In this document: in pieces, positions 1 through 64,000 of the stretch
Position numbering within the stretch: the stretch's first letter is position 1
How the letters are laid out: each line of letters opens with the position of its first letter
Source of the DNA: Erysipelotrichaceae bacterium
GTDB lineage: Bacteria; Bacillota_I; Bacilli_A; Erysipelotrichales; Coprobacillaceae
Assembly: GCA_018365815.1 (NCBI GenBank)
Contig: JAGZJH010000001.1
Coordinates: forward strand, 53,176-117,175
DNA length: 64,000 bases
Direction: 5' to 3'
The notes under the pieces: model-generated
Database searches by the model: none
Seen by the model: the letters and a program-made list of their open reading frames with translations, nothing else
What the model was told of the DNA's origin: nothing
Position numbers and translations under genes: made by a program

Positions 1-1964
1 GGAACTTGTGGCGGCATTATTGAAAAACTTCCTTTGATACTGAAATGAGGTAGTTTAATTTTAGGTAACGACCAACTGAAATTAAAAAAACTTTTCATTT
101 TGTCGATTGCGTTCCCAACGGTATTTTTTGCGTTATTAAATGAATCAGTGATTGTTCTTTCAATTCCTTTAAAAGTTGTAACTATTCCGTTCCACAACTC
201 TGTTCCCTTTTGTTTTACAGTATCCCAATTTTGATATAACAATACACCTGCAGTGACTATTCCTCCAATTGCGGCAGTTGCTATTCCAATTGGTGAGGTA
301 ATAAAAGTAAAAGCACCACCTAACAATGTTGTTGCCGTTGTAGCCACACCTGTTTTCAAAGCAACAATATCCATTACTCCATTATAAATACCTATCGCAA
401 TAGTAGCAGTTCCAAATGTTGCTGCACCTGCACCTATACCTAATGCCAAAGCACCTATGGCATCTTTATTATCGTTGACAAACCCTAAAAGACTGCCCAA
501 TGCCGGTAAAACATGCTCATTTACTACTCCAGTTACATCGATTTCAAATCCTCTCTTGAGAGTTTCTAATTGCGTTTTAAAATCGTTATACTGAATGCTA
601 TTGATTTGTTCCAAAGAATTTTTAGTCGCACTAATATTGTCATTTGCAGTTCCTAAACTAGTAATAACATCAACCCCCAAGTCTTCAAACATTGTTCCAA
701 ACAAATCAACACCAGCCGTGCTTTGCGCTAAAGGATCATTCATTCCTTTTAAGGCTTCTACTGTTTGATAAAATGCTTGTTTTGCAGTTTCGCCACCTTT
801 TGAAAACTTTTTAGACATTTCATCTGCATTAAGACCAATAAGTTTAAATCCCTCTTTGGTTGTGTCCGAACCATCAATAACTCTAATTGACAACTCCTTA
901 ACTGCATCACCAACTTTATCTAAATTAAATGCTCCTGCATCTGCACCTGATAAGAAAACTTGAAACATATTTTCTGCATCTAACCCCAATTTTTCAAACT
1001 GAGGTGAATATTCGATGATTGAATCCAATAATTCATCAGAATAATCTAATCCGTTTTGCGCACCTTGAGCGATTAAATTAAAAGCGGTATTTGCATCTAT
1101 CCCAAAAGCATTCATCATACTTTTTGCAGTTCTAACCGATTCTTTCACTTCATATCCAAATGTATCACGTAGCATTAATGCATTTTTTGTAACACTAGTC
1201 AGTTCTGTTTCATCTAAATCTTTCATTTGTTTTTTTACTTCCGAAAGTGAAATGGAAATATCATCAAACGATTCACCGAATCCATCTTCATAAATTGATG
1301 TAATCGCTTCTTTAAATTTTTTACTTGTTTCCGTTAATTCTAACGTTGTTCCATTATAAGCATTTGCCCCTTCGCTTAATGCTCCGGTCGAAGTAATCAA
1401 ACTATTAGTTGCTTTTTCTAAATCATTTGCGTTATTAAAAAGTAATTCACTTAATCCGCTAAATCCCTCTTTTATAACATCTGCAGATAATTCCGCTTTT
1501 AATATATCACCAAATAAAGAAGTCTTTTCACCGGTATTCTGCATTGTTTGGCTTAGTTCTTCCATTTCATTATCTAAGCCAGATACTTTACTTTTTTGTT
1601 CCTCGATTCGATTAGTTGTTGCTTTAATTTCATTTTGAATAGATGCTTGTTGATTTTTAGCGGTAATCAGCGAATTATTTAAATTGTAATATTCTTTTGA
1701 ATTTTTACCGAGTGTCTTTTCTGCTTCGGCTAATGCATTTTCAAGAGCAGTTATTTTTGAAGCACTATTTTGAGATTGTTGTTGTAACAAACTTTGTCTC
1801 TGTGTTAATAACTCAATACTTTCTGAATTTCCTTTTAATTCTGTTGAATTTAAACGCAATTCATTTGACAGTGTTTTATTGGCGGCGTTCATTGATTTTA
1901 CTTCATCAAGATAGGAATTAGCATTTGCTTTAAATTCTACTTGCGCTTGTGTTTTCTTTGCCAT
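1..1964 (-). CDS. Tail tape measure protein, N-terminal part (gene continues past the window start)
   Basis: Reverse-strand ATG at 1962-1964 with GAAAGG ribosome-binding site. Translation [22 protein letters not shown]... is coiled-coil rich, followed by Gly/Ala-rich hydrophobic segments. No stop before position 1. Sits immediately downstream of the chaperone frameshift pair. Confidence 0.8.
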
Positions 1965-1966
1965 GT

Positions 1967-2496
1967 TTATTTATACCTTTCTGCCATTTTTTCTTTTGCA
2001 TAATTTAACCAACTATCATATGCTGATTTGTTTTCTGCTACAGATAAAACAAAAGAAAGATCCGCATTCCAAAATAAATGAGGATCAATCCCTAAAATTT
2101 CAACATAATACGTATAATAATCTTCAACATCTTCTAATTTAAATTTTGGTATTCTAATTTTAGAAGATATTTTTTTCTTAAAAGCTTTTCTAAATGCTAC
2201 TTTTTTTTAACACTAATTAAAGAAGTAACTGTTTGATTTAATTTTGCTAAATCAAACTCCAACAAATCAGCAAAACTATCGTAATCTAAAAGTGTCTCCT
2301 GATTATCTCCACAAAGGTAAGCAATATAAATAATTGTGACGTAATCAAAAACATCTTTTGCACCATTGTTGAAAATAAAATTAAATTTTTCATACTCTTC
2401 CTTTTTCGTTGATTTAAGTTGATACAATAGTTTAAAACTTAATTTTAGATTAACTGTTTTACCGTTATTTAATGGATAATTTATTACACTATTCAT
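1967..2496 (-). CDS. Tail assembly chaperone frameshift product (gpGT-like), -1 ribosomal frameshift at A AAA AAG (plus 2200-2206)
   Basis: The -1 frame stays open for 77 codons after the heptamer and ends at a TAA (1967-1969) that overlaps the tape measure ATG. Confidence 0.55.
2197..2496 (-). CDS. Tail assembly chaperone (gpG-like)
   Basis: 99-aa ORF between the major tail protein and tape measure genes; ends at a slippery A AAA AAG heptamer. Confidence 0.65.
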   Translation of the reverse strand: MNSVINYPLNNGKTVNLKLSFKLLYQLKSTKKEEYEKFNFIFNNGAKDVFDYVTIIYIAYLCGDNQETLLDYDSFADLLEFDLAKLNQTVTSLISVKKK

Positions 2497-2517
2497 AATA
2501 TTAATCCCTTTCTATAA

Positions 2518-3099
2518 TTATTCGTTTTCTCTTTTGACAAGTTCATATGAAAAACTTGTCATCCAATCTGTCACCAATTTTAGATCTTCTGGTTTTTTTT
2601 GATCAATTAACGCTTCATACATACATTGTTTGTTTTCATCCGAAGCCAATGCAATAGTCATTTCAAGTTCGGGAATTTCTTCAACCGTTGCATCAATTTT
2701 ACGAGCCGGTCCGGTTTTCATCGTACAGTTTGGATATGCTTTAAGTTTAATTTGATCATCCATATCTAATACTTTTTGCATGATTTTAAAAGTTGGCATA
2801 CTTGCATCACCAAAAGATGTAATATTATCTTTTAGTTTTTTATTGATCATCCCATAAATTTTATTGTAAACATCAACCGGCACATGAGCAGTAATTTTTA
2901 ACTCACCAGTACCGGCTTGTTTTGTGTAACTTCTAGTTACTACACCTTTACATTTTTTTGAAATATTTTTAACATCTAGCGATTCTTCACTTGTTCCAAC
3001 ACAACCAAATGGAATGGCAGTTATTTCACCTGCTAAAATAATAGACATCTCATCTACTTGATATTCTGAAAATTCTTTTTCCATGTTATTCCTCCTCAA
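2518..3099 (-). CDS. Major tail protein
   Basis: 193-aa ORF directly upstream of the chaperone pair; size and position are typical of siphovirus major tail proteins. Confidence 0.55.
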   Translation of the reverse strand: MRRNNMEKEFSEYQVDEMSIILAGEITAIPFGCVGTSEESLDVKNISKKCKGVVTRSYTKQAGTGELKITAHVPVDVYNKIYGMINKKLKDNITSFGDASMPTFKIMQKVLDMDDQIKLKAYPNCTMKTGPARKIDATVEEIPELEMTIALASDENKQCMYEALIDQKKPEDLKLVTDWMTSFSYELVKRENE

Positions 3100-3493
3100 T
3101 CGCTTCTTTTAACGAAATTAATAACCCCTCAATAATCTCATCATGAACAATATCTAATCCTTTTTCCATAAATTCTTGAGGATCATTATTTTTTGAAGTT
3201 CCAATTCCTAAATCAGGAAACACTAAATAGTTATATTTTGATTTACTTTTAACTTTAAAACCTAAATTTGGATAGTCTGTCTCAAAAGGATTACTGTTTT
3301 TTGCTGCCTTTGTCTTTCCTTTCCACGTTCGTCCACTAGATGGTAAAATATCCATAATACTTTCAATTGTCATTGAGGAAGCATAATTTTTAAAATAATT
3401 ATTAATTAATGCTTCCGAACGATCAGGTAATTGGGCAATATGTTTAATTAATTCTTTAATTTCTTTATCTTCTAAGGCTATTACATCTGACAT
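3086..3493 (-). CDS. Tail completion / head-tail joining protein
   Basis: Position between the connector genes and the major tail protein gene; 135 aa. Confidence 0.35.
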   Translation of the reverse strand: MSDVIALEDKEIKELIKHIAQLPDRSEALINNYFKNYASSMTIESIMDILPSSGRTWKGKTKAAKNSNPFETDYPNLGFKVKSKSKYNYLVFPDLGIGTSKNNDPQEFMEKGLDIVHDEIIEGLLISLKEAIEEE

Positions 3494-3912
3494 TTATCTA
3501 TCCACACGAAAGTCAATGTTAAGGTTTCTATAACATCTTTCGATTCTCCGCGTCTTAGATAGTAAAATGGCATTTCATTATCTAACAATTTTAATTTTGT
3601 GTCTTCTGTTACCTTTTTTATAATCTTCTCTGCTAATCCCTCTTGAATATAATTTTCTTGGCAAATCGTTACTTCGTATTGAGTGATATAATCTTTGTTC
3701 TTTTTTCTAAAAGACGAACGTTTATAAATAATGATGTTCCAATCGTTTTCAGGATCAAAACATTTTCCATAACAGACTTTGTAATTAAAAGTCTCTAACG
3801 AGTTCCGAAGTTTATTCAATATCGACATGACGATTTCCTCCTTTGTAAGCACATAAATATAAATAAATTTCATTGTCTGTTGGATCAGCGTGTAATATAT
3901 TGTATAAAGCAT
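3481..3912 (-). CDS. Head-tail adaptor protein (probable true start near 3828)
   Basis: Position in the head-tail connector module. Confidence 0.3.
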   Translation of the reverse strand: MLYTIYYTLIQQTMKFIYIYVLTKEEIVMSILNKLRNSLETFNYKVCYGKCFDPENDWNIIIYKRSSFRKKNKDYITQYEVTICQENYIQEGLAEKIIKKVTEDTKLKLLDNEMPFYYLRRGESKDVIETLTLTFVWIDKCQM

Positions 3913-4195
3913 TAGTTTTGTTGATTTGAATATAATAATTACTTTCTAAATCAATATTGAAAAATGGTATGACAATCTTTTTTTCAATTTTCTTTTCAAA
4001 GATGTTTTCCATTTCTAAATCACTAATTCTAATCGTCTTCTTATCGAAAGGTGCTTTTGCCACTAATGTAAATTTTGTAGGGTTTTCCTTTGCGTTAAAA
4101 TCGGATATTTTCTTTTTTTCTTTTAAAAAATAAATAAAACCGTCACGATACCTTTGCTTTTGTTTCTTTTTCATGTTCGGACACCTCATATTCAA
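3812..4195 (-). CDS. Head closure / head-tail joining protein
   Basis: Basic 127-aa protein in the connector module. Confidence 0.3.
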   Translation of the reverse strand: MNMRCPNMKKKQKQRYRDGFIYFLKEKKKISDFNAKENPTKFTLVAKAPFDKKTIRISDLEMENIFEKKIEKKIVIPFFNIDLESNYYIQINKTNALYNILHADPTDNEIYLYLCAYKGGNRHVDIE

Positions 4196-4463
4196 AACGT
4201 AATTGTATAATTTCGCTTAAATAATTACGCTCAAAATCCTCATATTGGTCGAAATATTTATACTTACAATGTGCTAAAAAAACATCTTGCGCAGTTCCGG
4301 CTATTTCTATATCGACGTCTCCAAAATGCTTTTTCATATATTCGATTCCACCGTCATAAATATTTTCAAGTCTTGAATTTGTGCTATCATCGTCCCACGA
4401 AATTCCACATTCTAATTTAATTCTTTGAAGCATTTCTTCTTTCATAAATTTCCTCCAAGGCAA
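4143..4463 (-). CDS. Head-tail connector protein (gp6-like, Phage_connect_1-type)
   Basis: 106-aa protein immediately downstream of the major capsid gene; motif LQRIKLECGISWDDDS typical of connector or DNA-packaging gp6 proteins. Confidence 0.45.
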   Translation of the reverse strand: MPWRKFMKEEMLQRIKLECGISWDDDSTNSRLENIYDGGIEYMKKHFGDVDIEIAGTAQDVFLAHCKYKYFDQYEDFERNYLSEIIQLRFEYEVSEHEKETKAKVS

Positions 4464-4492
4464 AAAAAGGAACTTTCGTTCCTTTTCTTAAA

Positions 4493-5698
4493 TTATTCTT
4501 TCGCTTCTCTAGCAGCATCATTTAAAAGTTTAACAACTGTGTATAATTCTTCCATTTCGGAAATATCTAATAAAATTGAACATGTATTGTCTCTTGGCAT
4601 TCCATTACCATGTAGTTTAATTTTATATGCTCGTTTATCTTCTAGGAATTTGACTTCATCCGAATGTTGAATTTGTCCATCTTTTGATGAAGATCCTAAT
4701 CCGAAAAAATATTCTTTTGGTAAAGTTAAAATTGCTTCACCATCTGCCAATTCATTTGAGATGCATATTGTAGTTGGGAATGGGAAAACATCTCTTACAT
4801 ATTCACGATTTGAAGTTTCGGCAGTTGTAGCAGGCATGATTTTAGTTAAATAATCAGTCATATTACAAATTAACAATACACTATTAAATTTTCTTTTTTT
4901 ACCGCTTTCTGTTTTTGCCATCGATGATAAAACTGTACCATATTCTTTTGGTCGAAAACTTTTTAATTTGACTTTTTGCTTATCTGGATAACCACTTTCA
5001 TCATTAAATTTTCCTTTGGCAATATCTTTTCGCATTCCAACTGGCCCTTTTAATCCATTACCACCGATAATTTCCTTTTCAATACCTCCTTGTAATGAAT
5101 CTTTTAAAACCGTTCTCACATAAACATCAACCCATTCAGGTCCTAATTCAAGCATCGACATATCCATTAAGAAAAATGCAGTTAATTTATGTTGATTTAA
5201 CTTAATTTCTTTAAATGCTGAAGTAATTTCTTTTGTAATACCTTCTGTTAAATTACCCCAAATAGCAGTTTGAGTGGTATGATCGTTTAAAATCCAACGA
5301 GTTGCATATGAAGTAGGGGTGAAATCAATATAGTTTAATAAATCATGCTCTTCTGTTAAATCACGATAAACATCTGTGATAATTGTTTCAGGCATTGCTA
5401 CATCGATTTTATTAATTGCTTGTTTAAAATCAGAACTTTTCGAAGCATCAATTAATAACTGATAATATTTCTTTTCTGATGATGTTAATTGTCTAACATC
5501 ACGATTTTGTAAAATAGTGGCATCATTTGTTGCGATATATTGTTCATATTCATTACGTAAACTTTGTTGTAATCCTGTATGATATTGCATAAATGCTTCA
5601 CCATAGGATTTAGGATCATTTTGTTCAAGTGCATCTTTCATTTTTTGCATTAATTCTTCATTTTCTTTATTTTTTAAATCAATTGATTGTACGCTCAT
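4493..5698 (-). CDS. Major capsid protein, HK97 family
   Basis: 401 aa, directly after the prohead protease gene and before the connector genes. Confidence 0.8.
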   Translation of the reverse strand: MSVQSIDLKNKENEELMQKMKDALEQNDPKSYGEAFMQYHTGLQQSLRNEYEQYIATNDATILQNRDVRQLTSSEKKYYQLLIDASKSSDFKQAINKIDVAMPETIITDVYRDLTEEHDLLNYIDFTPTSYATRWILNDHTTQTAIWGNLTEGITKEITSAFKEIKLNQHKLTAFFLMDMSMLELGPEWVDVYVRTVLKDSLQGGIEKEIIGGNGLKGPVGMRKDIAKGKFNDESGYPDKQKVKLKSFRPKEYGTVLSSMAKTESGKKRKFNSVLLICNMTDYLTKIMPATTAETSNREYVRDVFPFPTTICISNELADGEAILTLPKEYFFGLGSSSKDGQIQHSDEVKFLEDKRAYKIKLHGNGMPRDNTCSILLDISEMEELYTVVKLLNDAAREAKE

Positions 5699-6492
5699 TA
5701 GTTATCCTCCGTTTTTTCTTTATTAAATGATTGCATAAAAAAAGATGATAAACTTTCTTTTGACTTTTCATCTTTCTTCTTAATACGTTGTTGATCTAAT
5801 TGTTGAATAGATTGATGAATTACTTTTTGTCGTGCTAATTGCATTTTTAATGAATTTGTGCGTTGTTGTGCAAGTTCTAACATTGTTTCTTCATTTGTTT
5901 CCCCATAAATTTCATCGCAAAGTCCGATTTCCAAGCAATCTTTTGCAGTTAAATATTCTTCATTTTCCAACATTTCAATCAGTTTTTCTTCTGTTAAATT
6001 TTTACATTTTTTGAGATATAACGTTCGGTTTCCCTCCATCATTTTATCTAAATCATCAGCATTTTTTCTTAATTCTTTCGCATTACCACAGCATGCTGTC
6101 CACATATTATGAATCATTGCCATTGATTGCGATGTCATAATTACTTTGTCAGAAACACATAAAAGCAATGATGCTGCACTTGCGGCAAAACCATCAACGT
6201 GTGAAATAATTTTTGCAGAATGTCTTTCTAATTGTGAACAAATACCATATGCCTCATAAACATCGCCGCCATTAGAATTAATATACAAATGAATTTCATC
6301 AACATTTGGATATTTATCTAATTCTTCTTTGAAATATTTACTCGAAGTTTCACTTGTGACTTTTCCGTCCCACCAATTATAACTATCGCCTTGAATATCA
6401 TCATAAATATACATCTCTAATGATTTAATGCTTTCGTTATACTGCTTTAGTTTATACTTCATCATTCTCACCTCCTTTCGTAAAAGTTTCAT
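5698..6492 (-). CDS. Prohead serine protease, ClpP-like (S14)
   Basis: ClpP-like motifs SNGGDV, GFAASAASLL, MIHN; sits between the portal and capsid genes. Confidence 0.8.
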   Translation of the reverse strand: MKLLRKEVRMMKYKLKQYNESIKSLEMYIYDDIQGDSYNWWDGKVTSETSSKYFKEELDKYPNVDEIHLYINSNGGDVYEAYGICSQLERHSAKIISHVDGFAASAASLLLCVSDKVIMTSQSMAMIHNMWTACCGNAKELRKNADDLDKMMEGNRTLYLKKCKNLTEEKLIEMLENEEYLTAKDCLEIGLCDEIYGETNEETMLELAQQRTNSLKMQLARQKVIHQSIQQLDQQRIKKKDEKSKESLSSFFMQSFNKEKTEDN

Positions 6493-7666
6493 TATCTAAA
6501 TGAATATCTTTCACATCTAAATCTTTTAGTAATTCGTCAATTGTTCCATAATTTTTAGTCATATAGTGTTTTTTGCTCCATTCTGTATCTAATGGCTTTT
6601 CGCCAATTTTCTCTCTAACTTCATCAATACAATACACACCACTACCTAAAATCTTATCAATCGCATTTGCCATTTCTAAAATAGAAATAAATTTAACTTT
6701 TGAATAATCAATATCAATGTAACTTCCTTTTAAAAATGAACTTTTTCCAAATGTCTTATAAGTTAATTCTTCACTAATATGCTTTGCAATTGGTTTGAAA
6801 GCAAAAGTTAATGTGTTATTAATGACTGTATCATCAAGTGAAGCAGTATCACCAAACATAAAACTTGATGGGATATTGTAGGTTTCACCAACAAGAGAAA
6901 AAATATCTTTGCGAAGTTCTCTAAAATCAGTAGTTCCGCTTCCTTTTTGATCGCCTTTATCTCTTTCAAATTTATAACCTTCATAAACTGGCAAGACTGT
7001 TTTACCGTGTTTTAAAAATGTTTTTAATTTATCGCCGGTCATTTCTTTAAACTGTTTTTGAAATTTTGGACTTCCATATGCAGTAGTAGAAATATTTAAG
7101 AAAAAGTGATCATCTGCATTTTTAAGATAACTTTCTTTAGAAGCGCTTAATAGATCACCATAACTTTGATATACTCCATCAATAAATCTTTTAATATTTT
7201 CATCATCTAACGATAAATAAAAAACTTCACTTTCTTTAAATACCCGATTAAAAGTAATATCGCCAACTGCCACACTCGTATATGTGTTTTCATACAAAGT
7301 ATATTCATTTCTAAAAAAACTATCTGCGACATACAAATGTTCATTTGGGGATATAATCAAAACTTCGTTATCATTAATCAATTTAGTAATGATCCGTTTT
7401 CTAAAACTTGCACTACTTTGATTTTGATTAGGGCGAACATTCCATCGATAATAATCTTCATTCTTAACTTCTATACCATCAATATAAGTTTTAAATTCGC
7501 AAAGAGATAAAATACCTCCAATAATCTTGATTACTTTTAAAACAGCCAATTCTTTAAAATAAACTTCCGAATAAACTCTTGTAATTGATGCATCATTCAA
7601 TGAGAGTTTTCCATCTTCCCAAAAAAAATTATTGAGCCAATTAACAATAGATTTTCTTATATGCAA
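6452..7666 (-). CDS. Portal protein
   Basis: 404 aa, directly downstream of the terminase large subunit gene (HK97-type order). Confidence 0.75.
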   Translation of the reverse strand: MHIRKSIVNWLNNFFWEDGKLSLNDASITRVYSEVYFKELAVLKVIKIIGGILSLCEFKTYIDGIEVKNEDYYRWNVRPNQNQSSASFRKRIITKLINDNEVLIISPNEHLYVADSFFRNEYTLYENTYTSVAVGDITFNRVFKESEVFYLSLDDENIKRFIDGVYQSYGDLLSASKESYLKNADDHFFLNISTTAYGSPKFQKQFKEMTGDKLKTFLKHGKTVLPVYEGYKFERDKGDQKGSGTTDFRELRKDIFSLVGETYNIPSSFMFGDTASLDDTVINNTLTFAFKPIAKHISEELTYKTFGKSSFLKGSYIDIDYSKVKFISILEMANAIDKILGSGVYCIDEVREKIGEKPLDTEWSKKHYMTKNYGTIDELLKDLDVKDIHLDNETFTKGGENDEV

Positions 7667-7681
7667 TTTTTCACCCCCTTT

Positions 7682-9355
7682 CTAAATAACAATGACATCA
7701 ATATCTGGGTAATCACAATATTCAGGCAAATCACCATTACAAATAGCAGCCGCAACAAAAGCCATAAACCCATCTGTTTTACGTGATTTTGGTTCGATTT
7801 TATCATATTCAAAATTCCCTTTATTTACAGGAACAGTCTTTGTGTTGTTTGTAAACCATTTCATTAAAAAATTATCACCCCAACGAATTGACCCGTTGTT
7901 AAACCACGATTCAATTACCGGGACAATTTCCATTATATCGCTTGGTCTAACTAATTTTACTCTCGTTCGATCTAAAGGATTAAAGCCTATCTTTTTTAAG
8001 TATTTAGAAAATAAAGAATATCTATATTTATCCAAACAAACTTTTTTAATGTCATAATATTGCGCTTGTTCTTCTAACCAATCTGTAACGTGTGATGGAT
8101 TGATTTCTATATCATCAACAATCGTTAATAAGCCTTCATCAACTGCTCTTTTTAAATCTATTTTTATGCGTGCTTTATCTTTGGATTGTGAACAGAACCA
8201 TGCATGTGATTTCCAATAGATCATATCGTCTTTTTTAAATAATAAGCCTGCAACAACAAAGTCACTGATTAAAGCATAATCAATTCCGGCAATACAAGGC
8301 ATACCCGTTAAATCGATTAATGGTTTATTTGCTCTTAAAATATTGTCCCAAGAAGTCACTGCTTGTTCTACCGCCTCTTTAATCAAGTTCATTCTTTTTA
8401 CAATGAATGCCCTAGATGTATTTGGGTGTTTGAGATACTTTTGATACTCTTTTCGCATCGTTTCAAGCAATGTTGGACGGTATCTTAATGATGGATTGGC
8501 TTTATTCCATTTTGATTCATCATGGATCTCTTTTTCATCATCTAACATGCACATAAACACTAATGTGCCATTATCAGGCTGCTTAAATCTTAATATATCT
8601 TTTGCATCACGAACATCATCATCAAGTGGTCCATCACGGACATCGCCTTGCGTTGAAATTGATGTCGTGCGAGGATGTTCGATTTTACCAAGACCAGTAT
8701 TCGCAACATCAATTAATTCCCAATTTTGATATGCATGCTTTTCATCAAAATCATTTTTCCCCGGTCTTCCGCCGTCTTTAGTATCCGCATTTCTAGTACG
8801 ATAACGAATAGTTGATTTTGTTTTTAAATTAGTGATTTCTTCTTTGTTCCAATAAAAAAATTTGCGCATGATTTTTTGATTATTTTCTAAAACGTTATAT
8901 ATTTCATTAAATGATGTTTTGGCTTGGTCCTCACTAGTTGCATAAATATCAATATTGTAATTTTGAATACCATGTGTTTCAGTGAGTAAACAAAAATCTT
9001 CAAATGATAAATATCCATTTTTTCCCGCGCCACGACCTACTAAAACAAATAAATCAGGAAATCGTGGAAAGCCATCTTTTCTAAAAACACAATTATGTAA
9101 AACAAAGCAAAATTTTTCCCATTCAAGCAAATTAAAAGGGAAATATTTTTGATATGAAAAATATTTTTCTATTTGATTTTCATCCCAAAACAATGTCTCA
9201 TTTTTAAACACATGAATAATAAAGTCGTAAAGTTTATGCTGCCATTTGCAGTGTTCCTCAGGATGCGTCTTAATAAAAATTAAATATATTGCAACGTCTC
9301 TTGGCAATTTTGGAAGTTCATTTAAAAAATCATAACTCAATGAGATCACCGGCAT
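7682..9355 (-). CDS. terL: Terminase large subunit
   Basis: Walker A VGRGAGKNGY; 557 aa; downstream of the terminase small subunit gene. Confidence 0.9.
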   Translation of the reverse strand: MPVISLSYDFLNELPKLPRDVAIYLIFIKTHPEEHCKWQHKLYDFIIHVFKNETLFWDENQIEKYFSYQKYFPFNLLEWEKFCFVLHNCVFRKDGFPRFPDLFVLVGRGAGKNGYLSFEDFCLLTETHGIQNYNIDIYATSEDQAKTSFNEIYNVLENNQKIMRKFFYWNKEEITNLKTKSTIRYRTRNADTKDGGRPGKNDFDEKHAYQNWELIDVANTGLGKIEHPRTTSISTQGDVRDGPLDDDVRDAKDILRFKQPDNGTLVFMCMLDDEKEIHDESKWNKANPSLRYRPTLLETMRKEYQKYLKHPNTSRAFIVKRMNLIKEAVEQAVTSWDNILRANKPLIDLTGMPCIAGIDYALISDFVVAGLLFKKDDMIYWKSHAWFCSQSKDKARIKIDLKRAVDEGLLTIVDDIEINPSHVTDWLEEQAQYYDIKKVCLDKYRYSLFSKYLKKIGFNPLDRTRVKLVRPSDIMEIVPVIESWFNNGSIRWGDNFLMKWFTNNTKTVPVNKGNFEYDKIEPKSRKTDGFMAFVAAAICNGDLPEYCDYPDIDVIVI

Positions 9356-9653
9356 TAAATTCGATATTTAAATGCTGCAATATTTTCAACATTTGAGCAT
9401 TTACTTTTACTAATTCAGCAATCGAATCATTTTTCTTAATAATGCTCTGTCCTTTTGCATTATAACTTTCGACGGATACACCTCTTTTTTCAATGTCTTC
9501 TTGCAACATTTCTTTAGTCAACCAAAATGACATATAATCTTCCACTAGGTCTAAATTCTGTTTAGAATTCTTTTGTGAAAACTCTAGTTGCTCTCTTAAA
9601 CCATCTCTTAATTCTTTGTATTTTTTAGTACGCTTAGTATTTTTCACTTCCAT
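9330..9653 (-). CDS. terS: Terminase small subunit (P27 family-like)
   Basis: 107 aa, directly upstream of and overlapping the terminase large subunit gene. Confidence 0.7.
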   Translation of the reverse strand: MEVKNTKRTKKYKELRDGLREQLEFSQKNSKQNLDLVEDYMSFWLTKEMLQEDIEKRGVSVESYNAKGQSIIKKNDSIAELVKVNAQMLKILQHLNIEFNAGDLIEL

Positions 9654-9655
9654 TT

Positions 9656-9853
9656 TTACACCTCACCTAATTTCTTTTTTATTCTATTTAAAACCTTATT
9701 TGCTTTAGTTTGAGGTGCTTTAATTAAATAAAAGTAGGGTTCTTGACGTTCAAGAGAACAAAAAATACATTTGTAAATAATTGTTTTTTTCATTACAAAT
9801 GTATCTACTTTTTTATATTTAATTTTTTTAGTAACCCAACCATGATAGCACAA
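9656..9853 (-). CDS. Hypothetical phage protein
   Basis: ORF only. Confidence 0.3.
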   Translation of the reverse strand: MCYHGWVTKKIKYKKVDTFVMKKTIIYKCIFCSLERQEPYFYLIKAPQTKANKVLNRIKKKLGEV

Positions 9854-9904
9854 AATAAAACACCTACCTTAATAACTTGTGTGTATGCGTGAGAAATCGA
9901 AACT

Positions 9905-9972
9905 GTTCGGTATCCCCCTCCGTTGAAACGCCCCCTTTTTAAAATCAATTTTATTTTGACGGGGGGTTATAA
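9905..9972. other. Candidate cos site: C5/G6 tracts around an AT-rich core, between the HNH and terminase small subunit genes
   Basis: CCCCCTCCGTTGAAACGCCCCC ... GACGGGGGG in an otherwise roughly 28% GC region; position matches cos sites of HNH-dependent HK97-like phages. Confidence 0.4.
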
Positions 9973-10269
9973 TTTGGAGTATTCATTTACATATTTCAAT
10001 AAATTATCTATTGTTTCTTTTGGAATGAAATAGTATTGTTCAATTGTTTTATAATTTTTTTCATTTATCTTATCAATTACTTCATTTGATTTTATAGAAC
10101 GACAATGATTAACTTCTACGATGTATCTTATCTTGCCATACAGTTCATAAACCATTTGGTTAATCTTTTTAAGTTTCACTCGTTCATTCATTGTCTTTGT
10201 TTCTTTAGAATTAAGGAAGATTGCTTCTTGTATTAATTGATCTATCATTTGTTCACCATCTTTCCTCAT
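9967..10269 (-). CDS. Hypothetical phage protein
   Basis: ORF only. Confidence 0.3.
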   Translation of the reverse strand: MRKDGEQMIDQLIQEAIFLNSKETKTMNERVKLKKINQMVYELYGKIRYIVEVNHCRSIKSNEVIDKINEKNYKTIEQYYFIPKETIDNLLKYVNEYSKL

Positions 10270-10633
10270 TCATAAATTTATGACTATCTAATTGTTTCTT
10301 ACGTCTTGCTTTGATTAATTTTTCCGGATGAAGCATAGCATGGCATTTTGGACATACTGCTATTAAATTACGATATTTCTTTCCATTATGATAATAATAT
10401 CTGTCTAATGCCAATCGTGGATATTTTCTTACAAACTGAACATGATGAACAGTGTTTGCTTTCGGCTCTTTGCAAATCTCACATTCGTAATGTTGTTCTT
10501 TTAATATGTCATCTTTAAGATGTCTAAATTCTTTGCCTTTATAAAATCGCCACAGTTCATCTTTATCTATTAATTCTTTAATCCATTTCTCTAACGCATC
10601 TTTTGTCATTGTAAAATAAAAACACAATCTCAT
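10253..10633 (-). CDS. HNH endonuclease (packaging-associated)
   Basis: Motifs CEICKE...VHHV...CPKCHAMLH; lies next to the terminase small subunit gene. Confidence 0.8.
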   Translation of the reverse strand: MRLCFYFTMTKDALEKWIKELIDKDELWRFYKGKEFRHLKDDILKEQHYECEICKEPKANTVHHVQFVRKYPRLALDRYYYHNGKKYRNLIAVCPKCHAMLHPEKLIKARRKKQLDSHKFMNEERW

Positions 10634-10641
10634 TGATTGTG

Positions 10642-10848
10642 CTAAATCTTCTTAACATTAGTCGCTTGTAATCCACGTTCAGCTTGTACAATTTCAAATT
10701 CTACACGTTCACCCTCTAAAAGATTTTTAAATCCCTCTTGATTAATTTGTGAATAATGTACAAACACATCTTTTTCTTGCTCATCATCTGTAATGAAACC
10801 ATACCCTTTATTTTTATCAAACCATTTTACTTTACCAATTTTTAACAC
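10642..10848 (-). CDS. csp: Cold-shock protein, CspA family
   Basis: [16 protein letters not shown]...VFVHYS cold-shock domain; 68 aa. Confidence 0.85.
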
Positions 10849-11102
10849 TTAATCTTCCTCCTTAATTTCTTCACACTAATATATTAACACATAAAAAAGC
10901 AAAAAACGTTTCTATTTTTTCGCAGTTTTACGGACTTTTTTATATAACGAATGTTACATATCTTATATTGTGTTAAATTCGTAAATATTTAAAATCATAC
11001 TATATTTACTAGCAATTCTCGTTATTTTAAAAAATGAATGTTACATCGACTCATTATGTAACATATTTCTTTATTAAAGAATATAAACGTTGCGTTTTTA
11101 AC

Positions 11103-11702
11103 TTATTTCTTTCGTTCTAGTGGATTAAACGACTTCATTGCTATTCGTTGTTCGTCTTTTTCAATTCCGATGTATCTAAGCGTAATTTGTGGCGAAGAAT
11201 GATTAAACAATTTCTGCAACATCACAATATCATGAGTTTGCATATAATATTGATATCCAAATGTTTTTCTCATTGTGTGTGTTGCCACAATTCCAATTTC
11301 ATCACCGAAAAGTGCTTGAATATCTTTCTTTAAAAAATGATATGCACCTTGTCTTGTTAATGGTTTATTATTTTTACGTGAAGCAAATAAATAATCTGAT
11401 CTTTTTAAATCATATTTTTTTATATACTTTTTTATTTCCTTTACTGCAATATCATTTAAATATAATGTTTTTTGTTTTCCGGTTTTCTTTTCAACCATTT
11501 CTACACGATCATCTATTAAATCACCAGCACGAATAGGCAAAATATCACTTACTCTTAAACCACTAAAAATTCCAAGAAAAAATATGAGATAATTTCTATC
11601 TCTTATAAATTCTTGGTATTTTGTTTTAACTTCTTTATTTTTTAATGAATCCAACACATCATTTAACACATGATTATCTTTAACTGGATCTACATATCGC
11701 AT
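11103..11702 (-). CDS. Small tyrosine site-specific recombinase (phage integrase family, catalytic domain only)
   Basis: R...HTMRKTF...LGHSS...TLRY catalytic motifs; 199 aa; own terminator hairpin upstream; flanked by 16-bp direct repeats. Confidence 0.7.
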   Translation of the reverse strand: MRYVDPVKDNHVLNDVLDSLKNKEVKTKYQEFIRDRNYLIFFLGIFSGLRVSDILPIRAGDLIDDRVEMVEKKTGKQKTLYLNDIAVKEIKKYIKKYDLKRSDYLFASRKNNKPLTRQGAYHFLKKDIQALFGDEIGIVATHTMRKTFGYQYYMQTHDIVMLQKLFNHSSPQITLRYIGIEKDEQRIAMKSFNPLERKK

Positions 11703-11725
11703 ATTATTTCCCCCTTTCCATACAT

Positions 11726-11752
11726 AAAAAGAACTCCTTTTACAGAGTTCTC
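11726..11752 (-). terminator. Intrinsic terminator-like hairpin (AGAACTC/GAGTTCT plus T-run) just upstream of the recombinase ribosome-binding site
   Basis: 7-bp stem, 8-nt loop, TTTTTAT follows on the minus strand. Confidence 0.4.
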
Positions 11753-11872
11753 TTTAGATGAATTAATCAAATTTTTAAAAGCGTGATCCGTATGTCTTTC
11801 GACAATGTCATTATAACATATAACACGCTATAAAATGTCTCGATTTTTTCGCAGTTTTTATGCATTTTCACA

Positions 11873-12310
11873 TTAATTAGGCATATAAGCCTTAATCACA
11901 TCAAATGCTTTATCTTCATATCGATAGTAAGTCGATTTATCAATATACAGTTCATCGCATATTTTATTAATGCTGATATTATCAAAATATCTCATTTCAA
12001 TAATCTTAAACAATTTATCATTTACATTAATTTTTAATTCACTTAATGCGGCTTCGATATTTTCAATCGTATAAATAAGTTCAATTCTTTCTTCGATTAA
12101 TTTATCTTTTAATGAAATATTTCTAATATAAATTGAACCTTTATCATGTTGACTATTTGCACATTGTTGATCTAGTTTAACAGATTGAATACCTGTATAA
12201 TTATTTAATTCTTCTAAACGATTATTAATGTTATGTAACTTGCTTTTAAAAGCGTTATATGAACGCAATTGTATTTTAATTTCTTTTTTTACATCATAAG
12301 AATAGCGCAT
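11873..12310 (-). CDS. ArpU-family late transcriptional regulator
   Basis: 145 aa, sigma-70 region-4-like C-terminus; typical position upstream of the packaging module. Confidence 0.55.
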   Translation of the reverse strand: MRYSYDVKKEIKIQLRSYNAFKSKLHNINNRLEELNNYTGIQSVKLDQQCANSQHDKGSIYIRNISLKDKLIEERIELIYTIENIEAALSELKINVNDKLFKIIEMRYFDNISINKICDELYIDKSTYYRYEDKAFDVIKAYMPN

Positions 12311-12364
12311 ATTTTTCCTCCATTGCTTTTTTTACGGATCACAATGAATACTTACTTAAAACAA

Positions 12365-12829
12365 TTATCTTTCACTTCCTTTTTCATCTTGAAACAACCC
12401 CAATTCTTTAAGAGTGTAATGTTTATCAAGTTTCATTCCTTTATACATTTCATTTTCGTGAAAACAAGGAAGTCGAAATATTTCTTTATATTCAGCATCT
12501 TCACAATGATCTAAACAAATTCGTATATATATAGTATCGTTTTCAAAATAGTTACTGCATACTTTACAAATATAAATAACCCTATCTTTAAAAGGCCTTA
12601 ACACACTCTCAAGATAACGTTTTTCAACTTCATCAAGAATTGATTGTTCGATTTCATAATTACCACATAATAAATCAACAAGTATTGATTCATTATGAAT
12701 ATGTGTTCTTAAAGAATATAATCCATATTCATCAATCATAAATTCATTAAGCAAATTTTTAATCTTAAAAGGCACACCCATTTCTACTCCTAATAATTTA
12801 GCAACTTTTTTCATTTTGTTTTCTACCAT
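12365..12829 (-). CDS. Hypothetical phage protein, Cys-rich
   Basis: ORF; CxxC...C..HC pattern. Confidence 0.3.
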   Translation of the reverse strand: MVENKMKKVAKLLGVEMGVPFKIKNLLNEFMIDEYGLYSLRTHIHNESILVDLLCGNYEIEQSILDEVEKRYLESVLRPFKDRVIYICKVCSNYFENDTIYIRICLDHCEDAEYKEIFRLPCFHENEMYKGMKLDKHYTLKELGLFQDEKGSER

Positions 12830-12831
12830 TG

Positions 12832-13215
12832 TTATTCACTCCTTAAAATATTCATATCATAATTTGATTGCACAAATTTAATTGTTAATTTATGATTTAC
12901 TGCATTTCCTAATCTTGTATAAATCAGTTCCATATCCTCCCTTGTAAAATCAGTTTTTAGAAAATTGTTTATATTTTTTCTAACATCATCCTGATATTTT
13001 TCATTATGCTTGTCCGATTGATAAGGCATTGATTTACACGCATCCCTTGAACACCATTCAAGAACTTTGCATTTTAAATCAAACTCACTTTCAACATTGT
13101 TTAAAGAAAAATATAAGTTTGTTCTAGGAATCAAAATCAATTCATTTATGCGATTGATAAATGCTTTATCAAATATAATCATTAATTTTGTAATATAACT
13201 AGGTAATTTCATCAC
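12832..13215 (-). CDS. Hypothetical phage protein
   Basis: ORF only. Confidence 0.3.
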   Translation of the reverse strand: MMKLPSYITKLMIIFDKAFINRINELILIPRTNLYFSLNNVESEFDLKCKVLEWCSRDACKSMPYQSDKHNEKYQDDVRKNINNFLKTDFTREDMELIYTRLGNAVNHKLTIKFVQSNYDMNILRSE

Positions 13216-13222
13216 TCACACC

Positions 13223-13486
13223 TCAACATTCAAAATAAAAATCTAAATACTTCCCATTATCTAAAGGAAAATAATAATGTCCGCTAAAATCATCACCAAG
13301 ATAACCAACATATTGTTCACAATATTCTCCGTTGTCTTGTTCATCTCCACTTGGCTCATCAACTATTTTCATACTTTCAAAAAACAACCCCTCGGTGTCT
13401 AAATTATTTTCTATCCACTCGTAAATTTCTTTATCAAGTTTTAATTTTGTTTCAATCTTTTCTCTAATCTCTTTTGGTATCATCAC
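13223..13486 (-). CDS. Hypothetical phage protein, acidic
   Basis: ORF only. Confidence 0.3.
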   Translation of the reverse strand: MMIPKEIREKIETKLKLDKEIYEWIENNLDTEGLFFESMKIVDEPSGDEQDNGEYCEQYVGYLGDDFSGHYYFPLDNGKYLDFYFEC

Positions 13487-13857
13487 TCACACCCCACATT
13501 CGCCATTTGCACTGGAAAGAAACGATTTTTTTCAAATTTCAAACCATCTAATTCATCTTCTAAATGGTTTCGATATACAACGATTGGCCATTCATAATTA
13601 TTGTTTATTTCTTTAATCAAAAAGCAAGTTTTTAGTCTACTATCATAAACCCACATACCAACTTTCAAATCTTCAAATTCATATGGTTGTGTGTTGTTAA
13701 TACACTCAACAACACACCTTTCAATTTCTTCATACGCATTGATTGTATATTTATTATCATTTTTTGTTAAAGTCACTTCCACATCAATTTCTAATGTTTC
13801 AAGAATTTCTTTAATAGATGAAAGAGAATATAACAATTTTTCTTCTATACTAAACAT
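13483..13857 (-). CDS. Hypothetical phage protein
   Basis: ORF only. Confidence 0.3.
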   Translation of the reverse strand: MFSIEEKLLYSLSSIKEILETLEIDVEVTLTKNDNKYTINAYEEIERCVVECINNTQPYEFEDLKVGMWVYDSRLKTCFLIKEINNNYEWPIVVYRNHLEDELDGLKFEKNRFFPVQMANVGCE

Positions 13858-14065
13858 CTGTCATTACCTTGTTCCTTTTCAAAATTTTAAATCTCTTATT
13901 AAAAAAATCTAAATTACAATGAAGAATAAATTCAGTTCCATTCACTCTAAATTCATCTTCAATAAAAATACAATTATATTTTTCATTTATTTTAAAATAT
14001 TTTTCAATTTCATATGTATTCACACATTTCACGATCAAATGATGAAAATTAATACTTGTTTTCAT
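13850..14065 (-). CDS. Hypothetical phage protein
   Basis: ORF only. Confidence 0.25.
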   Translation of the reverse strand: MKTSINFHHLIVKCVNTYEIEKYFKINEKYNCIFIEDEFRVNGTEFILHCNLDFFNKRFKILKRNKVMTDV

Positions 14066-14068
14066 CTT

Positions 14069-14825
14069 CTAAATTCCTAATGTCATATTGACATTCTTTA
14101 ACATTTTTTCTTTTGCTTCTTTATAAAATTGTTTTTTAATTTCAAAGCCATAGCAACTTCGATTTAATTCGGCACACGCTCTTAATGTGCTTGTGCTTCC
14201 TGCCACTGGATCAATCACAACATCACCGGGATCAGTATAAATTTCAATCAACCTTTTAAGCACCACTACTGGTTTTTGCGTGGGGTGAATTTTTGGATAA
14301 TTTCCACTTCTATCCCATTGAAACCAATTTAAAATCATATGTCCGTCATTATTAAATTTAGGTAATTTATCACGATACAAAAGCAAAGCAACTTCTACCG
14401 CCCCGCAAATTCTCATATTTGCTTTTAATGCTTGGGAAGATGATTTCTTAATGAAAAACAAAGGTTGAGCGTGTTCAAATCCGAATTTTTTTTGCATACT
14501 CTTTAATTTCATTTAATTGCTGCCACGAACAGAAAATAATCATACATGGTGCTTTTCCTTTTTCTTTCGGTTCTTTTTTTAATAAACGAGTACAAAATTG
14601 AAAGAAATTAAAGATTTTAAAATCTTTGTCTGTATCAAAGAAGGATTTACCTGCTTTTTCTGATTCACCATTTTTGTTATCACCATCGATATACCAGTCA
14701 GTCCTTGAACCATATGCATTTATACCAATGTTATATGGAATATCCGCAATAATTAATTGCGCTCTAGGTATTTGATACCTTTTAGCATTTTCAAAATGAT
14801 CGTTATACAATTCTATTTTATTCAT
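14069..14825 (-). pseudogene. Phage DNA methyltransferase (beta-class N6A/N4C amino-methyltransferase), split into two ORFs by one extra A in an A8 tract (plus 14486-14493)
   Basis: N-terminal ORF has DIPYN (motif IV); C-terminal ORF has HPTQKP and DPVAGSTST (motif I). Removing one A fuses them into a protein of about 251 aa. Confidence 0.7.
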
Positions 14826-15070
14826 TTATACAAACTTCCCTTTTTTAATCTTTTATTTTCTCTTATCAATCGTTGATTTATTTCTCTTTGTTTTATGTAT
14901 TGAGATTGTGCGTATGCCCCATCACTTAAACAACGAATTAAATTCTCTGTATTATCGACATTGTCATAATACATTTGTTTATACTTGTCACGTTCTTTCA
15001 TAACTTTGCTTAATTGAATTACAAATAGTTTAATTAATAAATTCCATTTTTCTTTAGTTAAAACAATCAT
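14822..15070 (-). CDS. Hypothetical phage protein
   Basis: ORF only. Confidence 0.3.
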   Translation of the reverse strand: MIVLTKEKWNLLIKLFVIQLSKVMKERDKYKQMYYDNVDNTENLIRCLSDGAYAQSQYIKQREINQRLIRENKRLKKGSLYK

Positions 15071-15165
15071 ATTTTTACTCCTTAGCGTTTTTTGATTTAT
15101 TTAGTATTATTTATCATATTTTTATTAAATGTCTTTATATCAAAAGAAATGGCATCAAATTCAAG

Positions 15166-15405
15166 CTATTTATGTACTGTTTCATCTTGGAATACATAAA
15201 TTTTCTTAACAAAATGAGTTTTATTTGTTTTTTGATGTGAAATACGGGAAAACAATGAACTCTTTTTAATACCTAAATATTTTGAGATTTCGTTAGCATT
15301 TCCAACAAACTCTAAATAATCATTTTCATCATATAAAGCGTAAAAAGTATTTTTAGCCATTTTTCTTACGTTCCACAAAACTTGCAATTCGATGATCGAC
15401 ATCAT
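15166..15405 (-). CDS. Hypothetical phage protein
   Basis: ORF only. Confidence 0.25.
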   Translation of the reverse strand: MMSIIELQVLWNVRKMAKNTFYALYDENDYLEFVGNANEISKYLGIKKSSLFSRISHQKTNKTHFVKKIYVFQDETVHK

Positions 15406-16171
15406 TTATTGTTGCTGATTCACAATAACCTAATATTCTTGAAACAATACGATCTGCATCAATATCATTCAAGCCTTTAGTATCATCGGAATATTTTTTT
15501 CTTAATCCATCGACATTTAAATTTGAAGTATATAAGGTCTGTAAGTTATGACGATTACGTGTATCAACAATTTCAAATAATTTTTTGGCATCAAATTCTT
15601 TCATGTACTCTGCTCCTAGATCATCAAGTACGAGAATTTGAACTTGTTTAATAAAACGCTCATAATCAAATGATGCCTCTGCACTGTATGACTTCTTGAT
15701 TTCATTAAACATTTCATTGACATTTGTAAAATAAACATCTTCACCTTTTCTAAGCAGCATGTCGGCACACCAAATAATCAAATGAGTTTTGCCAACTCCA
15801 CAAGAACCGCTTAAAAATAAACCTAAACTTGTTTCACGATTGAAATTATCGCAATATCTTGAAACGAGATTATAAGCGTTAATATTGTTTTGGTTAGTCC
15901 TAAATGGAGTTTTTAACATTTCAAGCATCTTTGAAGAAATATTACTAACGCTTAATCGTTGCTCATATGTCTTAGATATTAAACGTTGAGTAAGTTCACG
16001 CTCACGTTCTTGATTTTCTTTTTCAATTTCACATGAACACAATGTCATAAAATCAATACCTAATTTCGAATTGACACAATGATATATTTTTTCACCACAC
16101 GTAGGACATACATGAGAAAATATTTTTTCATATGGCGCTTTAGAAACTAACTCCTGAATACTTTTCATCAC
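15353..16171 (-). CDS. DnaC/IstB-like helicase loader ATPase
   Basis: Walker A GSCGVGKTHL and Walker B ILVLDDLG; downstream of the replisome organizer gene. Confidence 0.8.
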   Translation of the reverse strand: MMKSIQELVSKAPYEKIFSHVCPTCGEKIYHCVNSKLGIDFMTLCSCEIEKENQERERELTQRLISKTYEQRLSVSNISSKMLEMLKTPFRTNQNNINAYNLVSRYCDNFNRETSLGLFLSGSCGVGKTHLIIWCADMLLRKGEDVYFTNVNEMFNEIKKSYSAEASFDYERFIKQVQILVLDDLGAEYMKEFDAKKLFEIVDTRNRHNLQTLYTSNLNVDGLRKKYSDDTKGLNDIDADRIVSRILGYCESATINDVDHRIASFVERKKNG

Positions 16172-16904
16172 GTTTCACTCCTTTTTTGATTGCTTCGTTG
16201 AGATACTTCTCAAAATTCGCTTCTCTAAACAACGTATTCGGTACTAGATACTTTTCAAAAGACGTTCCCTCCCAATCTTTGATTTTGGCATCAATAACAA
16301 ATTTCATCTGCTCGACAGTACGACCGGTTGCAATGAGTTTAGAAATTGCTTTGATTGTTTCTTTTGTTTTAGGCGAATAATTAACATTTCTTTTTTGATT
16401 TAAATATTCGATAACCTCCTGCACGACATTATTTAAATATATTTCTTTATTTTGTATATCTTTACTTTGTATATCTTTATTTAATTGTGGTCGATTTTCT
16501 ACCCCTAGAACTTCTACCCCTAGAACTTCTACCCCTTGACTTTCTACCCCTAGAAAATCACCCCCTAGAGATTTATTGTTATTTTTTTGATTTAAATCAT
16601 GACATGGCACTTCGTAAATATGATATATGTATGTAATTCTTGAACTTCCTTTCTTTGCGTATTCTTTTTCAACCACTAAATGATTAAATTGTTTTAATTC
16701 ATCTACTGCTGATTCAATTGCTGATGTCTTTTCTTTGCAAATAGCGGCTAATCCATTGATGCTGTAAGACCAATTATCAGGTAAAGAAAGCATCAATGTA
16801 AGTAAACCTTTTGCTTTTAAAGATAATTCGGTATTTCGCAAATATTCATTATTAATCGTTGTATAATTTTCCGATTTATGTGTTCTCAAAACTGCCAACT
16901 CCAT
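16140..16904 (-). CDS. Phage replisome organizer / replication initiator (DnaD-like N-terminus, conserved phage C-terminus)
   Basis: Domain architecture; internal 15-bp iterons are translated as GVE(V/S)(L/Q) repeats. Confidence 0.65.
   Translation of the reverse strand: MELAVLRTHKSENYTTINNEYLRNTELSLKAKGLLTLMLSLPDNWSYSINGLAAICKEKTSAIESAVDELKQFNHLVVEKEYAKKGSSRITYIYHIYEVPCHDLNQKNNNKSLGGDFLGVESQGVEVLGVEVLGVENRPQLNKDIQSKDIQNKEIYLNNVVQEVIEYLNQKRNVNYSPKTKETIKAISKLIATGRTVEQMKFVIDAKIKDWEGTSFEKYLVPNTLFREANFEKYLNEAIKKGVKRDEKYSGVSF
16450..16569. repeat. Putative phage origin of replication: two AT-rich direct repeats (TTTGTATATCTTTA x2) plus 4.5 tandem 15-bp iterons TTCTACCCCTAGAAC
   Basis: Seen directly in sequence at 16496-16569; a GC-rich island inside the initiator gene. 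Confidence 0.6.
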
Positions 16905-17096
16905 TCACTCCTTGCTAATATACTTTATTATTCACTGCCCAATTAACGATGCTTACAACGATCATTACGATCAATACGATAAACATCATAATATCTAATA
17001 CTTTTCTTTTGTTCATCTCGACGCTCCTTATGAAAACTAATTAATGTCACAACGCAAAACATTAGTGTTTCTAATCCTAAAATTATTATCATTGTT

Positions 17097-17303
17097 TTAA
17101 TCATAACGTTTACCTTTGACTAGTTCATATAATTCTACTTTTTTAGTTAAATCAGAATATGTAACTAATGCCTTATCGTTATTCTTATCTATAAAAATTA
17201 ATGAATTTTCATCATGAATTGCGACAGACAAACAATCTATTTCAAAATTGTTTTCTAAAAATTTCAAACACTTAAACTGCGCTACTGTATCTACTTTAAA
17301 CAT
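17097..17303 (-). CDS. Hypothetical phage protein
   Basis: ORF only. Confidence 0.25.
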   Translation of the reverse strand: MFKVDTVAQFKCLKFLENNFEIDCLSVAIHDENSLIFIDKNNDKALVTYSDLTKKVELYELVKGKRYD

Positions 17304-17321
17304 TGTTTTTTTCCTACCTTT

Positions 17322-17543
17322 CTACATTTTAAAAGTGTCATATAACCCATAAATCAACACTGGAAATAACCATGCAAAACATTCGCCACCAATTCCCGGT
17401 TTTGTTCTTGTGAAGTTCACAAGTTCATTAAATTTAGGTGTTAACATCATCAATAAAACTGTTGAAATAATCACTAATATGTGAATTTTATTCATTTTTA
17501 TTTTCATTTCTTTAACCTCACTTTGACATTCGCTCTCATTCAC
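17322..17543 (-). CDS. Hypothetical membrane protein
   Basis: ORF with a hydrophobic segment. Confidence 0.25.
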   Translation of the reverse strand: MNESECQSEVKEMKIKMNKIHILVIISTVLLMMLTPKFNELVNFTRTKPGIGGECFAWLFPVLIYGLYDTFKM

Positions 17544-17575
17544 CTTATAATTAAGATGAATTTTTGTGAAATTCG

Positions 17576-17836
17576 CTATTTGTCACTAGTTGCCGCTAGT
17601 GACTTTTTATTTTGCAATAAATCAATTAACGCTTGTACTAACTCCATGCTCGGATTTTGATGCCACTTCGTCATATAATCTTCAAATGCTGCTCGTGGAA
17701 TATGGAAATTGTGATACCCACCCTCACTCACTGTGTAACTTCCGGGTAATGTATGGTTCATAATTGCTTGGCGAACAAATGCATGACTTTTTTTCATGCG
17801 TTTAGCGCATTCATCAATTGAAATACTTTCGTTCAT
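17576..17836 (-). CDS. Hypothetical phage protein
   Basis: ORF only. Confidence 0.3.
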   Translation of the reverse strand: MNESISIDECAKRMKKSHAFVRQAIMNHTLPGSYTVSEGGYHNFHIPRAAFEDYMTKWHQNPSMELVQALIDLLQNKKSLAATSDK

Positions 17837-17855
17837 AAACTTCGCCCCCTCTCAT

Positions 17856-18602
17856 TTAACTTTCTGCTACAAACTTATTTACAAAATAAATTTGTCCTTT
17901 ACCTGTGATTTTAGTTGTAGTAGTAGTTCTAATTGAACCATCAGGATTATTAATCGTTGACTTTTTAATCTCCATTAAACCTAAATTCATAGATTTCTGC
18001 GTTGGTTGATTATAGGCTTCGCCTGATTTCATTAGATAACCATTTTCACGTAACCATTCAAATAATCTCTTTTGACCAATGTCATATCCATTGGCTTTAA
18101 TAATTTTTGCCAGTTCACCTATAAGAATTGAATTTTTACTGGTTGAAACAGCATCAGCAAATAATGCTTTCGGCTTCATTTCTTTATTCTCTAATTCAAG
18201 TTTTTCATTCGCTTCAACTTGTGCCACCAATTGAAGTAAGGCTTCTTTATAATTACTAGGTAATTGACTTGGTTTGGCTTCTTGTGACTTAAAATAATGT
18301 TCAACTAAACTGTCATATACTTCCCATGCCTTATCAGTGTTTAGCGATTTAGCGTGTAAGAATGCCCCGCGTTCAGTCCATAAGTAAACTTTATTTAAGT
18401 TCGTTGGCAATTCGTGAATTTCACGAAACGCTCTTAATTCTTCTTTTTGAAGCAAATAAAAGTGTTTTCCTTTCTCATATCTTTCTTTATTGTGATTAAA
18501 GTTATAAGATATTGCTTTGCTATCAGTTCCATAACTTTCTGCTAATTGTTGAGTTGTTAAAACTCTTTGATTTTGATGTTCTACGATTTTTAATTCATTC
18601 AT
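17856..18602 (-). CDS. ant: Phage antirepressor (ORF6N N-terminal domain plus Ant/KilAC C-terminal domain)
   Basis: N-terminal IVEHQNQRVLTTQQLAE...KHFYL; C-terminal ALFADAVSTSKNSILIGELAK...GYLMK. Confidence 0.8.
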   Translation of the reverse strand: MNELKIVEHQNQRVLTTQQLAESYGTDSKAISYNFNHNKERYEKGKHFYLLQKEELRAFREIHELPTNLNKVYLWTERGAFLHAKSLNTDKAWEVYDSLVEHYFKSQEAKPSQLPSNYKEALLQLVAQVEANEKLELENKEMKPKALFADAVSTSKNSILIGELAKIIKANGYDIGQKRLFEWLRENGYLMKSGEAYNQPTQKSMNLGLMEIKKSTINNPDGSIRTTTTTKITGKGQIYFVNKFVAES

Positions 18603-18615
18603 ACAATTCCCCTTC

Positions 18616-18801
18616 CTACTCTTCGATAACTACTGCATTAACTGCTTCATTCAAAAGTAAATTGACTATGTACTGAACACTGAAATCAGTTTGTTCACTA
18701 ATCACTTTGATTTTTTCGTGAAGCTGTCTGTCAATTCGCACCATAGTGGTATCTTCTCTTTTACACAAGTTTTGTGCTTTCTTGATAATGATTTTGTTCA
18801 T
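18616..18801 (-). CDS. Ribbon-helix-helix (Arc/CopG-like) DNA-binding protein
   Basis: 61 aa with a beta-strand then two helices (VRIDRQLHEKIKVISEQTDFSVQYIVNLLLNEAV); 14 bp upstream of ant. Confidence 0.45.
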   Translation of the reverse strand: MNKIIIKKAQNLCKREDTTMVRIDRQLHEKIKVISEQTDFSVQYIVNLLLNEAVNAVVIEE

Positions 18802-18883
18802 ACTCCCCCTCCTTCAACTTCCTACTGTTTGAATTTTTTGTAATGAATACTCAATCTGTTTCGATAAACGCATCCTCCATTTA

Positions 18884-18892
18884 TGCTATAAT
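18884..18892 (+). promoter_or_regulatory. Extended -10 promoter (TGCTATAAT) for the plus-strand gene at 18914
   Basis: TGnTATAAT, then ribosome-binding site AAAGGAGG and ATG. Confidence 0.45.
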
Positions 18893-18913
18893 CAACATGA
18901 AAGGAGGAAAAAT

Positions 18914-19243
18914 ATGTTTTTAATACCAAAAAATTCTTTAAAATTGCTTATCAAATTATCTTCTCAAAGAAATTTCGACATCACACCATCTAATATTGGA
19001 TATTTAAAAATCCTTATAGATAAAGAATTAGTTAAATTACATAAAGAAATAAATCTTGAAAATCTAAAGACAAATAACAAATCTTTAAACTATTTAACGA
19101 TTACAACTGAAGGTGAGATATACATAACTTCAATTAAAGAAACTCACAGACAATTTTGGATACCAACCATACTATCGATAATTGCCTTAATATCATCTTT
19201 CAAAGAAGAAATATGTAAATTAATCCAATGGTTATTAAATTGA
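18914..19243 (+). CDS. Hypothetical protein with C-terminal transmembrane helix; opposite orientation to surrounding early genes
   Basis: Strong ribosome-binding site and own promoter. Confidence 0.4.
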   Translation: MFLIPKNSLKLLIKLSSQRNFDITPSNIGYLKILIDKELVKLHKEINLENLKTNNKSLNYLTITTEGEIYITSIKETHRQFWIPTILSIIALISSFKEEICKLIQWLLN

Positions 19244-19493
19244 GCAGAATATATTTGATAACTTTCTTAATCTTTATTTTTTTAGATACATTTACTGTCT
19301 TATCCAATGCACATAACCATTTAAAATCAAATGGGTCTAAACTATCTCTATTGGAATAGAGCAGTTTTACATCACCCCAATTTTGACTATGCACATTTTC
19401 TTCAAGAATGCCGATTAAACATTTTTCACTAACAGTTATGTTGGATATAACATCATAATTTTCACTGATTACCAAGACATTAATCTTTTTCAT
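19200..19493 (-). CDS. Hypothetical phage protein
   Basis: ORF only. Confidence 0.25.
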   Translation of the reverse strand: MKKINVLVISENYDVISNITVSEKCLIGILEENVHSQNWGDVKLLYSNRDSLDPFDFKWLCALDKTVNVSKKIKIKKVIKYILLNLITIGLIYIFLL

Positions 19494-19518
19494 AGTTCTC
19501 CTTTCAGCTCTTTTTCGT

Positions 19519-19773
19519 CTATTTCAAAATCCAATCCTCAAAAGGGATTCTGAAATAAAGCATTGTTAAAACAAAAAATAAAATCCAGATACTAATTAAC
19601 AACGCTCCAAAGAATATTGCTTTTTTTAATTCCATATTGATTTCTTTGGAAAAATCACCACCTTGCATTCGTTCTAAACTTAAGACAATAAGTCCACTTA
19701 TTGGATATGGTAAATACATTAGAATTAAAAATCCTAATCCATTCCATAAAATTTTTAACCACAATGGTATCAT
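19519..19773 (-). CDS. Hypothetical two-transmembrane-helix membrane protein
   Basis: ORF with two hydrophobic helices. Confidence 0.3.
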   Translation of the reverse strand: MIPLWLKILWNGLGFLILMYLPYPISGLIVLSLERMQGGDFSKEINMELKKAIFFGALLISIWILFFVLTMLYFRIPFEDWILK

Positions 19774-19788
19774 ATATTTGTCGCCCTT

Positions 19789-20008
19789 TCATTCTACATT
19801 TTGTAGATTTTCATCTAAAAAAATAATATCATTAACAGAAACATTTAAAACATTAGCTAATTTATTAGCTTGAGCCATTGTGATATCTTGTGGATTTTCT
19901 TCCATTTTTGCATATGTCATTCTGTGGCATCCTAATTTATTAGCCATATATTCTTGGGAAAATCCCCTCATTCTTCTAATTTCTACTAATTTCATTCTTT
20001 CGCTCATG
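19789..20008 (-). CDS. cro: Cro-like helix-turn-helix regulator (XRE family); probable start MSERMKL
   Basis: Helix-turn-helix SQEYMANKLGCHRMTYAKME; ribosome-binding site AAGGAGGTGAT before the ATG at 20008; divergent from cI. Confidence 0.75.
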
Positions 20009-20034
20009 CTATCACCTCCTTGTTCTACACACAT

Positions 20035-20156
20035 GATACTCTACATTTTGTAGAATGTCAATAAAAATATACAATTTGTAGATTTTTTTAATCTTTTTGC
20101 TTTATTTATTCTACATTTTGCATTATAATGAAGTTGAAAAAAGGGGTGATTCAATA
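20035..20156. promoter_or_regulatory. cI/cro intergenic switch region with repeated operators TCTACA-N3-TGTAGA (20040-20054, half-site at 20071-20082, 20110-20122) and a TATAAT at 20124-20129
   Basis: Inverted-repeat operators seen in sequence; a fourth copy lies at 19803-19817. Confidence 0.6.
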
Positions 20157-20792
20157 ATGAAAACACAATTCGGTACTAGAATTAAACAATTAAGAGAAAA
20201 AAGAGGATTAAATCAAGAAGAATTAGGTGAAATTGTTGGAGTAAGTGATAAAACAGTTTCATCATGGGAAATAAATAGAACTGAACCAAAAATGGGAATA
20301 GTTCAACAATTAGCTGATTTTTTCAATGTTACAACAGACTATTTAATAAAAGGTAATACTGCAGATGATGAAGACCTTTACCAACAATTAGATATGAGTT
20401 ATATAAAAGTACCTCTCTATGCCCCTATATCATGTGGAAACGGTGCATTTGCTGATGATAACATACTTGACTATGTTGCAGTGCCTGATGATGGGCTAAA
20501 TCCTAATAAGGAGTATTTTGCACAAATAGCAAGTGGTGATAGCATGATTGAAGTTGGCATTGATAGTGGCGATATTATTGTTTTTGAAAAATCTAATACT
20601 ATCGAAAACGGTAAAATTGGTTGTTTCTGTATAGATGATAATGTTGCAACTTGTAAGAAATTTAAAAAAGGTGATACATTCATTCAACTCATACCAGCAA
20701 ATAAAAATTATGATCCAATCGTTATCGACTTAAATAACAATAATTTTAGGGTTATTGGTATATTGAAAAAAGCAATTAAGAATTATGAATAG
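20157..20792 (+). CDS. cI: CI-like repressor (N-terminal helix-turn-helix, C-terminal S24 LexA-like peptidase domain)
   Basis: Helix-turn-helix LNQEELGEIVGVSDKTVSSWE; S24 GDSM...K; ribosome-binding site AAAGGGGTGA. Confidence 0.85.
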   Translation: MKTQFGTRIKQLREKRGLNQEELGEIVGVSDKTVSSWEINRTEPKMGIVQQLADFFNVTTDYLIKGNTADDEDLYQQLDMSYIKVPLYAPISCGNGAFADDNILDYVAVPDDGLNPNKEYFAQIASGDSMIEVGIDSGDIIVFEKSNTIENGKIGCFCIDDNVATCKKFKKGDTFIQLIPANKNYDPIVIDLNNNNFRVIGILKKAIKNYE

Positions 20793-20801
20793 GAAGATTA
20801 A

Positions 20802-21551
20802 ATGAAAAAATTTTTAAAAGAAAATAAAAACTTAGTTATTGGGATATTTTTATTAGTAATTATCTTTCCATTTATTATATTAGTCCCTTCTCCAATAGGT
20901 TTTATTCCTTACGAAGTTGGTTTAACTTTAATTGGTTATGGAGGTTCAATTATTGGTGGTTTTCTCACTTTGTACGGCGTCTGGTGGACAATTAATGATC
21001 AAGAAAATAAAAGAAAAAATGATTTAGCTATACAGTATATGCCTTTAATTACTTGCGATCAATATGAAGTTGAAACAAATGATATTGTTGATAATATTAT
21101 GGATTGTATTTCAACATCCGTATTCTCAACATTTAAAGGAGAAATATTAAATAGCAATATAAAAGAAGTAAAAATCATACTAAAATTTACTAACCACGGT
21201 AGAGGTGAGGCTATAGTTACAAATTTAAAATCTTTACTTGCAATATATCCAGCAGAAGATGATAATTTTATAGATGAATATCATGATAATCCTTTAGAAT
21301 ACAACAACATCATAATAGCCGTTTCACAATCAAAAAATGTTAATTTAATATTATCGTTTGATAAAACAAAACCAATACCTAAAAAAATGATATTTAGTAT
21401 ATATCTTACTTATTTTTCACATTTTGACAACAGTGAAATTAATCTTCATACTTCTTTACGCATAAAGATAGATAAAAATACATTCATAAGTGATAACAAA
21501 ATTCAAGTAGATATATTTTCTTCAAATAATGAATACGAAAAAAACATATAA
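20802..21551 (+). CDS. Membrane-anchored protein (two N-terminal transmembrane helices plus roughly 180-aa soluble domain); candidate superinfection-exclusion or abortive-infection protein
   Basis: Immediately downstream of cI in the same orientation; ribosome-binding site TAGGAAGA. Confidence 0.4.
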   Translation: MKKFLKENKNLVIGIFLLVIIFPFIILVPSPIGFIPYEVGLTLIGYGGSIIGGFLTLYGVWWTINDQENKRKNDLAIQYMPLITCDQYEVETNDIVDNIMDCISTSVFSTFKGEILNSNIKEVKIILKFTNHGRGEAIVTNLKSLLAIYPAEDDNFIDEYHDNPLEYNNIIIAVSQSKNVNLILSFDKTKPIPKKMIFSIYLTYFSHFDNSEINLHTSLRIKIDKNTFISDNKIQVDIFSSNNEYEKNI

Positions 21552-21597
21552 GTTTTAATTTTTCTAAAGTAATTTTGAACTAGTATTCCGTGAACAA

Positions 21598-21630
21598 CAA
21601 AAAAAACTCCCCTGCGCCAACAGGAGAGAA
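21598..21630. terminator. A9 run plus hairpin CTCCCCTG-cgccaa-CAGGAGAG (first of three related elements)
   Basis: Hairpin preceded by an A-run, so it acts as an intrinsic terminator for leftward transcription. Confidence 0.4.
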
Positions 21631-21744
21631 TTATAGTGATACGCCAATATAAAAAATTACAATATTTTTGATTTAACCTGACAGAGGGAAACAATATAAA
21701 AAACAAAAAAATATTGAATTTATCATACTTTTCCACAACAAAAG

Positions 21745-21773
21745 ATTGACATACTGTATACAGTATGGTATAC
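21745..21773 (+). promoter_or_regulatory. Consensus-like sigma-A promoter (TTGACA, 17-bp spacer, TATACT) with an 18-bp perfect palindrome CATACTGTATACAGTATG in the spacer
   Basis: Seen in sequence, 21745-21773; followed by ribosome-binding site AAGGAGGA and an ATG at 21798. Confidence 0.6.
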
Positions 21774-21797
21774 TATATTTGTAAGGAGGAAAGGTAA

Positions 21798-21920
21798 ATG
21801 AGTAAGAAAAATAAAAAGAGTTCTAAACAACCAGTCGCCAAACAAGTCTTAGAACTCATCAAATTAGTGCTAGAAATCATTACTCTAGCGATTGCATTAA
21901 TCAAGAGTTTAGGGAATTAG
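21798..21920 (+). CDS. Small membrane peptide (40 aa, Lys-rich N-terminus plus one transmembrane helix)
   Basis: ATG with a strong ribosome-binding site. Translation MSKKNKKSSKQPVAKQVLELIKLVLEIITLAIALIKSLGN. Confidence 0.4.
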   Translation: MSKKNKKSSKQPVAKQVLELIKLVLEIITLAIALIKSLGN

Positions 21921-21981
21921 TTCCCTTCTCTCTTGCTCATTATATCATATATACATAAATTATGAAAGGGGCATAAATTAT

Positions 21982-22071
21982 ATGAAACACTTTGAAACAA
22001 TTAAAATGATACTAAACATAATTATTATAATACTGTTAATTGCGTTATTATCAACATGGTTTATAAAATAA
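21982..22071 (+). CDS. Small membrane peptide (29 aa, one transmembrane helix)
   Basis: Ribosome-binding site GAAAGGGG. Translation MKHFETIKMILNIIIIILLIALLSTWFIK. Confidence 0.3.
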   Translation: MKHFETIKMILNIIIIILLIALLSTWFIK

Positions 22072-22081
22072 GGAGATTCTT

Positions 22082-22270
22082 ATGAAACAAGAAAAATTTG
22101 ACCAAAAAAAATATACCCAAGAATGGGATAAAAAAAACATGAAACTTGCTGGTGCAAGATATAAAACTGAATTCGTTGACGAGTTCAAGGAAGCATGTGC
22201 AAAGCTAGGTATTAAACAAAGTGATGTATTTAGAAAGGCTATGCAGGAAGTGATAGACAAAGCTAAATAA
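22082..22270 (+). CDS. Ribbon-helix-helix (CopG-like) protein
   Basis: Ribosome-binding site AAGGAGA. Strand-helix-helix pattern MKLAGARYKTEFVDEFKEACAKLGIKQSDVFRKAMQEVIDKA. Confidence 0.4.
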   Translation: MKQEKFDQKKYTQEWDKKNMKLAGARYKTEFVDEFKEACAKLGIKQSDVFRKAMQEVIDKAK

Positions 22271-22294
22271 GTTTTAAATACGGTATGTATTAGA

Positions 22295-22328
22295 AAATAA
22301 AAACCACCCTACGCCAATAGGATGTTCT
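22295..22328. terminator. A-run plus hairpin CCACCCTA-cgccaa-TAGGATG (second related element)
   Basis: Same architecture and same C/A mismatch as the hairpins at 21598 and 22404. Confidence 0.35.
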
Positions 22329-22403
22329 TATACTTACACTGACATTGATCGTCATCAAATGGTAAGCTACCTAGAAAATTCTAGCATATTAATTTATTTT
22401 ATT

Positions 22404-22440
22404 CAAACAAAAAAACCACCCTACTCGCAATAGGATGGTC
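22404..22440. terminator. A7 run plus hairpin CCACCCTA-ctcgcaa-TAGGATGG (third related element)
   Basis: Same architecture as the other two; ACTCGCAATA recurs at 22447-22456. Confidence 0.35.
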
Positions 22441-22535
22441 ATGAGATACTCGCAATATCTCTAATGTAAAAACTTTTCGGACGTGTTTTTACGTACTTAA
22501 TTATAGCATGATTAACACGTTCAAATCAAACTAAA

Positions 22536-23699
22536 ATGAAAGGACGTGTTTTTATCATGGCAAAAAAGCGTAAATATAGGCGGAGACCTAACAAAAGTGG
22601 AACAGTAGTCAAACTATCAGGCAATCGAAGAAAGCCATTCATGGCTAAAATAACAACAGGTTACGATGTCATCACTGGCAATCAAATTCAAAAACCTATC
22701 GGTTATTTTGAAACTCGACAAGAAGCACTTGATGCCTTATCTATTTATTCACTTACTCAAAATAAAAATTTAAACTCTAATACTTTAAAAGAGTTAGGTG
22801 GTAATACATTTGATGAGATCATGAAAATACAAAATAAAAGTCTACCTAATTTTGGGCAAATATATGACATTATTTTTGACAAAGATTTATGTAATCTTTC
22901 AAAGCAAAGTCAAGGTGCTTATAACTCTGCTTTTAAAAGATTAAAAGTGTTACATCACAGAAATATTTCGGATATTAATTTATTTGATATGCAAAATCAA
23001 CTTGATTTAGCGTCTACCGAAGTTCAAGAAAAAACCTTATTAAACATGAAAAGTATTTGTGTTAGAGTATTTGAATATGCCGTTATTCATCAATATATTG
23101 AACGTAACAGTGATTTTACTTCGTACTTAACTTGTAAGTCGAATAAGACAACAAACACGCACAGAAAGCATATACCGTTTAGCATAGATGAAGTTAAACT
23201 TTTATTTGATGATTACTCAATTGAATCTAAATGTGTATTAGTTTATATTTTTACTGGTTGTCGACCAATCGAATTAATCAACTTTAAAAAAGAAAATTTA
23301 TATTTAGATGTCTTATCAACTGATAATGGAAACGAACTAAAAATCGATTATATTATTGCCGGTTCAAAAACAGATGCAGGAAAAAACAGAATTATCCCAA
23401 TTCACCATTTAATTAAACCTTTTATAAAAGAAGTAGTTAATGAATTAGGAAAATATAAAGCACCTATACAAGTGAGAAATAAAATCTTTATGCCTTTAAT
23501 GAAAAAGTTAAAACTTGAACATATTCCATACGATACACGACATACATTTGCTACTTTAGCTAAATTATCAAACATTGATGAGTTTTCAAGAAAGCGAATT
23601 ATGGGACATAAAAGTGTAAATATAACCGATGATGTTTACACTCATTCTATCAAAAATAAATTGTATATTGAGATGAATAAAATCAGTCTAAATATTTGA
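22536..23699 (+). CDS. int: Tyrosine integrase with N-terminal arm-type DNA-binding domain (probable start at ATG 22557)
   Basis: C-terminal R...HDTRHTFAT...MGHKS...VYTH catalytic tetrad and tyrosine; transcribed outward toward the prophage end. Confidence 0.9.
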   Translation: MKGRVFIMAKKRKYRRRPNKSGTVVKLSGNRRKPFMAKITTGYDVITGNQIQKPIGYFETRQEALDALSIYSLTQNKNLNSNTLKELGGNTFDEIMKIQNKSLPNFGQIYDIIFDKDLCNLSKQSQGAYNSAFKRLKVLHHRNISDINLFDMQNQLDLASTEVQEKTLLNMKSICVRVFEYAVIHQYIERNSDFTSYLTCKSNKTTNTHRKHIPFSIDEVKLLFDDYSIESKCVLVYIFTGCRPIELINFKKENLYLDVLSTDNGNELKIDYIIAGSKTDAGKNRIIPIHHLIKPFIKEVVNELGKYKAPIQVRNKIFMPLMKKLKLEHIPYDTRHTFATLAKLSNIDEFSRKRIMGHKSVNITDDVYTHSIKNKLYIEMNKISLNI

Positions 23700-23778
23700 T
23701 ACTTGTTTGTTACTTATTGTATGTTTTTCATTGTTTCTGAAAGCGATAAATTAAGAGAAAATCAGCAATTTTTATATG

Positions 23779-24045
23779 TTAAATATTTCTGGTATGTAAA
23801 ATACAAGGATATTTCATATTTTTAACTAGTTCACTCAATTTTGCTTCATATCCGTTTGCTTCGATATGATAATATTTTAGACATTCTATTAATCCATACA
23901 TATTCACTCCTGTAGGTGTCATTTTACATTTTTGTTTAATACAATCAATTTCTTCATTAATTTTAAAATATTTTAAAACCATCATGATACAATATGGTCC
24001 ACACGCATAAGTTTCATCTTGTAAATAAATCGGTAATTTTCCCAT
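23779..24045 (-). pseudogene. Truncated peptidase C39 domain (N-terminus of a bacteriocin-processing ABC transporter); ends one residue before the catalytic His
   Basis: Q9-x5-C15 (LQDETYACGPYC) and PCILHTRNI, equivalent to CvaB PAILHWDLN(HFVVL); stop at 23779 abuts the prophage int end. Confidence 0.6.
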
Positions 24046-24145
24046 GTTTTATCCCTCCACTTTTATATACTTTCAAATCATAGTCAATTACTTACTTTTT
24101 TTAAAATTTGTTTTTTACTAGGAGAAATTCTATAAATTTGTTAAA

Positions 24146-24652
24146 ATGGTAGAGGTGATTAAAATGAATGAACAACAATATCAAAAACTCCTTTCAAAAA
24201 TTCGAAAATCCAAACAAAAAGAAAGAGTATTCACTTTTTTATGTCAATACTCTCCAGCAAGTTTAATCATTATCTATACACTTTTAATTTGTTATCTTTT
24301 CTTTACTCAATCGTCTTTACTACTTGAAACAATATTTTTTCCACTTTTCACATTAATACTTACTACTGTTTTACGTAAAATAATTAATGCCCCAAGACCT
24401 TATGATATATATCAAATTGAACCATTAATTAAACACCATTCCGGTCAATCTTTTCCTTCTAGGCATACTTCAAGTGCATGGATTATTGCATATGTTTGTT
24501 TAAATGTCAATACAATCTTAGGAATATTTTGTATCTTTATTGCTTTATATGTAGCCATTTCAAGAGTGATCGCCGGCGTTCATTTTATTAAAGATGTTGT
24601 TGCAGGAATTTTACTTAGTAGTCTTGTAGGTTTGTTTTTATTTCTTGTCTAA
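24146..24652 (+). CDS. PAP2 family phosphatase (membrane)
   Basis: KX6RP (RKIINAPRP), PSRH (PSRHTS), SRX5HX3D (SRVIAGVHFIKD). Confidence 0.75.
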   Translation: MVEVIKMNEQQYQKLLSKIRKSKQKERVFTFLCQYSPASLIIIYTLLICYLFFTQSSLLLETIFFPLFTLILTTVLRKIINAPRPYDIYQIEPLIKHHSGQSFPSRHTSSAWIIAYVCLNVNTILGIFCIFIALYVAISRVIAGVHFIKDVVAGILLSSLVGLFLFLV

Positions 24653-25160
24653 TATATTGAATTACAGTATCTAAGCCTTGATCTTTAAGCATTGTTAGTA
24701 ACTTTTCAAGTAAGTTAGCAGTTTTGGGATGCATTAAATGACGATCTTCTTTTTTAAAAAAATAATTCAAAGCACTATCATTACGATAGTTTTCTTTTTC
24801 ATAAACCTGACAAGCAATTACACGATCACAAAACATTTCAAACACATAACGTTTTTCCATTTTAATGGGTATATATACTCCATTTATATTATCTAACCAA
24901 TATTCAAAATGATGTTTATTTCTTCCTTTATGATGTAACCAAGCTCTTGAATACCCTAATACTTCTTTTTCATAGCTAATTGGCGAACGATTTCCTTGAT
25001 AATATTTAACACCTGCTTTAAACTCTATCCATGAATATTTTGACAAATCATGAAGTAAACCTTGTTTATATAATCCACATTTAAAGCATAATTTCATGAC
25101 TTTGATTTTATGTGTTGTAATCGTTTTAAAATGTCCCCATAATTTTTTTAACATAATCAC
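24615..25160 (-). CDS. Conserved hypothetical protein
   Basis: 181-aa ORF, convergent with the PAP2 gene. Confidence 0.4.
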   Translation of the reverse strand: MIMLKKLWGHFKTITTHKIKVMKLCFKCGLYKQGLLHDLSKYSWIEFKAGVKYYQGNRSPISYEKEVLGYSRAWLHHKGRNKHHFEYWLDNINGVYIPIKMEKRYVFEMFCDRVIACQVYEKENYRNDSALNYFFKKEDRHLMHPKTANLLEKLLTMLKDQGLDTVIQYIRQEIKTNLQDY

Positions 25161-25256
25161 ACCTCGTTAAATATTGTAATACTAAAAAGTATTATTTTCA
25201 AAAAAATAATTGCTTTTTTAATTTCTTAATTGTATAATGTAATAGCAACAACAAAT

Positions 25257-25340
25257 GCCCGAGTGATGAAATTGGTAGACATGAACGACTCAAAATCGTT
25301 TGGCTATGCCATGTCGGTTCGAGTCCGACCTCGGGTACCA
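25257..25340 (+). tRNA. tRNA-Leu (anticodon CAA), type II with long variable arm, CCA encoded
   Basis: Acceptor GCCCGAG/CTCGGGT, anticodon loop CTCAAAA, T-arm GGTTCGAGTCC; extended -10 TGTATAAT upstream. Confidence 0.9.
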
Positions 25341-25353
25341 TTATAAAACTGAT

Positions 25354-25382
25354 GAACATTATGATGATAATGTTCTTTTTTA
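25354..25382 (+). terminator. Intrinsic terminator downstream of tRNA-Leu (GAACATTAT/ATAATGTTC plus T6)
   Basis: 9-bp perfect stem followed by a T-run. Confidence 0.7.
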
Positions 25383-25599
25383 TTACACGTTTAAAACTTT
25401 CAATAAAAACCATCATTACAGTTTATATTTTTATTTGGACTAAAAAATTTATTATTTGGTATTCAATTTTATCTTCTATTTCATGTTTAAACATCATGAA
25501 TTCATCTTACACTCCATGTTTAAGTATTATGAATTTACCCTCTATTTCTTATTTAAATATTATTAAGTTTAAAACTATTAATGATGCTTATATTTAATA

Positions 25600-27504
25600 G
25601 GATAGAGGAATAAATTTAAAGATTTATTGCCCCTCCCGTTGACCCGTACGTACGAGTCTCGTATACGGCTCTACATTTATATCGTAATCACAAACTCTTA
25701 AGATAGTAATCTAGGGGATGGACTAATCCAGGTCTATCTCCTATTTTATTGTCTAGAACAGTTGATGATAAAGTGAAGTTCACTACATCTAGTCCACTTC
25801 TTCTATACCACCCTAATCTTGAATTGGCACATTTAAAGATATCTTCATGGTTAAATCTACATTTATATTTAATGTTTAATACCATTAGATTTCTATAAAT
25901 GGTCTTTGGTTTTTTCCATTGTTTAATGATGATACATCGTATCTTGTGGCGTAACCATTGTCCGAACGTATCAAGAAATGTCTTTATGCTTCCTATCTTA
26001 AAGTAGTTTATCCATCCTCTTACTATTTGATTTACTTTTGCAAATGTTATCGCTAACAGCCTTGAAACGGCATGTTTTCTTTTAAGATACTTTTGTATCT
26101 TTGAATACAAGCGTTTTTTCTATCTTTGGTAGGTTTGCATTTCCATTCCTGAGAGTTCTTATAAAAGGTAAAGCCTAAGAATTGCTCCTTCATTGGACGT
26201 ACTACTTTTGTTTTCGTTGCACTTACTTTCAAAAATAGTTTTCTTTCTAGCCTTTCATTACTCGATTTGCACTCATCTCACTTTTAGTGAATATGATACA
26301 ATCATCTGCATATCTCACAAATCTTAAATTTCTTGACTCTAATTCCTTATCAAATTTATCTAAATAGATATTTGATAAGATGACACTGATAGGACCTCCT
26401 TGAGGTGTTCCTACTGTTGTACTTTTGATAAGTCCTTTGTCTAATACTCCTGCTCTTAAATATGCTCGTATTAAATGTAATGTTGTTGCGTCATTGACAT
26501 TCTCTCTTAAGATTGAAATTAATTTGTCATGATTTACTGTATCGAAGAATTTCTCTATGTCTAAATCTACTATCCATTCATAACCTTCGTTTAAGTAATA
26601 TAATACTTCTTCCATTGCCATATGTGTACTTCGTCTTGGACGAAAACCATAACTGTGTTCACTAAATATTGGCTCATAGATAGTACTTAATACTTGTGCC
26701 ATGGCTTGTTGGATTACTCGCTCAACTACTGTTGGAATACCTAATGGTCTTTGTTTTCCATTTGGTTTTGGAATATATAGACTCTTTTGACAGGCATTGG
26801 TCGATATTGTTTATTCATTATCTTTGAAATTAACTCTTCTTGGCATTGTTCAAACCAATATTCAATGTCATGTACTGTCATTTTATCTACTCCAGGTGCT
26901 CCTTTATTTTGTTTGACCTTTTTAATAGCCATTTCTAAATTTTCTTTACTTAAAATCTTTTCTATTAATTTCATTTGCTGCTCCTCCTTCTATTTGTAAA
27001 TTTATTTGAAACCATCCCAATTACTTTTACCATCTATGATTACGATTCATAGGTCTAGGCTATCCTCATATTCGGACTATCCAAACATTACTTATAGTGA
27101 TTTGCACTTTATAAACGTTTCAGTCCTTCAGCATTTCTACCTACTATGACTTCATCTGACTTCTTATGATAAACCTTTTTCGACCGAGGGTACTATCACT
27201 GATTTTAAAGTTTACTAGGCTTCCTCGTCCATAAGACCTCCCGGGGTAATTCACGAATCCTATTTCTTTCACAACGTCTTGATTTACTGTCTTGGTTTTA
27301 CGTTTATCTTTCGGATTTCAGTTTGTTTAGCAACCTTATCCACCATTTAGCCTCATCAAGTTTCTATGCGTACGCTCAAAAGAATTGTTACATCACTTCC
27401 TTCACCCATTACATCACTATCAGTGGCTTGTGGTTCACTACAATTGGCGGTAACTACCTGTGGTTGGTTTATCTCCAACTGAATTCATGCTATGCCCGGC
27501 ACAC
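25600..27504 (-). mobile_element. Decayed bacterial group II intron (class C-like, about 1.9 kb) inserted just after an intrinsic terminator; 3' boundary approximate
   Basis: 5' GTGTG at minus 27504, directly after the hairpin plus T8 of the upstream gene. Domain V-like GAGCCGTATACGAG...GTACGTACGGGTC at plus 25642-25671. Reverse-transcriptase/maturase ORF fragments on the same strand. Confidence 0.65.
25688..26974 (-). pseudogene. Group II intron reverse transcriptase/maturase, broken into three ORFs by frameshifts
   Basis: Reverse-transcriptase motifs GFRPRRSTH, DIEKFFDTVNHD, GTPQGGPIS, YADD; maturase RGWINYF; 2-nt frame break at RVYI/PKPNGKQRPLGIPTV. Confidence 0.75.
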
Positions 27505-27541
27505 TGAAAAAAAACTTAATCTCAATTAAGAAATTAAGTTT
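27505..27541 (-). terminator. Intrinsic terminator of the 587-aa gene (AACTTAAT...ATTAAGTT plus T8); group II intron insertion target
   Basis: Hairpin followed by a T-run on the minus strand. Confidence 0.65.
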
Positions 27542-27548
27542 TTAATGA

Positions 27549-29312
27549 TTAAATTTTAGGTTCTGCAAAACGATCTTTTAAAATTTCTTTTAAAATTGCT
27601 ACTGCTGCTTCTTTTGGTCCACTATGTTCATTTCCAGGAATTCCTAATCGAGTTCTAACTTGCCCTACCTTTATTCCTTGTTTAAACATACGTTTAAAAT
27701 AATCAACTAAAATAACTTCTGTTTGACTTTCACGTTGAACCGGTCCAAATGGATTGGCAAAATAACTTCCTACTAACCCTCGTTCAGTGGTTGTCCCTTT
27801 AGCCATTCTTTCTCCAGCTCTAAATACTTTCAAAGCCTCATCAACATTATCAAAGAAACTTAGTGATTCTCCTACTTCTTCATAATTATTTGCATATAAG
27901 AAATAATCTACATGATGATGTTCAACAACATCTTTATAAGGGGTAATTGGAATCACAATACGTGCATTGATTTTATCTGGATTCATAAATACAGATCTAT
28001 CTAATTCTTTATAACCATACCCTACATCTAAATCATCTAATCGAACAAATGCTCCAATTTCAGTTCCACTTGTTTTGATTTTATTATCTTCGATGAGTAA
28101 TAATCCCATATCATCATATATTGTTTTTAATTCTCGAATATAAGGTGCTCCATAGACTTTAATCTGTTCAATTGTTTCAGATTTACCAGCTCCGCTATCG
28201 CCCATTACAACAACATTTTTAACTTCACCAGTTTGTAAAGTAATTTTAACCATCGCACCATGAACCGGTAATTGTTGTTGATTAATCTTTTTGACATTAT
28301 GCAAAGTCAACATCATTTTTTTCATATAACCAAAATAATCAAAATCATCATTAGCAGAAAGTAAAGCAACCATTATATCATTTTGATCATCTTGGTAAAA
28401 CGCTTCATTACGTAATCCATCTTCATATCCATAGACATAAATAATATCCGGTTTGCGATTACGATATTCTTCTTCTGTTGCAAGTTCAAATAAGTTACAT
28501 AAAGTTACTCCTTGAGCCATAAATGAAGCACTAAAATAAACAAACGCTAATAAATCGCCTACTTTAGCTGGATAACAAAACCATTGGTCACTATCAAATT
28601 TTTTATCCTCAATTGGATTATATTTAATTTCCGGAAAAATGCCATCACGTTTATTACGTTTTGAATAAGTAATAAACGGTGGGTGAATAGTGACAGATTG
28701 AATAAATGGAATATCATCTAAATTACGATATTCATAAGGTAAAAAAGTTCTTAATTGACTGACAATTAATCCTGCATTTACACCTGCTGTAATTTGACGA
28801 TAAACACGTTGTTTATATCCTAATGCAGCTTCTTCAATTTGACGATAAGTTGATAAAACAACTTCTTCAAATTTATTTTGTGCATCGATAAATTGTACAT
28901 TTTGAAATCCAGTTTGAATCCTTTCATTAAACACCACTGCATAACGTTCTAAACGTCGCCAAAATAAATAAAATGCTTCAATCACATTGACAAACATTTC
29001 GCGATTATTAAAATATGGTACATAGTTATCATAAGTCATACAAATTTCATCGACATTCATGACTAACAACAAACGTGAAATTGTTTTTAAATCAGCCATA
29101 ATTCCATAATCATCATCATTGCATTGTTTTAAATAATGATAAATAGTATCATCTTTTAATTTAAGATTTTCAACAAAAGATTTAGTTACTTTTGCAAATC
29201 CTTCACTTTCTAAAATTTCTAATCCAGTATGACAAAATTCTTCTGAAAAATTTAAAATCGCATTCCCACGATCTAAATTAAGTTTATATCCCACTGCATT
29301 TTCACCTTCCAT
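27549..29312 (-). CDS. Uncharacterized 587-aa protein with C-terminal HprK/P-like P-loop domain (PEPCK/HprK superfamily) and a roughly 350-aa N-terminal domain of unknown function
   Basis: VVVMGDSGAGKSETIE...YDD resembles the HprK kinase core; the N-terminal part is unassigned. Confidence 0.4.
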   Translation of the reverse strand: MEGENAVGYKLNLDRGNAILNFSEEFCHTGLEILESEGFAKVTKSFVENLKLKDDTIYHYLKQCNDDDYGIMADLKTISRLLLVMNVDEICMTYDNYVPYFNNREMFVNVIEAFYLFWRRLERYAVVFNERIQTGFQNVQFIDAQNKFEEVVLSTYRQIEEAALGYKQRVYRQITAGVNAGLIVSQLRTFLPYEYRNLDDIPFIQSVTIHPPFITYSKRNKRDGIFPEIKYNPIEDKKFDSDQWFCYPAKVGDLLAFVYFSASFMAQGVTLCNLFELATEEEYRNRKPDIIYVYGYEDGLRNEAFYQDDQNDIMVALLSANDDFDYFGYMKKMMLTLHNVKKINQQQLPVHGAMVKITLQTGEVKNVVVMGDSGAGKSETIEQIKVYGAPYIRELKTIYDDMGLLLIEDNKIKTSGTEIGAFVRLDDLDVGYGYKELDRSVFMNPDKINARIVIPITPYKDVVEHHHVDYFLYANNYEEVGESLSFFDNVDEALKVFRAGERMAKGTTTERGLVGSYFANPFGPVQRESQTEVILVDYFKRMFKQGIKVGQVRTRLGIPGNEHSGPKEAAVAILKEILKDRFAEPKI

Positions 29313-29457
29313 TCATCGTTATCTAATTATCGTGCTTATTTTAGCATATCACAATAGATTTTCCCATTAAAACAACTAAAAATTTCAAAAAGTGCTTTAA
29401 ATCCTGTATTTTTTCACTCAATTGTTTTAAATCAAAAACATGAAAACAGTTACACAA

Positions 29458-30015
29458 CTACCATACCACTTGTTTATTTTCCAAATCAATTTTACATTGA
29501 TCATTAAATAAAACATGTTCAATCAGTTGTTTTTCTAAATAAACTTCTCCTTCAACAATATATGAATCAAGTTTAAGTTTTTTTAAGGTAAAAGTATTCT
29601 TTTTAATATTAAAAGAGTTTAAATAATCATTTTGAAGATTTCCTTTCAAGATTGAAAAACGTTCATGATGATAATTATATTCAACCTTTAACTCATTTAA
29701 AGTAAAAATCATACTTTCTTTTTTAGAAAGTAAAATCATCTGTGCCTGATCTAAATGACTATAAATATTATATAAATCATTTAACGATAAAAAAGTATAT
29801 TGATCTAAATTAAAGTAATTTTGCGTATAAGTATAAATACTATTTTCCTTAACAAATTGTAAATCAACTTTTTCTATATTTCCTAAGTATTCACTATACT
29901 TTGGCTTTGAATATTTTTTATATCCTCCTATTATAACTAATATCATTAACACTAACAAAACAAATAAAGCTACATAAACCCATTTTCTAAGTTTTCTTCG
30001 TTTACGTTTTGCCAT
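29458..30015 (-). CDS. Hypothetical membrane-anchored protein
   Basis: N-terminal KRKRRK followed by a transmembrane helix. Confidence 0.3.
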   Translation of the reverse strand: MAKRKRRKLRKWVYVALFVLLVLMILVIIGGYKKYSKPKYSEYLGNIEKVDLQFVKENSIYTYTQNYFNLDQYTFLSLNDLYNIYSHLDQAQMILLSKKESMIFTLNELKVEYNYHHERFSILKGNLQNDYLNSFNIKKNTFTLKKLKLDSYIVEGEVYLEKQLIEHVLFNDQCKIDLENKQVVW

Positions 30016-30023
30016 AATTCCTC

Positions 30024-30491
30024 CTAAAAATGGTAAATGACTTTTCCTAATACATTTTTAGTATGAATCAAGCCAATTTGCCTTGAATCGATACTATCAT
30101 TACGATTATCTCCTAGTACAAATAAATTATTTTCAGGTATGATAAAATCCATATCTTTTGTATTCATCTTTTCTAAAATATAATCTTCTGTTTGTTGAAC
30201 ATCATTAATAAATAACTCATTATTTTTAATCACAATATGATCACCTTCAACACCGATCACTCGTTTCAACATCTCTTTATGTTCATTGCTTTTACCAATC
30301 ACAATTACATCACCAAAACTATATTTTTTATCTAAACTATAATAATTAATAATGACATAATCATTTTCATGATACAAAGGTTCCATTGATGTTCCTTTAA
30401 CTTGAAAAATCATTGGTAAAAACAACTGAATAAAAACAAAAACAACTAATAAAATTATAATATATTTAGACAACTTATGGTTGTTTTTCAT
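30024..30491 (-). CDS. Signal peptidase I (S26)
   Basis: GTSMEP (catalytic Ser) and GDNRNDSIDSR boxes. Confidence 0.8.
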   Translation of the reverse strand: MKNNHKLSKYIIILLVVFVFIQLFLPMIFQVKGTSMEPLYHENDYVIINYYSLDKKYSFGDVIVIGKSNEHKEMLKRVIGVEGDHIVIKNNELFINDVQQTEDYILEKMNTKDMDFIIPENNLFVLGDNRNDSIDSRQIGLIHTKNVLGKVIYHF

Positions 30492-30566
30492 TAAACGACA
30501 CCTCAGCTATCTATTATAACTACCAACTTAAAAAATTACCATAACTTTTAAAAAAGTTGAAGAAAA

Positions 30567-31286
30567 TTATTCTTCAACTAATTTAGACTTTAATTTCATA
30601 ATAATTTTCTTTTCTAACCTAGAAACTTGAACTTGTGAAATACCTAATTTTTTAGCAATAACCTCTTGATTACAATCTTGATTATAGCGCATATCTAAAA
30701 TCATTTTTTCTTTATCTTCAAGTTTTTCAATTTCCATTTCTAATGCCATTTTTTCAAACCACATTTTATGATGATGATCTTCAATCCTTTCCTCCATTGA
30801 AATCGTTGAACCGTCCTTTTCATAAATCGGTTCATTTAACGAAGTAGGATAATAAGAAGCTTCAATAGCTAAAATAACATCTTGTGCGTCTACTTGTAAA
30901 GCTTCAGCAATATCATTAACAGTCGGTTCTTTAAGTGACTCATTTATTAATTTTTCACGCACTTTTTGTATTTTTAAATTTAATTCTTTTAGCTGACGTG
31001 AAACTTTAATTGTTCCATCATCTCTAAAATACCGTTTTATTTCACCCATAATAATCGGTACTGCATATGTTGAAAATTGGACATTATATGAAAAATCAAA
31101 ATGATAAATGGCTTTCATCAGTCCTATACAACCAATTTGGAACAAATCTTCTTTATCATAATACGTATTTTTAAAACGATGTACAATAGACCATACCAAA
31201 CCTACGTTTTGTTCTACTAATTGATCAATTGCCTCTTGTTTCCCCTCTTGAGCAAGGCTAATTAATTCAGCTGTCTTGGCTAGCAT
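30567..31286 (-). CDS. sigF: Sporulation sigma factor SigF
   Basis: Sigma-70 regions 2 and 4; directly downstream of spoIIAA-spoIIAB. Confidence 0.8.
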   Translation of the reverse strand: MLAKTAELISLAQEGKQEAIDQLVEQNVGLVWSIVHRFKNTYYDKEDLFQIGCIGLMKAIYHFDFSYNVQFSTYAVPIIMGEIKRYFRDDGTIKVSRQLKELNLKIQKVREKLINESLKEPTVNDIAEALQVDAQDVILAIEASYYPTSLNEPIYEKDGSTISMEERIEDHHHKMWFEKMALEMEIEKLEDKEKMILDMRYNQDCNQEVIAKKLGISQVQVSRLEKKIIMKLKSKLVEE

Positions 31287-31704
31287 GATGCTCTTTGAAA
31301 GTCTTTTGAATCATTAGTCTAGTCCCTTGGTTAGATGAAATAATTTCAAACCCATCTGCGAGTGTTTCGATAATGCTTAACCCCATTCCAGCATGTTCAA
31401 TCGATTTTAGTGAAGAAAAAAGTGGTGTTTTTGCTTCTTCAATATTACGAATTCCAATCCCTTGATCAATTACTTCCAATTCTAATGTACGATCATTGAT
31501 ACGTGCTTTTATCACCACTTCTTTTGTTTCATCATGTAAATATCCATGAATAATTGCATTTGTTACTGCTTCTGAAACAATTGTTTTGATTTCAATAATT
31601 TCATCAATTGTGGGGTTTAAAAACATCACAAAAGAGCTTACACTATTACGTGCAAATCCTTCGTTAATCAAACTTGCACTAAATTTAATCTCCATTTGAG
31701 TCAT
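31267..31704 (-). CDS. spoIIAB: Anti-sigma F factor SpoIIAB (serine kinase of the GHKL ATPase family)
   Basis: N-box EAVTNAIIHG, DQGIGI, GMGLSII. Confidence 0.85.
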   Translation of the reverse strand: MTQMEIKFSASLINEGFARNSVSSFVMFLNPTIDEIIEIKTIVSEAVTNAIIHGYLHDETKEVVIKARINDRTLELEVIDQGIGIRNIEEAKTPLFSSLKSIEHAGMGLSIIETLADGFEIISSNQGTRLMIQKTFKEHHASQDS

Positions 31705-32050
31705 CTTTTTTCCCTACCTTTGTATAAATTTCTTCCTCTGATTCAATATACTCCATCAAACTAAATATTCCTGTTAATTCAAATAAACGATAAGCCACTG
31801 TATTTAAATTCATTAAATACATGGTACCATGATTTGCCTTAACCTGATTATAACGACCTAATACTAATCCAATTCCTGAACTATCTATAAAAGAAACATC
31901 ATTGAAATCAAAAATCACCGCTTTATAACAATCATTAATTTCATCAATTAATAAATTACGATAATTTAAGACTGATAAACTATCAATTTCTCCAAAAAAA
32001 CTTACTTTAAGGTAGTCTTCTTTTTTGTCTATTTTTATTCTATTGACCAT
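31685..32050 (-). CDS. spoIIAA: Anti-sigma F factor antagonist SpoIIAA (STAS domain)
   Basis: DFNDVSFIDSSGIGLVLGRY. Confidence 0.8.
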   Translation of the reverse strand: MVNRIKIDKKEDYLKVSFFGEIDSLSVLNYRNLLIDEINDCYKAVIFDFNDVSFIDSSGIGLVLGRYNQVKANHGTMYLMNLNTVAYRLFELTGIFSLMEYIESEEEIYTKVGKKDDSNGD

Positions 32051-32153
32051 TTCTTTACCTCCTTAAAGCCTATCATAAACTAAAAAAATTACAAAAGAAA
32101 TACTTTAGACAAAACTAGAACATACACGACAAAACTAGAATAAAATAGACAAT

Positions 32154-33320
32154 TTATTGAAACATTCTTTGAATATTTATAACTGTTTTTTGAACAAAAG
32201 TTAAAGCAGCAATATTTTCATTAACGATTAAATCACTTGAAAAAACAACAGTTTCTTCATTCATCACATCAAGTTGTCCTACAATTTCCCCACTAACAAA
32301 AGGAGCAGTGTTTTTTAAAATACGAATTTTATAACTCGGTCCTTGATCTTCACCTTTTTTAACTAAATAACTAATATCTTCTTTAGCATATACACCCGTT
32401 GTTTTTATTTCACTATTATAAACATCAATTTGAGTAACTAAATCCCCTTTTTTATAAACTACTTTATTTTCATATAAATTAAAGCCATAATCTAACATTT
32501 GACACACTTCTTTATTACGTGATTTTGGATCACTTTCTTGCATGACAACGCCAATAATTCTTAAATCATCTTTTTTAGCGGTAGTCACTAAACAATAACC
32601 TGCTTCTTTTGTGTATCCGGTCTTTAAACCATCTAAACCAGTATAAGCATTTAAAAGTTTATTCGTATTCACGAGCCAAAATTTTTGATCTGTGTTTTCT
32701 CTAATATAAGTATCATAAGTTGAAGTAACTTCTAATAACTCATCACCGCCTATTTCAATTAAATACGCCGCCATCATCGCTAAATCATAAGCACAACTAT
32801 AATGTTCAGGATCATGTAATCCCGTTGCATTTTTAAATTGCGTATTGACTAATTTTAATTCTTTTGCTTTATCATTCATCATTTTAACAAAAGCATCATT
32901 TGTCCCTGCGATGTATTCTCCAATAGCCACTGTGGCATCATTGGCTGAACCAATTGCCATGCATTTAAACATTTCATGTAAACTCATTGTCTCATTTTCT
33001 TCTAAATAAACTTGGCTTCCTCCCATACTTGAAGCATAACCGGAAGTTGTGATTTGATCTTCAAAAGAAATTTGACCGGAATGAATTGCTTCAAACATTA
33101 AAATCATCGTCATTATTTTAGTCGTACTTGCAGGAAAAAGTTTTTCCGTTTCATTTTTAGCATTTAAAATTTGTTTTGAATTGGCTTCGATTAAAATTGA
33201 AGCAGTTGCATTAGGGGCTAAATCTAAACTTTGTCCGTTTACTTTAATAAACGACATACTTAAAACAATTAATACAATTATGATTTTTTTCATCTTCTCA
33301 CCCATTACACTATATGTCAA
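32154..33320 (-). CDS. dacF: D-alanyl-D-alanine carboxypeptidase (S11), DacF-like
   Basis: Signal peptide; STTK, SAN, KTG motifs; upstream of spoIIAA as in Bacillus. Confidence 0.8.
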   Translation of the reverse strand: MTYSVMGEKMKKIIIVLIVLSMSFIKVNGQSLDLAPNATASILIEANSKQILNAKNETEKLFPASTTKIMTMILMFEAIHSGQISFEDQITTSGYASSMGGSQVYLEENETMSLHEMFKCMAIGSANDATVAIGEYIAGTNDAFVKMMNDKAKELKLVNTQFKNATGLHDPEHYSCAYDLAMMAAYLIEIGGDELLEVTSTYDTYIRENTDQKFWLVNTNKLLNAYTGLDGLKTGYTKEAGYCLVTTAKKDDLRIIGVVMQESDPKSRNKEVCQMLDYGFNLYENKVVYKKGDLVTQIDVYNSEIKTTGVYAKEDISYLVKKGEDQGPSYKIRILKNTAPFVSGEIVGQLDVMNEETVVFSSDLIVNENIAALTFVQKTVINIQRMFQ

Positions 33321-33444
33321 AACAGTTTATTTTATGAAAAGACTTCGCTTAATTATCTTAAAACAATAAGATTGAGATAACTTTTTTCAAGTCCCTACAA
33401 AAATACTCCCACTTCTTTAAATGGAAGTGGTTTACCGACTATTT

Positions 33445-34416
33445 TTACTTATCTAAATATTCTTGTATAAAATCTATTCTATCAAATACTGTGGGTTTAA
33501 AATATCCTGTAATCCCACAAACAAACTGATGAGTTTGATTGATATAAATGACATTTCCACTATTTCCAATGGCTGCATAAATCCCCTTTTTAGCATCGAT
33601 AATCCACCACAACAATCCATAACTCATATTTCTAAAATTACCATCAGTAATTTGTGTTTCTTCTGTCATTTATTCAATCCATTTTTTTGAGACAATTTAT
33701 TTTTGGTTGTAAATGCCCTTATTTAAACATAATAAACCAATTTTTACTAATTTACTCGCAGACATACACAAACCATAACCGGTTGTTCCAATTCCTTGTG
33801 GATCACCAAACCAAATAGGTGCCTTTGGTGTTTTTGATATTGTAAATTCTTTATGTTCTTGAGCAGTTTTGGCTAAATAATGATGATGTCTCACTATATT
33901 CAACGGTTCAAATAAATATTGATTTGCAAACTCTACTACTTTCATATGACTTACTTTTAAAATGATGCCTGTTAATACGTGTAAGCATACTGTATTATAT
34001 CTAAATTTATCTATAAATCCTTTTCGTCCCCCTATAAAATCTAATGAAGCTTTTGTCCAATCATCACTTGAACATACTTTTGTCCATGGATCGTATTTAC
34101 ATTTTAAAGGGCCTTTCATACTCATCATATGTATTATCGTCACATCGTAGATAGTCTTTCCCCTTCTTTTGACTTTATAATTAGGAAAATAATCTAATAT
34201 TTTATCATCGATACTTTGAATTAACCCTTGATCTATACATATTCCAATCAGTAAAGAAACGATACTTTTTGTAACTGACATAATATGAACTGCATCATCT
34301 TTGGCATAATTATTCCAAGTTTCAGAATATATTTTTTGATAATCTTTATAACATACAATTTGACAAATGTTAGGTAGTTTATTTTTAACTATCTCATAAA
34401 ATTCTTTTTTATCCAT
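33445..34416 (-). pseudogene. Beta-lactamase-family serine hydrolase interrupted by two in-frame TAA codons (about 33670-33696)
   Basis: N-terminal ORF has SVTKS (SxxK). C-terminal ORF LLWWIIDAKKGIYAAIGNSGNVIYI matches the C-terminus of the same family. The segment between reads QK*IVSKKWIE*MTEE in a single frame. Confidence 0.55.
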
Positions 34417-34472
34417 TTTTTTACTTTCTTTTATTTATCGTGCATTAAAAAAGAAAGGCTTATGCCTTTCCA

Positions 34473-35567
34473 TTATTTAATAAATTCAAATTTTTGCCAA
34501 GGTTTAATTTGGTCTAATACACACATTTCTTCATCAGTAATGCGCCCTACTAAATTACGTTCACCATCATTAGGAATATCTTCCAAAATAATTTGAACTT
34601 CACCACGATAATGTTTTAAATTATCATTAATTACACATACATCACCTTTTGTAAATACTTTTTTATCGCAAGGAACAAATGGAATACTTGTATCTTTATA
34701 TAAGAAACGAGTAAATGAACTTCTAATCATGTAACTGCTATAATCTCCACGCCCAGAATGATTTTTTTGTTCAAAGATTAATTTGCTTTCTTCTTCACTA
34801 ATTGTATCAGCAACATCTAATTTAATTTGAGTTGTATTACGGTTAATTTCACTTAATGCTTTTAATTCTTCTTCAGTTGCATAAGCATTACCGATAATGA
34901 CATCATCAATTAATCCAGTTGAGAATAAATGTCTTGCTTGTAAATCAATTGGTAAATTACGGTGCATTTCACAAGTTGGTAAACCTGCATAAACTTCCCA
35001 AGGTCCAAAAGTAGGTTGGTTATGACTAGATACGAAAGCAGCTAAAGTAAATCCCATTGATTTCCACTCTTTAGAAAATTTCATAAATAAATCAAAATCT
35101 AATCCTGTATATTTTTGTGGATAGAAGTTATGACAAATTAACATTTGATCTTGTCTTGCTCCCATTTTCATCATCGCTTTAACATTATCAGCAGTTGATG
35201 AACCGTTAAATTCAATTTTTAAACCATATGGATTTTGAGTGACAATAGTATCTAACATTGTTCCAAATGACATATCTAAACGTACAATATCACAGTGCAT
35301 ATCTGCAAATGGTTTTAAATCTCTTGCAGTTGCTCCTAAATGTTCAAATACTTGTGGGTTAGTATCCACTGCAACTTCAAATCCTAATTCATGGGCTTTA
35401 TCCATAAATTCTCTAAATTCTTTAATCATTTCTTCTTTTGGTTTATTTACTGATAATAAACAAGTAAAAATTCTAGTAAAACCGTATTTTGCTGCTAATT
35501 CCATGTAAGCAAAATCTTTTTCTTTTGTTGAATGTTCTGGATAAATTGAAATTCCTAATCTTCTCAT
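34473..35567 (-). CDS. DUF871 / MupG-like 6-phospho-N-acetylmuramidase family protein
   Basis: N-terminus MRRLGISIYPE...GFTRIFTCLLSV is typical of the family; 364 aa. Confidence 0.55.
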   Translation of the reverse strand: MRRLGISIYPEHSTKEKDFAYMELAAKYGFTRIFTCLLSVNKPKEEMIKEFREFMDKAHELGFEVAVDTNPQVFEHLGATARDLKPFADMHCDIVRLDMSFGTMLDTIVTQNPYGLKIEFNGSSTADNVKAMMKMGARQDQMLICHNFYPQKYTGLDFDLFMKFSKEWKSMGFTLAAFVSSHNQPTFGPWEVYAGLPTCEMHRNLPIDLQARHLFSTGLIDDVIIGNAYATEEELKALSEINRNTTQIKLDVADTISEEESKLIFEQKNHSGRGDYSSYMIRSSFTRFLYKDTSIPFVPCDKKVFTKGDVCVINDNLKHYRGEVQIILEDIPNDGERNLVGRITDEEMCVLDQIKPWQKFEFIK

Positions 35568-35874
35568 TAAATTGTCCTCCTTATTTCAACACTTCACATA
35601 TCGATTCCCGTCATCACTATGAAGCATATCCTTTATTCATTTGAGGATTATACCATAATCAATTATTTATATATTTACAATTACAAAATATGAAAATAAA
35701 TTACATATTTTTAAGATTGATTAACTTCATTTGAAATGGAATGATAACGAATTTTTAAGGATAAACTCTTTATAAAAAACTATTTTTACAATACCCTATA
35801 ATAACTACCGTATTGAAAGATAACATAAATTATAGCCACTATTAAGAAATGATAATCACATTTTTCTTATTCTT

Positions 35875-36336
35875 TAATACTTTTCACTTTCAACTATAAT
35901 AATATTTTTATTTTCATCTTGATAGTACCCATTTAGATGCATATAATTTTTATTTTCTATTAAATTTTCTAATCTAAATAACATATTCTTTCTAATCATC
36001 GATTTTACTTGATCTAAACTAACCTATCGATGTTCAACATTTTCATCACTGTTTTTAACCTCTGCACTTTTAGCTTCGCAAATAAAATCAACAACCAAAA
36101 GCGTTGGGATTGTTTCAACACCATTATATCCTTTCTTGGTTTTGATATTAGAACTGATATTTAATACTTTAATAATATTCACTTCAACCCCTACTCTTCA
36201 TCTGCTTCTCGTTTTAACGTTTCTCCTTGTTCAACAATTTCACCGGGTATTTCCCAACCCTTTCTAGGATTTTTGATTAACAATAATTGATCCTCATGAA
36301 AAAAATAAAGACCGCTACACTAATGGTATGTGATGG
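35875..36336 (-). pseudogene. NUDIX hydrolase remnant with at least three frame breaks (one at a T7 tract)
   Basis: Nudix box GWEIPGEIVEQGETLKREADEE on the minus strand; flanking segments sit in other frames. Confidence 0.5.
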
Positions 36337-36478
36337 TAAATTCATTCTAATCCCTCTCTAACTTAAGATAAAATCATGTCAATACAACATTTTATAGTTA
36401 ATATGTTTTGATGACTATACTTTCAACAAAATATCTTTTATCGATCATATTAAAATAATTAGTAAAAGATACAACAAC

Positions 36479-39400
36479 TTACTCCTTTATATTTTTAAAC
36501 GCCGTTGAAAGCATTAATTTAATACGATTTAATTGATTAACTTCACTTGCACCAGGATCATAATCAATTGCAACAACATTACTTTGCGGATAAGCTTTTT
36601 TAAGTGCCTTAATCACGCCTTTTCCGGTCACATGATTTGGTAAACAAGCAAATGGTTGCATACATACAATATTAGGTGCTCCCTCTTCAATAAGTTCAAT
36701 CATCTCTCCTGTTAAAAACCAACCTTCACCAGTCATATTCCCTAATGAGACAATTTCTGATGCTTTTTTAGCAATCGTGTTAATTGGTGTAGGGGCATTA
36801 AAACGTTTTGATGCTTTTAATGCTTTAATCATGTCTTTTCTTAAAAAATCAATTAACCATATTCCACGATTACATAACCACAAAGTTGACTTTTTTCCTT
36901 CAAAATGATCTTTTTTAAAACGAGCATTATAAAAGCAATATTGGAAAAAGTCAATTAAATCAGGCATAACGGCTTCTGCCCCTTCTGCTTCAATAATATC
37001 TACAATTTCATTATTAGCGGTAGGGTGGAATTTGACTAAAATTTCTCCTACTAATCCTACTCGTGGTTTTTTAATATCTAATATTGGTAATTGATCAAAC
37101 GCTTCAACAATCTCATACACATTCTTTTTAAATTGTTTCATATTTCCATTAACAACATTTTCCTTACACTTTTCTATCCAAGACTGATATAACTGATTAG
37201 CTGATCCTTTAACTTTTTCATAAGGTCTTACTCGATATAACACTCTCATAAACAAATCGCCATACATTGCCCCAATCGCCACTTTTTTAGCAATCGAAAA
37301 ATTAATCTTAAATCCTGGATTGTTTTCTAAACCGGATAAATTGGCTGAAATAACTGGAATATGTTCCATATTCGCATCTTTTAATGCTTTTCTAATAAAA
37401 GCAATATAATTAGTTGCACGACACCCGCCACCGGTTTGAGAAATAATAACAGCCACTTTATTTAAATCATATTTTCCACTATTTAACGCATTCATTATCG
37501 AACCGGTAACTAAAATACTAGGATAACAAGCATCATTATTCACATATTTTAAACCTTGTTCAACTGCACCTGAATCAACTGAGGGCAATACTTCAAAATT
37601 ATACCCTTCAGATTTCATTGCCGTTTCAATAAATTGGAAGTGTAAAGGTGACATTTGAGGGCACAAAATGGTATATCCTTGTTTCTTCATTTCTTTTGTA
37701 AAAGGAACTTTCGTCACTTCATAGTTTGAATTAACATTCACATTTTTATTTTTCTTTAATAACGTTGCTTTTAAAGAACGAATTCTTATACGCACCGCTC
37801 CTAAGTTACTTCCTTCATCTATTTTAATTAATGTATAAATTTTATTACGTGTTTTTAATATTTCTGAAACTTGATCACAAGTTACCGCATCAACCCCACA
37901 ACCAAAAGAAGTTAATTGAATTAATTCCAAATTAGATTTTTTTGACACATAAGAAGCTGCTTTATACAAACGAGAATGATACGCCCATTGATCCACAACT
38001 CTTAAATCTAAATGCTCCTCATCTAAATGACATACACTATCTTCACTCAATACCACAAATCCCTCACTGGTAATTAATTTAGCGATTCCATGATTAATTT
38101 CAGGATCAATATGATATGGTCGTCCGGCTAAAACAATTCCAGTTAAATGGTTGTCTTCAATATATTTTAAAACACGCTTTCCTTCATCACGAACATCTTG
38201 ATGATAACGTTCTAATTCTTCATAGGATTTTTCAATCGCTTGATGTAATTCTAAATCACTGACATTAAATGCTTCTAATTCTTGTTTTAAAATTCCAAAC
38301 AATGTTTTAGGGTTATTTAATGAAATAAATGGGTTTTTAAAATTAATATGCTTTGATTGTAAATGATCGATATTATTTCTAATCACCTCCGGATAAGAAG
38401 CTACTACCGGACAGTTATAATGGTTTTTAGAATCGTTGTTTTCTTTTTTTTCATAAGCCACTGAAGGATAGAAAATAAATTTAATTCCTTTTTCTATTAA
38501 ATCTTCAATATGACCATGTACCATTTTAGCCGGATAACACACACTTTCACTTGGAATAGACTCAATTCCCTTTTCATAAATCTGTTTTGATGTTCTTGAA
38601 GAAAGTACGACTTTAAATTTTAATTCAGTAAAAAAAGTATGCCAAAATGGGTAGTTTTCATAAATATTTAACACTCTTGGAATTCCAACTACTCCACGAA
38701 TTGCCTCTTCTTCTTTTAAAGAGTGATAGTTAAACACTCGTTTATATTTATAATTAAATAAATTAGGTAATGATTTTTGCTTAAGTTCAACATTCGCTCC
38801 TCGTTCACAACGATTACCACTGATAAATTCTCTACCATCATTAAACGTAGTAATTGTTAACATACAATTATTAGTACATTTTCCACAGTTTTTCATTGTA
38901 TTTGCATAAGTTAATGCTTCTAATTGTTGTTCATTTAATAATGTCGACTGAGTGTCGTCATCTCTTTCTTTCGCTAAAATAGCCATACCATAAGCGCCCA
39001 TTAAACCAGCAATATCAGGGCGAATAACTTCTACTCCGGTCTCTTTTTCAAAGGCACGTAAAACTGCATCATTATAAAAAGTTCCACCTTGAACGACTAT
39101 ATTTTTACCTAATTGTTCTTTATTTTTTAATTTAATCACTTTATATAACGCATTTTTAATAACTGAATAAGATAAACCGGCTGAAATATCCTCTAATAAA
39201 GCCCCTTCTTTTTGGGCTTGTTTTACTTTAGAATTCATAAAAACAGTACAACGGCTTCCTAAATCAATAGGGGTTTTAGACATTAATGCTAGAGAAGAAA
39301 AATCTTCAATTGATTTTCCTAGAGAATGGGCAAAAGTTTCTAAAAACGAACCACAGCCAGATGAACATGCCTCATTTAAAGTAATATCTTGAATAACATC

Positions 39401-40699
39401 CTCTTTAATTGAAATTGCCTTCATATCTTGACCGCCAATATCTAAAATAAAATCTACTTCATTTAAAAATTGTTTAGCAGCTTTATAATGGGCAATTGTT
39501 TCTACTTCACCAAAATCAACTTTTAATGCCGCTTTAATTAAAGCTTCACCATAACCTGTCACACCGGTTTTTTTGATTGTACAGTTTTTAGGTAACATTT
39601 TATAAATTTCTTTTACTTTTTTAATGACTAAATTAAGCGGATTGCCTTCATTAGAGCTATAAAAAGAATATAAAATCGATCCATTGACATCTATTAAAAG
39701 CATTTTAGAGGTTGTTGAACCAACATCAATTCCTAAATACACATCACCTTGATAATCTTTTAAATCCACTCTTTTAACTTTCGCTAAATCATGTCGTTTT
39801 CTAAACAAATCTAATTCTTCTTGATGTTTAAATAATGGTTCTAAAACATGACTGACTTCATGTCCTTGATTTTTTAATTCTTTAAGTGTTTGAATAAATC
39901 CACTTAATGTCATGTCTTTTGGATTTTCTTTAGCATGAAGACTTGCTCCCATGGCGACAAATAGTTGAGAATTATTAGGGAAAATGATTTCATCATCTTT
40001 TAATGATAATGTTTCAATAAAACGTTGTCTTAACTCATCTAAAAAACAAAGGGGTCCGCCTAAAAAAGCCACCTTTCCTACAATTGGTTTTCCACACGCT
40101 AAACCACTGATTGTTTGATTGACAACGGCTTGAAAAATAGAAGCAGCAATATCTTCTTTTTTAGCCCCTTCATTAATTAAAGGTTGAATATCTGTTTTAG
40201 CGAATACACCACATCTTGAAGCAATTGGATAAATACGTTGATAATGTTTGGCCAATTCATTTAATCCTTTAGCATCTGTATGTAAAAGGGTTGCCATTTG
40301 ATCAATAAATGCCCCGGTTCCTCCAGCACAAGTTCCATTCATTCTTTGTTCTAATGCCCCATCAAAATATGTAATTTTAGCATCTTCGCCTCCTAATTCA
40401 ATGGCAACATCAGTTTCAGGGATATATGTTTCAATTGTTTTTGTACAAGCAATAACTTCTTGAATAAAATCAATTTTTAATGCTTTAGAAATTGATAATC
40501 CTCCCGATCCGGTAATAACAGGTGTTAAACTCATTTTAGGGTAGTTTGAATAAATCTTTTCTAATTCATTTAAAATTGTTTGTCTGACATCTGAATTATG
40601 TCGAACATAACTCTTATATAAACATTTATTTTCTTGATTAGTTAAATAGGTTTTAACAGTTGTTGAACCTACGTCAATTCCTAAAAAATATTCATTCAT
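36479..40699 (-). CDS. Large fusion protein: tandem BadF/BadG/BcrA/BcrD-type activase ATPase domains plus a 2-hydroxyacyl-CoA dehydratase-like (HgdB/DUF2229) domain
   Basis: Two GIDVGSTT(V/S)K ATPase starts (residues 7 and about 322), Cys-rich dehydratase-like C-terminus; 1406 aa. Confidence 0.7.
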   Translation of the reverse strand: MNEYFLGIDVGSTTVKTYLTNQENKCLYKSYVRHNSDVRQTILNELEKIYSNYPKMSLTPVITGSGGLSISKALKIDFIQEVIACTKTIETYIPETDVAIELGGEDAKITYFDGALEQRMNGTCAGGTGAFIDQMATLLHTDAKGLNELAKHYQRIYPIASRCGVFAKTDIQPLINEGAKKEDIAASIFQAVVNQTISGLACGKPIVGKVAFLGGPLCFLDELRQRFIETLSLKDDEIIFPNNSQLFVAMGASLHAKENPKDMTLSGFIQTLKELKNQGHEVSHVLEPLFKHQEELDLFRKRHDLAKVKRVDLKDYQGDVYLGIDVGSTTSKMLLIDVNGSILYSFYSSNEGNPLNLVIKKVKEIYKMLPKNCTIKKTGVTGYGEALIKAALKVDFGEVETIAHYKAAKQFLNEVDFILDIGGQDMKAISIKEDVIQDITLNEACSSGCGSFLETFAHSLGKSIEDFSSLALMSKTPIDLGSRCTVFMNSKVKQAQKEGALLEDISAGLSYSVIKNALYKVIKLKNKEQLGKNIVVQGGTFYNDAVLRAFEKETGVEVIRPDIAGLMGAYGMAILAKERDDDTQSTLLNEQQLEALTYANTMKNCGKCTNNCMLTITTFNDGREFISGNRCERGANVELKQKSLPNLFNYKYKRVFNYHSLKEEEAIRGVVGIPRVLNIYENYPFWHTFFTELKFKVVLSSRTSKQIYEKGIESIPSESVCYPAKMVHGHIEDLIEKGIKFIFYPSVAYEKKENNDSKNHYNCPVVASYPEVIRNNIDHLQSKHINFKNPFISLNNPKTLFGILKQELEAFNVSDLELHQAIEKSYEELERYHQDVRDEGKRVLKYIEDNHLTGIVLAGRPYHIDPEINHGIAKLITSEGFVVLSEDSVCHLDEEHLDLRVVDQWAYHSRLYKAASYVSKKSNLELIQLTSFGCGVDAVTCDQVSEILKTRNKIYTLIKIDEGSNLGAVRIRIRSLKATLLKKNKNVNVNSNYEVTKVPFTKEMKKQGYTILCPQMSPLHFQFIETAMKSEGYNFEVLPSVDSGAVEQGLKYVNNDACYPSILVTGSIMNALNSGKYDLNKVAVIISQTGGGCRATNYIAFIRKALKDANMEHIPVISANLSGLENNPGFKINFSIAKKVAIGAMYGDLFMRVLYRVRPYEKVKGSANQLYQSWIEKCKENVVNGNMKQFKKNVYEIVEAFDQLPILDIKKPRVGLVGEILVKFHPTANNEIVDIIEAEGAEAVMPDLIDFFQYCFYNARFKKDHFEGKKSTLWLCNRGIWLIDFLRKDMIKALKASKRFNAPTPINTIAKKASEIVSLGNMTGEGWFLTGEMIELIEEGAPNIVCMQPFACLPNHVTGKGVIKALKKAYPQSNVVAIDYDPGASEVNQLNRIKLMLSTAFKNIKE

Positions 40700-40711
40700 A
40701 TTTCCACCTCT

Positions 40712-41149
40712 TTATTTATCATTTTGTTGACTCATAAAATATGCCACACGTTTCATAATTCGTATGTATTCCTTTGTGTCATGTTCACCTAAAAAAGTTA
40801 ACACTTTAGAAAGATGCGTAATAGCGATCTCTCTTTTTTGATTAACGTGTTCTTTACCAAGATTAGTCAAATAGACGTTTATTTTACGTTTATCACTGGA
40901 ATCTGTTTTCCTTTCAACAAATCCCTTTTTAGTTAAATTTTTTAAAATAGCCGCTACTCTTGATGTATTCACCATAAAACGTTCACTAATATCATGGGCA
41001 GTGGCACCGTTTTTTTCATCAAATAAGTAAATTAACACTGCCACTTCACCTTTACTAATGGTAGTCACATGGTTTTTAAAAAAAGGGCGACTTTGTTCAT
41101 TTTTCATTAAATAAATAATTAATTCTTTTGCTTCGTTTTCGTAATCCAT
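40712..41149 (-). CDS. MarR family transcriptional regulator (probable start MDYENE)
   Basis: Winged helix-turn-helix AHDISERFMVNTSRVAAILKNLTKKGFVER. Promoter TTGACA-17-TAAAAT with TTGACAATATTTGTCGAA partial palindrome upstream. Confidence 0.75.
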   Translation of the reverse strand: MDYENEAKELIIYLMKNEQSRPFFKNHVTTISKGEVAVLIYLFDEKNGATAHDISERFMVNTSRVAAILKNLTKKGFVERKTDSSDKRKINVYLTNLGKEHVNQKREIAITHLSKVLTFLGEHDTKEYIRIMKRVAYFMSQQNDK

Positions 41150-41240
41150 AAAATACCTCACACCATGAGGCATTTTATATCTTTCGACAAATATTGTCAA
41201 ACTTTTTAACCTACATTCAACATTCTAAACGCTTACAAAT

Positions 41241-41272
41241 AAAAAAACGGTATTAAATCAATATACCGTTTA
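41241..41272 (-). terminator. Intrinsic terminator overlapping the def stop codon (AACGGTAT/ATACCGTT plus T7)
   Basis: 8-bp stem followed by a T-run on the minus strand. Confidence 0.6.
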
Positions 41273-41666
41273 AATGATCTATCTCATGTTGTATAATTTG
41301 AGCCGTTAATCCTTCAAAAGTCTTAATCCTCTTTTTAAACTGCTCATCTTCAAATTCTACTTTAATCTTTGGATAACGTTTCACTTCTCTTTGAGTAGCA
41401 TGTGATAAACACCCTTCCATAGTATTATAAATCTGACCTGAGAATTTAATAATCTTAGGATTGATTAAAATTAAAGATGAATTTTGAAAAGTGACAATAA
41501 TTATATTTTTACTTACCCCTATCATATTGGCTGCCATTCCTAAACATTCGCTTTGATAAAAAGCAAGCGTATCTTTCAAATCTTGAATAATTGAGTAATC
41601 TTCTTTAAAAGCCGGTGAAGATTTGATAGATAAAAATATTGGATCTTTGACTATTGTTTTAATCAT
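41253..41666 (-). CDS. def: Peptide deformylase
   Basis: GMAANMIG, EGCLS, QHEIDHLNG motifs. Confidence 0.75.
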   Translation of the reverse strand: MIKTIVKDPIFLSIKSSPAFKEDYSIIQDLKDTLAFYQSECLGMAANMIGVSKNIIIVTFQNSSLILINPKIIKFSGQIYNTMEGCLSHATQREVKRYPKIKVEFEDEQFKKRIKTFEGLTAQIIQHEIDHLNGILI

Positions 41667-41698
41667 GATTTATACTCCGATCTTATCATTATTTGAAT

Positions 41699-42499
41699 TT
41701 AGTCTTGAAGGTGACTATTCTGAGTTGATAAATACAAATGGTTTAACGGACCTCTACCATTGCCTAAATCTAATCCATCTTGAATAGCCCCTGTAAGATA
41801 CTCTTTAGCTAGTCTAATGCTTTCTTGTAAGGTATTCCCTTTTGCTAAAAAACAAGCAATGGCACTAGATAAAGTACACCCCGTTCCATGTGTATTAGGA
41901 TTATCAATTCGTTTTGATTTATACCATGTAAATGTATTCTTGTCAAATAGTAAATCATTGGCTTCTTGAAAATGTCCGCCTTTAATTAATACTGCTGTAT
42001 GAATTTTATTTGCAATAATCTTAGCAGCCTCAAGCATATCATTTTCATCATGAATTTGAATACCACTTAAAACCTCTGCTTCTGATAAATTAGGAGTAAT
42101 CACTGTGGCAAGTGGTAAAAGTTCATTAATTAAAGTTTTGGTTGCTGTTTTGTTTAATAAACGACTGTTGCTAGTAGAGACCATTACCGGATCAACTACT
42201 AACGATGTCACTTGATATTGTTTTAACTTTTTAACAATCGCATGGATAATATTTTCATCTTGAACCATACCAATTTTAACACTATCTGGAACAATATCAT
42301 TAAAGATACTATCTATTTGTGCTTCAACAAACTCCGGTGATACTTCGCTAATTCCTTGAACCCCAGTCGTATTTTGGGCAGTTAATGCCGTAATGACACT
42401 CATACCATAAACAGATAACGCACACATTGTTTTTAAATCCGCTTGAATACCGGCTCCACCACTACAATCAGAACCAGCTATTGTTAAAACTTTTTCCAT
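41699..42499 (-). CDS. thiD: Hydroxymethylpyrimidine/phosphomethylpyrimidine kinase
   Basis: LTIAGSDCSGGAGIQADLKT; located in the thiamine operon. Confidence 0.85.
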   Translation of the reverse strand: MEKVLTIAGSDCSGGAGIQADLKTMCALSVYGMSVITALTAQNTTGVQGISEVSPEFVEAQIDSIFNDIVPDSVKIGMVQDENIIHAIVKKLKQYQVTSLVVDPVMVSTSNSRLLNKTATKTLINELLPLATVITPNLSEAEVLSGIQIHDENDMLEAAKIIANKIHTAVLIKGGHFQEANDLLFDKNTFTWYKSKRIDNPNTHGTGCTLSSAIACFLAKGNTLQESIRLAKEYLTGAIQDGLDLGNGRGPLNHLYLSTQNSHLQD

Positions 42500-43128
42500 A
42501 TTCTATCCCTCTTTTTCCATGAAGTTAAATAAACATCACAAACTTCTTGAATATCTTCACCATCTTGTAAACCCACTGTTTGATAATTCAAAGAAGTCAA
42601 TGTCTTTAATACTACATACGAATCCTCTATAAAAATAACTTCTTGTTGATCAAAATTTAATATTTTTAATAATTGACTATAATCATCAATGGTTGTTTTA
42701 TTAAAATTAAAATCATTACACGTTAATATTTGATTAAAATATTTTCTTAACCCAAAACGTTTTAGCGTTATCTCTACAATCTTTGTGGTATTAGTTGTAT
42801 AAATATAAAGTTGAATCCCTTTTTGATTGCATTCTAATATAAATTTCTCAACATCTTTTTTTAATGTGACTTGTGTTAAATATTGATGAACAATAAGATT
42901 TGTGATTTGATTTTGGATTGTTTCAATACTTTGTTCAAGTTGAAAATGTTTTTTTAAATAAATCGATGATTCTTTTAATGTCATATCTTTAACTTTTTGG
43001 TCAATTTTATCATCACTAATATTTAAATTTTTTAAATATGTAGAAGCCAAGTGTTGCCATAAATTCATAGAATCTACAATCGTACCATCAAAATCCATGA
43101 TTATTGCTTTAATCATCAATGATTTCAC
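42484..43128 (-). CDS. HAD-superfamily hydrolase
   Basis: IMDFDGTIVDS motif I; located in the thiamine operon. Confidence 0.6.
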   Translation of the reverse strand: MKSLMIKAIIMDFDGTIVDSMNLWQHLASTYLKNLNISDDKIDQKVKDMTLKESSIYLKKHFQLEQSIETIQNQITNLIVHQYLTQVTLKKDVEKFILECNQKGIQLYIYTTNTTKIVEITLKRFGLRKYFNQILTCNDFNFNKTTIDDYSQLLKILNFDQQEVIFIEDSYVVLKTLTSLNYQTVGLQDGEDIQEVCDVYLTSWKKRDRIWKKF

Positions 43129-43753
43129 TCACTTTTTCATACAATTCTTTTGTTTTTGATTGGATATGGTCTCCTTTAAATATGGCTGAGACAACTGCAA
43201 TTCCGTTAATATGACTTCCCCTTAACAATTTCACATTATCTTTTGTAATCCCACCGATAGCCACACTGTATATTTTTGAGTTTTCAGTAATTTGTTTTAA
43301 TGTTTTAATTGAAACATCTGTGGCATCTAATTTTGTTGAAGTATTAAAGACTGCACCGATTCCAAAATAGTCAATGTCTAAATCTTTAGCTTTTAAATAT
43401 TCATCATAATTATGAATTGAAAGTCCGATAATTTTATCCGGTCCTAAAATTTCTCTTGCCTTAACAACGTCTAAATCATCTTGTCCTAAATGAACCCCAC
43501 TTGCATCAATGGCTTTAGCCACTTTAAGATTATCGTTAATAATTAAAGGAATATTGTGAGCCTCAGTAACTTTTTTAACTTTAGAAGCAATTTCAATAAA
43601 CTCTTGATCTGTGCAGTCTTTTTCACGAAGTTGTATCATTGTGGCATGACCTAAAATCGCTTGTTCAACTGCATCTTCTAATGTTTCATTTTCCTTTAAC
43701 CATTGTCGATTAGTAATTGCATATAATTTTAAACTTTGTTTATCTAATCTCAT
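43109..43753 (-). CDS. thiE: Thiamine-phosphate synthase
   Basis: Family-typical sequence and operon context. Confidence 0.8.
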   Translation of the reverse strand: MRLDKQSLKLYAITNRQWLKENETLEDAVEQAILGHATMIQLREKDCTDQEFIEIASKVKKVTEAHNIPLIINDNLKVAKAIDASGVHLGQDDLDVVKAREILGPDKIIGLSIHNYDEYLKAKDLDIDYFGIGAVFNTSTKLDATDVSIKTLKQITENSKIYSVAIGGITKDNVKLLRGSHINGIAVVSAIFKGDHIQSKTKELYEKVSEIIDD

Positions 43754-44558
43754 ATTTTGCTCCTTGTATTAATTCTTTTGAATCTACTAAACTAATAGCA
43801 TCTATTAGATAAGTTTTATAACTTGAAGTCCCTTTGTTTTCTTGTTTTATTTGATCATATGCTTTTTCACCACAATATCCCATCAAACACACTGCACACA
43901 TCACTGCTTCTAAAGGGGAATGAGAGTTTGCTGATAAATAAGCATTAATTAAAGCAGATAACATACACCCTGTTCCTGTTACTTTTGACATTAAAGAATG
44001 CCCATTGTAAATTAAATAAGCTTTTTTCTCGTTGGCAACAATGTCAATTTTACCAGTAATGACAATAATACTTTCATATCTTTTTGCCATTTGTTTAGCT
44101 AAAATAATAAGATCATCGAGATTATTTTGATCTATTTGTTCATTAGCATCTACCCCTCTAGCAAGGCCATGTCCTTCATAAATCGCTTTAATTTCAGAAA
44201 CATTTCCTTTAATTACACTAAAATGAAGTTGATCTAATAATTCGTAAACACAATTTGTTCTTAATTGACTCACTCCCATTCCAACCGGATCTAATGAAAC
44301 CGGGTGATTTAGTTCATTGGCTTTTTTTCCGGCCTTTATCATTGATTTAATGGTTCTTTGGTTTAATGTTCCAATATTAATATTTAAACCATTACAAATA
44401 GAAGTGACTTCTTCTACTTCCATTTCATCATCAGCCATAATTGGTGAAGCATTAGCAGCTAGTAAAATATTAGCACAATCATTGACTGTCACATAGTTTG
44501 TAATACAGTGAATCAACGGATTTTCAACTTTAACATTTTTCATCATTGTTTCAAACAT
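43740..44558 (-). CDS. thiM: Hydroxyethylthiazole kinase
   Basis: NDCANILLAANASPIMAD, DPVG, GTGC motifs. Confidence 0.85.
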   Translation of the reverse strand: MFETMMKNVKVENPLIHCITNYVTVNDCANILLAANASPIMADDEMEVEEVTSICNGLNINIGTLNQRTIKSMIKAGKKANELNHPVSLDPVGMGVSQLRTNCVYELLDQLHFSVIKGNVSEIKAIYEGHGLARGVDANEQIDQNNLDDLIILAKQMAKRYESIIVITGKIDIVANEKKAYLIYNGHSLMSKVTGTGCMLSALINAYLSANSHSPLEAVMCAVCLMGYCGEKAYDQIKQENKGTSSYKTYLIDAISLVDSKELIQGAKYEIR

Positions 44559-44580
44559 AATTACGCTCCTTTATATCTAA

Positions 44581-44708
44581 AAAGTCCTCCTAGGATAATT
44601 GTCTAGGAGGACAAAATTTTCAATCATTCCTACGTTGGCATTATCCAAATCAGGTTTATGGGTCGAAGTTGATGACTTCCTCTCAGCCTACTACATAAGC
44701 TCCCCGTT
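44581..44708 (-). ncRNA. TPP (THI-box) riboswitch with terminator expression platform, leader of thiM-thiE-HAD-thiD
   Basis: Minus strand shows ACGGGGAGC...CTGAGAGG...ACCC...AACCTGATTTGGATAATGCCAACGTAGGAA. A 10-bp perfect hairpin GTCCTCCTAG/CTAGGAGGAC plus T5 sits before the thiM ribosome-binding site. Confidence 0.85.
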
Positions 44709-44714
44709 AATTAT

Positions 44715-46229
<1,515 letters not shown>

Positions 46230-46260
46230 TCACTTTACCAAAATACATCTTTGAATTTTC

Positions 46261-46290
46261 AAAAAAATAAAAAGAGAAGCGCACTTCTCT
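46261..46290 (-). terminator. Intrinsic terminator (AGAGAAG/CTTCTCT plus T-run)
   Basis: Hairpin plus a T-run on the minus strand after the 46289..46819 gene. Confidence 0.5.
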
Positions 46291-46819
46291 AATCTGTTAA
46301 TTCATATAAATTATAATGATAATATAAAAATGATAAAACAGTTGCCATAATACCCATTACAAGCATCCCTGCAATACATAAATATCCAACCATCTTTCCA
46401 GCAAAATAGATATTATGAATTGTATTTGTATAAATATTTAAAATCGTATATTCCATAACCAAAAGTCTAGCACTCATGATATTTAAAATAATACAAACAA
46501 CATTAATCAAAACCAATATTTTACGTTGATTGCTTTTTAAATAACAAAGAAGCATTAAAATCAGTCCATACGCAATATAGTATAACGTAATTGAAATATG
46601 CAAATCTAAATCTACAATTCCTACATAATCATACATAAAACTATATAACGTAAAACAAAATAGTAAAACTGGAATAGCGATTAATAACTTATTTATCCAA
46701 AATACATATTTCAAAATACGATGATGTGCAATTTCAAATTTATATTTTAATAAATATTTAATTTCAAATAATGCAAAAATAATACTTATAAATATTCCTA
46801 ATAGTACTAAAACCCCCAT
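46289..46819 (-). CDS. Hypothetical integral membrane protein
   Basis: Several hydrophobic helices. Confidence 0.35.
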   Translation of the reverse strand: MGVLVLLGIFISIIFALFEIKYLLKYKFEIAHHRILKYVFWINKLLIAIPVLLFCFTLYSFMYDYVGIVDLDLHISITLYYIAYGLILMLLCYLKSNQRKILVLINVVCIILNIMSARLLVMEYTILNIYTNTIHNIYFAGKMVGYLCIAGMLVMGIMATVLSFLYYHYNLYELTD

Positions 46820-46834
46820 TAAAACCTCTCCCCT

Positions 46835-47347
46835 TTATTTAAGTTTAACAGTATATTTTTTTAAATGTTTAATCACCGCAATAGCACTTAATCCTGTAAA
46901 AATCCCAGTAGGTATCGACGTTACAAATAGTAATACAATAAATGATGCCATTAAGATTGATTGGTAAATATATACAACAACTATAATCTGCCCAATACCA
47001 TGAAAAATAGCACTGATAATTGAAATAGAAACAATAGGTAAGTCTGTTAGTTTTTTAGCTAACATAATTGCAATACTACTTAATAACACCCCACCTACTG
47101 AAATAAACCACACATAATTAAAAATTGATCCTCTTAGTAATCCCCCTAAAACAACTCTTAAAATATTTACAATAAACATTTCTTTAGTTGAAAATAACTC
47201 AATAGTTACTAATGAAACAATATTTGCAAAACCAAGTTTCACACCATAAGGCAGTGGAATTGCTAAAGAAGCTTCAAACATATGCAAAGCAATCGCCATT
47301 GTGGATAATAATGAAACATAAACTAACTTTTTTGTTTTTTTATTCAT
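46835..47347 (-). CDS. Gx transporter / heptaprenyl diphosphate synthase component I family membrane protein
   Basis: 170 aa, five transmembrane helices, family-like sequence. Confidence 0.45.
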   Translation of the reverse strand: MNKKTKKLVYVSLLSTMAIALHMFEASLAIPLPYGVKLGFANIVSLVTIELFSTKEMFIVNILRVVLGGLLRGSIFNYVWFISVGGVLLSSIAIMLAKKLTDLPIVSISIISAIFHGIGQIIVVVYIYQSILMASFIVLLFVTSIPTGIFTGLSAIAVIKHLKKYTVKLK

Positions 47348-47704
47348 CTATGATTCACCTAATTGTGCTTTAGCATCTTTTAATGCATTTGATACAGCCT
47401 CTAGAACACCATCACTTGTTTTAGTTGCTCCTGTGACTTCGTCTACATTAGTTGTGGTGTTGGCTTGAATAATTTTATCAAATAATTCAGTTTCTACTTC
47501 TTCATAATAACTTGCAGTTTCACTATGACTATTTGTCACTATTTGAGTAATTTTACCATTTTCAATAGTCACTGTAAGATCAATAACTCCTCCCATACCT
47601 TGACCTTCACCGCTAAATGATCCATCAGCGTATTCAACCTTAGGTTCATTTTTACATCCAGTCATACATAACAATAAAGTCAATATAATTAATATTTTTT
47701 TCAT
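47348..47704 (-). CDS. FMN-binding domain lipoprotein
   Basis: Lipobox LLCMTGC; TGATKTSDG FMN-binding motif. Confidence 0.6.
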   Translation of the reverse strand: MKKILIILTLLLCMTGCKNEPKVEYADGSFSGEGQGMGGVIDLTVTIENGKITQIVTNSHSETASYYEEVETELFDKIIQANTTTNVDEVTGATKTSDGVLEAVSNALKDAKAQLGES

Positions 47705-48618
47705 GATGTCTCCTTTTTGGGTTGATTTTGAAATAACAACAAAAATTGTTTATATGAAATAATTTTTAAATCTTGCCCTTTATTTACCAATTCTTTTGCC
47801 TTAATTAAATTATTAGTTAATTTATTTTGGCTAGTCACTAAATAATTTGTATTAATATTTACTTTATCTTGTACAAAGCCCCCCATTTCAACAATATGTT
47901 CTCTTAACTTTTTTAAAGAGGCTTGATTAATGGAATCAAAGCATATACATTGATGGTAAATATTTTCATTAATATCAGTAATATTTTCTTCTTTAAAAAT
48001 TAAATTGTTTGAAACATCACTGACATAAATATTACGATAATATCCCGGTGACATTGTTCCATAACTCACTCGTACAAGTTGATGAAGCATATCTAGACTT
48101 TTAACATGATAAATACTTTTTAATCGTTTAATAATTCTTACACACATTAAAGCATCTTCTAAAGCATGATGATGATTGAAATTTAAATGAAAATAATCAG
48201 CAATACCATCTAGTTTATATGAACGACACCCCTCTAATAACTTACGAGCTAATACAAATGTACAAGACATATTGCAATGAGGATATGGAATATGATAATA
48301 ATCCAAAACAGCCCTTAAAAACAATGAGTCTTGTTGTATGTTATGTGCTACAATTGTGGAATTTTCAATATAAGGTTTAATCTGCTCCCAAATTTTATCA
48401 AACGTCGGTGCACTATACATTCGTTCTATATTGATACGATGTACTTTATAACTCCCTTTTTCAACAAAAAATGGTGCAGGTCGTACAAGTGAATAAAAGG
48501 TTTTTATAATTTTGTTATTTTCAACCACGCACATTCCAATCGCACAAATACTACTAGGGTGCCGATTAGCCAATTCAAAATCAAGCGTAGTATACTTTTC
48601 CATATTATCACTCTCCAC
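47701..48618 (-). CDS. DEDDh 3'-5' exonuclease (DnaQ-like) with C-terminal BRCT domain
   Basis: TLDFELAN (Exo I) and HHALEDALM (Exo III) motifs; C-terminal BRCT-like region of about 80 aa. Confidence 0.6.
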   Translation of the reverse strand: MESDNMEKYTTLDFELANRHPSSICAIGMCVVENNKIIKTFYSLVRPAPFFVEKGSYKVHRINIERMYSAPTFDKIWEQIKPYIENSTIVAHNIQQDSLFLRAVLDYYHIPYPHCNMSCTFVLARKLLEGCRSYKLDGIADYFHLNFNHHHALEDALMCVRIIKRLKSIYHVKSLDMLHQLVRVSYGTMSPGYYRNIYVSDVSNNLIFKEENITDINENIYHQCICFDSINQASLKKLREHIVEMGGFVQDKVNINTNYLVTSQNKLTNNLIKAKELVNKGQDLKIISYKQFLLLFQNQPKKETS

Positions 48619-48664
48619 CCCTCAATTCTATCATAAAATAAAAAAGAAATCAAAATTGATTTCT

Positions 48665-49198
48665 TTAACCTAAATACAACATCGATTGTTTTAAATCTTT
48701 TGAGTTAATTTCTAATATTTCAACTAAAGAATACGCAAAATCAAAAGTTGTTGCTGGTCCTCTACTAGTAATTACATTTCCATCTATTACTACATTTTTT
48801 TCAAGATATTGTTGACAAATAATTTCTTTTTCAAATCCCGGATAACTTGTGACTTTTTTATCACCAATTAGTTTAGCTTGACTAAGGACAATAGGTGCCG
48901 CACAAATGGCTGCAATCCATCTTTGATTTTGATTCATTTGATTTAAATACTCAATGACCTCTAGATTATCTTTTAAATTTGTTGCTCCAGGTAACCCACC
49001 AGGTAAAATCACCATATCCACTAACCGATGATCAAATAACAAATCCGTCTTGATTTTAATTCCATGAGAACCGATGACTTCAATATTTTTCATACCCACT
49101 AATTTACAATCAACATTCGCACGTCTTAAAATATCACACGTTACAAGTGCCTCAATTTCTTCAAATCCATCTTCTAATAAAATATATGCTACTTTCAT
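48665..49198 (-). CDS. DJ-1/PfpI family protein
   Basis: AICAAP nucleophile-elbow motif. Confidence 0.8.
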   Translation of the reverse strand: MKVAYILLEDGFEEIEALVTCDILRRANVDCKLVGMKNIEVIGSHGIKIKTDLLFDHRLVDMVILPGGLPGATNLKDNLEVIEYLNQMNQNQRWIAAICAAPIVLSQAKLIGDKKVTSYPGFEKEIICQQYLEKNVVIDGNVITSRGPATTFDFAYSLVEILEINSKDLKQSMLYLG

Positions 49199-50917
49199 CT
49201 AAAAACCTCCTTTATTTTCATCTTTTTCTATTTCCCCTTTAACATGAGGATTTAACCAACGATCAATATAATATTCAAAATAACCTTGATCTTTAATATT
49301 AAAAAACTTATGATGTCCCATCATTAAAGAACTATCTTGATTATTCATTAACTCTTTTAACTTAGGGATTTCATCAAAAATAAGTTGACACTCATTATCT
49401 TTAAAAAATATTTTAATCACTCTGACATTAGAAGTTTCAATAAAACATATTTCTAATTTTAAAACTAATTGTTGATCTTCGTTATATGTCAATTGATAAC
49501 TCGTACTGATTTTATAATATTCTTGATTAAACTCTAAAACTTGTTGTTTTAAACTTGTATCAATTTCATATTCATGATGTGATTCTTTAATCACCAATTT
49601 CAATTTTTTCTTTTCAACTTCTAACATTATTGACTCAATTCCTAATGTGTAATTATTATTTAACCCTTGAATAAACAATGGCATAATACTTGCAATATTA
49701 GGTTTTAAATTGATTAAACGATGATGATAAGGCTGTAATAATTGTAAAGGGAGTGACGTTGAAAAAGGATTAAATCGAGTACTTTTAAGTTGTTTTTTTA
49801 ACTTGAAATAACTTAAATCTAGATAAGGTTTAAATTTTAACGTTGGAAAAACAAAATATCGATTAATCAGTTCAATTTCCGGACTATTTGCAAAAACTGA
49901 TGTACTTCCAGCACACATTGCAACGACCATATTTTTTTCAGGGATTATCACTACATTTTGACCTAACATTCCATTAAATTGATAACAATTTTCTTTTTCA
50001 TTTAACCAGATATGATAACCATATCCATATAAATTCAATGTTGGATCTGTATTGATTTGAAAGGAAGTTGCTTCTTCAATTAACTTTTCATCAATTAAAC
50101 GTTGGTGATTATACACCCCTTTATTTAAATATAATAACCCAATTTTTGCCATACTCTCTAAACTTAAATAAACACCCCATCCTCCTTTATTATAACCTTT
50201 AGGGCAAGATTCAAAATAATGTTGAAATATCCCCAAAGGTTCAAATAAACGCTTCGTTAAATACTCTTCTAAAGTCTGATGTGTTACTTTTGTAATAATG
50301 ACTGATAAAATATATGTATTCAAACTATTGTAATGAAACTTTGTTCCTGGTTTAAATTTTAAATTGGCTTCTAAATATCCTTTAACCCAGTTATTTTCAA
50401 CTAAAGAATTAGGTTCAGTAAAATCAACGCCACTACTCATTGTTAAAAGGTGTTTAATTGTCAATTTTTTCAATTTAAAAGCAGTCAACATCGTCGTTTC
50501 TTTACTAAAATAATCAATCACTAAATCATCTAAATGAATTAACTTTTCTTGAATTGCAAATAAAACGGCCAATGAAGTAATACTTTTACATAAAGAATGA
50601 GTAACATGCATAATGTGATTATGATATGGAGAATATGAAACATCTAATATTACTTTTTCATCTTTAATAATCATTACCCCATGAGGGTTCGTATGTTTTA
50701 ATTCATTAAATTCTTTTAAAAATGATAATAAATACTGCGAAGGTATTGTCGCTTTTTGAGGAGATATTCTTTTTAAATGAACATCTTCCTTAAATTGACT
50801 AAAATCAATTTTTTGAGGAATGTATTGATTTGAGTAAATAGGTGTTGTTCTATTTTGAGTACATTTGTTAATAAAGGATAATATTTTCATCTGTGTTTTA
50901 ATATCCATCATCTTCAC
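49199..50917 (-). CDS. Beta-lactamase-family serine hydrolase with C-terminal extension
   Basis: SLCKS (SxxK) and YNS motifs. Confidence 0.55.
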   Translation of the reverse strand: MKMMDIKTQMKILSFINKCTQNRTTPIYSNQYIPQKIDFSQFKEDVHLKRISPQKATIPSQYLLSFLKEFNELKHTNPHGVMIIKDEKVILDVSYSPYHNHIMHVTHSLCKSITSLAVLFAIQEKLIHLDDLVIDYFSKETTMLTAFKLKKLTIKHLLTMSSGVDFTEPNSLVENNWVKGYLEANLKFKPGTKFHYNSLNTYILSVIITKVTHQTLEEYLTKRLFEPLGIFQHYFESCPKGYNKGGWGVYLSLESMAKIGLLYLNKGVYNHQRLIDEKLIEEATSFQINTDPTLNLYGYGYHIWLNEKENCYQFNGMLGQNVVIIPEKNMVVAMCAGSTSVFANSPEIELINRYFVFPTLKFKPYLDLSYFKLKKQLKSTRFNPFSTSLPLQLLQPYHHRLINLKPNIASIMPLFIQGLNNNYTLGIESIMLEVEKKKLKLVIKESHHEYEIDTSLKQQVLEFNQEYYKISTSYQLTYNEDQQLVLKLEICFIETSNVRVIKIFFKDNECQLIFDEIPKLKELMNNQDSSLMMGHHKFFNIKDQGYFEYYIDRWLNPHVKGEIEKDENKGGF

Positions 50918-50964
50918 CTCATTTTAATTATCTAATATTTTAAATTAATAAGACAACTCATATA

Positions 50965-51477
50965 TTAGACCTCTAGTTTTGTTGGGTCTAAAAATTTAGT
51001 TTCATGTTTTTTTAATTCAATGAATGTCCGATTGGCAATATCTAAAGACAAATCGCCAATACGTTCAAGATGACTTAAAAAATCTAAAATTACAGAAACT
51101 GCAATTGAATTATCACATACATTTTGTCTCATTCTTTCAAAATGATTGTGTTGACAAATTTGTTCTAATTGATTTAAACTTTCTTCTTTAAGATTTAAAT
51201 CATTTAATAATTCTACTTCACTATTTTCAAAAATAGTCATCGCTTCTTCTATCATTTGTTCAATTAATAAATAGACTTCTTCAAGATCATGATAAGCAGA
51301 TTTAGAAAAACGACCGTTTTCTTCATATACCATTTTATAAAATTCTATCAAATCATTCACACGATCGGATATTTGTTCTAAATATTTAATAATTTGATAA
51401 TTTTTATAATATTCTTGTATCTGATGATTGACCAGTGTTGGTTGATTTGCAATTTTTAATAAGTATTGAGATAACAA
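50965..51477 (-). CDS. PhoU-like domain (C-terminal part of a Na/Pi cotransporter; in frame with the upstream ORF after a single TAG)
   Basis: DRIGDLSLDIANR PhoU motif; alternative (TTG) start in the ORF track. Confidence 0.5.
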   Translation of the reverse strand: MLSQYLLKIANQPTLVNHQIQEYYKNYQIIKYLEQISDRVNDLIEFYKMVYEENGRFSKSAYHDLEEVYLLIEQMIEEAMTIFENSEVELLNDLNLKEESLNQLEQICQHNHFERMRQNVCDNSIAVSVILDFLSHLERIGDLSLDIANRTFIELKKHETKFLDPTKLEV

Positions 51478-51573
51478 AGTATCGTATTTATTTACAAGGG
51501 CTTCAACTTCATGAACTTCATCATAAACTTCTTTTTTTAGTAAGTAAATATTGTTTTGATAAACGAATGTTTT

Positions 51574-52266
51574 CTAATATATTTCTTCCCATTCGAAGAG
51601 TATTTTTTTAGCGATAGCTAAAGCTACAACTGGAAATCGTTCAATTAATGAATCGTTTAAGTTGTCAATATTTTCGATTTTTAAATCTTTATTAGTTTCA
51701 TCAGGAATTATTTTTTCTAACAACTTCACACTTTGTTTCACAAAAGGAATAATTAAAATTGTAGAAATAATGTTGAAAATAAGATGTGCTTGAGCAATAT
51801 ACATTTCCCCACTACCATTTAATAATTGTGTAATATAGTTTGTAAGATTAACAAAGGGCGTTAATAAAACCATTCCTAATAAAGCACCAAATAAATTATA
51901 TACAGCATGGAACCATGCGGCTCGTTTAGTTGGCACTGAACCACCTGCAGCTGCTATTAAAGCTGTCATACAAGTTCCAACATTTGTTCCAATTGTAATA
52001 CCAATAGCTTGCATTAAACTCATTAATCCTGCTCTAACTAAACTAATTGAAATAACAGTTACCTCAGAACTTGAATGAAGTAAAGCAGAAATAACTATTC
52101 CTACTATAATAGACATTAATAAATTACTTGTATATTTTGCAATATAATCTCGGATTTTAGTTCCTGCGATACTTTTTAAAGCATCACTCATTAAGTTAAT
52201 CCCATATATAAATATCGCTAGTCCTCCTAAAATTAAACCGATAGCATAAATATTTAAACCATTCAT
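51574..52266 (-). CDS. Na+/phosphate cotransporter domain protein (N-terminal part)
   Basis: Na_Pi_cotrans-like membrane repeats. Confidence 0.55.
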   Translation of the reverse strand: MNGLNIYAIGLILGGLAIFIYGINLMSDALKSIAGTKIRDYIAKYTSNLLMSIIVGIVISALLHSSSEVTVISISLVRAGLMSLMQAIGITIGTNVGTCMTALIAAAGGSVPTKRAAWFHAVYNLFGALLGMVLLTPFVNLTNYITQLLNGSGEMYIAQAHLIFNIISTILIIPFVKQSVKLLEKIIPDETNKDLKIENIDNLNDSLIERFPVVALAIAKKILFEWEEIY

Positions 52267-52340
52267 ATTATCTCAACTTTCTTACTAGAAATATTGTATC
52301 ATAATAAGTTTATGAATGTCTTTTTTTTCACAAAATGTAC

Positions 52341-52376
52341 TTAAAATAAAAAAAGAATAAGGTTCACACCTTATTC
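52341..52376 (-). terminator. Intrinsic terminator after pyk (GAATAAGGT/ACCTTATTC plus T-run)
   Basis: 9-bp stem overlapping the pyk stop codon, followed by a T-run. Confidence 0.65.
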
Positions 52377-53798
52377 AACGCATACAACTAAGTTTAAGAA
52401 GTTAGTTGATCCAGTTTGTCCTGGATTTCCACCAGTAACTAAGATTTTTGAACATGATTCAATACCATTTTCTTTAGCTATTTTTATTGCATATGGTACC
52501 ATTTCTTCAACTTTTTTAATTGGATCACAAATTACTGCATTAACTCCCCAATTTAAAGCTAAACGTTTAACAGTCACTTCATGAGGTGTAGCAGCAATAA
52601 TTGGACAACCTGGTCTGTATCTTGAAATACGTTGAGCAGTACGTCCTGATTCTGTAAATGCAACGATTGCTGAAACATTAAATTTGTTAGCAATTTCTGC
52701 TACAGAAATAACAATTGCTTCATCAGTATCTTCACTATTTGCTGTTCTTTCTGCTTTTCTAAATAATGAACCATGATCTAATGCAGTTTCTGTTTTTCTA
52801 GCAACTTTAGCCATAGTAGTAACAGCTTCCCATGGATAATCACCTTGAGCAGATTCTCCTGATAACATAATAGCATCAGATCCGTCAAAAATTGCATTAG
52901 CTACGTCACTTACTTCCGCACGAGTAGGACGTGGATTTTTTTGCATACTTTCTAACATTTGAGTTGCTGTAATTACTACTTTTCCAGTAGCATTACATTT
53001 TTTAATTAATTCTTTTTGGATTAATGGTACATCTTCAGCAGGTACTTCTACCCCTAAGTCACCACGAGCAACCATGATACCATCAGCAACTTCTAAGATT
53101 TCGTCCATGTTGCTTACCCCTTCACTATTTTCAATTTTAGCAATAATTTGAACATCTGGACGATTATTTTTATTTAATAATTCTCTTACTTGTAAAACAT
53201 CATCAGCACGTCTTACAAAAGAAGCGGCTACATAGTTAATTCCTTGTTCACAACCAAATGTAATGTCACTAATATCTTTTTCAGATAAATAATCGAAACC
53301 TAATTTAATTCCAGGAACGTTAATTCCACGTTTATTTTTAACATCACCATTGTTTAAACAAGTTGTGATAATATCTTTACCTTCAACTGCTTCAACTTGT
53401 AATTCTACTTGACCGTCGTTAACTAAGATGATTCCACCTTCTTTAACATCTTTATATAATTCTTTATAAGTAATTGAAAAACGATTGCTTGTTCCTTCGA
53501 TGTCTTCATAACAAATAACTGATTTTTGACCTTTTTTAAATTCAGCGACACCATTAACAAAGTCACCAGTTCTAATTTCTGGTCCTTTTGTATCTAATAA
53601 AATAGCACATTCTTTTCCAGTTTCTGCTTTAATCGCTTTAACTGTTTTAATACGTCCTCCATGTTCTTCGAAATCACCATGTGAGAAATTTAAACGCATA
53701 ACGTTCATTCCCGCATCGATTAAACTTTCTAAAATTTCTCTTGGTTCTGAAGCAGGACCAATTGTACATACCATTTTAGTCTTTTTAAAAGCTTCCAT
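52371..53798 (-). CDS. pyk: Pyruvate kinase
   Basis: Family-typical sequence; pfkA-pyk operon. Confidence 0.9.
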   Translation of the reverse strand: MEAFKKTKMVCTIGPASEPREILESLIDAGMNVMRLNFSHGDFEEHGGRIKTVKAIKAETGKECAILLDTKGPEIRTGDFVNGVAEFKKGQKSVICYEDIEGTSNRFSITYKELYKDVKEGGIILVNDGQVELQVEAVEGKDIITTCLNNGDVKNKRGINVPGIKLGFDYLSEKDISDITFGCEQGINYVAASFVRRADDVLQVRELLNKNNRPDVQIIAKIENSEGVSNMDEILEVADGIMVARGDLGVEVPAEDVPLIQKELIKKCNATGKVVITATQMLESMQKNPRPTRAEVSDVANAIFDGSDAIMLSGESAQGDYPWEAVTTMAKVARKTETALDHGSLFRKAERTANSEDTDEAIVISVAEIANKFNVSAIVAFTESGRTAQRISRYRPGCPIIAATPHEVTVKRLALNWGVNAVICDPIKKVEEMVPYAIKIAKENGIESCSKILVTGGNPGQTGSTNFLNLVVCVE

Positions 53799-53834
53799 TT
53801 ATTTCTCTCCTTTTTTTTCATACTCAATATATAT

Positions 53835-54788
53835 TTAACGAAGTTTTTGAAAATCTTCGTAAATACCTATATCTTTAACTTCATCACTTAAAGTCTTTTC
53901 AATCGATTGATTTATAATACGGCCTTTGATCAAACAAATTGCCTGAGCCAATTGCTTTTCTTCTAAAAGTTCAACCGCTTTAATACCCATACGAACAGAT
54001 AAAATACGATCACCTACACTAGGATTCCCACCTCGTTGAATGTACCCTAATTTAATTCCACGACTTTCAATTTGAGTAGTTTCTTCAATCATTTTTGCAA
54101 GTGAATAAACATCAGTGACGTTTTCACTTACAATAATTATACATTCATCTTTTAGTTTAATCATTTCTTTAACTGTTTGTGTGATAGTATTTAAATCAAT
54201 ATCTTTTTGACTTACAATAACTAAATCTACATCACTTGCAATTGCACTATATTGAGCTAAATCGCTACAATGTCGTCCCATCACTTCAACAACAAGACAG
54301 CGACTATGACTACGAGCAGTGTCTCTTAGTTTTTCAACATTTTCTAAAATCGTTGAAACTGCGGTTTCAAAACCAATAGTTCTTTCAGTACCGATAATAT
54401 CATTATCAATAGTTCCTGGAATTGCAATAGTTGGGAAACCTAATTTTGATAATGACATCGCACCATGATATGTTCCATCTCCGCCAATGACTATTAATCC
54501 TTCGATTTGTTGCTTTTTTAAATGTTCAATACATTTTAAAACGGTTTCTTCTTTTTTGAATTCATCAAAACGAGATGATTTTAAAATCGTACCTCCAAGA
54601 TTTGAAATATTTGCGGTATTTTCTAAATTCAAAATTTTAAATTTTTTATAAAACAAACCACGATAACCTTCTAAAATTCCTACTACTTCAATTCCTTTAT
54701 GATGTGCCACTTTAACAATACTAGAAATCGCACTGTTCATCCCCGGGGCATCGCCACCGGAAGTTAAAACTCCTATTCGCTTAACCAT
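53835..54788 (-). CDS. pfkA: ATP-dependent 6-phosphofructokinase
   Basis: GGDGS motif. Confidence 0.9.
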   Translation of the reverse strand: MVKRIGVLTSGGDAPGMNSAISSIVKVAHHKGIEVVGILEGYRGLFYKKFKILNLENTANISNLGGTILKSSRFDEFKKEETVLKCIEHLKKQQIEGLIVIGGDGTYHGAMSLSKLGFPTIAIPGTIDNDIIGTERTIGFETAVSTILENVEKLRDTARSHSRCLVVEVMGRHCSDLAQYSAIASDVDLVIVSQKDIDLNTITQTVKEMIKLKDECIIIVSENVTDVYSLAKMIEETTQIESRGIKLGYIQRGGNPSVGDRILSVRMGIKAVELLEEKQLAQAICLIKGRIINQSIEKTLSDEVKDIGIYEDFQKLR

Positions 54789-54863
54789 AAGTCACCTCAA
54801 CACATTCAATTCATGTGCTATTTTAACATGAATTTTCATTTTTTCAACACCAAATAAAAAATT

Positions 54864-55766
54864 TCACATAAAAAATTTACTAGATTTTAGTTCCACTTCA
54901 ACACTAACCGCTTTCATTTTTTCAATCAATCTCTCTACCTTTAGTTTATCCCCAATTTGCTTTGATAAAACATAATATTTTTTTAATTCTTCTAAACTGT
55001 AAACACTGGTAAAAAAAGTCGGTATTTTCTTTAACGAACGTTCATTTACAATCGCTGCTAATACTTCATCACGCGACCACGGAGAAGCGTTTTCACCTCC
55101 AATATCATCTAATACTAAAACATCTACATTTTTTAGACTTATCAGTAATTCTGAACTATTATTAGAAGATGAAAATTGTTCTTTTAACGAACCAATTAAA
55201 TTAGGAACATTGATAAATGCACATTGTTTTCCTTTTTGAGCCAATTCATAAATAAATGCTGCCATTACTGTGGTTTTTCCATTTTGCATTGCACCATGTA
55301 AATAAATTCCTTTATCACTGGGTTCTTTAATGTAATTAAGCATTGTATTCAAAGCTAAAGAACGTGATGTTATTGAAAGTTCTTTAAACGGAATATCAAA
55401 AATAGAGTATGGCATATTACATGGTTGAATACGACTTAACACCGCTAAATGATGAGCATGTTCTATTTCAAAAGTACATGGTTGCATATCTAAGGAAATA
55501 CGACCATTTTCACTAATTAATTGACGTTGATAGCCTTTCATATTTTTAGGACAGTTTTGAATAGACTCACACCCTATACACATTTGATAATCTTCTTGAT
55601 AATTTAATAACTCAATCCAATAATCATCCATCATTAAACGTGTCATATGATGCGTTTGCATAAATGCTTTAATTTTTGAATCTTGACATAACTTGTCTAA
55701 ACTTTCTTTTTTGATTTGTTTAATATTATTAGGTAATCCTATCTGCGAGGCTACGTTTTTCATCAT
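54864..55766 (-). CDS. dnaI: Primosomal protein DnaI (helicase loader)
   Basis: Walker A NGKTT and Walker B VLVLDDIG. Confidence 0.8.
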   Translation of the reverse strand: MMKNVASQIGLPNNIKQIKKESLDKLCQDSKIKAFMQTHHMTRLMMDDYWIELLNYQEDYQMCIGCESIQNCPKNMKGYQRQLISENGRISLDMQPCTFEIEHAHHLAVLSRIQPCNMPYSIFDIPFKELSITSRSLALNTMLNYIKEPSDKGIYLHGAMQNGKTTVMAAFIYELAQKGKQCAFINVPNLIGSLKEQFSSSNNSSELLISLKNVDVLVLDDIGGENASPWSRDEVLAAIVNERSLKKIPTFFTSVYSLEELKKYYVLSKQIGDKLKVERLIEKMKAVSVEVELKSSKFFM

Positions 55767-55775
55767 TCATTCCTC

Positions 55776-57059
55776 CTATAAACTTTTCATTAATTCGCGT
55801 AGTTCTTCTTCACTGATGGCTTCTTGATCACTAGGAACACTACTTTCTAATTTGCTTTGAGCAACTTGTTCTTGATACCATTGTGGCATATGTTGAGTTG
55901 CATTAGCATTTTTAACTTTCATATAGTTTTTAGCCTCCTGCATCGCTTCACTCACTGTTTTAATTCCTTTACGACGCCATGAAGCCGCTATGGCTTCGAC
56001 ATAATTTCGTGGCATTCGATTATCATTTTGTGCCCATGTTAATTCAAGTAACACATTAATCACGCCTGGTTCTAACCCTTGTTCTATCATTAGTTTTTCA
56101 ACTAAAGAAAGATCCCGTCTAGTTGGTGTACTCCCTTGTTTTTTAGCAATCAATTTATAAGGTGACCACGATTCTAATTGTTTAATATGACGTGATTTTG
56201 AATCATTTTTTTCTCCGTTATAACTATATTGAATTGGTTGACTATGATAAACCATTTCAAATTGTTGTGGGGCTTCTAGTTCATGATAATTTCTTGCTTT
56301 TATACTTAATATTTCTTCATTGACACGATAATCTTCAATTGACTCATAAACTAATTGAGCCATTTGTTGCCCACTAATATGATAAACAACCCCTAGTTGT
56401 TTAACTTTATTTTCAACACTTGATGTAATCATATTTCTTCTTACTTGAAGTTCTTTTAACTCTTTATAAAACAAATCTAATGGATAATTAATCACTGGAC
56501 TATGACTAACTTCTTTTTTAAGTTCTTCTTTTCTTTTTAAAACCGGAACCCCTTCTAATGAAGTATCTTCGATATAAAAAACTTCCTCAAATAAAGCCGT
56601 TGTTTCTTCATATTGTTCTAAGTCAACTTCTGGTGCAATAAAATAAAATTTATTTTTTTCATAATTCATAGTGCCTATTGTACGATATAATAAAGCATTT
56701 AATAATTCATTTTTAAAAAAAGTTTGAGCTTGTAATGGTAGTAACATTTCATAAAGATAATGGGTTATTCCATTTTCAAATTTAACATATGTTTTCATTA
56801 ATCCTATCCCCTCTAATAAACGGATGGATTGTTTAATTTTATCTAAAGGAAGTGCGGTTTGCATTGTTAAACGGGCATGAGTCGAAACTAATGAAGTAAG
56901 TTTCACTAAATCAATTTCGCTATAAAGTGTTAAATAAAGACTCATTGCTTCTACACCAATAAGCGGTTGATATAATAAAGTTAAAATAGGTAAACGTTCA
57001 TTTAAAAAAATCGAATCGCTTTTAACTTCATAAGTATCACAACTTAACAATTGTTCCAT
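55776..57059 (-). CDS. dnaB: Replication initiation and membrane attachment protein DnaB (DnaD-like domain)
   Basis: Position upstream of dnaI; size. Confidence 0.65.
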   Translation of the reverse strand: MEQLLSCDTYEVKSDSIFLNERLPILTLLYQPLIGVEAMSLYLTLYSEIDLVKLTSLVSTHARLTMQTALPLDKIKQSIRLLEGIGLMKTYVKFENGITHYLYEMLLPLQAQTFFKNELLNALLYRTIGTMNYEKNKFYFIAPEVDLEQYEETTALFEEVFYIEDTSLEGVPVLKRKEELKKEVSHSPVINYPLDLFYKELKELQVRRNMITSSVENKVKQLGVVYHISGQQMAQLVYESIEDYRVNEEILSIKARNYHELEAPQQFEMVYHSQPIQYSYNGEKNDSKSRHIKQLESWSPYKLIAKKQGSTPTRRDLSLVEKLMIEQGLEPGVINVLLELTWAQNDNRMPRNYVEAIAASWRRKGIKTVSEAMQEAKNYMKVKNANATQHMPQWYQEQVAQSKLESSVPSDQEAISEEELRELMKSL

Positions 57060-57643
57060 TCTATCTCTCCTTTGTTTATCTTTTTTAAAAACACTTCAAT
57101 TTGGTCATATAAATTATTTAAATCGCCTTCATTATTAATAATATAATGAGCTAATTGTTTTTTTGTTTCAATCGGCATCTGACTTTGAATTCTTGCTTCA
57201 ACTTCTTGATTAGTTAAATGATTACGCTCTTTTAAACGTTGTTTTTGTAACTGTTCATTGATATAGACAACAACAACATAATCACATAAATATTCCAACT
57301 TTGCTTCATAAAGCAAAGGAATATCTAAAAAAACGATAGTTTGCATTGAATTTTTAATTTGTTTTTTAATGTTTTTAATGACATAAGGGTGTACTATATC
57401 TTCTAACTGTTGTTGTTTTATCTTATCATTAAAAATAATTTCTCCTAATTTTTTTCGATCAATATTCCCATTTTGATCTTGACATTCAAACTTTGTTAAA
57501 ACATTTTGAATACACTTAGTATCCTTTGTTAATGCTTCAAATGAAATTTGATCTGCATCGATGACTTGATAACCAAGTTGTTTTAAATAATGGCTAACTG
57601 TACTTTTACCGGTTGCTATACCACCTGTAATTCCTATAATCAT
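57044..57643 (-). CDS. coaE: Dephospho-CoA kinase
   Basis: IIGITGGIATGKSTV P-loop. Confidence 0.85.
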   Translation of the reverse strand: MIIGITGGIATGKSTVSHYLKQLGYQVIDADQISFEALTKDTKCIQNVLTKFECQDQNGNIDRKKLGEIIFNDKIKQQQLEDIVHPYVIKNIKKQIKNSMQTIVFLDIPLLYEAKLEYLCDYVVVVYINEQLQKQRLKERNHLTNQEVEARIQSQMPIETKKQLAHYIINNEGDLNNLYDQIEVFLKKINKGEIEWNNC

Positions 57644-57674
57644 ATCATCACTCCTTATTTATATATTTTAACAT

Positions 57675-57698
57675 AAAAAAGCACTTTCGTGCTTTTTT
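57675..57698. terminator. Bidirectional-looking hairpin AAAAAAGCAC-tttc-GTGCTTTTTT after mutM
   Basis: Stem flanked by an A-run and a T-run. Confidence 0.6.
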
Positions 57699-58515
57699 AT
57701 GACTTTTTACGCTGACATTTTTTACAAAAATAAGTTCCTCTTCCTTGTAGTTGTATTTTTTCAATCGGTGTATGGCAAATCGGACAAGGTTGATTAACTT
57801 TGCCATGCACATTTAATTTAACTTGAAAACGGCCGTCAATCCCATTAGCACTAAAAGTATGAATTGTTGTTCCACCTTGTTTAATGGCATCATTTAAAAC
57901 ATCAATTGCAATCTCTACAAGTTCTTTTACTCTTTTTAATTTCAAACGATTGACCGGTGTTAATGGATTGATTTTCATCCTAAAACATATTTCATTAGCA
58001 TAAATATTGCCAATTCCAAGTATAATATGTTGGTCTAATAAAACATCTTTAATCGGTCGTTTACTTTTTTGAAATTGTTGATATAACCATTTGCAATCAA
58101 TATCAAAAGGTTCTTTTCCTAAAGTATTAAAAGGTTTCAAATTAGCATATTGATTTAAATCTGTTAACTCCATACGACCAAATTTACGAGTATCATAATA
58201 TCTTAAATCCAGTTGATTTTCTAAATGGAAAATGACATGACAATGTTGATTATAAGGCTCATCTTGACTGACGATAAAATATTTACCTTCCATTCTAAGA
58301 TGAGATATAAAAGCAATGTGATCTAATTTAAAAATTATATATTTTCCGATTCGATCAATATCTCTAAAAGTTTGATGTGTTAATGCTTCAATAAATTGGT
58401 TTTTGTCTCCTGTAATTATTTTAGGATAAAATACTTCAACACTTTCAATTTTTTTACCAATAATTTCGTGTTTTAAAGTATTTTTAATCGTTTCAACTTC
58501 AGGTAATTCTGGCAT
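57697..58515 (-). CDS. mutM: Formamidopyrimidine-DNA glycosylase
   Basis: N-terminal MPELPEVE; C-terminal zinc finger CPICHT...CKKC. Confidence 0.9.
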   Translation of the reverse strand: MPELPEVETIKNTLKHEIIGKKIESVEVFYPKIITGDKNQFIEALTHQTFRDIDRIGKYIIFKLDHIAFISHLRMEGKYFIVSQDEPYNQHCHVIFHLENQLDLRYYDTRKFGRMELTDLNQYANLKPFNTLGKEPFDIDCKWLYQQFQKSKRPIKDVLLDQHIILGIGNIYANEICFRMKINPLTPVNRLKLKRVKELVEIAIDVLNDAIKQGGTTIHTFSANGIDGRFQVKLNVHGKVNQPCPICHTPIEKIQLQGRGTYFCKKCQRKKS

Positions 58516-58516
58516 A

Positions 58517-61126
58517 TTATTTTAAATCATACCAATTTTTTGCATATGTGCCATCTGCTTTTAAAGAAACTTTTAACTCAATTGCTTCTTCCATTCCTGT
58601 TTTTACGATTTCCATCATTTTTTCTAACTCATCGCTTATGACATCAAAAATCAATTCATCGTGAACTTGAAGAATCATTTTTGATTTCATGTGATTTTCT
58701 TTCATCAAACGATCTACTTTAATCATCGCTAATTTTAAAATATCTGCTGCACTTCCTTGAATTGGAGAATTCATCGCTAAACGTTTTCCTAATTCTTGAC
58801 GCATGAAATTTTTTTCATTAATTTCATGGATATAACGTTTACGATTTAAAATAGTTGCAACATATCCATGACTTTTACAAAATTCAATTTGCTGATCCAT
58901 ATAAGTTTTAATTTCAGGATACTGCATAAAATATTTTTGAATAAATTCTTTTGCTTGGTAAACCGGTACCCCAATTTGTTCTGACAACCCAAAATCACTC
59001 ATTCCATAAATAATTCCAAAATTAACCGCTTTAGCTTGACGTCTCATTTCGCTAGTCACTTCATCATCACTGACATCAAAAATTTCAGTAGCAGTATGAG
59101 CATGAATGTCTTTATTTTCATTAAAAGCACTAATTAAAGATTGTACGTTTGCTAAATGAGCAAGTACCCTTAATTCAATTTGCGAATAATCAAATGAAAT
59201 TAAGTAATCATAGCTAGGAATAAATGCTTTACGAATCATTTTTCCTTCTTCGTTACGTACAGGAATATTTTGTAAATTTGGATCAATTGAAGATAAACGT
59301 CCGGTTTGTGTTAAAGCCTGATTATAAATGGTATGAATTTTATCATCAATAAATATTTGTTCTTGTAACCCTTTAACATAAGTTGAATTAATTTTACTAA
59401 TCATACGATAATCTAAAATATGATTAATAATTGGGTGAACATCTTTTAATTTTTCTAATACGTCAACGGCAGTTGAATAACCGGTTTTAGTTTTTTTACC
59501 ATTAGGTAATTGTAACTTTTCAAAAAGAATTTCTCCTAATTGTTTAGGCGAAGCGATATTAAACTCAACTCCTGCTAAGCCATGAATTGTTTTTTCTAAA
59601 TTTTCAATGCGTTCTTTAAAATCTAATTCTAACTTTTCTAAAACTTTTTTATCAATTTTTGTTCCTGTAAATTCCATCTTAGCTAATATTTTAGCGACCG
59701 GTATTTCCACTTCTTCATATAATTCATATTGATGATCTTCTTTAAGTTTAGAAATAACTGAATCTTTAAGCGTGTAAATGGCTTTTGCTTGTAAGCAAAG
59801 ATGTTTTGCAATCAACTCACTTTCAGGAATATGACGTTTAGCCCCTTTACCAAACACTTCTTCATCATACATCACGTCTTCATATTCTAAATAATCACAT
59901 ACATATTTGATTTCATCTTTTAAACTTGGATTTAAAATATAAGCCGCTAATTGTAAATCAAAACTATATCCTTTAATACTAATTCCATTCCACAATGAAG
60001 CCACTTGATGACGTTTAATATCATAACCAAATTTATGATAGTTTTCATTATTTAAATAGGCTTTAAATTCTTCATCATTTAAAGCATCTTCATAACTGAT
60101 ATAATAACACATTTCTTGATTATAAATGGCATAGCCTAGTACAATTGATTTATGATAATTACTATTATAAACTCCACTCACTAATGAAACATCACTTTGA
60201 ATGAGTGGCATTTTTTTAACAATTTCAAATTTGAATTCACTGTTTTTTGTTTTACTTTTTTTCATCGTTAATTTTTTTAATAAGCTATTCATATCATAAT
60301 GTTTATAAAAATCAACTAACTCATTTTCATCAAATTCTTTTAAACGATAGTTTTCTAATTCTAAGTCGATTGGAACATCTTTTAAAATTGTCGCAATTCG
60401 CTTTGATAAAATCCCTTGTTCAATATTATCACGAATTTTTTCACCCATCTTGCCTTTGAGTTCATCAAGATGTTCTTTTAAGTTTTCGATAGTTGAATAT
60501 TCTTTTAATAATTTTAATGCAGTTTTTTCACCTATACCAACAATTCCTGGAATATTATCCGCACTGTCTCCCATTAATCCTAATAAATCTCGCATTTGAT
60601 CTGGTTGTAAACCATATTTTTCATAAAATGATTGTGGTGTAATGGCTTCGTCTTCTTTGGTCTTCGTATTACGCTTATATACAGTTACATTTTCATTTAC
60701 AAGTTGCATCATATCTTTATCGCCTGTCATAATTGATACTTTATAACCTTGTTTAGAAGCATGAGTCGCCAAAGTTCCAATAATATCATCACCTTCATAT
60801 CCTTCTAATTCACAAAAAGGAATATGATGGGCTGTTAAATACTCCCTTACCAAAGCAAATTGGCTAATTAATTCTTGGGGTGTTTCTTTACGTGTTCCTT
60901 TATACTCTTGCATTAGTTCGTTTCTAAATGTTTTCCCTTTCGCATCAAATGCAACCACTACATAATCAGGATTATTTTTTAAAACATTTTCTAAACGATT
61001 GGCAAAACCAAACACTGCATTTGTGGGAATACCATCTTTATTAACCATTAAATTTCCCATTGCAGCAGTTGCATGGAACGCACTAAATAACCAGTAATTT
61101 CCATCTATTAATACAATATTTTCCAT
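58517..61126 (-). CDS. polA: DNA polymerase I
   Basis: 5'-3' exonuclease, 3'-5' exonuclease-like, and polymerase motifs (RRQAKAVNFGIIYG, QVHDEL). Confidence 0.9.
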   Translation of the reverse strand: MENIVLIDGNYWLFSAFHATAAMGNLMVNKDGIPTNAVFGFANRLENVLKNNPDYVVVAFDAKGKTFRNELMQEYKGTRKETPQELISQFALVREYLTAHHIPFCELEGYEGDDIIGTLATHASKQGYKVSIMTGDKDMMQLVNENVTVYKRNTKTKEDEAITPQSFYEKYGLQPDQMRDLLGLMGDSADNIPGIVGIGEKTALKLLKEYSTIENLKEHLDELKGKMGEKIRDNIEQGILSKRIATILKDVPIDLELENYRLKEFDENELVDFYKHYDMNSLLKKLTMKKSKTKNSEFKFEIVKKMPLIQSDVSLVSGVYNSNYHKSIVLGYAIYNQEMCYYISYEDALNDEEFKAYLNNENYHKFGYDIKRHQVASLWNGISIKGYSFDLQLAAYILNPSLKDEIKYVCDYLEYEDVMYDEEVFGKGAKRHIPESELIAKHLCLQAKAIYTLKDSVISKLKEDHQYELYEEVEIPVAKILAKMEFTGTKIDKKVLEKLELDFKERIENLEKTIHGLAGVEFNIASPKQLGEILFEKLQLPNGKKTKTGYSTAVDVLEKLKDVHPIINHILDYRMISKINSTYVKGLQEQIFIDDKIHTIYNQALTQTGRLSSIDPNLQNIPVRNEEGKMIRKAFIPSYDYLISFDYSQIELRVLAHLANVQSLISAFNENKDIHAHTATEIFDVSDDEVTSEMRRQAKAVNFGIIYGMSDFGLSEQIGVPVYQAKEFIQKYFMQYPEIKTYMDQQIEFCKSHGYVATILNRKRYIHEINEKNFMRQELGKRLAMNSPIQGSAADILKLAMIKVDRLMKENHMKSKMILQVHDELIFDVISDELEKMMEIVKTGMEEAIELKVSLKADGTYAKNWYDLK

Positions 61127-61138
61127 AATAATTCCTTT

Positions 61139-64000
61139 CTATTTTAATCTTTTTACTTGATAAACAGTTAATGATAAATTAGTTTTAAAAGTGATCTTTC
61201 CCTCAACTAAGCATATCGCTCCTTTAGTTAAAATATGACGGTACTTATCATAATTTTGACTAAATACTACCCCATCAATTTGATCATTTTCATCATTAAA
61301 TGTTACAAAACACATCTGTTGTCCATTTTTATCATTAATTACTTTTACACGAACAATACTTAAAACACTGACAACACTTTGACCAATGTGTTTTTGATAA
61401 TCCATAATATCAATCGTTTGATAATTTAATTGCTCTTTATAAAGAGCAAGAGGATGTTTCGTTAAATAGATACCTAAAACATTTTTTTCATTCTCTAATC
61501 TTTCTAAATATTGATCTTCTTCATATTTTAAAATCGGTTCATCTTGAATACCAATGGTATAAGTATAAGCATAATTTTCAAGTAACGCAATATTTTCTTT
61601 CATCATTTTTCTTGGATAATCAAACTCGTCTAGTGCTCCTGCATCAATTAAAGATTCAACGACTTTTGAAGAAATTTTATGTTTATAAATACGAACAAAA
61701 AAATCAAATATATTTTTGAATGATCCATGTTTTCTAATTTCTTCAAGTTCACGATAAGCCGCTTCTCCAACATTTTTTATTGCTGTTAAACTATATCGAA
61801 TATTTCCATCTTCAACTTCAAAACGATCTGTTGAACGGTTAATTGAAGGAGGCAATAATGCCACACCGTATTTTCTTCCTTCTTGAATTAAAGACAATTT
61901 TGAAGATGTTGAACCTGCTTCACTGGTAATTAATGCAGCAAAAAACTCTAATGGATAATGTACTTTTAAATAAGCCATTTGATAAGCAATATAAGCATAG
62001 GCGACTGAATGTGATTTATTAAATCCATAATTTGCAAATTTTTCTATTAAATCAAATACTTTTGTTGCTAGTTCTTTAGAATAGCCATTATTGATTGCAC
62101 CACTCATGAATTCATCTTTTAGTGATAGCATTAAATCTGATCCTTTTTTAGACACGGCTTTTCTTAATATATCTGCTTTAGACAAACTAAATCCTGCGAG
62201 TTTTTGAGCTACTTGCATAATTTGTTCTTGATATATCATAATTCCATATGTAGGTGCTAAAATAGAATCTAAATCAGGGTGTAATGATTCAATAGGTTCT
62301 AAACCATGTTTTCTTGCTAAAAAGATTGGAATATTTTCCATCGGTCCTGGTCTAAATAAAGCATTGGCAGCCACAATATCATTAAATGAACTTACTTTCA
62401 TTTTTCTTAAAAGTTGTTTCATTCCTTCAGATTCTAATTGGAATACTCCAAAAGTATCCCCCTCAGCAATCATTTTAAATACTTCATGATCGTTTAAAGG
62501 AATTTCATTTAAGTTAATCTCAATATTTTTATTAGTTTTAATCATTTTTAAAATATAATCAATCACCGTTAAATTACGCAAACCTAGAAAATCCATTTTA
62601 AGCAATCCCACTTCTTCAATATAGTCTTTTGAATATTGACTCATTAGTGCTCCACTTGGTCCTAAACAAAGCGGAATGACTTGATTTAATTTTTCTTTTG
62701 ATAAAACAACTCCTGCAGCATGTTGTGAAATATTGCGAGGAAGTCGTTCTATTAAAAAAACACTAGGCATAATATAGCGATAATCGTTATCTCGATCGAC
62801 CATTGTTTGAAACTGAGCACTTGTATTATACATTTCAAAAGCACTTTTTTTTAATTTATAAGAAGTCGGAACTAATGAAGAAAGTCGTTCAAGACGAGGT
62901 AAAGGAATGTTTATGACCTTACCTAAATCTTTAATCGCCACTTTAGGTCCATAAGTATTAAAGGTTACAACACCCGCTACATGTTCTTGACCATATTTTT
63001 CAATGACATATTTTACCACTTCTTCTCTTCGATCATCTTGAAAATCGATATCAATATCAGGCATTGAAACACGTTCTTCATTTAAAAATCGTTCAAATAA
63101 TAAATCATATTCAATAGGATCACAGTTTGTAATCCCAAGTACATAAGAAACTAAACTTCCTGCTGCCGAACCACGTCCCGGTCCAACTAAGATTTTATGC
63201 GTTTTAGCATATTTAACATAATCCCATACAATTAAAAAATAATCTGAATATTTCATTTTTAGAATGATATCCAACTCATGTTTCAAACGCTCAATATAAA
63301 CTTTAGGAATTTTCTTTTGACTAAAACGCTTTTTAAGCCCTAAAATACATAACTGTGTTAAATATTCATGACTATTTCCATTTTTAGGAACTGGATAAGC
63401 AGGTAAATACATTATTTTTAAAGGAATCGTGGCATTTAATTCATCTATTAAATTGATCGTTTCATCTATTAATTCATGATCAAATAATGCTTCCATTTCT
63501 TGAGTGGATTTTAAATATTTTTGATTGGTTAACAATTCATGTTTTTGATTAAAAGTCATTGATTTTTTTGAAGCATTAACTAAATCCAATGCTAAAGCAT
63601 CTTTTTTTTCCAAATAACTCACTTGATTCGAAACAACTATTTTAATATTCAAAATTTGTGCTAACGATTTAAGTTGCTGATTGACTTTTTCTTGTAATGC
63701 GATTTGATGATTGTGTAAATTAATATAAAAAGATTGGCCAAATAGTTGTCTAAATTTTTCTAAATAGCGCAATGCTTCATTATAAAGTTCTTTTGTTAAT
63801 AAACGTTCAATTAGCCCATTTTGTCCCGGTGTTAAAATGACTAAATGTTCTTTAAACTCTGCTAATTTTTCAATTGAATAATATCCTTCAACTTGAATTT
63901 TTGTAGAAATTTGACATATATTAAAATATCCTTGAGTATCTTTAGCTAATAATACAAATGGATATATTTCTTGATCAACTTCAATACTTGCTTCCATACC
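61139..64000 (-). CDS. dnaE: DNA polymerase III alpha subunit, C-terminal part (N-terminus beyond the window end)
   Basis: PHP/polymerase core motifs and an OB-fold region; ORF is open to the window edge. Confidence 0.85.
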   Translation of the reverse strand, partial: GMEASIEVDQEIYPFVLLAKDTQGYFNICQISTKIQVEGYYSIEKLAEFKEHLVILTPGQNGLIERLLTKELYNEALRYLEKFRQLFGQSFYINLHNHQIALQEKVNQQLKSLAQILNIKIVVSNQVSYLEKKDALALDLVNASKKSMTFNQKHELLTNQKYLKSTQEMEALFDHELIDETINLIDELNATIPLKIMYLPAYPVPKNGNSHEYLTQLCILGLKKRFSQKKIPKVYIERLKHELDIILKMKYSDYFLIVWDYVKYAKTHKILVGPGRGSAAGSLVSYVLGITNCDPIEYDLLFERFLNEERVSMPDIDIDFQDDRREEVVKYVIEKYGQEHVAGVVTFNTYGPKVAIKDLGKVINIPLPRLERLSSLVPTSYKLKKSAFEMYNTSAQFQTMVDRDNDYRYIMPSVFLIERLPRNISQHAAGVVLSKEKLNQVIPLCLGPSGALMSQYSKDYIEEVGLLKMDFLGLRNLTVIDYILKMIKTNKNIEINLNEIPLNDHEVFKMIAEGDTFGVFQLESEGMKQLLRKMKVSSFNDIVAANALFRPGPMENIPIFLARKHGLEPIESLHPDLDSILAPTYGIMIYQEQIMQVAQKLAGFSLSKADILRKAVSKKGSDLMLSLKDEFMSGAINNGYSKELATKVFDLIEKFANYGFNKSHSVAYAYIAYQMAYLKVHYPLEFFAALITSEAGSTSSKLSLIQEGRKYGVALLPPSINRSTDRFEVEDGNIRYSLTAIKNVGEAAYRELEEIRKHGSFKNIFDFFVRIYKHKISSKVVESLIDAGALDEFDYPRKMMKENIALLENYAYTYTIGIQDEPILKYEEDQYLERLENEKNVLGIYLTKHPLALYKEQLNYQTIDIMDYQKHIGQSVVSVLSIVRVKVINDKNGQQMCFVTFNDENDQIDGVVFSQNYDKYRHILTKGAICLVEGKITFKTNLSLTVYQVKRLK

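Follow-up and report, generated by a model that had tools for sequence, protein, structure and literature searches.

The window, the whole 64-kb stretch of DNA analyzed here, contains a prophage in which all genes at the locus under study lie on the minus strand. The locus opens with a late transcriptional activator of the DUF1492/LtrB type (145 aa, 11873 to 12310), identified by a PF07374 match of 28.7 bits (cutoff 21.5) and by its assignment to phrog_36 ('transcriptional regulator'), and encoded upstream of terS, where the replication module ends. DUF1492 proteins constitute family III (LtrB) of the Ltr activators (PMC3753634). Downstream of the activator gene lie a tyrosine recombinase gene (11103 to 11702) and a 68-aa cold-shock-domain gene, csp (10642 to 10848; PF00313, E = 2.4e-28), the latter directly followed by a terminator-like hairpin (10621 to 10643, minus strand). 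The packaging and late genes begin beyond this hairpin (7682 to 10633) and were recognized by Pfam HNH, Terminase_4 and TerL domains: an HNH endonuclease (10253-10633), terS (9330-9653, Terminase_4) and terL (7682-9355, TerL domains), with one unassigned ORF in the same block. The prophage's real arm-type integrase, a protein of 387 aa with Arm-DNA-bind_4 and Phage_integrase domains, is encoded on the plus strand at 22536 to 23699, adjoining a CI-like repressor and close to a tRNA-Leu gene (25257-25340).

The recombinase of 199 aa consists of a catalytic domain only and belongs to the tyrosine recombinase superfamily, with a PF00589 score of 75.7 bits against a cutoff of 27.1 (E = 5e-21) and membership in phrog_216. 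Its catalytic residues R50, K73, H142, R145, H168 and Y177 are invariant in 61 diverse homologues, as they are in a set of 35. The best sequence matches among solved structures were XerA (4a8e, E = 5.7e-20) and XerH, with recombinase profile positions 12-179 aligning to XerA residues 109-277, that is, to the C-terminal domain alone. An AF2 model (pLDDT 89) gave XerH-difH (5jk0, the top Foldseek match) and XerA as best PDB fold matches, with Cre matched too, and placed two short helices before the catalytic domain where an N-terminal core-binding domain is absent. Scores against the NCBIfam Xer models all fell below their cutoffs (XerA, 81.8 versus 220; XerD, 58.6 versus 329.6; XerS, 56.1 versus 267; XerC, 49.2 versus 335). 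The protein also does not qualify as an integration/excision Int, having no arm domain and being encoded about 11 kb from the real one. On alignment and model together, it is predicted to be a catalytically intact Xer-type mini tyrosine recombinase that lacks a core-binding domain.

Homologues of this protein are numerous, with more than 7,693 at E <= 1e-10 and 232 phage records carrying one, so the preliminary description was wrong to call a second integrase unusual in such a phage. At the phage loci examined, the gene lies beside or just after regulators of the ArpU/phrog_36 type and upstream of HNH and terminase genes, and the family, a very large one, occupies the junction of early and late genes in Firmicutes siphophages. 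A gene of this kind was already noted in phIS3501 as a 'second integrase', explicitly with no assigned role (PMC3335513). The same 'second integrase' is annotated beside the late activator in hundreds of phages of Bacillus, Clostridium, Streptococcus and gut Firmicutes. Our literature search, whose coverage left out most subscription journals, found no functional study of the recombinase family or of the motif described below. C. difficile RecV was weighed as a candidate characterized relative.

Two copies of an exact 16-mer, ATTTTTTCGCAGTTTT, flank the recombinase gene at 10914-10929 and 11843-11858, and these are its only occurrences in the window. The 16-bp perfect direct repeats reported earlier therefore exist, with the second coordinate corrected by one base, and they do bracket the recombinase gene, along with the repeats downstream of it. 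Exact 16-mer pairs at most 1.5 kb apart arose in 30% of 100 order-2 Markov simulations of the 64-kb window at 29% G+C (about 10 pairs anywhere in the window), so that the bare repeat is not significant on its own. Its non-randomness follows instead from the surrounding similarity, which extends ungapped to 45 nt at 78% identity, from a constant spacing to a -10 element, and from the same duplication in a related locus, L105.

Both copies are intergenic and lie exactly 27 nt upstream of an extended -10 of the form TGnTAWAAT, reading CTGCGA-N-…-N18-TGnTAWAAT on the minus (coding) strand. Copy 2 of the box (AAAACTGCGAAAAAAT on the minus strand, 11843 to 11858) begins 15 nt past the LtrB stop codon and is followed by the extended -10 TGTTATAAT at 11810 to 11818, which has no -35 match. 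Copy 1, likewise AAAACTGCGAAAAAAT, lies upstream of csp (10914 to 10929), with its extended -10, TGTTAATAT, at 10881 to 10889. In L105, whose recombinase is 77% identical, the box is also duplicated on both sides of the recombinase gene, and the four boxes align without gaps, with TGCGAAAAAA, G, AC, TT and TG.TA..AT invariant. The L105 box is built of two CTGCGA units in clean tandem (CTGCGA-AAAAA-CTGCGA, period 11 nt), and both of its copies persist even though identity between their -10-proximal halves is down to 73% over 51 nt. L105 is the only independent relative in which the boxes were found, and the start of its contig cuts off the upstream gene. A standard promoter scan did not call the box promoters, which it missed because they have no -35. 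A scan with the box pattern ACTGCGAAAAAAYNGMRACRTT gave no match in viral contigs and 10 and 11 matches in genome and metagenome contigs, respectively, all of them single; we set these aside as chance matches since they came from unrelated taxa with no LtrB, recombinase, csp or HNH gene nearby.

Activators of the Ltr group (RinA, ArpU, LtrA, LtrB, LtrC) are reported to bind direct repeats located just beyond their own gene, where a terminator is also present (Quiles-Puchalt et al. 2013, PMC3753634). The arrangement in the window is similar: the DUF1492/LtrB gene ends the replication module, just beyond its stop codon come direct repeats, the same intergenic region has a terminator, and HNH-terS-terL follow downstream. 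It differs in that the operator/promoter is duplicated, with the recombinase gene and a dyad element between the copies, and in the repeats themselves, which are published as about 7 nt in three copies (PMC3753634), whereas the window box has one good heptamer and a degenerate one, and the L105 box has two. The boxes are putatively assigned to LtrB by their position and by analogy with the other Ltr families. Each predicted promoter copy would comprise a CTGCGA direct-repeat box, the second half of which is separated by an 18-bp spacer from an extended -10, and would have no -35; a promoter dependent on the neighboring LtrB (DUF1492) late activator would be expected to look like this. Copy 2 would fire right behind the activator gene into an intrinsic-terminator-like hairpin with a U-run (11725 to 11756, minus strand), which lies between this promoter and the recombinase ribosome-binding site, and then into the recombinase gene. 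RNA folding of 11756-11725 gave a 13-bp stem followed by the U-run (-19 kcal/mol, z = -2.9), bearing out the terminator that had been proposed upstream of the recombinase, and equivalent hairpins precede the recombinase gene in L105, Javan370 and phiCD6356. Copy 1 would fire into csp, the first gene past it, then through the second terminator into HNH-terS-terL. The combination of LtrB-type promoters with terminators raises the possibility of an antitermination action, as with lambda Q.

Duplicated, activator-dependent late promoters are the most likely identity of the 16-bp repeats, and the late-promoter-box reading that the preliminary description had offered among others is favored by the four-box alignment, the L105 duplication and the Ltr direct-repeat precedent. 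Another of its suggestions, a mobile cassette of 928-929 bp inserted or excisable at the 16-mers as ends or as a target duplication, would account for perfect direct repeats bracketing a recombinase gene that has its own terminator-insulated expression signals. We give it very little credence. The repeats are the upstream halves of promoter-like units of about 50 nt (similarity over 45-51 nt) with conserved spacing to the -10, rather than ends or target duplications, and in hundreds of phages without the boxes the recombinase gene is found at this same point, where the early/replication genes end and ahead of HNH/terminase; L105 is flanked alike. None of the 10 contigs carrying the identical recombinase was free of the segment, which is weak evidence against a cassette because they were chosen through that protein and an empty site could not appear among them; all 10 held the whole unit at >=99.5% identity. 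Megablast of positions 10600-12400 found nothing among 50,697 phage records, and single-protein scans of viral contigs found one weak relative of LtrB and none of the recombinase. For annotation, the 16-bp repeats are better labeled as duplicated late-promoter operators than as cassette ends. The conserved partner of the recombinase family is a different element, a double dyad, and this too argues against the cassette.

Two dyads lie behind the recombinase gene. Site I, ATGTTACAT-aatgagtcg-ATGTAACAT on the minus strand, spans 11038 to 11064 and starts 39 nt past the recombinase stop codon; the inverted repeat ATGTTACAT-N9-ATGTAACAT had been correctly recognized before but placed at 11028-11054. 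Site II, ATTTAACAC-AATATAAGAT-ATGTAACAT on the minus strand, spans 10951 to 10978, 87 nt from site I, and takes in the third copy of ATGTTACAT, which had been correctly located at 10951-10959, as well as a family-wide motif, ATATAAGATATG, at 10957-10968. Both sites can be read as 11-6-11 dyads, with the perfectly symmetrical parts of their arms 9-12 nt apart. Among the contigs of >=99.5% identity the few variants were uninformative; one falls at 11049, in the centre of site I.

The double dyad is conserved well beyond the window. The position and geometry of site I are maintained in loci L105, L018, L020 and L016 and in many distant phages, and the site I/site II layout, with its 86-87-nt spacing and unconserved spacer, is found in relatives at 57-77% identity. 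Double dyads recur behind the recombinase gene in phages of Bacillus, Clostridium, Streptococcus and Erysipelotrichales, with a score of at least 30 (maximum 36) in 33 of 83 downstream regions, a level reached by 9 of 415 shuffles and by none of 83 coding controls; the exact centre ATATAAGATATG was present in 34 of the 83 regions and in 1 of 830 shuffles. The arms are lineage-specific (GAACACAAC in phi3626, AGTTACnCA in B. cereus phages, AATCAGACA in Javan370), and the four arms of any one phage agree with one another.

The element is also linked to the gene. An nhmmer profile of site II gave a single match in the window, co-oriented with the recombinase gene, and the same held elsewhere, with one site II per locus in the orientation of the gene at 77 of 77 loci. 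Where the element is displaced from the recombinase gene by 0.6-2.8 kb, sites I and II remain together. A reciprocal search with the motif alone returned 120 viral loci, 111 of them informative, and a recombinase gene was encoded on the same strand at 102 of the 111, within 300 nt in 84 of these 102. Arm sequence follows the recombinase also in pairs whose upstream genes are unrelated (arm identity 0.76, baseline 0.48). Co-inheritance alone could account for part of this correlation, given that dyads and gene lie side by side. Judging by these patterns in the sequences, the recombinase probably has the double dyad as its target. The earlier suggestion of a resolution or inversion system acting through the ATGTTACAT palindromes is thus upheld as regards a conserved, linked double dyad, but not as regards inversion, of which the relatives gave no sign.

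Comparison with single-recombinase Xer systems (XerH/difH in Helicobacter, XerS/difSL in streptococci and lactococci, XerA/dif in archaea) is suggested by XerA and XerH-difH being the best sequence and fold matches. In these systems one enzyme acts on a short dyad site, as may be the case here with the putative target, and in XerS/difSL the site adjoins the recombinase gene. Sites of the dif type measure about 28-31 bp, with arms of roughly 11 bp around a 6-8-bp centre, and Xer enzymes resolve replicon dimers, as a rule under the control of FtsK. The likeness extends to dif itself: site II can be read 11-6-11 as ATTTAACACAA-TATAAG-ATATGTAACAT, and the family consensus right arm, ATATGTTAAAT, agrees at 10 of 11 positions with TTATGTTAAAT, the XerD arm of E. 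coli dif. However, the protein here is only about 180-200 aa long and lacks the N-terminal core-binding domain, its gene is phage-borne at the early/late junction and not at a chromosome terminus, and two dyads with different centres stand in place of a single dif. In Tn4430 (TnpI) and in P1 (Cre) the tyrosine recombinase gene is likewise adjacent to its own site, and Cre/loxP is phage-encoded and acts on copies of the phage DNA rather than on an attachment site. The TnpI internal resolution site of about 116 bp has four binding motifs, a core and accessory repeats that one and the same protein binds, and is close in length to the four-arm element of about 115 bp described here, although it is made up of one dyad and two direct repeats in place of two dyads. 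TnpI (284 aa) and Cre (343 aa) are both much larger than the mini recombinase. Similar in size are FimB and FimE, of about 200 aa, which also have no separate large N-terminal domain and act at short repeats near a promoter, but an invertible segment with identical inverted cores is missing here and the scores are far under the cutoffs.

We hold with moderate confidence a joint explanation of these observations, in which the 16-bp repeats are operators of late promoters and the mini recombinase would act on the double dyad, a target of about 115 bp whose two dyads have identical arms (ATGTTACAT), dif-like 11-6-11 compatible geometry, different centres and 87-bp spacing. We infer that recombinase dimers would bind both dyads and cleave DNA there, site II with its conserved centre serving as the catalytic core and site I as an accessory or synapsis site. 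Recombination between sites I and II was set aside as unlikely because their centres differ. The enzyme may rather recombine copies of the phage genome, either interconverting multimers and monomers or breaking and rejoining DNA site-specifically, at about the time when the packaging genes are switched on. As a counterpoint, there is no obvious need for multimer resolution in a phage that packages concatemers.

Other functions for the dyads were weighed against this explanation. In one, which we consider rather unlikely, the recombinase-like protein would be a regulator of late transcription that binds the dyads, draws the intervening 87 bp into a loop and controls a promoter whose -10 is the site II centre TATAAGAT. 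That centre (TATAAG/TAAGAT) does resemble a -10 element, lies 20-50 nt before the next gene in several relatives, and is invariably oriented toward the late genes (47 copies on the strand of the gene, none on the opposite one). Moreover, the next gene begins 20-110 nt downstream in L018, L020, L016 and L106, no Ltr-type regulator was recognized beside the recombinase in L018, L020 and L016, a mosaic junction frequently follows directly after site II as at operon starts, and two sites that share their arms but not their centres are better suited to looping than to strand exchange. Yet the invariance of six catalytic residues, including the nucleophilic Tyr, in 61 members is unexpected for a pure DNA binder, and a dyad straddling a -10 has the geometry of a repressor rather than an activator site. 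No -35 is visible at site II, and the window and L105 have a separate complete promoter (box plus extended -10) downstream while site II is still fully conserved.

Inversion of the short inter-dyad segment in the manner of Fim, flipping a promoter or terminator, we find hardly credible. The size of the protein, weak matches to NCBIfam tyrosine-type invertases (E = 6.7e-9) and the nested inverted-repeat arms, of which the inner and outer pairs are each perfectly complementary in the B. cereus phages, would fit such a switch. Against it, no pair among 42 loci had its inter-site segment in opposite orientation and all 39 related pairs were forward; the inter-site segment is just 54-81 bp long and shows no sequence conservation, the centres of the two sites differ and are not reverse complements either, and the invertase models reached 35.7 and 29 bits where the cutoffs are 221 and 222. 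It is also very improbable that the four arms work at the RNA level, as alternative terminator and antiterminator hairpins in a read-through transcript with no involvement of the recombinase. The mutual complementarity of a1:a1', a2:a2' and a1':a2 would permit this and would also explain the concerted evolution of the arms, and in the window site I forms a hairpin with a U-run behind it. The whole region, however, is no more stable than shuffled sequences (z = -0.9), site II of the window forms no hairpin, and many lineages have site I without the U-run. The 12-nt 'loop' of site II is the most conserved part, arm mismatches inspected by eye and uncounted in L048 and the B. cereus phages were not wobble pairs, and a search of Rfam gave no family, its sole match being PhrS at noise level (E = 0.18). 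Tight linkage to the gene of a DNA enzyme argues against an RNA element as well.

With recombination at the double dyad as the preferred reading, a complete catalytic set and a discrete cis element, whose arms are specific to the lineage and whose centre is conserved, make an annotation curiosity open to experiment: defined substrates are available for gel-shift, cleavage and recombination assays in manipulable phages. The lineage-specific pairs of arms and recombinases could also serve as small (~180 aa) orthogonal recombination tools. A wider proposal, tentative and on balance doubtful, is that the mini recombinase and its double dyad of about 115 bp constitute a previously undescribed, very widespread and functionally required phage module, a pared-down Xer/dif-like system that would work on replicating phage DNA at the early-to-late transition. 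Such a module might convert monomer circles to packageable multimers or resolve multimers; alternatively, it might make a site-specific break that triggers concatemer-producing replication. If true, the lytic cycle of Firmicutes siphophages would gain a new step, and should the module prove necessary for packaging or late expression, the standard picture of how temperate siphophages develop would gain a new component. HNH-motif ORFs downstream of the recombinase gene hint at a link to cos-type packaging: a regex search found one within 2.5 kb at only 22 of 78 loci, compared with 0 of 75 upstream. The gamma-like Bacillus phages, in which FtsK/SpoIIIE genes were noted in a review (PMC4113786), also carry the mini recombinase.

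All genes in the late and recombinase part of the window lie on the minus strand. In transcription order, the gene for a 145-aa DUF1492 protein (LtrB, 12310-11873; PF07374, 28.7 bits against a cutoff of 21.5; phrog_36 'transcriptional regulator') is followed by a 170-nt intergenic region, the gene for a 199-aa tyrosine recombinase (mini-recombinase, 11702-11103; PF00589, E = 5e-21; phrog_216), a 254-nt intergenic region, the cold-shock-domain gene csp (10848-10642), and then an HNH endonuclease gene, a small ORF, terS and terL. Further out, on the upstream side of this strand, come genes for replication, an antirepressor and a CI-like repressor. An arm-binding domain is present in a 387-aa integrase encoded at 22536-23699 near tRNA-Leu; the prophage in the window thus has its real integrase about 11 kb away from the mini-recombinase.

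The mini-recombinase belongs to a large, conserved and uncharacterised family. Matches were recovered by tblastn from 232 phage records (128 from Streptococcus, 30 from Bacillus and 35 from Clostridium/Clostridioides, with Listeria, Staphylococcus and Enterococcus also represented), and the protein database holds at least 7,693 homologues at E <= 1e-10. Residues R50, K73, H142, R145, H168 and Y177 were invariant in comparisons of 35 and 61 diverse members. The best structural match of the AlphaFold model (pLDDT 89) was XerH bound to difH, followed by XerA, the Brujita integrase and Cre. By sequence, the best solved relatives were XerA and XerH, with alignments limited to their C-terminal catalytic domains; from these matches, the mini-recombinase is a Xer-like catalytic domain without a core-binding domain. 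It scored below every curated Xer and invertase cutoff. In phi3626, Javan370, phiCD6356 and the related locus L106 the gene ends the early genes, ahead of the packaging genes, and in phIS3501 it overlaps the ArpU regulator gene, followed by HNH-terS-terL. No functional work on the family later than the phIS3501 paper (PMC3335513) was found in the literature searched, which included few subscription journals.

The preliminary description had proposed that two 16-bp direct repeats bound a recombinase cassette or, alternatively, represent promoter boxes. The 16-mer does occur exactly twice, at 10914-10929 and 11843-11858, the latter one base from the position first given. An exact 16-mer pair less than 1.5 kb apart arose in 30% of composition-matched simulated windows, and the pair is not statistically remarkable by itself. 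On the coding strand, the second copy reads AAAACTGCGAAAAAAT-CGAGACATT-N18-TATAAT and the first AAAACTGCGAAAAAAT-AGAAACGTT-N18-TAATAT; both have TGn before the -10 hexamer, giving an extended -10, and both lack a -35 element. The same arrangement is seen in L105, the closest non-identical relative found (recombinase 77% identical), where a first box (CTGCGAAAAAACTGCGACATT-N18-TGATATAAT) is followed in turn by a T-run hairpin, the ribosome-binding site and the recombinase, and a second box (CTGCGAAAAAACTGCGACATT-N18-TGATATTAT) lies 3' of the recombinase and its dyads. CTGCGA forms a clear tandem direct repeat with an 11-nt period in the L105 box, and all four copies, two from each phage, align without gaps, with box and extended -10 invariant. 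In the classification of late transcriptional activators from Gram-positive phages, DUF1492 proteins constitute family III (LtrB); the operators of such activators are direct repeats that lie just distal to the activator gene, needed for activation and located in an intergenic region that also contains a terminator (Quiles-Puchalt et al., PMC3753634). Because the layout of repeats, activator gene and terminator resembles this published signature, we take each 16-mer, by analogy, to represent one copy of an LtrB-dependent promoter, with boxes known from one independent relative, L105; box-pattern scans of viral, genome and metagenome collections returned chance matches only. Such boxes fit the Ltr paradigm and are ordinary. 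The cassette reading, the headline claim of the preliminary description, finds no support: the 16-mers are parts of larger, functional-looking units, both copies persist in L105 even as the remainder of the unit has diverged, and phages without boxes carry the recombinase at the same point in their genomes.

The hairpin 5' of the mini-recombinase gene (11756-11725), which has a stem of 13 bp and a U-run, makes a good intrinsic terminator, as first described. A terminator-like hairpin follows each LtrB-box promoter, ahead of the genes to be expressed, both in the window (11725-11756 and 10621-10643) and in L105 (~60-105 and ~1105-1235). The recombinase gene is directly 3' of a terminator in Javan370 (a Streptococcus phage, L023) and phiCD6356 too, with hairpin coordinates of 2465-2490 in L023 and 2440-2475 in L024. 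This promoter-then-terminator order resembles lambda PR'-tR' with Q, which suggests that Ltr-type 'activators' might act, at least partly, by antitermination. Javan370 also carries a tRNA-Lys(UUU) gene (2387-2463) in the leader between the regulator-distal direct repeats and the terminator preceding the recombinase gene.

Behind the mini-recombinase gene lie two dyads, here referred to as site I (11038-11064) and site II (10951-10978). The palindrome ATGTTACAT-N9-ATGTAACAT noted earlier is present at site I, ten bases from where it had been placed, and a third copy of ATGTTACAT was correctly located at 10951-10959. The same layout occurs just 3' of the stop codon in L105, L018, L020 and L016 (57-77% recombinase identity). 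Site I takes the form arm-N9/10-arm' (for example ATCTTACATaatgagacaATGTAAGAT in L020) and site II the form arm-(C/G)WWTATAAGAT-arm', which in the window's clade lies 86-87 nt beyond site I, across unconserved sequence. When the 300 nt downstream of the gene were scored for a double dyad at 83 distinct loci (maximum 36), scores of at least 30 were obtained at 33/83 loci, compared with 9/415 shuffles and 0/83 coding controls. The exact site II centre ATATAAGATATG was present in 34/83 downstream regions versus 1/830 shuffles, and an nhmmer site II profile found exactly one copy per locus in 78/109 sequences, always on the recombinase-gene strand. The arms differ by lineage (GAACACAAC in phi3626, GAATTTAAC in phiCD6356, AATCAGACA in Javan370, AGTTACnCA in B. 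cereus phages including phIS3501, and TATTTGACA, GAATGTAAC and AATATAACA in further lineages), and the four arms agree within each phage. Spacing between the sites clusters at 77-79, 83-89 or 109-111 nt. In 14 B. cereus-group viral loci (L047, L051, L053, L056, L058, L059, L064, L066, L079, L085, L086, L090, L096 and L103) the intact double dyad is displaced from the gene, by 0.6-2.3 kb on the downstream side or 2.2-2.8 kb on the upstream side, and its sites are still 84 nt apart, which is the behaviour of a single cis element. The 54-nt inter-site segment is itself conserved among these loci.

As a reciprocal test, viral contigs were searched with nothing but the 17-mer ACANAATATAAGATATG, which yielded 120 loci. 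The family recombinase was on the same strand at 102 of these (within 300 nt upstream at 84) and on the opposite strand at none; flanking sequence was too short to judge at nine, and at the other nine no recombinase was detected. Within the window's clade, recombinases are 56-72% identical while the immediately upstream ORFs are mutually unrelated, and PHROGs gave no Ltr-like match for those ORFs. Over all loci, pairs with related recombinases and unrelated upstream genes had an arm identity of 0.76 versus a baseline of 0.48. The arms thus appear to track the recombinase rather than the neighbouring regulator, a correlation partly confounded by physical adjacency. Two separate repeat systems are present in the window, CTGCGA boxes beside LtrB and ATGTTACAT arms beside the recombinase. 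What the comparisons show is a genetic tie between a Xer-like enzyme with its catalytic residues intact and an element of ~115 bp with two dyads and identical, lineage-specific arms.

Both sites can be read in the 11-6-11 geometry of a dif-type core: site I reads ATGTTACATAA-TGAGTC-GATGTAACATT, site II ATTTAACACAA-TATAAG-ATATGTAACAT, and the family consensus of site II ATTTAACAGAA-TATAAG-ATATGTTAAAT. Recombinase dimers would bind both dyads, with chemistry at site II, whose centre is conserved family-wide, and with site I, whose centre varies by lineage, in an accessory or synaptic role, as in the Tn4430 TnpI resolution site and at the accessory sites of res and cer. Deletion or inversion between sites I and II is probably not what occurs, because the centres differ and no pair among the relatives had the inter-site segment in opposite orientation. 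The natural partner of a site would be its own counterpart in a further copy of the phage genome. The recombinase gene is the last early gene in B. cereus phages and the first behind the late promoter and terminator in the window, L105, Javan370 and phiCD6356; either arrangement would place expression just before the packaging genes. Given same-site partners and this timing, our best guess is that the enzyme recombines copies of the phage genome site-specifically at about the time packaging begins, which might resolve multimers, create them or make a programmed break. The chief alternative is that the protein controls a promoter with the site II centre as its -10; that centre does resemble a -10 and is always directed toward the late genes. 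Two observations speak against a role in regulation only: the catalytic tyrosine is invariant, and site II is fully conserved even where a phage has a separate promoter downstream of it.

By its probable mode of action, the module comes nearest to the Xer/dif systems that use a single recombinase (XerH, XerS, XerA). The consensus site II resembles what we take to be the E. coli and B. subtilis dif sites, its right arm matching the XerD arm at 10/11 positions, and FimB/FimE are presumably nearest to the mini-recombinase in size. The module is a member of neither group, since it lacks a core-binding domain, misses the curated Xer and invertase cutoffs by a wide margin, has two dyads rather than one and is set at a phage early/late junction. 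Because Xer recombination at dif has FtsK as its partner, a functional connection between an FtsK/SpoIIIE-family protein and the mini-recombinase is conceivable in the gamma-like Bacillus phages, phiCM3 and BtCS33. These carry the family recombinase (tblastn) and are reported to encode such a protein (PMC4113786). We could not find the linkage of this family to a specific double-dyad element in the literature searched, where coverage of subscription journals was thin and an earlier description may have been overlooked.

A mosaic junction was frequent 40-130 nt after site II (L026-L031, L036-L062, L076-L078, L081-L102 and others). Among 68 locus pairs with at least 80% identity over the 46 nt before site II, 36 had unrelated sequence in 44 nt sampled shortly after it, and the reverse pattern, divergence before and likeness after site II, was never seen in this comparison. 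Between L040 and L076, divergence begins within the site II centre. Possible explanations for the junction are site-specific exchange among phages and a hot spot at which accessory genes insert. The csp gene has a promoter copy and a terminator to itself (10621-10929) and so resembles an accessory gene with independent expression, inserted between site II and the HNH gene; in some relatives (L014, L015) a cold-shock-domain gene is found elsewhere in the pre-terminase region. The HNH ORF (10253-10633) starts at 10633, within the csp terminator hairpin, and its true start is probably a downstream ATG near 10609, as gene calls on relatives give 126 or 118 aa. Further upstream, a 15-nt unit (TTCTACCCCTAGAAC) in perfect tandem duplication at 16497-16521, within a replication-initiator-like gene (16140-16904, Phg_2220_C), may mark origin iterons. 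At 14069-14825, a pair of overlapping ORFs (116 and 147 aa) looks like a single frameshift-split N6/N4 DNA methyltransferase, and the L005 counterpart of the second carries PF01555.

Follow-up and report, generated by a model that had tools for sequence, protein, structure and literature searches.

The window, i.e. the whole stretch of 64,000 nucleotides that was analysed, holds an Erysipelotrichaceae prophage. On the minus strand, to the left, lie the genes for terminase, portal and major head proteins together with DnaC-like, Ant and cro-like genes, and the plus strand carries in series a LexA-like S24 cI repressor, a 249-aa membrane ORF (ORF249), a small three-gene cassette and a tyrosine integrase (int). 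For ORF249 no usable family was found in Pfam, NCBIfam, PHROG or PADLOC. A C39-peptidase gene fragment adjoins int and a tRNA-Leu is located farther right. The cassette occupies the slot between cI and int and is ordered as a promoter with its palindrome, peptide 1, peptide 2 and a gene for a ribbon-helix-helix (RHH) protein:

21746..21774, plus strand: cassette promoter, with TTGACA at 21746-21751, a 17-nt spacer, TG at 21766-67 and TATACT at 21769-21774
21750..21767, no strand: operator, presumed site of the RHH protein, the 18-bp perfect palindrome CATACTGTATACAGTATG (CATACT and AGTATG on either side of the centre GTATAC)
21798..21920, plus strand: peptide 1, 40 aa, toxin candidate, with a Lys-rich N-terminus and an amphipathic membrane helix
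21982..22071, plus strand: peptide 2, 29 aa, one very hydrophobic transmembrane helix
22082..22270, plus strand: RHH protein, 62 aa, probable autorepressor

These positions agree with an earlier note on this DNA, which had reported both small ORFs, the RHH gene and a near-consensus promoter whose spacer is filled by an 18-bp perfect palindrome.

The peptides and the spread of the cassette

Strong ribosome-binding sites had been described for all three genes. That of peptide 1 (AAGGAGG at 21783-89, 8 nt to the ATG) is strong, that of the RHH gene (AAGGAG) overlaps the peptide-2 stop codon, and that of peptide 2 is weaker (AAAGGGG). Likewise, the description of both peptides as single transmembrane helices holds for peptide 2, with a Kyte-Doolittle value of 2.83, but needs qualifying for peptide 1, which reaches 2.41 over residues 17-35 and is amphipathic, showing a polar stripe (E19, K22, E26, T29, A33 and K36) instead of a plain hydrophobic segment. 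With its 40 aa and its charged stripe, peptide 1 has the small size (< 60 aa) and the hydrophobic or membrane-active character of type I toxins. Across homologues the pN/pS of peptide 1 is 0.2-0.8; that of peptide 2 is 0.2-0.5 in the window family and 0.05-0.15 in the family of locus L007 (loci are numbered with an L). In both families pN is lower than pS for both peptides, and this purifying selection indicates that both are real, translated genes which evolve as proteins.

Peptide 1 takes several unrelated forms across the cassettes. The window form combines a Lys-rich N-terminal end with the amphipathic helix, in a second form an acidic N-terminus precedes a hydrophobic core and the peptide ends in a Lys/Arg tail, and shorter forms also exist. 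A hydrophobic core with a Lys/Arg tail at the C-terminus is encoded in many cassette versions, and a hydrophobic core followed by a positive tail has been described as characteristic of the type I toxins of C. difficile prophages (PMC7699646); the N-terminal Lys-rich end of the window peptide 1 is the opposite of this classic layout. The window peptides gave no match in Pfam, NCBIfam, PHROG or PADLOC. When 19 peptide-1 variants were compared with Pfam and NCBIfam no described type I toxin family (Fst/Ldr, TxpA, BsrG, Hok, TisB, Ibs and others) was recovered, the lone match being a weak one to TisB_toxin (E = 0.012). Two further readings that had been offered for the peptides are not retained. 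A holin role does not fit a cassette that belongs to the lysogeny module, is read from the lysogenic strand and is not part of a lysis cassette; a two-peptide bacteriocin does not fit peptides without a double-glycine leader. Neither reading is backed by a family match.

Scans of GTDB genomes, IMG/VR and metagenomes gave ~ 150 loci, almost all of them in Erysipelotrichales or on gut viral contigs, and ~ 60 distinct versions of the cassette were found in Erysipelotrichales prophages. Among the carriers, Anaerorhabdus furcosa ATCC 25662 (L029), Holdemanella sp. MSK.7.32 (L034), Eubacterium sp. TM05-53 (L032) and Firmicutes bacterium M10-2 (L020) exist in culture. The RHH homologues form 53 clusters, and an Erysipelotrichaceae MAG encodes, as a hypothetical protein, a sequence 100% identical to the window RHH protein. 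The proposal to look for the peptide-peptide-RHH arrangement in other prophages was thus fruitful: the three genes recur in many of them, in the cI-int region and with the same promoter-palindrome architecture. Where the context is visible, the RHH gene of other prophages lies between cI and int, with Abi_2, HSDR_N-like and DUF3800 cargo as neighbours. The ~ 60 cassettes share a common plan, in which the promoter and its palindrome come first and the RHH gene last; the first short peptide begins ~ 50 nt past the -35 behind a strong ribosome-binding site, a hairpin surrounds its stop codon, and in most cassettes a second short transmembrane peptide is placed between it and the RHH gene. The family is entirely unannotated because the peptides are seldom called as genes.

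By tblastn, no homologue of the RHH protein was found in 50,697 GenBank phages or in 72,556 plasmids (PLSDB), and blastn of the region against GenBank phages returned trivial repressor matches only. A search of Rfam over 18-27 kb, with E up to 1, gave only the tRNA-Leu and a sub-threshold piece of a group II intron. Units made of the RHH gene and its operator without peptides are also found (L065, L070 and L015). The RHH protein would hence be a portable regulator that is not intrinsically tied to a toxin, and this portability tempers any claim that it evolved for one.

The promoter, its operator and the RHH protein

The cassette promoter matches the consensus at 11 of 12 positions and is the top promoter-like site within 19.5-24 kb. 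Of ~ 45 loci, the great majority show the same promoter architecture at a distance of 270-430 nt upstream of the RHH gene. The palindrome occupies 16 nt of the 17-nt spacer together with the final 2 nt of the -35; its sequence is found as a single copy in the 64-kb window, and across the family the operator is always of the form CATAnT-N6-AnTATG and located in the promoter spacer. At the 29% GC of the window, four 18-bp perfect palindromes are present versus 0.8 expected from shuffles, and 53% of the shuffles hold at least one. The rarity of the palindrome is not significant on its own; its significance comes from its position and from its conservation in ~ 45 related loci.

Apart from residues 21-27, which correspond to the predicted β-strand, hardly any position varies in the RHH alignment. 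In the AlphaFold2 model of the monomer (pLDDT 78) residues 20-28 are extended and are followed by helices at 29-42 and 46-61. The G-x-S/T/N turn that characterises RHH (MetJ/Arc/CopG) repressors between the two helices is present and lies within L-G-I-K-Q-S-D, where G43 is nearly invariant and Q46, S47 and D48 are invariant. Pfam families of the RHH clan match 10 of 22 RHH relatives, the best at E = 5e-5 and all below the curated cut-offs, and neither a profile search of the PDB nor Foldseek gave a significant match. The fold is therefore assigned at clan level only.

The centre of the operator co-varies with RHH residues 22, 24 and 26, as follows:

residues L-G-R: operator centre GTATAC
residues Q-K-S/T: operator centre rGTACy
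residues T/P/M-R-S: operator centre AGGCAT-like
residues K-S-A: operator centre ACCGGT
residues S-S-R: operator centre GCGTGC
residues S-S-K: operator centre CAATTG or GAATTC
residues x-G-Q: operator centre ATATAT or TTATAT
residues K-S-S: operator centre ACGTAC

Over 36 unique combinations of β-strand and operator, pairs with identical residues 24 and 26 have operator centres at a mean distance of 1.7, versus 5.6 for pairs in which these residues differ, and none of 2000 permutations was as extreme, with a statistic that ignores shared ancestry. Recombinant cassettes show the same association. L081 and L170 agree in RHH type and operator although their peptides belong to different subtypes; conversely, the peptides of the window and of L010 are similar and their RHH proteins and operators differ. 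Hence the operator travels with the RHH gene. Furthermore, in MAGs holding two cassettes, the two are always of different type. The RHH protein had been named as a candidate to bind the palindrome, and a palindrome centre that tracks the β-strand residues is what would be expected of such binding. Judging from this covariation, it is well supported that the RHH protein represses its own promoter.

An autoregulated operon of this kind recalls the type II toxin-antitoxin systems with RHH antitoxins (RelBE, ParDE, TacAT), with which the cassette has in common the RHH fold, a palindromic operator at the promoter and operon autoregulation. The RHH protein could itself bind and neutralise the peptides, and its N-terminal helix, with the conserved aromatics F6, Y11 and W15, could serve as a binding surface. 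However, the chain of 62 aa stops at helix B, without a C-terminal extension for toxin binding. Moreover, the partners would be tiny membrane-embedded peptides of 29-40 aa with the toxin gene placed first, the RHH gene is found without peptides, and the antisense signals described below would be left unexplained. We consider direct neutralisation by the RHH protein highly improbable.

Since no plus-strand terminator separates the RHH gene from int, which it directly precedes in the window, L007 and L170, int may be co-transcribed with it. It could be imagined that the RHH protein mainly regulates integrase or excision, as a directionality or int-expression factor, and that the peptides are incidental passengers. 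This is very unlikely given that L001 and L010 have genes between the RHH gene and int, that the single operator of the window is not near int, that the RHH-only unit of L065 lies at the opposite prophage end, and that the promoter is on the lysogenic strand and bears a self-operator. On the same evidence the excisionase reading was set aside.

Minus-strand signals over and around peptide 1

On the minus strand, the sequence within peptide 1 and between the two peptide genes carries signals for a predicted convergent transcript:

21939..21967, minus strand: antisense promoter, with -35 TTCATA/TTTCAT at 21967..21961, TG at 21947..21946 and -10 TATAAT at 21944..21939
21807..21932, minus strand: predicted cis-antisense RNA of ~ 125 nt, antitoxin candidate, deduced from promoter and terminator
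21807..21857, minus strand: in-ORF terminator, a hairpin at 21857..21818 followed by TTTTTATTTTT at 21817..21807, templated by Lys codons; dG -13
21911..21926, no strand: hairpin around the peptide-1 stop codon, a stem-loop that would close the peptide-1 cistron at its 3' end and open the predicted antisense RNA at its 5' end

The antisense promoter matches 10 of 12 positions and has the TG; its extended -10 reads TGATATAAT at 21947..21939. In the cassettes the minus-strand TG-extended -10 is located 27-42 nt beyond the peptide-1 stop codon. Within 80 nt past this stop, a TGnTATAAT-type motif is present on the minus strand in 48 of 59 distinct cassettes versus 7 on the plus strand, and in the remaining 11 of the 59 no antisense -10 was detectable. 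The chance of such a -10 is 0.014 per 21-nt window, and it is present in at least 8 of ~ 16 unrelated peptide-1 families. From 21932 to ~ 21807 the predicted RNA would fold into four hairpins (-34.7 kcal/mol, z = -3.7) and be complementary to codons 4-40 of peptide 1 and to its 3' flank. It has no match to an Rfam family.

The terminator of this predicted RNA would end ~ 10-20 nt inside the peptide-1 ORF. The stretch GAGTTCTAA...TTAGAACTC of peptide 1 is conserved at the nucleotide level and reads on the minus strand as a hairpin followed by TTTTTATTTTT, and peptide 1 shows less synonymous divergence than do peptide 2 and the RHH gene. The terminator is kept with compensatory changes in L001, L010, L081, L170, L019 and L025; in L170, TCT/TTA are replaced by TCC/TTG, a doubly synonymous change. 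An equivalent terminator is found within the unrelated peptide-1 family of L007 and L037. Overall, in-ORF terminators are present on the minus strand in 25 of 59 cassettes versus 1 of 59 in the plus-strand control. One peptide-1 family without an in-ORF terminator shows instead a terminator ~ 45 nt upstream of the -35, and for 16 of 50 cassettes no minus-strand terminator was detectable. Almost every cassette version has the hairpin around the stop codon (dG -12 to -20 over 46 nt), with compensatory changes from A-U to G-C. Taking both hairpins together, 5 pairs are altered on both sides, a number that none of 500 shuffles equalled in this set of 9 sequences only.

Type I systems encode an antisense RNA from a gene with its own promoter and terminator. 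Here both signals are present and conserved, and the RNA itself is predicted. A resemblance of the peptides to type I toxins had been mentioned in the earlier note, in which the antisense signals over peptide 1, a promoter and a terminator that are both conserved, went unnoticed; these signals suggest that the resemblance extends beyond the peptides.

Further minus-strand elements flank the cassette:

21597..21628, minus strand: upstream intrinsic terminator, stem 21628..21607 (9 bp, 5 GC pairs) with the T-run tail TTTTTTTT
22296..22440, minus strand: two further terminators (22324..22305 and 22440..22414), each behind its own TG-extended promoter-like site

The upstream terminator was assigned to the minus strand because its G.U wobble would be an A.C mismatch on the plus strand. 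The same minus-strand terminator precedes the cassette in L010 and L011, and it is likely a backstop for antisense transcription heading toward cI and the minus-strand lytic genes. It is uncertain whether the two sRNA-like units of 22296..22440, between the RHH gene and int, are members of the cassette; related elements are found in L001 and L017, and neither unit is significantly complementary to mRNA of the operon or of int (z from -0.8 to +1.6). A kissing loop through the hexamer CGCCAA, which is found in the peptide-1 ORF and in the flanking terminator loops, was considered and rejected because the ORF of L001 and L010 has CGGCAA while their flanking loops keep CGCCAA. For the window, a 5'-3' fold-back that masks the start codon is predicted; across families it is not significant, z being mostly above -2 in 26 cassettes.

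The main rival to a toxin module is an exclusion moron with the same regulation. The peptides would be non-toxic membrane proteins acting in lysogenic conversion, for example by blocking DNA entry of a superinfecting phage, with the RHH protein setting their level and the antisense signals fine-tuning or insulating the unit. Prophages are known to bring about exclusion through small membrane proteins, the cassette lies among defence-like genes of the cI-int cargo region, the peptides match no toxin family, and the upstream minus-strand terminators could merely stop read-through into the minus-strand lytic genes. On the other hand, the convergent promoter and in-ORF terminator are conserved across unrelated peptide-1 families, which is hard to explain unless the synthesis of peptide 1 needs active suppression, and many variants show the hydrophobic and poly-Lys/Arg design of type I toxins. 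We regard such a non-toxic role as possible but rather unlikely.

A proposed mechanism and its relation to known systems

The reading that we favour, and to which we would give about an even chance of being right, takes the cassette for a module like the type I toxin-antitoxin systems in which, in addition, an operon-encoded RHH protein autorepresses the toxin promoter; the antisense RNA and the toxicity are both predictions from sequence comparison. Two locks would keep peptide 1 silent. The first, suggested by the covariation, would act on transcription: the dimeric β-ribbon of the RHH protein would read the centre of the spacer-filling 18-bp palindrome and so occlude the strong promoter, and as the protein is encoded last in the operon that it occludes, the operon would repress itself. 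The second, suggested by the conserved signals, would act at the RNA level: the convergent promoter between peptides 1 and 2 would give the ~ 125-nt antisense RNA, stopping at the hairpin and U-run near the 5' end of the peptide-1 ORF. If it acts as in the type I toxin-antitoxin systems of Firmicutes, this RNA might pair with the peptide-1 mRNA and either block translation or prompt cleavage by RNase III. The toxin candidate is peptide 1, with its amphipathic helix, charged stripe and Lys-rich end. Peptide 2 is a plain transmembrane helix that may act as an additional, weaker toxin or as a partner in the membrane, and the RHH gene is translationally coupled to it.

More speculatively, decay or titration of the RHH protein and of the antisense RNA would allow peptide 1 to be made and to damage the membrane, with prophage loss or an infecting phage that shuts off host expression as possible triggers. 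A role in prophage addiction or abortive infection is likewise speculative. An extended version of this proposal, which we hold to be quite unlikely as a whole, sees the cassette as a hybrid addiction/abortive-infection device and a kin-sensing toxin switch with transcriptional and antisense locks. At least 15 orthogonal RHH-operator specificities would let co-resident prophages avoid cross-regulation, and the toxin would be freed when the cognate RHH protein is depleted or titrated, whether by prophage loss, by host shut-off or by DNA of a related phage with the same operator.

If the favoured reading is confirmed, type I toxin-antitoxin biology gains a protein repressor encoded by the module itself, in a cassette family that is widespread in human-gut Erysipelotrichales prophages. 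The 18 natural types of β-strand residues, each paired with an operator centre, form a data set on how RHH proteins read DNA, and the RHH-operator pairs are a source of orthogonal repressor-promoter pairs. Furthermore, antisense signals concealed in tiny ORFs can be discovered by comparison alone. Literature searches returned no description of a type I module encoding its own repressor, and the cassette resembles a toxin-antitoxin module under a double lock, of a kind not described so far.

Dual control by a protein and an RNA is found in other settings. In pMV158, the small RHH autorepressor CopG acts on a pseudo-symmetric element at its own promoter, and the countertranscript RNA II acts on the repB mRNA. 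The cassette likewise combines a small RHH autorepressor with a countertranscript RNA on the same mRNA, and some RHH homologues have precomputed matches to PF10723 RepB-RCR_reg, so that a remnant of such plasmid-type copy control, with the same repressor-plus-antisense logic, can be envisaged. However, pMV158 controls a plasmid replication initiator, whereas the cassette has no rep gene downstream, int or cargo genes following the RHH gene; its RHH protein has no homologue among the plasmids searched; and every context is a prophage lysogeny module. A copy-control remnant is hardly credible, and the module outlined above remains our preferred reading. In the tisB/istR-1 system of E. coli, a charged-stripe membrane toxin is under a promoter repressor protein and an RNA antitoxin. 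The type of peptide and the dual control are alike, but the repressor there is the global LexA and not a module-encoded protein, and the RNA is divergent and not fully overlapping.

In terms of cargo, the nearest parallels are the type I systems of Firmicute prophages, namely CD0977.1/RCd11 of C. difficile phiCD630-1 and its relatives (PMC7699646) and yonT-yoyJ/SR6 of B. subtilis SPbeta (PMC5848175). Common features are a small hydrophobic peptide with a positive end, preceded by a strong ribosome-binding site, an antisense RNA in cis transcribed from a promoter of its own, predicted in the present case, and the prophage location. For yonT/yoyJ, PMC5848175 describes a polycistronic mRNA with two small toxin ORFs in succession and an antisense promoter located between the two, an arrangement like that predicted for the cassette. 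Unlike these systems as described, the cassette has an operator on the toxin promoter and an operon-encoded RHH repressor; its peptides have no sequence relation to their toxins, and in the window peptide the Lys-rich end is N-terminal.

In terms of regulation, the nearest parallel is the immunity I "ant moron" of phage P22, in which the RHH repressors Arc and Mnt together with the sar antisense RNA control ant (PMC2629481). The two differ in cargo, an antirepressor in P22 and membrane peptides in the cassette, and in gene order, arc being promoter-proximal and the RHH gene of the cassette last; there is no sequence similarity and the hosts belong to different phyla. Nevertheless, both are morons of temperate phages in which an RHH protein encoded in the operon represses its own promoter through an operator, as the covariation suggests for the cassette, and in which a small antisense RNA arising inside the operon, predicted in the case of the cassette, represses one cistron.

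Variants of the regulator and paired cassettes

The promoter, its putative operator and the RHH gene are found without the peptide genes at the related loci L065 (3560-4310), L070 (3900-4186) and L015 (~ 3950-4186), and hence the RHH regulator is a portable unit. The peptide-less unit of L065 stands at the lysis end of a prophage, where it adjoins a tRNA and is then followed by two small acidic proteins. Furthermore, one lineage (loci L047, L050, L053 and L056-L061) has the RHH as a fusion protein of 149 aa, with an acidic extension of ~ 85 aa at its C-terminus.

Two cassettes per MAG were observed in three MAGs (L019/L024, L021/L025 and L023/L026), and the RHH β-strand differs between the two copies in every one of these pairs. 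Such differences fit with selection for copies that do not cross-react.

Sequence elements on both sides of the cassette

The motif ATTGAATTTATCA (window 21692-21735) precedes the -35 of the cassette promoter by ~ 25 nt and is kept in the window and at the related loci L001, L010, L081 and L170. Close to it, A-rich direct and inverted repeats are found at window 21645-21722; these sequences may represent an UP element or a second binding site.

Between the RHH gene and int, and around the int start region, the features are as follows:

22296-22371, minus strand: sRNA-like unit 1, TG-extended promoter-like site and strong minus-strand terminator
22405-22493, minus strand: sRNA-like unit 2, with the same two components
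22479-22491 and 22542-22554: two copies of the 13-nt repeat GGACGTGTTTTTA, on both sides of the int start region
22514-22525: inverted partial copy of GGACGTGTTTTTA, between the two full copies

The terminator loops of the sRNA-like units read UUGGCG or UUGCGAG, and the same terminator is observed in a related element of two further prophages (L001, 4610-4700; L017, 4190-4290). The units have no Rfam match in the searched window region (18-27 kb), and comparison with the operon and int mRNA by complementarity gave no target. The GGACGTGTTTTTA repeats may be regulatory sites for int; L170 has a comparable arrangement (~ 3010-3075).

Neighbouring genes and probable insertion site

20802-21551, plus strand: 249-aa ORF immediately 3' of cI
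23779-24045, minus strand: 88-aa ORF, corresponding to the N-terminal portion of a Peptidase_C39 domain (E 3e-17)

The 249-aa ORF has transmembrane segments at its N-terminus and gave no match to Pfam, PHROGs or PADLOC; it is one more cargo gene without a known family in the lysogeny module.

Group II intron remnants adjoin tRNA-Leu (25597-25673 and 26247-26702, both minus strand); they comprise, in this order, a sub-threshold Rfam Intron_gpII match (35.3 bits vs a 40-bit cut-off) and a reverse-transcriptase (RVT_1) fragment.

The end of the Peptidase_C39 fragment adjoins the 3' end of int, and thus the prophage has probably inserted into a gene of the bacteriocin-exporter type.
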